From a virus (lineage: Duplodnaviria > Heunggongvirae > Uroviricota > Caudoviricetes): a DNA stretch of 8,170 nucleotides. The notes beneath the pieces were generated by a model. The model was not told where the DNA came from. It did no database searches and worked only from the letters and a program-made list of their open reading frames with translations. Below, piece after piece: positions 1 to 8,170 of this stretch. Each line of letters begins with the position of its first letter. Positions within the stretch are counted from its first letter, which is position 1. Where the stretch lies: the IMG/VR virus record IMGVR_UViG_2778261088_000001. The stretch is one strand, 5' to 3'. A program made the position numbers and the translations under genes.

Positions 1-191
1 AATCGGTGGAGCTGCATGACAAAGTCATCGGGCATTATCTGAACATAAAACACTATCAATAAGTTGGAGTCATTACCACCTTCATCTACATAAAAACCTT
101 CGTGATGTCTGCATGGAGACAAGACACCGGATCTGCACAACATTGATAACGCCCAATCTTTTTGCTCAGACTCTAACTCATTGATACGCAT
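1..191 (-). CDS. ea8.5: Ea8.5-like protein, N-terminal 63 codons (gene runs off the left edge of the window)
   Basis: Minus-strand ATG at 191-189 preceded by AGGAG (CAAGGAGTTTATAA-ATG); frame stays open to position 1, reading MRINELESEQKDWALSMLCRSGVLSPCRHHEGFYVDEGGNDSNLLIVFYVQIMPDDFVMQLHR. Position left of ea22 matches lambda gene order. Identification from memory. Confidence 0.6.
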   Translation of the reverse strand, partial: MRINELESEQKDWALSMLCRSGVLSPCRHHEGFYVDEGGNDSNLLIVFYVQIMPDDFVMQLHR

Positions 192-382
192 TTATAAACT
201 CCTTGCAATGTATGTCGTTTCAGCTAAACGGTATCAGCAATGTTTATGTAAAGAAACAGTAAGATAATACTCAACCCGATGTTTGAGTACGGTCATCATC
301 TGACACTACAGACTCTGGCATCGCTGTGAAGACGACGCGAAATTCAGCATTTTCACAAGCGTTATCTTTTACAAAACCGATC

Positions 383-931
383 TCACTCTCCTTTGATGCG
401 AATGCCAGCGTCAGACATCATATGCAGATACTCACCTGCATCCTGAACCCATTGACCTCCAACCCCGTAATAGCGATGCGTAATGATGTCGATAGTTACT
501 AACGGGTCTTGTTCGATTAACTGCCGCAGAAACTCTTCCAGGTCACCAGTGCAGTGCTTGATAACAGGAGTCTTCCCAGGATGGCGAACAACAAGAAACT
601 GGTTTCCGTCTTCACGGACTTCGTTGCTTTCCAGTTTAGCAATACGCTTACTCCCATCCGAGATAACACCTTCGTAATACTCACGCTGCTCGTTGAGTTT
701 TGATTTTGCTGTTTCAAGCTCAACACGCAGCCTCCCTACCGTTAGTGCAATATCCTCGTTCTCATTGTCGCGGCGTTTGACGTATTGCTGGTTTCTTTCC
801 CGTTCATCCAGCAGTGCCAGCACAATCGATGGTGTTACCAGCTCATGGAAAAGGTCAGCGTCAAATCCCCAGTTGTCATGCATTGCCTGCTCTGCCGCTT
901 CACGCAGTGCCTGAGAGTTAATTTCGCTCAC
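383..931 (-). CDS. ea22: Ea22-like protein (182 aa), exo-xis region
   Basis: 182-codon ORF in the track; same length and position as lambda ea22. Start codon is GTG (plus-strand CAC at 929-931) and overlaps the orf73 stop by GTGA, implying translational coupling. Confidence 0.8.
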   Translation of the reverse strand: MSEINSQALREAAEQAMHDNWGFDADLFHELVTPSIVLALLDERERNQQYVKRRDNENEDIALTVGRLRVELETAKSKLNEQREYYEGVISDGSKRIAKLESNEVREDGNQFLVVRHPGKTPVIKHCTGDLEEFLRQLIEQDPLVTIDIITHRYYGVGGQWVQDAGEYLHMMSDAGIRIKGE

Positions 932-1149
932 TTCGAACCTCTCTGTTTACTGATAAGCTCCAGATCTTCCTGGCAACTTGCACAAGTCCGACAACCCTGA
1001 ACGGCCAGGCGTCTTCGCTCATCTATGGGATCGCCACACTCACAACAATGAGTGGCAGATATAGCCTGGTGGTTCAGGCGGCGCATTTTTATTGCTGTGT
1101 TGCGCTGTAATTCTTCAATTTCTGATGCTGAATCAATGATGTCTGCCAT
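928..1149 (-). CDS. orf73: TraR/DksA-family C4 zinc-finger protein (lambda Orf73-like, 73 aa)
   Basis: 73-codon ORF with two Cys pairs (HCCECGDPI and QGCRTCASC) typical of TraR/DksA C4 zinc fingers; sits between ea22 and the orf61 region as in lambda. Confidence 0.8.
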   Translation of the reverse strand: MADIIDSASEIEELQRNTAIKMRRLNHQAISATHCCECGDPIDERRRLAVQGCRTCASCQEDLELISKQRGSK

Positions 1150-1200
1150 CTTTCATTAATCCATGAATTGTTGGTTAATACGCTTGAGGGTGAATGCGAA

Positions 1201-1225
1201 TAATAAAAAAGGAGCCTGTAGCTCC
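1201..1225 (-). terminator. Candidate intrinsic terminator on the minus strand (GC hairpin plus T6)
   Basis: Plus strand 1205-1225 is AAAAAA-GGAGC-CTGTA-GCTCC; on the minus strand that is a 5-bp GC stem with 5-nt loop followed by TTTTTTATTATT, 23 nt downstream of the 1248 stop codon. Confidence 0.45.
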
Positions 1226-1247
1226 ATGATGATTTTGTTTTTCATGC

Positions 1248-1529
1248 TCACCGTTCCTTAAAGACGCCGTTTAACATGCCGATCGCCAGGCTTAAATGAG
1301 TCGGTGTGAATCCCATCAGCGTTACCGTTTCGCGGTGCTTCTTCAGTACGCTACGGCAAATGTCATCGACGTTTTTATCCGGAAACTGCTGTCTGGCTTT
1401 TTTGATTTCAGAATTAGCCTGACGGGCAATACTGCGAAGGGCGTTTTCTTGCTGAGGTGTCATTGAACAAGTCCCATGTCGGCAAGCATAAGCACACAGA
1501 ATATGAAGCCCGCTGCCAGAAAAATGCAT
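1248..1529 (-). CDS. orf61: Hypothetical protein from the orf61 region; frame and length differ from the lambda reference as I recall it
   Basis: 93-codon ORF from ATG 1529, no convincing SD; alternative start at ATG 1463 (MTPQQENALR...). An upstream in-frame ATG at 1559 overlaps orf63 by 20 nt, as lambda orf61 does, but is separated from this ORF by TGA at 1532-1530. See findings. Confidence 0.45.
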   Translation of the reverse strand: MHFSGSGLHILCAYACRHGTCSMTPQQENALRSIARQANSEIKKARQQFPDKNVDDICRSVLKKHRETVTLMGFTPTHLSLAIGMLNGVFKER

Positions 1530-1539
1530 TCAGTGGTTG

Positions 1540-1731
1540 TCATACCTGGTCTCTCTCATCTGCTTCTGCTTTCGCCACCATCATTTCCAGCTTTTGTGAA
1601 AGGGATGCGGCTAACGTATGAAATTCTTCGTCTGTTTCTACTGGTATTGGCACAAACCTGACTCCAATTTGAGCGAGGCTATGTGCCATCTCAATGCTCG
1701 TTCTTAACTCAACAGGAGATGCTTTGTGCAT
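1540..1731 (-). CDS. orf63: Orf63-like protein (63 aa), exo-xis region
   Basis: 63-codon ORF; length and position match lambda orf63; overlaps orf60a by 28 nt. Confidence 0.7.
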   Translation of the reverse strand: MHKASPVELRTSIEMAHSLAQIGVRFVPIPVETDEEFHTLAASLSQKLEMMVAKAEADERDQV

Positions 1732-1886
1732 ACAGCTCCCCGTTTATTATTTATCTCCTCAGCCAGCCGCTGTGCTTTCAGGGGATTTCGGGTAACAGAA
1801 AGGCCGGGAAATACCCAGCCTCGCTTTGTAACGGAGTAGACGAAAGTGATCGCGCCTACCCGGATATTATCGTGAGGATGCTTCAT
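1704..1886 (-). CDS. orf60a: Orf60a-like protein (60 aa)
   Basis: ORF track gives 62 codons from ATG 1892; I place the start at ATG 1886-1884, which overlaps the exo TGA stop (1883-1885) in an ATGA coupling arrangement and gives the 60 codons of lambda orf60a. Confidence 0.65.
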
Positions 1887-2563
1887 CGCCATTGCTCCCC
1901 AAATACAAAACCAATTTCAGCCAGTGCCTCGTCCATTTTTTCGATGAACTCCGGCACCATCTCGTCAAAACTCGCCATGTAATTTTCATCCCGCTCAACC
2001 ACGACATAATGCAGGCCTTCACGCTTCATTCGTGGGTCATAGTTGGCAAAGTACCAGGCATCTTTTCGCGTCACCCACATGCTGTACTGCACCTGGGCCA
2101 TGTAAGCCGATTTTATGGCCTCGAAACCACCGAGCCGGAATTTCATGAAATCCCGGGAGGTAAACGGGCATTTCAGTTCAAGGCCGTTGCCGTCACTGCA
2201 TAAACCATCGGGAGAGCAGGCGGTGCGCATACTTTCGTCGCGATAGATGATCGGGGATTCAGTAACATTCACGCCGGAAGTGAACTCAAACAGGGTTCTG
2301 GCGTCGTTCTCGTACTGTTTTCCCCAGGCCAGTGCTTTAGCGTTAACTTCCGGAGCCACACCGGTGCAAACCTCGGCAAGCAGGGTGTGGAAGTAGGACA
2401 TTTTCATGTCAGGCCACTTCTTTCCGGAGCGGGGTTTTGCTATCACGTTGTGAACTTCTGAAGCGGTGATGACGCCGAGCCGTAATTTGTGCCACGCATC
2501 ATCCCCCTGTTCGACAGCTCTCACATCGATCCCGGTACGCTGCAGGATAATGTCCGGTGTCAT
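1883..2563 (-). CDS. exo: Lambda-type 5'-3' exonuclease Exo (Red alpha), 226 aa
   Basis: 226-codon ORF; sequence ([37 protein letters not shown]...GFVFGEQWR) matches lambda Exo as I remember it; ATG overlaps the bet stop. Confidence 0.95.
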
Positions 2564-3345
2564 GCTGCCACCTTCTGCTCAGTGGCTTTCTGTTTCAGGA
2601 ATCCGAGAGCTTTCACTGCTTCGACCTGTGTCAGTTCTGACGATGCGCGAATGTCGCGGCGAAATATCTGGGAACAGAGCGGCAATAAGTCGTCATCCCA
2701 TGTTTTATCCAGGGCAATCAGCAGAGTGTTAATCTTCTGCATGGTTTCATCGTTAACCGGAGTGATGTCGCGTTCCGGCTGACGTTCTGCAGTGTATGCG
2801 GTATTTTCGACAATGCGCTCGGCTTCATCCTTGTCATAGATACCAGCAAATCCGAAGGCCAGACGGGCACACTGAATCATGGCTTTATGACGTAACATCC
2901 GTTTGGGATGCGACTGCCACGGCCCCGTGATTTCTCTGCCTTCGCGGGTTTTGAATGGTTCGCGGCGGCATTCATCCATCCACTCGGTAACGCAGATCGG
3001 ATGATTACGGTCCTTGCGGTAAATCCGGCATGTGCAGGATTCATTGTCCTGCTCAAAGTCCATGCCATCAAACTGCTGGTTTTCATTGATGATACGGGAC
3101 CAGCCATCAACGCCCACCACCGGAACGATGCCGTTCTGCTTGTCAGGGAAGGCGTAAATTTCTTTCGTCCACGGATTAAGGCCGTACTGGTTGGCGACGA
3201 TCAACAATGCGATGAACTGCGCATCGCTGGCATCGCCTTTAAATGCCGTCTGGCGAAGAGTGGTGATCAGTTCCTGTGGGTCGACAGAATCCATGCCGAC
3301 ACGTTCAGCCAGCTTCCCAGCCAGCGTTGCGAGTGCTGTACTCAT
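2560..3345 (-). CDS. bet: Lambda-type single-strand annealing protein Bet (Red beta), 261 aa
   Basis: 261-codon ORF; matches lambda Bet in length and recalled sequence; sits between gam and exo. Confidence 0.95.
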
Positions 3346-3350
3346 CCGTT

Positions 3351-3767
3351 TTATACCTCTGAATCAATATCAACCTGATGGTGAGCAATGGTTTCAACCA
3401 TGTACCGGATGTGTTCTGCCATGCGCTCCTGAAACTCAACATCGTCATCAAACGCACGGGTAATGGCTTTTTTGCTGGCCCCGTGGCGTTGCAAATGATC
3501 GATGCATAGCGATTCAAACAGGTGCTGGGGCAGGCCTTTTTCCATGTCGTCTGCCAGTTCTGCCTCTTTCTCTTCACGGGCGATCTGCTGGTAGTGACGC
3601 GCCCAGCTCTGAGCCTCAAGACGATCCTGAATGTAATAAGCGTTCATGGCTGAACTCCTGAAATAGCTGTGAAAATATCGCCCGCGAAATGCCAGGCTGA
3701 TTAGGAAAACAGGAAAGGGGGTTAGTGAATGCTTTTGCTTGATCTCAGTTTCAGCATTAATATCCAT
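3351..3767 (-). CDS. gam: Gam (RecBCD inhibitor), 138-codon long form with an internal start for the 98-aa short form
   Basis: 138-codon ORF matching lambda Gam. Internal ATG at 3647-3645 ([12 protein letters not shown]...) is preceded by AGGAG (plus-strand CTCCT at 3655-3659), the classic short-form start. Confidence 0.93.
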
Positions 3768-3865
3768 TTTTTATAAGCGTCGACGGCTTCACGAAACATC
3801 TTTTCATCGCCAATAAAAGTGGCGATAGTGAATTTAGTCTGGATAGCCATAAGTGTTTGATCCAT
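3722..3865 (-). CDS. kil: Kil (host cell-division inhibitor), 47 aa
   Basis: Within the 89-codon ORF 3722..3991, ATG at 3865-3863 preceded by AGGAG gives 47 aa ([47 protein letters not shown]), matching lambda Kil; overlaps the 3' end of cIII. Confidence 0.85.
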
Positions 3866-3998
3866 TCTTTGGGACTCCTGGCTGATTAAGTATGTCGATA
3901 AGGCGTTTCCATCCGTCACGTAATTTACGGGTGATTCGTTCAAGTAAAGATTCGGAAGGGCAGCCAGCAACAGGCCACCCTGCAATGGCATATTGCAT
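3834..3998 (-). CDS. cIII: CIII (FtsH inhibitor that stabilises CII), 54 aa
   Basis: Within the 78-codon ORF 3834..4070, ATG at 3998-3996 preceded by AAGGAG gives 54 aa ([54 protein letters not shown]), matching lambda CIII. Confidence 0.88.
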   Translation of the reverse strand: MQYAIAGWPVAGCPSESLLERITRKLRDGWKRLIDILNQPGVPKNGSNTYGYPD

Positions 3999-4070
3999 GG
4001 TGTGCTCCTTATTTATACATAACGAAAAACGCCTCGAGTGAAGCGTTATTGGTATGCGGTAAAACCGCAC

Positions 4071-4439
4071 TCAGGCGGCCTTGATAGTCATATCATCTGA
4101 ATCAAATATTCCTGATGTATCGATATCGGTAATTCTTATTCCTTCACTACCATCCATTGGAGGCCATCCTTCCTGACCATTTCCATCATCCCAGTCGAAC
4201 TCACAAACAACACCATATGCATTTAAGTCTTTCGAAATTGCTATAAGCAGAGCATGTTGCGCCAGCATGATTAATACAGCATTTAATAAAGAGCCGTGTT
4301 TATTTAGTCGGTATTCAGAGTCTGACCAGAAATTATTAATCTGGTGAAGTTTTTCCTCTGTCATTACGTCATGGTCGATTTCAATTTCTATTGATGCTTT
4401 CCAGTCGTAATCAATGATGTATTTTCTGATGTTTGACAT
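4071..4439 (-). CDS. ea10: Ea10-like protein, 122 aa
   Basis: 122-codon ORF at the lambda ea10 position; ATG 4439 preceded by GAGGA. Confidence 0.8.
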   Translation of the reverse strand: MSNIRKYIIDYDWKASIEIEIDHDVMTEEKLHQINNFWSDSEYRLNKHGSLLNAVLIMLAQHALLIAISKDLNAYGVVCEFDWDDGNGQEGWPPMDGSEGIRITDIDTSGIFDSDDMTIKAA

Positions 4440-4455
4440 CTGTTCATATCCTCAC

Positions 4456-4485
4456 AGATAAAAAATCGCCCTCACATTAGAGGGC
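4456..4485 (-). terminator. Candidate intrinsic terminator on the minus strand between ral and ea10 (tL2-like position)
   Basis: Stem GCCCTC (4468-4473) / GAGGGC (4480-4485) with 6-nt loop; on the minus strand it is followed by GATTTTTTATCTG, immediately upstream of the ea10 RBS. Confidence 0.45.
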
Positions 4486-4621
4486 AAAGAAGATTTCCAA
4501 TAATCAGAACAAGTCGGCTCCTGTTTAGTTACGAGCGACATTGCTCCGTGTATTCACTCGTTGGAATGAATACACAGTGCAGTGTTTATTCTGTTGTTTA
4601 TGCCAAAGATAAAGGCTACCA

Positions 4622-4823
4622 TCAGGCAGCCTTGTTGTTCTGTTTGTCAAGTTCTCTGGCAATCATTGCCGTCGTTCGTATTGCCCATTTATCGACATAT
4701 TTCCCATCTTCCATTACAGGAAACATTTCTTCCAGGCTTAACCATGCATTCCGATTGCAGCTTGCATCCATTGCATCGTTTGAATTGTCCACACCATTGA
4801 TTTGTATCAATAGTCGTAGTCAT
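4622..4823 (-). pseudogene. ral: ral (restriction alleviation) disrupted by a +1 frameshift
   Basis: ATG at 4823-4821 opens a frame reading MTTTIDTNQWCGQFKRCNGCKLQSECMVKPG... that stops after 44 codons; the -1 frame (track ORF 4622..4810) carries the Ral C-terminus EEMFPVMEDGKYVDKWAIRTTAMIARELDKQNNKAA. The two join into a 66-aa Ral if one C is removed from TTCTTCCAGG near 4730-4734. Confidence 0.6.
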
Positions 4824-4893
4824 ACGGATAGTCCAGGTATTGTTCCATCACATCCTGAGGATGCTCTTCGAACTCTTCAAATTCTTCTTCCAT
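4807..4893 (-). CDS. Small acidic ORF (28 aa), lambda orf28-like
   Basis: ATG at 4893-4891 preceded by TAAGGTGATAT; translates MEEEFEEFEEHPQDVMEQYLDYPYDYDY, stop at 4809-4807; overlaps the ral start. Very short, so the call is tentative. Confidence 0.35.
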   Translation of the reverse strand: MEEEFEEFEEHPQDVMEQYLDYPYDYDY

Positions 4894-4945
4894 ATATCAC
4901 CTTAAATAGTGGATTGCGGTAGTAAAGATTGTGCCTGTCTTTTAA

Positions 4946-5080
4946 CCACATCAGGCTCGGTGGTTCTCGTGTAAAGGGCATGCCAAGCAAGTCGATGCTG
5001 CATATGCAAAAGAATGCGCGCTGGAAGGTATGGCGAGAACACAGGTTATCTGGCTGAAAGAGGGGGTTATTAAGGCGTGA
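4946..5080 (+). pseudogene. 3' fragment of a ybcO-like (DLP12 nin-region) gene, lacking its start
   Basis: Frame opens after TAA at 4943-4945 with no start codon and reads [44 protein letters not shown]; the last ~30 residues match my recollection of the YbcO C-terminus. Stop at 5078-5080 overlaps the rusA GTG (GTGA). Confidence 0.45.
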
Positions 5081-5439
5081 ATACCTACAGCATCACATTA
5101 CCCTGGCCTCCGAGCAATAACCGCTACTACCGGCATAATCGCGGGCGCACGCACATCAGCGCAGAAGGGCAGGCATACCGTGATAACGTCGCCCGAATCA
5201 TTAAAAACGCAATGCTGGATATCGGCCTGGCTATGCCTGTGAAAATCCGCATTGAGTGCCACATGCCGGATCGCCGTCGCCGTGACCTGGATAATCTGCA
5301 AAAAGCCGCTTTTGACGCACTCACTAAAGCAGGTTTCTGGCTGGATGATGCTCAGGTCGTTGATTACCGCGTTGTGAAGATGCCTGTTACCAAAGGTGGG
5401 AGGCTGGAACTGACCATCACCGAAATGGGGAATGAATGA
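5077..5439 (+). CDS. rusA: RusA Holliday-junction resolvase, 120 aa
   Basis: 120-codon ORF with GTG start; [26 protein letters not shown]...[12 protein letters not shown] matches DLP12 RusA as I recall it. Confidence 0.92.
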
Positions 5440-5576
5440 TGTTTGAGTTTAATATGGCAGAACTTCTTCGCCACCGCTGGGGGCGTCTGCGCTTATATCG
5501 TTTCCCCGGTTCTGTTTTGACCGATTACCGAATACTGAAGAATTACGCCAAAACCCTGACAGGAACAGGAGTATGA
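5436..5576 (+). CDS. ylcG: YlcG-like small protein, 46 aa
   Basis: Not in the ORF track (too short). ATGATG at 5436 overlaps the rusA stop; translates [46 protein letters not shown], stop at 5574-5576; sits between rusA and the Q gene as in DLP12. Confidence 0.6.
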
Positions 5577-5661
5577 AGTCAGAGATAACAATCAACTAAT
5601 ACTGTTTTGTTGATTTTTGCTTGTAATTGGCGTTCTGGTCTGATTTTTGTGGAGTAAGTTG

Positions 5662-6045
5662 ATGCGTGATATTCAGATGGTTCTTGAGCGTTGGGGTGCG
5701 TGGGCGGCTAATAATCATGAAGATGTGACCTGGTCGTCCATTGCCGCCGGTTTTAAGGGATTAATTCCTTCAAAAGTAAAATCTCGCCCGCAATGTTGTG
5801 ACGATGACGCGATGATCATTTGCGGGTGCATGGCCCGTCTGAAAAAGAACAACAGCGATTTACACGATTTATTAGTAGATTATTATGTATGTGGTATGAC
5901 ATTCATGTCACTGGCAAGTAAGCATTGCTGCTCGGATGGTTATATCGGGAAAAGGTTACAGAAGGCTGAGGGCATAATTGAAGGGATGTTAATGGCATTA
6001 GATATCCGGTTAGATATGGATATCGTTGCTAATAATTCTAATTGA
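5662..6045 (+). CDS. quuD: Q-family late-gene antiterminator (QuuD-like), 127 aa
   Basis: Track ORF begins at TTG 5647; I place the start at ATG 5662, preceded by GGAG with 7-nt spacing ([24 protein letters not shown]...). Contains a Cys cluster ([12 protein letters not shown]). Matches DLP12 QuuD from memory. Confidence 0.88.
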
Positions 6046-6182
6046 TATGCAATTGTTTACTAAAAGTTATTAAAAATGGGGCGTGGAAACGCCCCCAAAA
6101 TAAAGGGTAATATATAACAGAAGGTTTATATAGTAAGAAGCAAGGTAGTGCTTCTAAAGGAAGTGGCTTGAGGGCTCCACTT

Positions 6183-6222
6183 ATATGTTGCGGAGGCAAA
6201 GCCTCCCGCAACATATCTTTTT
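6183..6222 (+). terminator. Strong intrinsic terminator on the plus strand downstream of the Q gene (candidate tR'-like element)
   Basis: 15-bp stem ATATGTTGCGGAGGC (6183-6197) / GCCTCCCGCAACATAT (6201-6216, one bulged C) with AAA loop, followed by CTTTTT (6217-6222); ends 11 nt before the porin stop codon on the other strand. Confidence 0.55.
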
Positions 6223-6233
6223 CGTAAGTCAGA

Positions 6234-7316
6234 TTAGAACTGATAAACCAGACCTACAGCGACGATGTCGTCGGTATCAATACCAGCTGTTTTGGTAAAC
6301 TTACTATCGTCAATTAAGTTGATTTTGTAATCAACAAAAGTGGACATGTTTTTATTAAAGTAGTAAGTAGCACCGACATCGACATACTTGACTAAGTCTC
6401 GGTCACCATGAACACCAAGGTCTTTACCTTTTGACTGAAGGTAAGCAACAGATGGGCGCAGACCGAAGTCAAACTGATATTGTGCTACTGCTTCAAAGTT
6501 TTGTGCTTTGTTTGCAATATGGTTATTACCAAAAACGGTCATATTCTGAGTTTCAGAATATGTGGTAGCCAGATAGATATTGTTCGCATCATATTTCAGG
6601 CCTGCAGCCCATACTTCCGCATTTTTGCCGGAGGCATTGAATTTGCTCTTACCATAGGCGACCTGACCGTCAGTGCGATCTGATTTAGCATAGGTTGCAC
6701 CCACGCCGAATCCTTCATACTCATAAGTAGTGGAGAAACCGAAACCATCACCATTGGCTTCAGTTACGTCAGTGCGGTCATTTTTACCCTGATACTGAGC
6801 AGCAAAGTTCAGGCCATCGACCAGACCAAAGAAGTCGTTGTTACGATAAGTTGCAACACCAGTAGTGCGACCAGTCATGAACACATCTGTTTGGGTCCAG
6901 GTATCACCACCGAATTCTGGCAGAACGTCAGTCCACGCACCGATGTCGTATGCTACACCGTAGTTACGGCCGTAATCGATTGAGCCGTAATCACCAAATT
7001 TCAGGCCTGCAAATGCAAGACGGGTTTTGTCTTTGGAAGAACCTTGAGATTCAGCACGGTTGCCTTTGAATTCATATTCCCACTGACCGAAACCAGTCAG
7101 TTGATCGTTGATTTGGGTTTCACCTTTGAAGCCAAGACGGGCATAAGTAGTATCACCATCATCTGCATCATTAGAGGAGAAGTAGTGCTTGGCATTAACT
7201 TTCCCGTATAGATCCAGCTTGTTACTGTCTTTATTATAAATTTCAGCTGCCTGAGCAGACATCGCCATCAGTACTGATGCAGCTACAGCAGAAATTGCCA
7301 CTGTTAATTTTTTCAT
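6234..7316 (-). CDS. nmpC: Outer-membrane general porin precursor (NmpC/Lc/OmpC family), 360 aa, apparently intact
   Basis: Track ORF is 380 codons from ATG 7376; I call ATG 7316, which gives a classic signal peptide ([23 protein letters not shown] / AEIYNKD). The protein ends in the porin C-terminal Phe (...VGLVYQF). No insertion element interrupts it. Confidence 0.92.
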
Positions 7317-7390
7317 TGTACGCCCTTTTTTTGAACTATTATTAAAAAATGATGTCACTGCGCGATAAATATTCATCTAATCAATGTGAT

Positions 7391-7410
7391 TATTTCAAGA
7401 TGTAAGTTTT
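7391..7410 (-). promoter_or_regulatory. OmpR-box-like motif upstream of the porin gene (tentative)
   Basis: Minus strand reads AAAACTTACATCTTGAAATA, resembling the ompC C1-type OmpR site TTTACATTTTGAAACATCTA as I recall it (TTACAT..TTGAAA core), about 75-95 bp upstream of the porin ATG. No -10/-35 pair defined. Confidence 0.25.
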
Positions 7411-7742
7411 AGTTTCTCATTTAATTTGTGAAGTAGATCTCTATTTTTATCTGAACCTTTTCTATCTAATCCTATTCATGGCTCTTGTCTGAACAAAAAT
7501 AAATCTATTAGCTAATTTATATTAATGGCACTTATTTATAAGTGCTCTATAATTCTTTAGCTTAATTTAAACAAACTAAAAATAACATCGGAAATTATTG
7601 GCTGGTTATTTGTTGAAGTTTTCTTATGTATTTGTGGTGGTATTTTGAACACTCGGTGGCATTCTCACAAATATCATTTAGTAGTTTACGTACGTAAAAA
7701 ATTGGTTATGCTGTTAAGAGTGGTTACTTCGTCACACAGCTT

Positions 7743-7777
7743 AAACCCGCCGTCGAGCGGGTTTTTCCATTTTTTGA
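7743..7777 (+). terminator. Intrinsic terminator on the plus strand, 130 bp upstream of the holin gene
   Basis: Stem AAACCCGC (7743-7750) / GCGGGTTT (7757-7764) with loop CGTCGA, followed by TTCCATTTTTTG. Confidence 0.55.
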
Positions 7778-7904
7778 GTCTCGATATTAGCTGATAACCC
7801 AATACCTGAGTTATTCACTGACTCCGAATCTGTTACGTTTCTGCCTTTATTGCGATACGTAGTATCCCCTTAATTTACACCCGCTTTGTCTGCGAGGTGG
7901 GGTT

Positions 7905-8120
7905 ATGAAATCCATGGATAAGTTAACAACGGGTGTCGCCTATGGTACCTCAGCAGGTAGTGCCGGGTACTGGTTTTTACAGTTGCTCGATAAAGTCACG
8001 CCCTCACAGTGGGCGGCAATAGGTGTGCTGGGAAGTCTAGTTCTGGGCTTTTTGACTTATCTGACAAATCTTTATTTCAAGATTAAAGAAGATAAGCGTA
8101 AGGCTGCACGGGGAGAGTAA
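7905..8120 (+). CDS. essD: Class II holin/pinholin, phage-21 S21-like (EssD-like), 71 aa with a dual-start motif
   Basis: 71-codon ORF; [31 protein letters not shown]... matches S21/EssD from memory; Met1-Lys2-Ser-Met4 dual start; RBS GAGGTGG upstream; charged C-terminal tail. Confidence 0.9.
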
Positions 8121-8124
8121 TTCA

Positions 8125-8170
8125 ATGACTCAAAACTATGAACTGATTGTGAAAGGGATCCGCAATTTTG
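8125..8170 (+). CDS. 5' end of the gene following the holin (presumed lysis gene; identity not determinable)
   Basis: ATG at 8125 preceded by GGGAGAG with 7-nt spacing; frame open to the window end (MTQNYELIVKGIRNF...). Only 15 codons are present; they do not resemble the R21 or RrrD N-termini I remember. Confidence 0.3.
   Translation, partial: MTQNYELIVKGIRNF

Follow-up and report, generated by a model that had tools for sequence, protein, structure and literature searches.

Genes and open reading frames at the orf61 locus

The window (the whole 8,170-nt stretch of viral DNA analyzed here) derives, judging from its sequence, from a lambdoid prophage or phage, of which it represents the early leftward region. 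Its positions 78-4973 align with positions 29542-34437 of lambda at 97.9% identity and in one single piece, with only two indels, one in the A-run of the orf61 locus and the other in ral, at 4732. Similarity to lambda stops at 4973, and the best phage record covers about 61% of the window at most, which indicates that the immunity-side part (4974-8170) is of a different lambdoid type. The only Rfam match in the window is the cIII thermoregulator, expected for such a region, and the orf61 region shows no Rfam match. As for the second indel, ral is frameshifted in the window by an extra G (GG, compared to G at lambda 34197), and its product, MTTTIDTNQWCGQFKRCNGCKLQSECMVKPGRNVSCNGRWEICR followed by a stop, has 44 aa, compared to the 66-aa Ral. 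The corresponding segment falls at 95-99% identity in 778 of 786 complete E. coli genome records, and in the records shown 75 of 76 bases match, i.e. they are devoid of the extra base, which for this reason appears to be a private mutation or a sequencing error.

Table 1. Features of the window discussed in the text (coordinates of the window; all on the minus strand).
Feature	Position	Strand	Remarks
ea22	383-931	-	
orf73, TraR/DksA-type zinc-finger protein	928-1149	-	Pfam PF01258, E=7.7e-9; next gene of the operon
Short ORF, 31 codons from GTG 1251 or 29 from ATG 1245	1156-1251	-	between the 71-codon gene and orf73
Terminator-like hairpin	1211-1225		within the short ORF; GGAGCTACAGGCTCC, then T6
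71-codon gene, product MTPQQENALRSIARQANSEIKKARQQFPDKNVDDICRSVLKKHRETVTLMGFTPTHLSLAIGMLNGVFKER	1248-1463	-	apparently intact in the window
93-codon longest ORF	1248-1529	-	gene model of 933W ST933Wp10 and Phi24B vb_24B_7c
TAA that ends the lambda A7 allele (orf61)	1375-1377	-	out of frame in the window
A6 homopolymer	1398-1403	-	codons K21-K22 of the 71-aa gene
27-codon ORF, putative product MTTTECIFLAAGFIFCVLMLADMGLVQ	1460-1543	-	uncharged hydrophobic core C6-A21
Lambda orf61 start position: ATG and 9 codons, then TGA	1530-1559	-	frame without a coding signature
Polymorphic site	1532	-	T 68, G 39, A 10 (117 loci)
orf63 (DUF1382), 63 aa	1540-1731	-	Pfam PF07131, E=3e-31; annotated as orf63 in lambda
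orf60a (DUF1317)	1704-1892	-	
exo	1883-2563	-	
bet	2560-3345	-	
cIII thermoregulator	3953-4011	-	Rfam RF01804, 88.5 bits
ral, frameshifted	4689-4823	-	extra G at 4732
380-codon ORF	6234-7376	-	inside 4974-8170

A preliminary description of the locus had compared it with lambda, and its reading of the letters is correct. The ATG at 1559-1557 on the minus strand overlaps the 3' end of orf63 (which ends at 1540) by 20 nt and opens a frame that reads MRETRYDNH and stops at TGA 1532-1530; the ATG at 1529 comes immediately afterwards and opens a 93-codon ORF that runs down to 1248; the A6 run and the TAA are found at 1403-1398 and 1377-1375, respectively. The frame rebuilt in that description by restoring codon 10 and one A is exactly the annotated orf61 of lambda (NC_001416, 30839-31024, 61 aa), and our alignment with NC_001416 bears out that the two sequences are not identical here: the TGA of the window corresponds to GGA in lambda, and its A6 run to A7. 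Hence the window possesses the ATG overlap of the lambda-type allele, but neither its open codon 10 (GGA) nor its A7 run. The G to T change at 1532 and the A7 to A6 change are the only ones that touch lambda's orf61 frame, and since they are a direct difference between two sequences, chance plays no part in the contrast. On the other hand, to call the region "rearranged" was an overstatement for two point differences, one of which is silent in the frame that appears to be truly coding.

Substitution patterns and gene starts

Between orf63 and the 71-codon gene lies a 27-codon ORF, whose ATG overlaps the TGA stop of orf63 (1542-1540) as ATGA and whose own stop overlaps the ATG of the 71-codon gene, again as ATGA. 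Overlaps of stop and start codons of this kind are the usual arrangement for translational coupling. In 118 close relatives, 12 of the 20 changes in the 27-codon frame are silent compared to 27% expected (P=0.002), as are 9 of the 11 non-singleton changes (P=0.0002); the E. coli family is about 97-99% identical, so that this test and the other substitution tests reported here draw on no more than 20-33 changes, and these do not have independent histories. The 27-aa peptide is identical in 176 of 199 loci, which comprise 28 nucleotide versions, and the ORF was found in 175 phage records, lambda included. The ATG at 1543 has a Shine-Dalgarno-like GAGAGAG, with an anti-SD duplex of -5.6 kcal/mol. 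In a mosaic type (L030), another gene stands in the place of orf63; the junction lies precisely at the start codon of the 27-codon ORF, where the ATGA overlap is kept. The ATG equivalent to 1559, i.e. the start of lambda's orf61, is missing from this mosaic.

The three alleles of the polymorphic site 1532 yield TGA, GGA or AGA in the orf61 frame, and ACT, ACG or ACA, all of them encoding Thr4, in the 27-codon ORF. The TGA of the window is thus best read as a silent third position of Thr4 rather than as a nonsense mutation. It must be noted that the 27-codon ORF is not annotated as a separate CDS in any of the annotated records we examined, including those of lambda, phage 434, 933W and Phi24B; with 84 nt it is shorter than the minimum that automated gene callers usually require. 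Searches with its product found nothing in Pfam, phrog_21538 only at E=0.68 in PHROGs, and one match in NCBIfam (TIGR02507, MtrF, 13.8 bits) below the cut-off of 25. We infer from the substitution pattern and the gene overlaps that the ORF is translated and coupled to its neighbors, and it may have a function; we consider the chances about even that its product is a genuine small membrane protein, conserved in lambda and in more than 170 other lambdoid and Stx phages.

The same stretch of DNA looks very different when read in the orf61 frame, which is also the frame of the N-terminal part of the 93-codon ORF. Here, between 1540 and 1464, 4 of 20 changes are silent, as expected at random, and 16 of 20 alter the amino acid; moreover, the frame can carry a stop, because the alleles at 1532 specify a stop, Gly or Arg. 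It could be argued that the full 93-residue protein from ATG 1529 is nonetheless the real product, in which case the 27-codon ORF would be no more than a fortuitous ORF in a different frame. The 93-codon ORF is indeed the longest one, its product matches phrog_303 over its full length (E=2.5e-43, residues 1-93), the corresponding gene model is the one deposited for 933W and Phi24B, and 1695 sequences belong to the 93-aa cluster. We find this improbable. Such large member counts reflect the choice of the longest ORF by gene callers, and the RefSeq gene model has 71 aa. Of the 20 changes in codons 1-22 of the 93-codon ORF, 16 are replacements in its frame, yet the same changes are mostly silent in the 27-codon frame; one of the alleles at 1532 places a stop just upstream of ATG 1529, and this ATG has no usable Shine-Dalgarno sequence (anti-SD duplex of -3.3 kcal/mol). 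Furthermore, in an E. coli mosaic type (L007) all sequence upstream of the ATG equivalent to 1463 is replaced by an unrelated 115-codon gene, so that the N-terminal extension is absent. Residues 1-23 of the Phi24B protein could not be modeled consistently in a previous study, whereas residues 24-93 formed a three-helix fold (PMC8614690).

Accordingly with the above observations, the first 22 codons of the 93-codon ORF (1529-1464), which bear no coding signature, are probably untranslated, and the product of the locus probably consists of 71 aa from ATG 1463 rather than 93 aa from ATG 1529. The preliminary description, which offered a longer, C-terminally distinct protein as one possibility, was right about the frame and about the C-terminus (...GMLNGVFKER) and probably wrong about the start. 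Downstream of the A-run, the 71-aa frame shows 22 silent changes out of 33, compared to 32% expected (P=4e-5), and all 12 of the non-singleton changes are among the silent ones; in the tail frame of lambda only 3 of 33 are silent. Before the A-run, where there are very few changes, 3 of 8 are silent in the 71-aa frame. The ATG at 1463 is characterized by a weak anti-SD duplex (-3.9 kcal/mol) and by the stop/start overlap.

The lengths of homologous proteins point in the same direction. When the 71-aa sequence was searched with HMMER against 1.84 billion representative proteins, 60 relatives were retrieved, from which we set aside fragments and fusions of the E. coli protein, as well as a handful of long proteins with several domains that matched weakly, in part and repeatedly. 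The remaining relatives with 32-65% identity mostly have 68-78 aa; twenty homologues in this range of identity align with residues 1-71 and are 68-89 aa long (17 of the 20 at 69-75 aa). The distant homologues (P0078-P0111) lack the N-terminal extension, except for one with about 10 extra residues. The alignment reveals conserved N7, A13, G62, N65 and G66, and the protein of the window fits this pattern.

Two distant loci, L128 (1501-2071) and L129 (846-1719), were found by two single-protein scans; one further scan of this kind recovered only the E. coli family. Both encode 72-aa homologues with about 45% identity directly after an ORF with a DPPW motif, which we read as a MT-A70-type DNA methyltransferase. 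In both cases the homologue begins within the last bases of this methyltransferase-like ORF, and therefore there is no room for an N-terminal extension. In L128 the homologue precedes an ORF for a TraR/DksA-like zinc finger, which makes it seem that the pairing of the small protein with a TraR-like gene is older than the lambda module.

The AlphaFold2 model of the 71 aa (mean pLDDT 89.7) comprises helices at residues 3-26, 32-49 and 54-64. The product is thus predicted to be a small three-helix protein, in agreement with the fold reported for the Phi24B protein, for which a homeodomain-like (helix-turn-helix) DNA-binding fold has been proposed (PMC8614690). Searches of Pfam, NCBIfam and PHROGs with the 71-aa product revealed no informative family. 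The name "cell division protein ZapA", which PGAP has given to some of the relatives, was rejected: the product scores 16.1 bits against Pfam PF05164, which is below the cut-off of 23.8, and no more than 2 of the 22 members of the family match Pfam ZapA.

Downstream of the 71-codon gene there is another short ORF (Table 1). It was considered as a coding gene and dropped, since the substitution test found no frame in it with an excess of silent changes (5 of 18) and hence no coding signature. The terminator-like hairpin that it contains was considered as the lambda tL3 terminator; this identification was also dropped, as tL3 is located directly after exo (as in the pKD46 construct). The ORF, which has 31 codons in lambda, probably corresponds to "orf2313", a 31-aa peptide from ribosome profiling of lambda (PMC8614690).

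The A6 and A7 alleles

The A7 allele, which is found in lambda and in a second haplotype, truncates the 71-aa protein after 22 residues. In order to estimate its frequency we used a pattern scan of IMG/VR centered on the run (120 loci) together with loci fetched later, 197 in all. The run is A6 in 188 of the 197, A7 in 8 (two of which are copies of lambda itself) and AAAAAT in 1. Of the records of 5,426 complete E. coli genomes, 1930 have the A6 61-mer of the window as their exact best match and 124 have the A7 62-mer of lambda; among the records listed, many carriers of the latter are DE3 or K-12 laboratory strains. RefSeq/PGAP marks the A7 copies of BLR(DE3), MS6198 and ST648 as pseudogenes with the label "frameshifted", and an intact 216-nt CDS for the 71-aa protein is annotated in a RefSeq O157:H7 genome that bears the exact A6 61-mer of the window. 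The majority of A6 and the RefSeq labels on A7 lead us to regard the lambda allele as derived and that of the window as the standard one. Thus, the two differences postulated in the preliminary description (a nonsense change and a 1-bp deletion) are real, but their direction has to be reversed, as it is lambda that appears to carry a derived additional A. Its proposal that orf61 is inactivated in the window is opposed by the allele counts, by the "frameshifted" label on the lambda-type copies, and by the lack of purifying selection on the orf61 frame of lambda; the window displays the common, intact state.

At least two haplotypes carry the A7 run. The second is unrelated to the lambda-type one, from which it differs at 8 of the 330 sites that flank the run, which implies that the frameshift either arose more than once or was moved by recombination. 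The second haplotype was found in an IMG/VR contig (L014), in E. coli MS6198 (L125) and in E. coli ST648 (L126). Within the segment equivalent to 1240-1560 its base at 1532 is T, and a C to T change has replaced codon Gln27 of the 27-codon ORF by a stop. Its presence in non-lambda prophages of two clinical isolates suggests that A7 is not purely a laboratory event. We also considered A7 as an error in the 1982 sequence of lambda and rejected this, because several complete DE3 and K-12 genomes contain the exact A7 62-mer; in addition, independent re-sequencings of lambda align at the reference length.

The recurrence of A7 raises the question of whether the A-run acts as a switch, in which slippage between A6 and A7 in the genome, in transcription or in translation toggles the 71-residue protein and both states are used. 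The two haplotypes would be compatible with it, and several database proteins change frame around the A-run. Still, with 6-7 A the run is short for slippage to be efficient, no more than about 4-6% of the copies have A7, the second haplotype could represent one inherited mutation, and many of the odd protein variants, known from one sequence each, may be assembly errors. We therefore assign to a switch only a slight probability.

Even less credit can be given to the possibility that the 61-residue Orf61 of lambda is functional and was lost in the window by a nonsense mutation and a 1-bp deletion, which we regard as extremely improbable and as already contradicted by the population data. To be sure, orf61 is annotated in lambda with 61 aa and has its own PHROG. 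The ribosome profiling study of lambda is reportedly that of Liu et al. from 2013. Ribosome profiling is stated to have "confirmed" orf61 as expressed in lambda (PMC8614690), and deletion of orf61 alters the lysis-lysogeny decision and induction, with mild phenotypes in lambda, weaker than in Phi24B (PMC6213356). However, with such a deletion the 27-codon ORF and the beginning of the 71-codon gene are lost as well, and hence the phenotypes cannot discriminate between the models, and the weaker effects in lambda fit a broken lambda copy. The A7 allele is rare and flagged as frameshifted, the orf61 frame bears no signal of selection, in 68 of 117 loci it is interrupted by TGA at codon 10, and its start at ATG 1559 has essentially no Shine-Dalgarno sequence (anti-SD duplex of -1.9 kcal/mol). 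Besides, lambda Orf61 "appears to be truncated" in comparison with the proteins of Stx phages and models as unstructured (PMC8614690).

Taking together the observed differences in sequence, the frequencies of the alleles, the patterns of substitution, the lengths of the homologues and the annotations already deposited, we propose that the window very probably contains the standard, intact orf63-orf73 segment, with the 27-codon ORF and the 71-codon gene, and that it is the copy of lambda that is frameshifted. In this scenario orf63, the 27-codon ORF and the 71-codon gene would be packed head to tail on the minus strand of the pL operon, with an ATGA overlap at each boundary and presumably with translational coupling. 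The orf61 locus has been described genetically as pro-lytic. The "orf61" of lambda would then not be a distinct gene: the extra A would cut the 71-codon gene after 22 residues, and the longest ORF left, with 61 codons, would have been annotated in its place. It would consist of 32 codons in a non-coding frame across the 27-codon ORF, the first 22 real codons of the 71-codon gene and an out-of-frame tail of 7 codons. The TGA of the window would sit in that non-coding frame, where the T/G/A variation is silent with respect to the 27-codon ORF.

Comparison with known phages

It must be emphasized that the difference between the alleles has already been recognized, as evidenced by the 71-codon model of RefSeq, by the "frameshifted" flags, and by the statement on truncation published in 2021 (PMC8614690), and that annotations of the 93-codon form in Stx phages go back to the genome of 933W. 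What our analysis adds is the evidence for the 27-codon ORF, which we regard as a modest lead, and the evidence against the 22-codon N-terminal extension. If our interpretation is correct, the lambda annotation "orf61" (lambdap37) describes a frameshifted pseudogene rather than a gene, and consequently both the genetics of orf61 deletions in lambda and the statement that profiling confirmed this gene need to be read again. Deletions of "orf61" in lambda or in Phi24B also remove all or part of the 27-codon ORF, which may add to their phenotypes. Were the 27-codon ORF indeed a gene, the ribosome footprints over lambda "orf61" would partly belong to it, and the phenotypes of orf61 deletion in lambda would partly be its doing, even though the 71-codon gene of lambda is a pseudogene. 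The product of the next gene of the operon, Orf73, has already been characterized in lambda (PMC9239242).

The closest counterparts of the locus are found in the Stx phages 933W (ST933Wp10, NP_049470) and Phi24B (vb_24B_7c, ADN68397), which possess the same 282-nt ORF, 10 nt after the stop of orf63, with the A6 run and the C-terminus as in the window, and whose organization shows no material difference. Their gene was deposited as "similar to ninL ORF61 of lambda", with a start that, as argued above, would lie 22 codons too far upstream. The RefSeq protein WP_000188870.1 (71 aa) starts at the equivalent of ATG 1463, has the same length as the product proposed here, and is encoded between the DUF1382 and TraR/DksA genes; PGAP names it and its relatives either "hypothetical protein" or "cell division protein ZapA". 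The annotation of phage 434 also contains a 216-nt CDS at the equivalent place, and two clusters of 71-aa proteins (P0019 and P0024) are 92-94% identical to the 71-aa protein of the window.

The orf61 of lambda (NP_040613, phrog_26061) occupies the same locus with 98% nucleotide identity and shares the ATG overlap, but it has a 61-codon frame that is absent from the window owing to the TGA at codon 10 and the A6 run. A frameshift in a reference genome would not be without precedent in this phage: laboratory lambda PaPa reportedly carries, according to Hendrix and Duda (cited in PMC6213356), a 1-bp frameshift that splits or truncates stf, a gene that is intact in its relatives. The stf case concerns a different gene, and, unlike it, the A7 run of the orf61 locus is also found in non-lambda prophages of clinical isolates, which argues against a simple laboratory artifact.

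Follow-up and report, generated by a model that had tools for sequence, protein, structure and literature searches.

Introduction

Ral is a small restriction-alleviation protein. It promotes de novo methylation by type IA enzymes such as EcoKI and EcoBI, and its action is confined to type IA systems (review PMC12707154). In phage lambda, the gene encodes 66 aa (NP_040622.1; Pfam family PF11058) and belongs to the leftward early operon, where ea10 and orf28 are its neighbours. It is non-essential, according to the portion of PMC12707154 that summarises Zabeau (1980) and Loenen and Murray (1986), and sits in a variable accessory region (bioRxiv 10.1101/2023.04.06.535777). Ral was not a trigger of the anti-restriction-sensing cell-death systems studied by Silas et al., and our search of the literature found no support for a defence system that selects for the loss of ral.

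Reading frames broken by one base can be partly rescued on the ribosome: non-programmed frameshift suppression can reach 1-10% in E. coli test constructs (PMC10861913; PMC7022156). The closest described case is a +1-nt insertion in E. coli rpoB, which brings a rare Arg codon in frame just downstream; a pause at that codon allows about 5% suppression on CCC-AGG-C (Huseby et al., 2020; PMC7022156). The +1 shift sites of rpoB, Ty1 and prfB use CCC or CUU (PMC7022156).

Here we describe an 8,170-nt stretch of viral DNA (hereafter the window), in which a lambda-type left operon with a frameshifted ral is joined to a module typical of DLP12-type prophages, the defective elements of the argU site.

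The ral gene of the window is split by a single extra base

The ral gene occupies positions 4622-4823 on the minus strand, where the coding strand reads ATG ACT ACG ... AAG CCT GGA AGA AAT ... TAA, and measures 202 nt as against 201 nt for intact ral, stop codon counted. The first-pass annotation had described two overlapping minus-strand frames that each encode part of Ral; all of its coordinates and sequences hold in the ORF list, tblastn and Pfam comparisons. The ORF that starts from the ral ATG (4689-4823) yields a 44-aa product, MTTTIDTNQWCGQFKRCNGCKLQSECMVKP followed by 14 out-of-frame residues, and ends in a TAA at 4691-4689. Its 30 native residues retain all four Cys (C11, C17, C20 and C26). 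The other frame is open for 62 aa (4622-4810) and includes ...EEMFPVMEDGKYVDKWAIRTTAMIARELDKQNNKAA; the part that codes for Ral residues 31-66 and the stop codon spans 4622-4732, and the start codon is now in the other frame.

In tblastn, lambda Ral residues 1-30 align to 4823-4734 and residues 31-66 to 4732-4625, in different frames and with one base skipped (E = 9.8e-33). The surplus C that had been placed at about 4730-4734 could thus be located at 4732-4733: the extra base is one of two C on the plus strand, and where codons 30 and 31 meet the coding strand has GG (CCTGGAAGAA) in place of the G of intact alleles (CCTGAAGAA). Against the PF11058 profile (cut-off, 25 bits), the N-terminal ORF matches positions 1-31 (E = 4e-20) and the C-terminal ORF positions 29-66 (E = 5e-22). 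Removal of the base restores a 66-aa Ral, as had been proposed, which matches the whole profile from position 1 to 66 with 161.6 bits and is found as an exact protein, a T7, D59 variant, on 327 contigs in the protein collection.

The gene is of the lambda type by sequence and, as regards its immediate neighbours, by position. The window is 97.9% identical to lambda DNA over 1336-4973, each half of its Ral is ~97% identical to the lambda protein, and the two substitutions, K7T and G59D, are present in intact E. coli alleles too. As in lambda, ral is flanked by ea10 and orf28. Unlike lambda ral, it carries a one-base duplication that splits the ORF after codon 30, so that the frame breaks at 4732/4733 into ORFs of 44 and 62 aa. 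We therefore classify it as a ral pseudogene. As the annotation of lambda ral shows a single unbroken ORF of 66 aa, the split does not stem from a reference gene with the same sequence in a different annotated frame.

An intact E. coli allele, WP_032303759.1, is very close to this pseudogene. It encodes the same T7/D59 variant without the extra base, and its DNA (L019; NZ_CM136170.1, strain PRO_A-1407-6W-A_ESBL) equals window 4427-4834 except for one base. Since the inserted base is the only difference, the frameshift arose from the intact allele in one step. The prophage with the intact allele retains sieB, N, cI, cro and cII, unlike the window.

The duplication recurs in E. coli draft assemblies and on three prophage backgrounds

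Positions 1-7845 of the window are 100% identical to contig NOAC01000102.1 (8,860 bp) of the E. coli draft assembly GCA_002545655.1, and the exact Bet protein of the window is encoded on four contigs of this size class. The mutation is heritable, as an identical frameshifted ral is present in two other E. coli assemblies, L003 (GCA_023538255.1) and L006 (GCA_012481455.1). The protein cluster table lists 87 E. coli contigs with a 49-aa C-terminal Ral fragment called from an internal ATG, and 41 with the 44-aa N-terminal fragment, which is named hypothetical protein; the two fragments have separate, consecutive GenBank protein accessions. For the 44-aa product, an exact contig-index look-up gave none as against the 41 of the cluster table, and we relied on the latter together with direct DNA comparison.

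All 24 of the 24 carrier contigs that were read show one context, an apparently complete lambdoid prophage in the order int, xis ... exo, bet, gam, kil, cIII, ea10, the frameshifted ral, sieB, N, cI, cro, cII, O, P. The complete-looking prophage in L006 adjoins tRNA-Arg(TCT), the argU/DLP12 site. Compared with L003 and L006, the window is identical over 3789-4973 and has 70-82 mismatches from about 970/1110 to 3788; the allele of the window is therefore on a mosaic prophage different from those of L003 and L006. The boundary is sharp. Its identical part comprises cIII, most of kil, ea10, ral and orf28, and the part at about 970-3788 (the start of kil, gam, bet, exo and leftward) is about 2.5-3% divergent. 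Judged from this alignment, the mosaic boundary indicates probable recombination between related prophages. The same insertion is also present on a third background, the IMG/VR contig L020, which shares 98.5% identity with L006 across 11.6 kb.

Every carrier that we saw comes from a draft or an IMG assembly. Among complete RefSeq E. coli genomes, 782 matched a 66-nt ral stretch; each of these alignments to the window contains one gap, which means that none of the genomes has the insertion (0/782); this is not surprising, because the draft collection is much larger. An exact scan with the 35-nt insertion site gave 0 matches in the GTDB species representatives, a set that says little on an E. 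coli variant because it holds one genome per species, and 0 matches in the JGI metagenome contigs. In the 40 listed phage records the insertion is also absent, their aligned spans being one base below the query or ending short of the site. The insertion is thus a rare lineage variant. Recurrent mutation at a hot spot was considered for this distribution and is less likely than a single origin followed by recombination, as in the 782 matching complete genomes no further ral allele has the insertion.

The frameshifted ral lies in a defective, DLP12-like prophage

The first-pass annotation had placed ral in an otherwise intact anti-restriction and recombination cluster. This holds for the ORFs. 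On the minus strand, exo (1883-2563, 226 aa), bet (2560-3345, 261 aa), gam in its long form (3351-3767, 138 aa), kil (3722-3865, 47 aa), cIII (3834-3998, 54 aa), ea10 (4071-4439, 122 aa, DUF2528) and the orf28 homologue (4807-4893, 28 aa), which overlaps the ral start as in lambda, are all intact and, like orf60a and orf63, align over their full length with the lambda proteins at 95-100% identity; CIII is 100% identical to that of lambda. It does not hold for the regulation of the cluster, as pL, nutL, N, sieB and the immunity and replication region are lost beyond 4973. The window retains the lambda-like 138-aa gam ORF. In L003, L006 and L020, one extra A at window position 3664 breaks the N-terminal extension of the 138-aa Gam, so annotators call only a 98-aa Gam there.

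Homology to lambda stops at 4973, which corresponds to lambda 34437, just before sieB. A 3-bp GTA overlap (4971-4973) joins the left operon to a truncated ybcO-rusA nin module, which starts with the 3′ remnant of ybcO (DUF1364) and intact rusA (5077-5439); this segment (4974-5439) is on the plus strand, head-to-head with ral. In the ORF list, ylcG (5436-5576), quuD (5662-6045), a minus-strand porin gene (6234-7316) and the essD holin gene (7905-8120) follow. Because the lambda-like part runs directly into this module, sieB, N, nutL, pL, cI, cro, cII, O, P and ninA-F are all missing at the junction. A search for sigma-70-like promoters between ral and rusA (4400-5700) found 0, with 2.7 expected.

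The right half of the window is thus the ybcO remnant-rusA-ylcG-quuD-porin-essD module of DLP12-type prophages, equally devoid of immunity and replication genes. Since the cluster lacks pL, N and the immunity and replication region, we assign the window to a defective, DLP12-like prophage; contig NOAC01000102.1 begins inside the prophage, and the attachment site lies outside the window. The frameshift is not simply a consequence of this deletion, as it is also present in the complete prophage of L006. That the exo-ea10 genes (1883-4439) have stayed intact despite the loss of pL and N would mean either that the deletion is recent or that these genes are expressed or retained in some other way.

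In two complete-genome relatives, L001 and L002, the same exo-bet-gam-kil-cIII-ea10 block likewise adjoins the nin region, and the rusA-ylcG-quuD-porin-essD module is annotated in both. Both lack ral, whereas the window keeps its frameshifted copy; its internal junction also differs from theirs. The end point on the lambda side (...CTCGTGTA) is also an end point in L001, and this shared sequence suggests what may be a recurrent module boundary. We rejected an assembly chimera at 4971-4973, given an overlap of no more than 3 bp, the presence of this contig type in four assemblies and the comparable compact architectures of the complete genomes L001 and L002. The ral-rusA junction itself was in none of the places returned by a look-up of RusA, a common protein (9700 blocks).

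Several minor features were noted in these parts of the window. A terminator-like hairpin with a 9-bp stem (4612-4633, minus strand) overlaps the ral stop codon, and a second, stronger hairpin with a T-run is located between ral and ea10 (4466-4487). The porin gene (6234-7316, minus strand) is intact, encodes 360 aa of the OmpC/NmpC type and lies between quuD and essD as in other DLP12-type prophages; its longest ORF has 380 aa and extends to 7376, and the extra N-terminal stretch is not used by gene callers.

ral decays further and is lost by other routes in relatives

Close to its 3′ end, the ral of L020 has acquired a second frameshift through a deletion at window position 4634. Protein P0002, which stems from sequence of this kind, has it too, and the L020 Ral also has a T4I substitution. 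These changes indicate further decay of the allele. In L001 (5617-5720), the ~340 bp equivalent to window 4591-4931, with ral and orf28, are replaced by a few bases, and in L002 (5025-6320) an IS5 element directly follows ea10 and no ral is present. The genes exo, bet, gam, kil, cIII and ea10 are annotated as intact in both. Loss of ral by three routes in this prophage family (frameshift, small deletion or replacement, and IS5) fits a dispensable accessory gene, and also the location of ral in a variable accessory region.

The duplication is best explained as ordinary decay of a prophage gene

We consider that the extra base is a real, heritable one-G duplication of the replication-slippage type, which reflects ordinary prophage decay in a dispensable gene and abolishes Ral, with a probability of roughly 0.9. 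Real pseudogenisation was the first of three options in the first-pass annotation, which had also advised comparison with other lambda-like prophages; the comparison yielded the intact L019 allele and the identical insertion in L003, L006 and L020, and the independent assemblies, the three backgrounds and the second frameshift in one carrier support this option. The mutation would have arisen once, as G to GG on the coding strand at 4732/4733, on an intact allele that still circulates, and descent with recombination would have carried it into at least three prophage backgrounds. The ATG-started product would then have 44 residues. As it keeps the Cys-rich N-terminal 30 residues and loses the C-terminal 36, full-length Ral would not be made, and Ral function is presumably lost at little or no cost, so that the change would be neutral. 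In the copy of the window, the promoter and the antiterminator (pL and N) are additionally lost through the large internal deletion.

Ribosomal frameshifting, the option that the first-pass annotation had considered least likely, would require a +1 shift at or near CCU-GGA-AGA-A, during a pause at AGA, that restores a 66-aa Ral (wild type or E31G) and leaves the gene partly functional. AGA is a rare codon in E. coli and is read by the argU tRNA. The insertion puts this codon in frame directly after the mutation, behind GGA, and GGA-AGA recurs six codons later; an ATA and a CGA are also in frame before the stop. The rare Arg codon thus stands as in the rpoB insertion, and the related complete prophage L006 is located at argU. 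However, no CCC, CUU, UUU or GGG precedes a slow codon anywhere in the out-of-frame stretch (4733-4689), whereas rpoB offers CCC-AGG-C, and the P-site codons present here, CCU and GGA, re-pair poorly in the +1 frame (CUG and GAA). No Shine-Dalgarno-like stimulator is seen upstream on direct reading of the sequence, the operon of the window has no detectable promoter, and ral, unlike rpoB, is non-essential and not highly expressed and bears no sign of selection for read-through. The configuration is not conserved either, being limited to a few closely related haplotypes and found in 0/782 complete genomes. The second frameshift of L020 falls in the downstream frame, and together with the lack of a slippery site it argues against programmed frameshifting. 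We therefore regard this explanation as very unlikely. The extent of suppression in test constructs means that a trace of full-length, mixed-frame Ral is possible. A leaky GGA-AGA-A site, at which the AGA pause yields some full-length Ral (E31G) and anti-restriction output depends on the supply of argU tRNA, is highly improbable. Only if read-through were true would the allele bear on the partial function of frameshift alleles.

Another reading is that one or both Ral fragments are functional, either the Cys-rich N-terminal peptide of 44 aa or a C-terminal one started from an internal ATG. Both fragments are open and annotated by gene callers, and the insertion creates a GGAAG two bases before the Met33 ATG. 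This Shine-Dalgarno-like element is nevertheless weak and too close to the ATG, the Pfam model treats Ral as a single domain over all 66 residues, and the downstream fragment is struck by the second frameshift in L020. We found no PDB relative of Ral that would support independent halves, and functional fragments are extremely doubtful.

A sequencing or assembly indel, by which ral is intact in the true genome and the extra base is a mistake of the draft contig, is hardly tenable: the source contig is short (8.86 kb) and the insertion is unseen in the complete RefSeq E. coli, GTDB and JGI sets, but its identical recurrence in separate public deposits of both fragments and on three backgrounds that differ by 1.5-2.9% elsewhere is a strong argument against an artefact, the site is a dinucleotide GG with no homopolymer run, and the same context is read without the insertion in the 782 complete genomes.

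Annotation of ral alleles

Decay of ral leaves a prophage remnant that would be unable to make normal Ral, with little significance beyond annotation. The finding is nothing new in kind, and public assemblies already contain the allele. As a small and clear-cut case, it illustrates accessory-gene decay in domesticated lambdoid prophages, with exo, bet, gam, kil, cIII and ea10 still open. For users of the databases, it means that the two fragments entered publicly as 'hypothetical protein' and 'restriction endonuclease' are two halves of one pseudogene. Several GenBank records call Ral or the 49-aa fragment 'restriction endonuclease', which is the opposite of its role and a propagated misannotation. 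The record MW057783.1, 'Campylobacter phage CJLB-4' (48,361 bp), is 97.6% identical in the ral region at nearly lambda coordinates and, by this measure, looks like lambda DNA under another name.

Follow-up and report, generated by a model that had tools for sequence, protein, structure and literature searches.

The systems closest to the locus described here are phage lambda, the DLP12 prophage of E. coli K-12 and a type of lambda-family phage in which ninX precedes rusA. In this last type, the intact gene order is int...ral, sieB, N, two genes, cI, cro, cII, O, P, ren, ninB, a methylase gene, ninE and ninX, followed by a ybcO stump, rusA, ylcG, Q, a porin gene and a holin gene. The ybcO stump was found behind ninX in 585 of 5426 complete E. 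coli genomes and also in viable phages. It is thus the normal layout, indicating that the truncation of ybcO is ancestral and not a product of the deletion described below. Lambda carries ninC-ninI together with its own Q, S and R and an intact ral. DLP12 is a lambdoid remnant without immunity and replication genes, with intD at argU; its left side consists of an exo fragment only, a full-length ybcO follows ybcN-ninE, and its nmpC is broken by IS5.

Here, we analyzed a stretch of 8,170 nucleotides (IMG/VR record IMGVR_UViG_2778261088_000001), hereafter referred to as the window. It shares with lambda the cIII thermoregulator and a collinear left arm, whereas rusA-ylcG-quuD-porin is found instead of the lambda genes named above and ral is broken. 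The rusA-ylcG-quuD block is 97-98% identical to that of DLP12 from position 4991 onwards, but neither the ybcN-ninE-full-length ybcO arrangement nor the K-12 nmpC allele (~88%) is present in the window, and the deletion history of DLP12 differs. The viable phage PhiR11_1_star (PV340548.1) and the ninX-type prophages at attLambda (L009, L010, L014 and the L031 group) display the order of both window flanks, int-xis-ea22-exo-bet-gam-kil-cIII-ea10-ral and ninX-'ybcO-rusA-ylcG-Q-porin-holin, at identities of 98.0-99.96% on the left and about 99% on the right. Unlike the window, they keep the 7.7-7.8 kb from sieB to ninX and have no IS1 in ea8.5.

These comparisons suggest that the window very probably belongs to a lambda-family prophage in decay, most likely inserted at attLambda next to ybhC, which would have undergone one internal deletion of approximately 7.7-7.8 kb by illegitimate recombination; the relatives serve as the basis for the remainder of the prophage and for its chromosomal location. 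The deletion would start 45 bases ahead of sieB and reach as far as the final 20 bases of the ninX-rusA spacer, with the ends joined across a 3-base GTA match and no involvement of an insertion sequence or att site. The deletion itself is ordinary prophage decay, and the recurrent break point described below is the only noteworthy part.

Lambda-type left arm

The genome of lambda (NC_001416) aligns from 29542 to 34437 in a single piece to the left arm at 97.9% identity (4896 bases), with 104 differences and 2 single-base indels in the base-level alignment. The genes exo-bet-gam-kil-cIII-ea10-ral-orf28 are collinear with lambda at high identity, as in a pL operon of the lambda family. Open frames were observed for ea22, the traR-like gene, orf61, orf63, orf60a, exo, bet, gam, kil, cIII, ea10 and orf28, and the six proteins compared (Exo, Bet, Gam, Ea10, Ea22 and Orf28) are 1-5 residues off their lambda counterparts. 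A one-base change relative to lambda at position 1397 leads to a product of 71 residues, as annotated in other E. coli prophages, rather than the 61-residue orf61. The lambda homology stops at 34437, and N, nutL and pL (lambda 35037-35651) are absent from the window.

Table 1. Features of the window.
Feature	Position	Strand	Basis or remark
IS1, terminal 77 bases, abutting lambda 29542 within ea8.5	1-77		
Early-left (pL) operon segment, lambda type	78-4973	-	Alignment to lambda
ea8.5 stump	78-191	-	
ea22	383-931	-	
traR-like	928-1149	-	
orf61-like	1248-1463	-	
orf63	1540-1731	-	
orf60a	1704-1886	-	
exo	1883-2563	-	
bet	2560-3345	-	
gam	3351-3767	-	
kil	3722-3865	-	
cIII	3834-3998	-	
cIII mRNA thermoregulator element	3953-4011	-	Rfam RF01804, 88.5 bits (gathering score 50)
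ea10	4071-4439	-	
Two terminator-like hairpins with T runs (4633-4612, 4487-4466), ral/ea10 interval	4466-4633	-	Consensus scan
ral pseudogene, inactivated by one extra C at 4732	4622-4823	-	Insertion relative to lambda 34196
orf28	4807-4893	-	
Rest of lambda orf28-sieB intergenic region (lambda 34358-34434)	4894-4970		Alignment to lambda
Deletion junction, GTA in both parents (3-base microhomology)	4971-4973		Parent/window comparison
ninX-rusA spacer, last 17 bases (4974-4990), and ybcO/DUF1364 90-base 3' stump (4991-5080)	4974-5080	+	
rusA, Holliday junction resolvase, intact	5077-5439	+	ORF; 98.5-99% to relatives
ylcG	5436-5576	+	ORF; annotated in relatives
quuD-type Q antiterminator	5662-6045	+	127-residue ORF; length and position as quuD in K-12 and relatives
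Porin, phage-borne, nmpC/OmpD/Lc type, intact	6234-7316	-	
essD-type holin	7905-8120	+	ORF

An exact-protein look-up with the Ea22 protein of the window located a group of prophages (L031, L032, L034-L036 and L038) that are 99.94-99.96% identical to the left arm, with 2-3 mismatches and no gaps. All of these adjoin ybhC at attLambda, which argues against argU as the location of the window, and all extend past position 4973 into sieB-N-cI-cro-cII-O-P. Since such near-identical relatives continue into sieB, the loss appears to be recent on that background. E. coli B REL606 has a different prophage at attLambda. The extra C in ral, which splits the gene into ORFs at 4689-4823 and 4622-4810, is also found in the attLambda prophages L031-L038 in gapless alignment; being common to 99.95%-identical relatives, the frameshift is older than the deletion. 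We also observed that O is out of frame across the ori iteron region in L031 (950-1790), L036 and L032, which suggests that the lineage was replication-defective before the deletion took place.

The first 77 bases of the window are 100% identical to the IS1 ends of L004, L033, L037 and L038, and at this point L031-L036 run uninterrupted into ea8.5, xis and int. With IS1 in ea8.5, a frameshift in ral, and cI, cro, O and P in the missing stretch, the window displays the features of a defective (cryptic) prophage.

Right arm

At the DNA level, the porin region is about 99% identical to other prophages and about 88% identical to the nmpC region of K-12, and the exact 360-residue porin was found in 27981 blocks of the protein collection. 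Within rusA, six base changes are clustered in 61 bases (5121-5181), including one that gives V27I; the cluster is missing from nine relatives aligned base by base and may be a gene-conversion patch from an unsampled rusA copy. One of the six changes is located in the reported HusR box inside rusA. Most relatives diverge after position 8107, and L015 alone continues to 8170 with a DUF1327 gene and a gene for a 177-residue lysozyme; the segment 8107-8170 marks a mosaic boundary within the lysis cassette.

Position and structure of the junction

Comparison of the window with its parents located the junction to three bases. In the left parent (L031 and lambda) the sequence reads ...TTCTCGTGTA/CCCC, where the slash marks the end of the match, and in the right parent (L014 and L029) it reads ...ATTGCCGGTA/AAGGGC. 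The window reads ...TTCTCGTGTA/AAGGGC, with GTA alone as the overlap. Homology to the rusA block begins at 4971 in comparisons with ninX-type phages and prophages, but only at 4991 in the comparison with K-12 DLP12. L014 and L029 are collinear for both flanks, which together with the GTA overlap characterizes the event as a microhomology-mediated illegitimate deletion. The flank alignments span kilobases at 98-99.9% identity, and chance is thus not an issue.

An earlier reading of the sequence alone (the sequence-only reading) had placed a deletion junction in a defective prophage between positions 4894 and 5080. The junction is real and the flanks are collinear in intact relatives, with cI, cro, O and P gone. 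However, alignment to lambda and DLP12, which that reading had proposed for mapping the break point and any microhomology, puts the break at 4971-4973 with GTA, 30-70 bases to the right of the 4900-4945 given there as the end of the lambda sequence. That reading also saw a ybcO-like ORF from 4946 fused into the rusA block. A ybcO stump does precede rusA, but true homology to ybcO (DUF1364) starts only at 4991. The open frame from 4946 consists of lambda DNA to 4973 and 17 spacer bases before ybcO is reached; it has no start codon before the ATG at 5030, and the lambda portion is in frame by chance. The stump overlaps the start of rusA and is not translatable as such; relatives have it annotated as a partial DUF1364 gene.

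The lambda-derived part contains an inverted repeat, AACCAC-N10-GTGGTT, at 4944-4965. The predicted RNA fold here is not more stable than those of shuffled sequences (z = 0.74). No insertion sequence was detected at 4894-5080, the sole one in the window being that at 1-77, in contrast to L003, L005 and L033, which retain one at the join. The best match in the window to the att core GCTTTTTTATACTAA is located at 7511-7525, with 3 mismatches and approximately 2.5 kb from the junction, and the Chi site GCTGGTGG is not found in the window.

Both flanks occur in the same order and on the same strand in PhiR11_1_star, 7845 bases apart, and are collinear in the prophages L009, L010 and L014, 7716 bases apart. 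The stretch lost from the window comprises sieB, N with nutL, pL, two genes at the rex position, cI, cro, cII, O with ori, P, ren, ninB, a Dam-like methylase gene, ninE and ninX. All genes listed as missing in the sequence-only reading are among them, although the last five had been overlooked. Its view that lambda had been spliced to a DLP12-type block did not hold, as both flanks belong to a single natural type of lambda-family phage, of which intact examples exist.

A related explanation is that a chromosomal rearrangement joined two resident prophages, one lambda-like and one DLP12-like at argU. We consider this very improbable, even though K-12 DLP12 matches the right side at 97-98% identity between 4991 and about 6270, and several lambdoid prophages with a rusA block are often present in one E. 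coli genome, at up to 6 places. Bases 4971-4990 agree with the ninX-type spacer and not with DLP12, the porin region reaches only about 88% identity to K-12 nmpC as compared to 99% to ninX-type prophages, and a single phage has both flanks with order and orientation conserved. Moreover, a rearrangement between these two sites, attLambda and argU, would come with the deletion or inversion of about 200 kb of chromosome.

We found no other record of the exact junction in 5426 complete E. coli genomes, GTDB species representatives, IMG/VR and JGI metagenomes, and no exact protein match on record for the junction-spanning ORFs or the frameshifted ral ORF. An assembly artefact joining two real loci could produce such a pattern; the window also resembles a whole short-read contig, with a 77-base IS1 repeat at its edge as is typical of k-mer-length overlaps. 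Yet this is hardly credible, since three common bases are far too few for a graph assembler to bridge, and since joins no more than 2 nt away from this right-hand position also exist in a complete genome (NZ_CP098195, L007) and in nine other assemblies.

A recurrent right-hand break point

The right end of the junction, GCCGG/TAAAGGGCATGCC, was found with eleven distinct left partners, ranging from xis to O and all joined within 2 nt. This count includes the window, the confirmed DNA joins and P0004, which was seen as protein only. The left partner lies inside N in L045, inside cro in L041 (7225; cI and pL are kept) and inside O in L007 (6173). It is orf63 in L039 (8017) and L040, orf60a in L057, a site next to xis in L043 (2888) and L044, and the DLP12-type int side in L042 (1470). 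In L047 (3605) and L130 the left partners are two sites 24 bases apart in a gene beside ea22. The DNA joins read as x/TAAAGGGCATGCC, and the join in L130 as /AAAGGGC.

A search of the protein collection with the frame across the join identified at least nine different N-termini, including that of the ninX-type parent P0007, each of them joined immediately ahead of KGHAKQ, which corresponds to window position 4973. Microhomology of 2-4 bases, always including TA, was present in all seven joins (7/7) with a traced left parent.

In samples unbiased by ORF calling, 3 of 106 loci with the rusA-side core sequence contained such a join. One further locus of the 106 had an end 22 bases further left, and four had ends in ninX, 170-184 bases upstream of the core, two of which were identical; the remaining loci were parent-like or mosaic. 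The reverse product, in which the spacer is kept and the rusA side lost, was found in 0 of 88 cases, with the spacer leading to the parental right side in 88 of 88.

The complete genome NZ_CP098195.1 (L007, 6001-6176) contains both the left end of the window (lambda 34437) and its right end. Between them is a filler of 134 bases of gene O (lambda 38747-38880) in direct orientation, flanked by GTA and TAAA overlaps and giving an in-frame fusion to the ybcO stump. Given this locus, the window may possibly have arisen by a two-step or template-switch history instead of one simple deletion. In one such history the window would descend from an L007-like intermediate (lambda 34437, 134 bases of O, rusA block) from which the O filler was lost between TAA repeats. 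Both outer ends are those of the window, and deletion between the flanking TAA triplets would produce its exact sequence. However, the chromosomal flank of L007 is only about 99.0% identical to that of the closest relatives of the window, the L031 group, whose prophage is 99.95% identical to its left arm. The L007 and window lineages thus differ. A general hot spot at the right end also removes half of the coincidence, and L007 is equally explained by one event with two template switches. We therefore regard descent from such an intermediate as unlikely, and continue with the single deletion as the preferred reading.

Because at least ten other deletions stop within 2 nt, we propose that the joining in the window would have involved a DNA end of a kind that arises time and again at GCCGG/TAAAGGG, either made there or trimmed back to this position. 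The fixed right end, the varied left ends, the short matches and the L007 filler fit repeated priming, for which the sequences suggest a minus-strand 3' end at 4971/4972. On this basis we advance, tentatively and with the odds somewhat against it, that GCCGG/TAAAGGGCATGCC, which ninX-type lambdoid phages carry about 100 bases before rusA, is a one-sided hot spot of illegitimate recombination at which a 3' end is repeatedly made or halted. Such an end could come, for example, from a strand-specific nick, a site-specific nuclease or fork breakage; it would prime on short TA-containing matches up to about 10 kb leftward, and the 134 bases of gene O in L007 would represent an intermediate stop of the same process.

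We looked for local features that could explain the fixed right end and found no hairpin, repeat, Chi site, insertion sequence or att core that does so. Single-stranded DNA folds of the parent spacer were no better than shuffles (z = 0.79 and -0.27), and its repeats were weak only. A Cfr10I-type site, GCCGGT, is located at the break point, and a cut of its bottom strand would give exactly the proposed 3' end; we regard this as coincidence only. The deleted region contains two other RCCGGY sites.

Two further candidates were rejected. A pseudo-end of IS1 was discarded because, by eye, GG is not kept at the joins and microhomology is always there. Self-targeting by CRISPR was discarded because an AAG motif and a possible protospacer to the right of the join survive every deletion, so that cutting would persist. 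In the literature we found no account of this break point for rusA/ybcO deletions, nor of microhomology deletions in lambdoid prophages of E. coli.

A second cluster of right ends was observed inside ninX, at 14517-14536 of L029 and 170-184 bases upstream of the core, in L052, L116, L056 and L085. L052 and L116 have different left partners and the common end /AAGCCCAAT. A stretch of 50 bases at this cluster is about 90% identical to an inverted stretch near 1850-1899 of L004 and seems to mediate another rearrangement (L129).

The junction represents one more case of the disarming of a lambdoid prophage: the immunity and replication functions disappear, and the chromosome keeps the recombination genes together with a Holliday junction resolvase, a porin and a lysis cassette. 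Many unrelated strains have varied losses to the left and are cut at the same few bases on the right. If these bases form a specific break or stall site, one step of prophage domestication, commonly regarded as random, would gain a mechanistic explanation. The phage would then itself carry a site that promotes inactivation of the prophage, with rusA, Q, the porin and the lysis genes spared every time.

Expression around the junction

IS insertions upstream of rusA reportedly switch the gene on in K-12. A change upstream of rusA could in principle shift expression, and the junction might be functionally active, with rusA-ylcG-quuD or orf28-ral under a new promoter. Such new promoter activity had been suggested from the sequence alone, but finds no backing here. 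A consensus scan, beyond which weak and non-sigma-70 promoters lie, gave no sigma-70-like promoter in 4400-5700, against a chance expectation of 2.7. In our own scoring the best candidates at the junction reached 5.1 on the plus strand and 7.6 on the minus strand, at or below the background of the window (median best 7.3 per 300 bases; pL and pR score 12-13). The best minus-strand candidate is located entirely within native lambda sequence. Likewise, no convincing site was found for a sieB promoter upstream of lambda 34437 that could be fused to rusA, and the best candidate -10 for sieB, at lambda 34459, is within the deleted part.

Furthermore, leftward transcripts would meet two terminator-like hairpins in the absence of N; we take these hairpins to correspond to the tL2 terminator region of lambda. 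For K-12, a 2026 study reports binding of the regulator HusR upstream of rusA and activation of rusA-ylcG by it in stationary phase (PMC12844172). The upstream HusR box sits in the 5' part of ybcO and is absent from the window, whereas the box inside rusA is present with one mismatch. Low expression of chromosomal rusA has been described (PMC12844172, citing Mahdi et al. 1996).

Taken together, an active junction is improbable, and the join is probably transcriptionally inert. The sequence-only reading had noted that exo-bet-gam-kil-cIII are left without promoter or antiterminator, and indeed pL, N and nutL are all part of the missing stretch, as is pR. The red, gam, kil and cIII genes are predicted to be silent, with no pL, no N and terminator-like hairpins in the path, and rusA-ylcG-quuD would be expressed weakly at best, as they are in K-12.

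Independent losses of the same region

Losses of immunity and replication genes are frequent and independent among lambdoid prophages of E. coli. In F247 (L001) the deletion runs from lambda 34452 to the middle of the methylase gene, and in LR-46 (L002) it extends to ylcG. The loss occurred via IS5 in LR-71-1 (L003), via ISEc52 in E5 (L005) and via IS1 in GCA_040813385 and another assembly (L033, L037). F247, LR-46, LR-71-1, E5, Z0117EC0098 and GCA_040813385 represent the same class of event as the window, with survival of the red genes and/or the rusA-Q-porin-lysis block, but each has end points of its own and several have an insertion sequence at the join.

The sequence-only reading had also argued that survival requires pL and cI to be lost together, since loss of cI alone would derepress kil. 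This agrees with L001, L002, L003, L005, L007, L033, L039, L043 and L045. L041 differs, as its deletion starts inside cro and cI, pL and N are kept, so that the repressor is retained.

In L033 (6072-6785) and L037 (1-77), an IS1-bounded deletion extends from inside ea10 (equivalent to window position 4147) to beyond Q. The prophage lineage is that of the window relatives, and this is a separate route to losing the same region. Finally, in O26 genomes, such as NC_013361.1 (898977-899791), the 42 bases upstream of sieB, sieB, cII and O are located within 815 bases. This compact arrangement implies a further deletion that took N, pL, cI and cro.

Follow-up and report, generated by a model that had tools for sequence, protein, structure and literature searches.

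An intact nmpC/lc-type porin cassette between the Q gene and the putative late promoter of a lambdoid prophage

The DNA analysed here, a stretch of 8,170 nucleotides hereafter called the window, carries, uninterrupted, the porin cassette that is classical in lambdoid prophages and goes by the names nmpC (DLP12) and lc (PA-2). The porin gene is real, probably expressed, ordinary and previously described. As a whole, the locus is very probably an autonomous, CRP-aided and OmpR-dampened porin unit that is situated between Q and pR′ and has an IpeX-like 3′ UTR. Earlier work has documented the gene itself, how widespread it is in E. coli, that UPEC express it and that CRP and OmpR control it, and no new biology is added. 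The points added here are the position of the late promoter on the holin side, the 3′ UTR structure kept in P7, and an OmpR box that is unrecognisable by sequence statistics alone. Our own comparisons provide the integrity of the gene, its family and allele identity, how well promoter, CRP box and 3′ UTR are conserved, and where the pR′ homologue lies; for the binding of OmpR and CRP and their action in K-12, for expression in UPEC and for what IpeX does, we rely on the literature.

Porin gene, its borders and its known alleles

The cassette and its neighbours comprise the following coding features.

5662–6045, plus strand: quuD, Q-family late antiterminator of 127 aa, left border of the porin cassette
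6234–7316, minus strand: porin CDS, 360 aa plus stop, NmpC/Lc family
7316–7248, minus strand: signal peptide, codons 1–23, cleavage after AQA, length taken from the PA-2 record
7905–8120, plus strand: phage-21-type holin, essD homologue, first late gene, right border

The minus-strand open reading frame covers 6234–7376 and reads 380 aa when counted from its first ATG. The MKKLTVAIS... start at 7316 yields 360 aa plus a stop codon, with the C-terminal end ...GLVYQF, and the same 1083-nt CDS is annotated by RefSeq in UTI89 and CFT073. The protein matched the Pfam profile Porin_1 (PF00267) over positions 1–337 of 337 (E 1.9e-151) and reached 521 bits with the NCBIfam ‘porin OmpC’ subfamily model NF007841, the cut-off of which is 484. 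Its scores were under the cut-offs of both the PhoE and the OmpF equivalog models of NCBIfam, and the porin is therefore an equivalog of neither. Residues 24–360 aligned end-to-end with the mature OmpC, OmpK36 and OmpF chains from the PDB, which suggests a 16-stranded, trimeric barrel; the L3 constriction motif PEFGGD and the C-terminal YQF, ending in Phe, were found in the alignment. The identity was 91.9% to K-12 NmpC and PA-2 Lc, as against 66% to OmpC and 62% to OmpF.

The initial annotation had described an intact 360-aa porin of the NmpC/Lc type that begins with a signal peptide and ends in Phe, and the reading frame, the Pfam match and the identity to NmpC and Lc bear this out. The copy was also held to be uninterrupted, unlike that of K-12. 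Indeed, an IS5B element interrupts the K-12 gene after 1040 nt, and the alignments revealed no frameshift, internal stop or insertion sequence in the CDS studied here. The description of the gene as a moron between Q and the holin likewise agrees with the coordinates given above.

On the left, the quuD product matched PF06530 over profile positions 1–118 of 118 (E 6.7e-54); it is identical to the CFT073 protein and ~81% identical to Q of 933W over residues 1–120. On the right, the holin matched PF04971 (E 7.4e-35). Both genes are annotated under these names (quuD and essD) in UTI89, CFT073 and K-12, and the order quuD–porin–holin is the same in K-12, UTI89, CFT073 and ev017. The prophage itself has lost its immunity and replication region, a point absent from the initial annotation. 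A terminator belonging to the cassette (6095–6068) was found by the scan, and the consensus scanner called no promoter for it. The arrangement fits a self-contained moron with an autonomous minus-strand transcription unit, whose promoter is predicted from homology to K-12 PnmpC.

UPEC strains CFT073 and UTI89 encode exactly this porin (WP_000737271.1, ‘porin OmpC’ / NmpC c1560; 100% identity), and so do the isolated temperate phages ev017, 2G7b, ev207 and Perceval. The PhiR-series temperate phages, which carry a 100%-identical porin too, were grouped with these four. Over the whole cassette (6046–7904), 6 differences in 1859 nt separate the window from CFT073. At least 80% of a 1.8-kb query was carried by 2465 of 5426 complete E. 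coli genomes (~45%), and 653 records matched this query at 99% or more. We also observed that the nmpC/lc porin is frequently labelled ‘OmpD’ or ‘porin OmpC’ in annotations.

Promoter, CRP box and OmpR-like motif

The ~600 bp upstream of the porin gene have a mean column identity of 95% to the PA-2 and K-12 promoters. The following features were assigned in this region.

7317–7361, minus strand: predicted 5′ UTR of 45 nt with Shine-Dalgarno AAGGG, predicted transcription start (TSS) G7361
7368–7398, minus strand: predicted weak sigma-70 core promoter, −35 TTGAAA at 7398–7393, 19-bp spacer, −10 AATATT at 7373–7368
7387–7410, minus strand: OmpR-box-like sequence, best register CTTACATCTTGAAATAATCA at 7406–7387 (−45 to −26), overlapping the −35 element
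7424–7444, minus strand: CRP box ATAGAGATCTACTTCACAAAT, centre ~−73 from the predicted TSS, class I spacing

The TSS was placed using two published K-12 data sets. In 5′ RACE of PnmpC the start was a G (PMC11677980), and in an OmpR ChIP-exo table the peak centre at nmpC is listed at a distance of 43 from the TSS (PMC5438342). Only when read as upstream does this distance fall on a G, 45 nt before the ATG, and we infer that transcription would begin at G7361. A start 131 nt before the ATG, obtained by reading +43 as downstream (the convention fitting ompF and ompC), was rejected only because the base there is A, the position falls within the CRP box and G was the start in 5′ RACE. The segment CGCAGTGAC of the 5′ UTR/TSS region is kept in P7, whose promoter, although divergent, also retains CTTGAAA and the −10 region. 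The failure of the consensus scan to call the core promoter at 7368–7398 fits an activator-dependent promoter.

The CRP box is identical to a site in the 1986 PA-2 record (J02580), the annotation of which already includes CRP boxes. With the letters AGAGA-TCTACT-TCACA, it agrees with TGTGA-N6-TCACA at 8 of 10 positions, and P7 has a perfect box, TGTGA-TTTTGA-TCACA, at the same position. Its centre corresponds to class I spacing (near −61.5, −72.5, −82.5 or −92.5), an assignment that hinges on the predicted TSS. nmpC is among the Genomic-SELEX targets of CRP (PMC3105977), and Crp is said to activate PnmpC (PMC11677980).

Small-RNA pairing with the 5′ end of the porin mRNA was also scored. The RybB seed pairs with +13 to +19 (7 bp, −13.9 kcal/mol), which was matched by 37 of 500 shuffled targets, and the MicC pairing was equalled by 54 of 500. 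The RybB pairing is consistent with the published targeting of nmpC and on its own is no evidence.

The initial annotation had pointed to AAAACTTACATCTTGAAATA as resembling an OmpR site and to GCGATAAAT as recalling the ompC regulatory region. The former is the exact reverse complement of 7391–7410, and the latter is on the plus strand at 7362–7370. From sequence alone, however, the OmpR resemblance is at chance level. The box matches ompC box C1 at 14 of 20 positions and has PWM rank 5 of ~16,300 positions in the window. The window contains 6 sites that agree with one of the seven ompF/ompC boxes at 14 or more of 20 positions, versus 6.4 ± 2.7 in dinucleotide shuffles, and 63% of shuffles of the 250-bp promoter held one or more such sites. 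No tandem boxes like F1–F3 of ompF or C1–C3 of ompC were found, the flanking 20-mers scoring only −2.0 and 2.3. An arrangement like ompF F2–F3 was considered and discarded; the upstream 20-mer has GAAAC in register but scores −2. The OmpR-like box is invariant in K-12, PA-2 and ev099, and its half-site CTTACAT is not kept in P7, where the −35 element and the CRP box are kept. As for GCGATAAAT, it does occur in OmpR box C2 of ompC, with an expectation of 0.08 per window (16 of 200 shuffles) before allowing for other noticeable 9-mers, but it lies on the strand opposite to the porin, across the predicted −10/TSS, and is most likely coincidental.

In K-12, a published ChIP-exo study nevertheless found a weak OmpR peak (P4) at nmpC, with a signal-to-noise ratio of 2.26, near the bottom of 25 peaks; it reported a 2.4-fold rise of nmpC in the ompR knockout (mode ‘Rep’) and tallied the gene as an earlier-characterised OmpR target that it confirmed (PMC5438342). 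Operators for OmpR, IHF and MprA have been described in PnmpC (PMC11677980). The equivalent of the K-12 peak is 7374–7434 in the window (58 of 61 positions identical), with the motif of the initial annotation at its centre and three SNPs that each fall outside the core box. The peak also covers, on the other strand (7401–7420), a further site with 15/20 agreement to box C3. According to this literature, OmpR control is real for the K-12 allele and consists of repression over the −35 element, not of ompC-like activation; the repression would act by occlusion of the −35. The proposed OmpR site thus holds in that the K-12 allele is bound by OmpR, although the likeness by which it was noticed is no better than chance. 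Similarly, the suggested osmoregulated, host-type control is right in naming OmpR as a regulator and wrong in its direction, which in K-12 is repression and not osmotic activation.

Two other readings of the motif were weighed. It is rather unlikely that the motif is a coincidence of AT-rich promoter DNA containing the −35 TTGAAA, and that the K-12 effects are indirect or noise. The shuffle counts, the scores of the flanking 20-mers and a signal-to-noise ratio of just 2.26 would all fit a coincidence, as would the absence of CTTACAT from P7 next to a conserved −35 and CRP box. Nevertheless, only a few bases separate the motif from the centre of the ChIP-exo peak, which also covers the C3-like match, nmpC had been characterised as an OmpR target before, and its expression rose in the knockout. 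Activation of the porin by OmpR at high osmolarity in the manner of ompC, the idea implied by the initial annotation, seems barely plausible. The match to C1 and the 9-mer shared with C2 speak for it, but a box at −45 to −26 sits on the −35 element, whereas those of ompC and ompF extend from −100 to −41, both K-12 studies (PMC5438342, PMC11677980) report repression, and GCGATAAAT has the wrong strand and position. Direct repression by OmpR, exerted over the −35, is the reading that we retain.

The 3′ UTR and the position of the late promoter

Three further features flank the porin transcription unit or lie at its end.

6068–6233, minus strand: structured porin 3′ UTR of ~165 nt, ipeX homologue, terminator stem 6095–6078, U tract 6077–6068
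6183–6222, plus strand: hairpin followed by CTTTTT, just after Q, from sequence and fold
7685–7772, plus strand: late promoter module, homologue of pR′-qut-terminator of 933W, −35 TTTACG at 7685–7690, −10 TATGCT at 7707–7712

The 3′ UTR between the stop codon and the intrinsic terminator (6233 to ~6068) is close in length to IpeX, for which 167 nt are reported. It shares ~94% identity with the 3′ UTRs of K-12 and PA-2 and has the same sequence as that of ev017, and is by this homology an IpeX homologue. Its minimum free energy was −53.6 kcal/mol (z = −6.1), and none of 200 shuffles was equally stable. In P7, the cassette of which is ~75% identical, the same hairpin series is formed with 8 pairs changed on both sides (z = −6.3). 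A search of the whole window against Rfam with E up to 1 returned the lambda cIII thermoregulator as the sole match and no RNA family in 6046–7904; since Rfam has no IpeX family, the small-RNA assignment rests on homology to K-12 and PA-2 DNA. IpeX itself is a small RNA derived from a porin 3′ UTR and is reported to lower OmpC and OmpF synthesis. The initial annotation did not mention this IpeX-homologous region. On the plus strand, the hairpin at 6183–6222, which is the first stem of the minus-strand 3′ UTR, resembles a terminator that would end transcripts coming from Q; the terminator scanner did not list it because its stem is bulged.

In blastn, positions 7682–7766 of the window aligned with 20663–20746 of 933W at 77.6% identity (E 4.6e-13). 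The module has a conserved initial transcribed region and a terminator hairpin (7743–7764) followed by a T run, and is also present in K-12 DLP12 and in PA-2. The labels pR′ and qut are themselves ‘putative’ in the 933W record. This homology places the predicted pR′ between the porin promoter and the holin, with a Q-dependent start expected near 7719, and the cassette between Q and pR′. With the pR′ homologue on the holin side, the porin cassette would be outside the late transcript. The initial annotation, which described the porin as antisense to late transcription between Q and the holin, was correct as to orientation and location, but the predicted Q-dependent late transcript does not cross the gene.

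The alternative is a late promoter right after Q, as in lambda and 933W, from which Q-modified polymerase would transcribe the porin antisense during lytic growth. Such a layout is the canonical lambdoid one, and the plus-strand hairpin with its T run at 6183–6222 could be tR′. We nevertheless consider it very unlikely. A promoter scan of the plus strand from 5900 to 6200 gave no promoter-like site, the 190 bp after Q have no homology to the post-Q sequence of 933W (5990–6260 aligned), and it is 7682–7766 that aligns with the pR′-qut-terminator of 933W, a phage with a Q of the same family as quuD. The position on the holin side is thus preferred. We also looked at phage ev066, which has a related Q and no porin; its homology ends at window position 6021, and it is uninformative on the location of pR′ because blc and ybgA replace the porin beyond that point.

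Expression, proposed model and comparison with known systems

The suggestion that this copy may be expressed is well founded by analogy. The CFT073 nmpC genes c1560 and c2348 are reportedly expressed more strongly at 37 °C at the RNA and protein levels (PMC12890032), and outer-membrane proteomics detected NmpC in 89% of UPEC isolates (PMC9609314). With a protein identical to NmpC of CFT073 and UTI89, the porin is likely to be expressed. It is decidedly less probable that the intact gene stays quiescent in its host, whether nucleoid proteins silence it or it is simply uninduced, and adds nothing to the outer membrane, like nmpC and ompN in E. coli B. A weak core promoter missed by the scanner, the very AT-rich upstream 250 bp and the named repressors IHF, OmpR and MprA (PMC11677980) would agree with quiescence. 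Against this, CFT073 has a near-identical promoter together with the identical protein and reportedly expresses nmpC more strongly at 37 °C, the protein is detected in most UPEC outer membranes, and the same promoter in K-12 is active enough for IS5 transposase transcription (PMC11677980).

We propose that the porin, if expressed as expected, is transcribed from ~G7361 by a weak sigma-70 promoter, which CRP-cAMP bound at ~−73 would assist and OmpR bound over the −35 region would dampen; IHF and MprA, reported as further repressors in K-12, may act here as well. The 360-aa precursor would lose its 23-residue signal peptide and form a 16-stranded, trimeric general porin with surface loops unlike those of K-12 NmpC and PA-2 Lc, and the mRNA would run through the 165-nt structured 3′ UTR to the intrinsic terminator, with a total length of ~1.29 kb and a 3′ end near 6070. 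Given the reported reduction of OmpC and OmpF by IpeX, a host that expresses the cassette would partly exchange its major porins for the phage-borne one. It is also possible, although we offer this only tentatively, that the promoter core, porin CDS and IpeX-like 3′ UTR travel jointly as a portable ‘porin-swap’ module. Such a module would explain the compensatory hairpins in P7, the recurrent insertion point between Q and pR′ in lambdoid phages and the intactness of the cassette after prophage decay; its survival beyond the loss of the immunity and replication region would suggest host-level selection for the module itself. A phage-borne porin alters outer-membrane permeability, antibiotic entry, phage and colicin receptors and surface antigens, and genome annotation benefits from knowing that this copy is whole and its promoter intact.

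A close counterpart is NmpC of DLP12 (qsr′) in K-12, which has the same position and orientation between quuD and essD and a promoter 95% identical to ours, including the CRP box, OmpR-like box, −35 and TSS region. In K-12 the IS5B insertion sits 58 nt from the end of the gene, whereas the gene here is whole, and the CTAA target used by IS5 in K-12 is replaced by ACCAAAA. The two proteins differ in 34 alignment columns that form 8 clusters, including two short deletions, hence 360 and not 365 aa. Lc of PA-2 (protein 2, J02580) is an intact, expressed lysogenic-conversion porin with the same signal peptide, CRP box and ipeX-like downstream sequence; its loop segments differ from those of the present porin as those of NmpC do. 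The segments specific to the present allele are precursor residues 182–187, 217–227, 263–267 and 335–347. PA-2 is a viable phage, whereas the prophage studied here lacks the immunity and replication region. The prophages of CFT073 and UTI89 and the temperate phages with the identical porin retain the cI-O-P-nin region that is missing here, and the CFT073 holin differs from ours.

The nmpC gene of P7 (P1-like, AF503408) is found in a wholly different context, between odaA and ssb. Its protein is ~81% identical, and the homology begins inside the 3′ UTR at window position 6102, spans the CDS and ends at 7378, a short way upstream of the predicted TSS. P7 keeps the CRP box, −35, TSS region and 3′ UTR hairpin series, but the OmpR-like half-site is not conserved. 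The E. coli porins OmpC, OmpF and PhoE belong to the same fold family, with 62–66% identity and full-length Porin_1 matches. Their regulation offers a contrast: ompF and ompC have three tandem OmpR boxes at −100 to −41 and are activated by OmpR, whereas the porin here has a single box over the −35 and K-12 nmpC is repressed. Finally, the 933W-type phages, which carry Shiga-toxin (stx) and other morons beside Q, share a same-family Q (~81%) and the homologous pR′-qut-terminator module. In those phages stx is downstream of pR′ and co-transcribed with the late genes, whereas the porin cassette lies upstream of the pR′ homologue, in antisense orientation, with its own predicted promoter and its own terminator.

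The porin gene and its prophage setting

The minus-strand open reading frame from 7376 to 6234 comprises 380 aa counted from the first ATG. We placed the porin start at ATG 7316, the RefSeq choice for this gene in both UTI89 and CFT073, which gives 360 aa plus stop, beginning MKKLTVAIS. The product matched the whole Pfam Porin_1 profile (1-337/337, E 1.9e-151) and passed the NCBIfam 'porin OmpC' subfamily cut-off (521 bits vs 484), whereas it did not reach the NCBIfam PhoE and OmpF equivalog cut-offs. Solved OmpC, OmpK36 and OmpF chains aligned end to end with residues 24-360, and both the L3 motif PEFGGD and the C-terminal ...VYQF were found. Aligned to its relatives, the gene was free of frameshifts, stops and insertions.

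Features of the porin gene and its flanks
Signal peptide of the porin, 23 residues (PA-2 Lc annotation)
Left of the porin: Q-family antiterminator quuD (PF06530)
Right of the porin: phage-21-type holin essD (PF04971)
6095-6078 (-): stem of the porin's intrinsic terminator, U tract to 6068 (terminator scan)

The ORF, Pfam and alignment results bear out the initial annotation, which described a complete, intact porin between Q and the holin. It also rightly had the K-12 equivalent disrupted by IS5: nmpC of MG1655 is split by IS5B. The window gene is real and intact, and is probably expressed. The IS5 target CTAA used in K-12 nmpC (TTCACTAA followed by AGC) is missing from the window allele (TTTACCAAAACAGC, 6285-6300, minus strand).

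The 3′ UTR, ~165 nt from stop codon to minus-strand terminator, shares ~94% identity with the K-12 and PA-2 sequences, and its folding far exceeded that of shuffles (z = -6.1). The ~75% identical cassette of the P1-like phage P7 has the same hairpin series, with eight pairs changed on both sides, and its 3′ UTR alone gave z = -6.3. Castillo-Keller et al. are said to have reported in 2006 that PA-2 carries the same sequence as the K-12 nmpC 3′ UTR (IpeX), and that OmpF is also affected.

The left two-thirds of the window hold a lambda-like exo-bet-gam-kil-cIII-DUF2528-ral block. At a junction at 4971-4973 (within 4960-4980), the ral side is fused directly to a DUF1364 remnant just before rusA; ~7.7 kb present in the UTI89 prophage (sieB, repressor region, O, P, ren, nin genes) are missing here. 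The split of ral (4622-4823) into two overlapping frames, 44 aa and 62 aa long, points to a frameshift. Because of this loss and the split ral, the prophage is defective; the parts still intact include the porin cassette and its promoter. The Rfam Lambda_thermo family (cIII thermoregulator) matched full-length at 3953-4011 (minus strand, 88.5 bits, E 3.9e-21).

OmpR and CRP at the porin promoter

In K-12, OmpR ChIP-exo peak P4 (576106-576166, NC_000913.2) was reported as a repressive site confirming a previously characterised target, and knocking out ompR raised nmpC from 19 to 46.5 FPKM (PMC5438342). The ompF peak served to check the coordinate system: it lies over F1-F2, at the stated -87.5. 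The nmpC peak maps to window 7374-7434 (58/61 identical), and its centre, 7404, lies on the motif (7410-7391, minus strand) previously likened to an OmpR site. The distance from peak centre to TSS is given as 43 for nmpC (PMC5438342), and 5′ RACE mapped the PnmpC TSS to a G (PMC11677980). Only when read upstream does this distance reach a G (window 7361, 45 nt ahead of the ATG); the alternative reading reaches an A inside the CRP box.

Promoter features relative to +1 = G7361
7373-7368 (-): -10, AATATT, -12 to -7
7398-7393 (-): -35, TTGAAA, -37 to -32
7406-7387 (-): OmpR-like box, CTTACATCTTGAAATAATCA, -45 to -26
7444-7424 (-): CRP box (PA-2 annotation), ATAGAGATCTACTTCACAAAT, centre ~-73, class I spacing

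In the GenBank record of phage ev017 (L004 3704-4846), the annotated porin begins at the upstream ATG and has 380 aa. This 20-residue N-terminal extension (window 7317-7376, minus strand) is probably an annotation artefact, because the upstream ATG precedes the inferred transcription start G7361.

According to a 2024 study of IS5 at nmpC (PMC11677980), Crp activates PnmpC at two operators, and OmpR, IHF and MprA repress it. The divergent P7 promoter has a perfect TGTGA-N6-TCACA as its CRP box and keeps CTTGAAA and the TSS segment CGCAGTGAC, without the CTTACAT half-site. On our reading, the porin promoter would depend on CRP, and OmpR occupying the -35 region would dampen it, which is repression and not ompC-like activation. 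OmpR control, as proposed in the initial annotation, stands in substance on the K-12 ChIP-exo peak and the ompR knockout, but its direction is repression, and the idea was right for a reason invisible from sequence alone.

Both strings quoted in support of that idea sit where they had been placed. As reference we used seven sequences that we take to be the ompF/ompC OmpR boxes (F1-F4, C1-C3); each occurs exactly in K-12 DNA, in the expected contiguous registers. A PWM built from them ranked CTTACATCTTGAAATAATCA fifth of ~16,300 window positions, and this 20-mer matches C1 at 14/20. Matches of at least 14/20 to any box showed no excess (6 observed vs 6.4 ± 2.7 expected from dinucleotide shuffles), and for the 250-bp promoter 63% of shuffles yielded at least one match of 14/20 or better. 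The 20-mers adjoining CTTACATCTTGAAATAATCA formed no tandem OmpR boxes. GCGATAAAT is found in box C2; in the window it lies on the other strand, overlying the -10/TSS, and the resemblance is best treated as chance. Sequence statistics alone therefore do not support an OmpR site. On the strand opposite the porin gene, TGTAAGTTTTAGTTTCTCAT (7401-7420, plus strand) matches C3 at 15/20, overlaps the earlier motif and lies within the K-12 ChIP-exo peak; the match cannot be told from chance.

CAGUGGC in the porin mRNA (window 7298-7304, plus strand, codons 5-7) is complementary to the RybB 5′ seed GCCACUG, and nmpC is a published RybB target. The RybB-porin mRNA pairing energy was not significant (37/500 shuffles).

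The interval between Q and the late promoter

The porin had been described as antisense to late transcription, a claim we found unsupported, as the pR′ homologue sits at 7682-7766, beyond the cassette. This stretch aligns, at 77.6% identity (E 4.6e-13), with the segment of phage 933W that bears the annotations pR′, qut and first terminator. The Q proteins are ~81% identical over residues 1-120, whereas the 190 bp after Q have nothing in common with the 933W sequence after Q.

Features of the Q-pR′ interval and late promoter
6183-6222 (+): hairpin and T run
7685-7690 (+): pR′ homologue -35, TTTACG (933W alignment)
7707-7712 (+): pR′ homologue -10, TATGCT (933W alignment)
Within 7682-7766 (+): conserved initial transcribed region (933W alignment)
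7743-7764 (+): terminator hairpin (933W alignment; found independently by terminator scan)

Because homology to the pR′ module lies at 7682-7766 and none directly follows Q, ~1.7 kb (5995-7681) are inserted between Q and its promoter relative to 933W. Judged from this arrangement, the porin cassette lies outside the Q-dependent transcript and diverges from it. The 6183-6222 hairpin probably stops unmodified transcripts leaving Q. In 933W, Q and pR′ overlap, and the cassette occupies that space in the window; in phage ev066 (Q 87.5% identical) the cargo from the same breakpoint on is blc and ybgA, with homology ending at window 6021. The Q-pR′ space looks like a recurrent cargo site.

The second 'CRP site' of the PA-2 record (CTGTGTGACGAAGTAACCACT, L003 1067-1087) corresponds to window 7720-7740 (plus strand), in the initial transcribed region of the pR′ homologue. 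The segment is conserved with 933W, whose record labels it qut; Q loading or pausing, and not CRP binding, may explain the conservation. The only sigma-70 consensus match in 5900-8170 (ATGGCA-17-TATAAT, 10/12, 7525-7553, plus strand) lies upstream of the pR′ homologue and encloses a perfect palindrome, GCACTTAT-TT-ATAAGTGC (7528-7545). K-12 and PA-2 conserve neither the palindrome nor the associated -35 element.

Relatives and expression

The 1.8 kb surrounding the porin gene are covered to at least 80% in 2465 of the 5426 complete E. coli genomes, and the match reaches 99% or more in 653 records. The porin is 100% identical in the isolated temperate phages ev017, 2G7b, ev207, Perceval and several PhiR phages, and to WP_000737271.1 of CFT073 and UTI89; CFT073 differs by six nucleotides across the whole cassette (6046-7904). 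Both CFT073 nmpC genes (c1560, c2348) were reported to be higher at 37 °C, in RNA and protein (PMC12890032), and 89% of UPEC isolates had NmpC in their outer-membrane proteome (PMC9609314). Expression of the window's allele is documented elsewhere, in CFT073 and UPEC.

The 34 columns differing from NmpC fall into eight short clusters, two small deletions among them. We infer that these are surface loops, because they coincide with segments where OmpC and OmpF show gaps or variation. The window porin is a textbook gene. K-12 NmpC (IS5 removed) and PA-2 Lc are each 91.9% identical to it, P7 NmpC ~81%, OmpC 66% and OmpF 62%.

Follow-up and report, generated by a model that had tools for sequence, protein, structure and literature searches.

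The stretch of DNA analysed here, referred to as the window, comprises 8,170 nucleotides of a virus of the Caudoviricetes (IMG/VR record IMGVR_UViG_2778261088_000001). The gene order in its right part is rusA, Q, a porin gene on the minus strand and a holin gene. An interval of 588 bp (7317-7904), opened by the porin start and closed by the holin start at 7905, separates the last two genes; the porin start, with its 5' side at 7316, was taken from the annotation of lc in phage PA-2. The features in this part of the window, with leader positions counted from the presumed transcription start (+1), are as follows.

5077-5439: RusA gene
5662-6045, plus strand: Q antiterminator gene, 127 aa (Pfam PF06530, E = 7.7e-54)
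6046-7681, minus strand: porin cassette, between Q and the predicted late promoter
6095-6078, minus strand: porin terminator, part of the cassette, near the Q stop codon
6184-6222, plus strand: bulged hairpin with CTTTTT (-21.9 kcal/mol, z = -6.4), just before the porin stop codon
6234-7316, minus strand: porin coding sequence of the lc/nmpC type (Porin_1, E = 2e-151)
7317-7681, minus strand: AT-rich DNA upstream of the porin gene (27.7% GC)
7424-7444, minus strand: putative CRP-type site ATTTGTGAAGTAGATCTCTAT, 108-128 bp upstream of the porin start (from the PA-2 annotation)
7685-7698, plus strand: palindrome TTTACGTACGTAAA, putative Q-binding element overlapping the -35 hexamer
7685-7690, plus strand: predicted -35 hexamer TTTACG, the first six bases of the palindrome
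7707-7712, plus strand: predicted -10 hexamer TATGCT, 16 nt after the -35 hexamer, aligning with TATCAT of the 933W and Sakai pR'
7719 +/- 1, plus strand: transcription start, placed by homology with the Sakai Stx-phage pR'
7719-7742, plus strand: conserved first 24 nt of the leader, AGTGGTTACTTCGTCACACAGCTT
7721-7729, plus strand: candidate sigma-dependent pause element TGGTTACTT, within the leader
7743-7764, plus strand: stem-loop AAACCCGC-CGTCGA-GCGGGTTT (8 pairs, 5 of them G-C; 6-nt loop)
7743-7777, plus strand: predicted intrinsic terminator, consisting of this stem-loop (+25 to +46) and then TTCCATTTTTTGA
7778-7904, plus strand: remaining 127 nt of the lysis-operon 5' UTR, as read from the sequence
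7894-7899, plus strand: Shine-Dalgarno sequence GAGGTG ahead of the holin gene
7905-8120, plus strand: gene S for an S21-type holin with two possible starts (MKSMDK...; Pfam PF04971, E = 7e-35)

Positions 78-4973 correspond to lambda 29542-34437 (exo, bet, gam, kil, cIII, ea10 and part of ral) with 98% identity. The lambda cIII thermoregulator RNA element (RF01804) is matched over its full length at 3953-4011 on the minus strand (88.5 bits, E = 4e-21). At 4973/4974 the lambda-like DNA gives way abruptly to the sequence immediately preceding rusA, leaving out N, the immunity region, O, P and most nin genes. The junction is absent from complete E. coli genomes, GTDB species genomes and IMG/VR contigs; it reflects either an internal deletion that is rare or a sequence that has been spliced. 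At the right end, the lysis genes lie on the same strand as the presumed late unit, the holin gene being followed by a further ORF from 8126. The 434B record labels the two starts of the holin gene antiholin and holin. As far as the window extends (8126-8170), the following ORF begins MTQNYELIVKGIRNF; in PA-2, DLP12 and ev017 a signal-anchor endolysin (MPPSLRK...) follows the same holin. A module boundary seems to lie directly after S.

According to the initial annotation, the 588-bp interval is AT-rich and devoid of credible ORFs, and it carries a plus-strand terminator that has no plus-strand gene immediately upstream. The lack of coding potential is borne out by our analysis. The sole ORF of at least 40 aa (7645-7794; 49 aa, TTG start) is without a Pfam match, and we rejected it as a gene, as it belongs to no family found and crosses both the predicted promoter and the terminator. 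A tRNA scan of 7317-7904 found none, and an Rfam search of the same interval yielded no family at E <= 1. It is also correct that a plus-strand gene directly upstream of the terminator is absent, since the porin coding sequence is on the minus strand and its 5' side ends at 7316. The base composition, on the other hand, fits the description only in part: 7317-7681 is indeed AT-rich, but 7682-7904 has a GC content of 42.6%, close to the window mean of 45.3%. Because the GC content of the two portions differs in this way (27.7% vs 42.6%), the interval consists of two modules, not one. The first, 7317-7681, comprises the regulatory DNA that precedes the lc/nmpC porin gene of the minus strand. To judge by homology, the second, 7682-7904, is a late-promoter unit of the type known from Stx phage 933W. 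Thus, about 365 bp of what had been regarded as a late region belong to the porin, and only the remainder can be assigned to the late unit. Of 5426 complete E. coli genomes, 3277 contain the region, 2355 of them with a match covering at least 80% of it; phage PA-2 and the K-12 prophage DLP12 carry it as well. An AT-rich match beside ybcM in another E. coli genome led nowhere. RpoE is said to control the DLP12 lysis genes in reports cited in PMC7918800, and we therefore scanned 7317-7904 for a sigma-E type promoter; none was found with a loose motif.

The limits of the porin cassette can be drawn on both sides. Homology to phages lacking a porin gene begins at 7682-7689. The CRP-type site at 7424-7444, which is annotated in the PA-2 record J02580 and has an identical sequence in the window according to the alignment, probably belongs to the porin promoter region. 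On the Q side, 6046-6233 matches just 36 phage records, and a full-length Q of at least 95% identity is found in 35; from these two numbers, the segment apparently travels with the porin cassette, not with Q in general. Q and the porin gene are convergent with overlapping ends, and the porin terminator is located 140 bp beyond the hairpin at 6184-6222. We take the minus strand from 6233 to about 6070, roughly 165 nt, to be the IpeX sRNA, which is encoded downstream of nmpC in DLP12; the Rfam search assigned no family to this stretch.

The second module has many relatives. Its stretch 7682-7766 shares about 78% identity with about 280 Stx-phage records, in which the homologous DNA overlaps or directly follows the Q stop codon. 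In 933W (AF125520) this DNA is annotated with pR', qut and a 'possible rho-independent terminator', and the window aligns base for base with the Stx promoter TTTACG-16 nt-TATCAT. For the Sakai Stx phages, dRNA-seq placed the pR' start 258 nt upstream of the tR' 3' end (PMC7547250), which is 7 nt past TATCAT on the Sakai sequence. Relative to the corresponding start in the window, the palindrome TTTACGTACGTAAA, of which the window contains a single exact copy, sits at -34 to -21. Further downstream the homology to Stx phages stops at about 7766 (+48), and 7689-7899 is 73.5% identical to the DNA from promoter unit to holin in Shigella phage SfII. The predicted promoter agrees with the consensus at 8 of 12 positions and falls below the threshold of our promoter scan (9/12). 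A different -35 element, TTGAAC at 7645-7650, had been proposed initially. This motif is restricted to porin-carrying phages and is located outside the homology to late promoters, which begins at 7682, so we have abandoned it.

Within the leader, columns 1-9 are invariant in 25 variants, these columns lying within the search word that was used to gather the loci. The best -10-like words, TACTTC and TTACTT, are weaker than the TACATT of 933W. It is important to note that the second CRP site in the PA-2 record of 1986 coincides exactly with leader positions +1 to +21 (7719-7739 in the window). Since this stretch is conserved in phages without the porin, the CRP label is probably wrong.

With respect to the terminator, the earlier assignment of a clean plus-strand element at 7743-7777 was reproduced, as the scan returned the stem at 7743-7764 followed by TTCCATTTTT. 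The RNA fold of 7740-7777 has a free energy of -12.0 kcal/mol (z = -3.4), and 1 of 200 shuffled sequences folds equally well. No second terminator was detected on the plus strand from the late promoter to the holin gene; at the sequence level, the predicted intrinsic terminator stands between the late promoter and the late genes. By a crude scan, a GC hairpin with a T-run is present at the same place in 52 of 59 distinct leaders, and seven divergent loci have an unrelated GC hairpin plus T-run at +31 to +61. Among leaders of the common form, variation is seen in the loop but not in the stem. A covariation test revealed 0 pairs changed on both sides (97% of cells paired), and because the stems are nearly invariant this test is uninformative for the hairpin.

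Two natural alleles of the stem exist, which differ at 7759 in the 3' arm: the window has GAGCGGG (-11.6 kcal/mol), and PA-2 has GAGCTGG (-5.4 kcal/mol). The weak G-to-T allele is found in locus L001 and in about one third (24/73) of the loci that were selected by their Q protein (see below), along with one deletion variant. Since GAGCTGG recurs in nature, the PA-2 base is not a sequencing error; this allele may leave the lysis operon leakier. In lysogens of Stx phages, pR' RNA extends to a second terminator at +258 (PMC7547250), and therefore the homologous first hairpin is an incomplete block in these phages. Both the read-through to +258 and the frequency of weak alleles argue against a tight block by the terminator. 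The supplementary files of a K-12 3'-end mapping study (PMC7815308) list neither essD nor nmpC.

The Q protein of the window shows 81% identity to Q of Stx2 phage II over residues 1-120. Phage 21 had been suggested as a standard of comparison, yet resemblance to phage 21 is confined to the holin: Q, which belongs to the 933W type, matches Q21 as a distant relative (E = 4e-8 over 81 residues). After the conserved 120-residue core it ends with the seven residues IVANNSN (6022-6045). In Stx phages, 24 different residues follow the core, and their coding sequence overlaps the phage's own pR'. The Q proteins of PhiR55_1 and ev066, which likewise have cargo after Q, are short (121 and 125 residues). 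As cargo-bearing Q genes are short in the same way, the cargo junction is apparently at the end of the conserved Q core.

To relate Q proteins to late promoters we used two surveys. The first one comprised 135 loci gathered by a conserved leader word; an upstream PF06530 Q was present in 111 of them, and 102 had a Q that could be clustered, giving about ten groups at 78% identity. A distinct palindrome at -34 to -21 characterises each of these Q clusters (at least 78% identity), irrespective of the distance between Q and promoter, which ranges from 20 bp to 2.4 kb. The form TTTAC(G/A)..CGTAAA goes with the Q group that contains the window and 933W, and the palindromes of other Q groups are CGCGGTCCGCA, AACGCGTACGCAAA, TTGTGTTATAACAA, TTGTGGAATTCCAA and TTCGTTACGAA. 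Leader conservation in this survey is partly built in, as the search word lies within the leader and the sample is redundant. In the second survey, loci were selected by the Q protein alone, provided that enough downstream DNA was available (n = 73). All 73 have TTTACGTACGTAAA and the leader 1.66-1.69 kb past Q; in the window, 1672 bp separate the Q stop codon from the leader word. The textbook arrangement, in which the promoter abuts Q, is therefore not found here, the unit being 1.64 kb away. Adjacency to Q is usual, not defining, since a gap of 0.6-2.9 kb occurs in 82 of the 111 loci. Because the palindrome tracks the Q type, accompanies this Q in every one of the 73 loci and occurs as a single copy in the window, 7685-7777 can be regarded as the late unit of this very Q. 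From the same pattern we infer that TTTACGTACGTAAA would be the recognition site of Q.

Homology and architecture, the correspondence of palindrome type with Q type and the predicted hairpin all point in one direction: with a probability of roughly 85%, 7685-7777 is the late promoter unit that serves Q at 5662-6045. Of the two explanations offered in the initial annotation, the one that placed a late promoter under Q control downstream of the porin gene, followed by a short leader and a tR'-type terminator, thus agrees with both the homology and the comparative evidence. The presumed course of events, for which promoter activity, pausing, Q binding and terminator efficiency are all predicted, would be the following. 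A modest sigma-70 promoter (TTTACG, 16 nt, TATGCT) would fire near 7719. By analogy with the late promoter of phage 82, RNA polymerase would halt at about +25 with sigma retained. In the absence of Q, the polymerase would proceed, the hairpin from +25 to +46 would fold and the transcript would be released in the U-run; the product would be a leader of roughly 50-60 nt, with the genes for the holin, the endolysin and later functions remaining silent. If Q is present, it would bind TTTACGTACGTAAA, load onto the paused polymerase and render it resistant to the hairpin. Transcription could then pass through the untranslated stretch of 127 nt into S, the first late gene to be reached by read-through. 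As the unit lies downstream of the minus-strand porin cassette, this arrangement would entail no antisense late transcription through the porin gene.

Two other interpretations of the promoter and terminator were weighed. One could imagine that the true late promoter directly follows Q (6046-6183), that the hairpin at 6184-6222 acts as tR', that the late RNA runs antisense to the porin gene and that 7685-7777 is a relic. A pR' adjoining Q is what lambda and 933W have, and the hairpin in question, which starts 139 bp past the Q stop codon and precedes CTTTTT, is very stable. However, scans of the window found no Q-type palindrome, no conserved leader and no promoter-like site in 6046-6233, and this segment is seen in just the 36 phage records mentioned above, so we discarded it as the site of the late promoter. 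Moreover, the palindrome that goes with this Q type in all loci examined lies in 7685-7777. We thus regard this arrangement as extremely improbable. According to the other interpretation, the terminator mainly insulates the holin gene from stray plus-strand transcription originating in the AT-rich DNA ahead of the porin gene, or from transcripts that read through from further upstream, and its RNA is a by-product or is antisense to the porin promoter. The hairpin at 7743-7764 is the sole plus-strand terminator between the porin gene and S, a plus-strand site at 7525-7553 matches the promoter consensus at 10 of 12 positions, and the AT-rich nmpC/essD intergenic region of K-12 has been counted among the 'promoter islands' (PMC3661553). 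Nevertheless, promoter-like sites are rarer in the window than in shuffled sequences (6 found vs 14.7 expected). Hairpin and promoter are also kept together in phages that have neither the porin nor the AT-rich upstream DNA (933W, PhiR5_1 and phiP27), and on account of this joint conservation the hairpin belongs to the late unit. Insulation as the main function is therefore very unlikely; it could be a role that the terminator plays alongside its part in the late unit.

The other explanation given initially, namely that the terminator ends a small RNA or a read-through transcript antisense to the porin promoter, holds in a trivial sense, as a terminated leader would itself be an RNA of roughly 50-60 nt; for an antisense regulator of the porin promoter we found no evidence. 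It is conceivable that this leader is a constitutive, trans-acting prophage sRNA analogous to StxS, a regulatory RNA that arises as a by-product of pR' (PMC7547250). The leader is predicted to end in a GC hairpin with a U-run. Such an end is usual for Hfq-bound sRNAs. In addition, the mean identity across Q types is 87% for positions -7 to +24, as against 55% for the Q proteins; the leader is the best-conserved stretch of the unit even across Q types that share 40-60% protein identity. Against this stands the partly circular nature of the conservation, the loci having been gathered with the leader word. There is no Rfam match, and the window has no homology to that part of the Stx transcript which gives the 74-nt StxS: a blastn search with the remaining Stx transcript gave chance matches only. 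Overall, we consider it unlikely that the leader (about 7719 to 7770-7777) is a widespread trans-acting sRNA or, alternatively, that Q loading depends on its actual sequence and not just on its shape. If it were an sRNA, it would be made constitutively from prophages in over half of the complete E. coli genomes, K-12 included.

Apart from the late unit itself, the junction between Q and pR' attracted our attention. The inserts of 0.6-2.9 kb in 82 of the 111 loci with an upstream Q (a redundant sample gathered by the leader word) have a low GC content (31-41%) and, with few exceptions, lie on the minus strand. Their cargo includes the porin, a lipoprotein-like gene, two-gene sets with a membrane protein and, in phage ev066, a Blc lipocalin. 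PADLOC matches were obtained for two further cargo proteins, a KAP NTPase (candidate PDC-S20) and an HNH protein (PDC-M68A). The loci surveyed were L016-L135 from IMG/VR, the phage records L004 and L009-L011, and 6046-7681 of the window. In this phage family, the junction appears to be a cargo site for minus-strand genes, among them candidate defence genes.

The unit would set the timing of the holin and the other late genes, and with late transcription starting downstream of the porin gene, the lysogenic-conversion porin and the lysis operon would not collide. It also fills a gap in annotation: the RefSeq record of K-12 has no annotation between nmpC and essD, and most of the phage records listed among the matches show nothing or a hypothetical protein here. 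Beyond this gap, we are dealing with a textbook mechanism in a familiar prophage. New work could start from the conserved leader RNA and from the cargo site between Q and the promoter.

A comparison with known systems puts the unit into context. The Stx phages (933W; Sakai Sp5 and Sp15) have the same Q type (81%) and the same position of the -10 hexamer. The palindrome of 933W, TTTACGATCGTAAA, is found at the same place within the annotated pR' and differs from that of the window in the central two bases. Counted from the alignment, 20 of the first 24 leader nucleotides are identical; the Stx hairpin stem equals that of the window from the second pair inward, the outermost pair having A in the window and G in 933W. 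The systems differ in their surroundings. Whereas the Stx promoter sits on the Q stop codon, that of the window is 1.64 kb away. In Stx phages, a second terminator at +258 defines the StxS precursor, and a tRNA and the stx genes precede the lysis genes; the window, in contrast, has a single terminator, with S following 127 nt later.

We presume that Q of phage 82 is of the same type as QuuD and the Q of 933W. At the phage 82 pR', the region from -31 to +30 contains the elements for Q binding and pausing, and the polymerase pauses at +25 (PMC4914094). Compared by published positions rather than by sequence, this layout fits the window, where the palindrome spans -34 to -21 and the hairpin begins at +25; by this analogy, a pause near +25 would be expected. 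The pR'-6S RNA-tR' system of lambda follows the same logic of a constitutive promoter, a proximal pause, a terminated leader and Q-dependent read-through into S, but with a Q of a different family and without sequence similarity. Lambda Q belongs to a different Pfam family, the lambda leader has 194 nt, compared with the roughly 50-60 nt predicted for the window, and the lambda pR' abuts Q. In phage 21, Q21 recognises two 8-bp subsites arranged as a direct repeat (bioRxiv 10.1101/651190), whereas the element of the window is a palindrome and thus not of the Q21 type.

DLP12 of K-12 (quuD-nmpC-essD) and phage PA-2 (lc) have the same gene order as the window. PA-2 shows 92-93% identity across the 588 bp. 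On the K-12 sequence NC_000913.3, the predicted transcription start would fall at 577,229 and the predicted 3' end of the leader at about 577,278-577,287. In K-12, nmpC is disrupted by IS5, which expands the gap between Q and promoter to 2.9 kb. Since the DLP12 sequence is identical to the unit of the window from -41 to +68, the unit is one that is already known, ordinary though poorly annotated.
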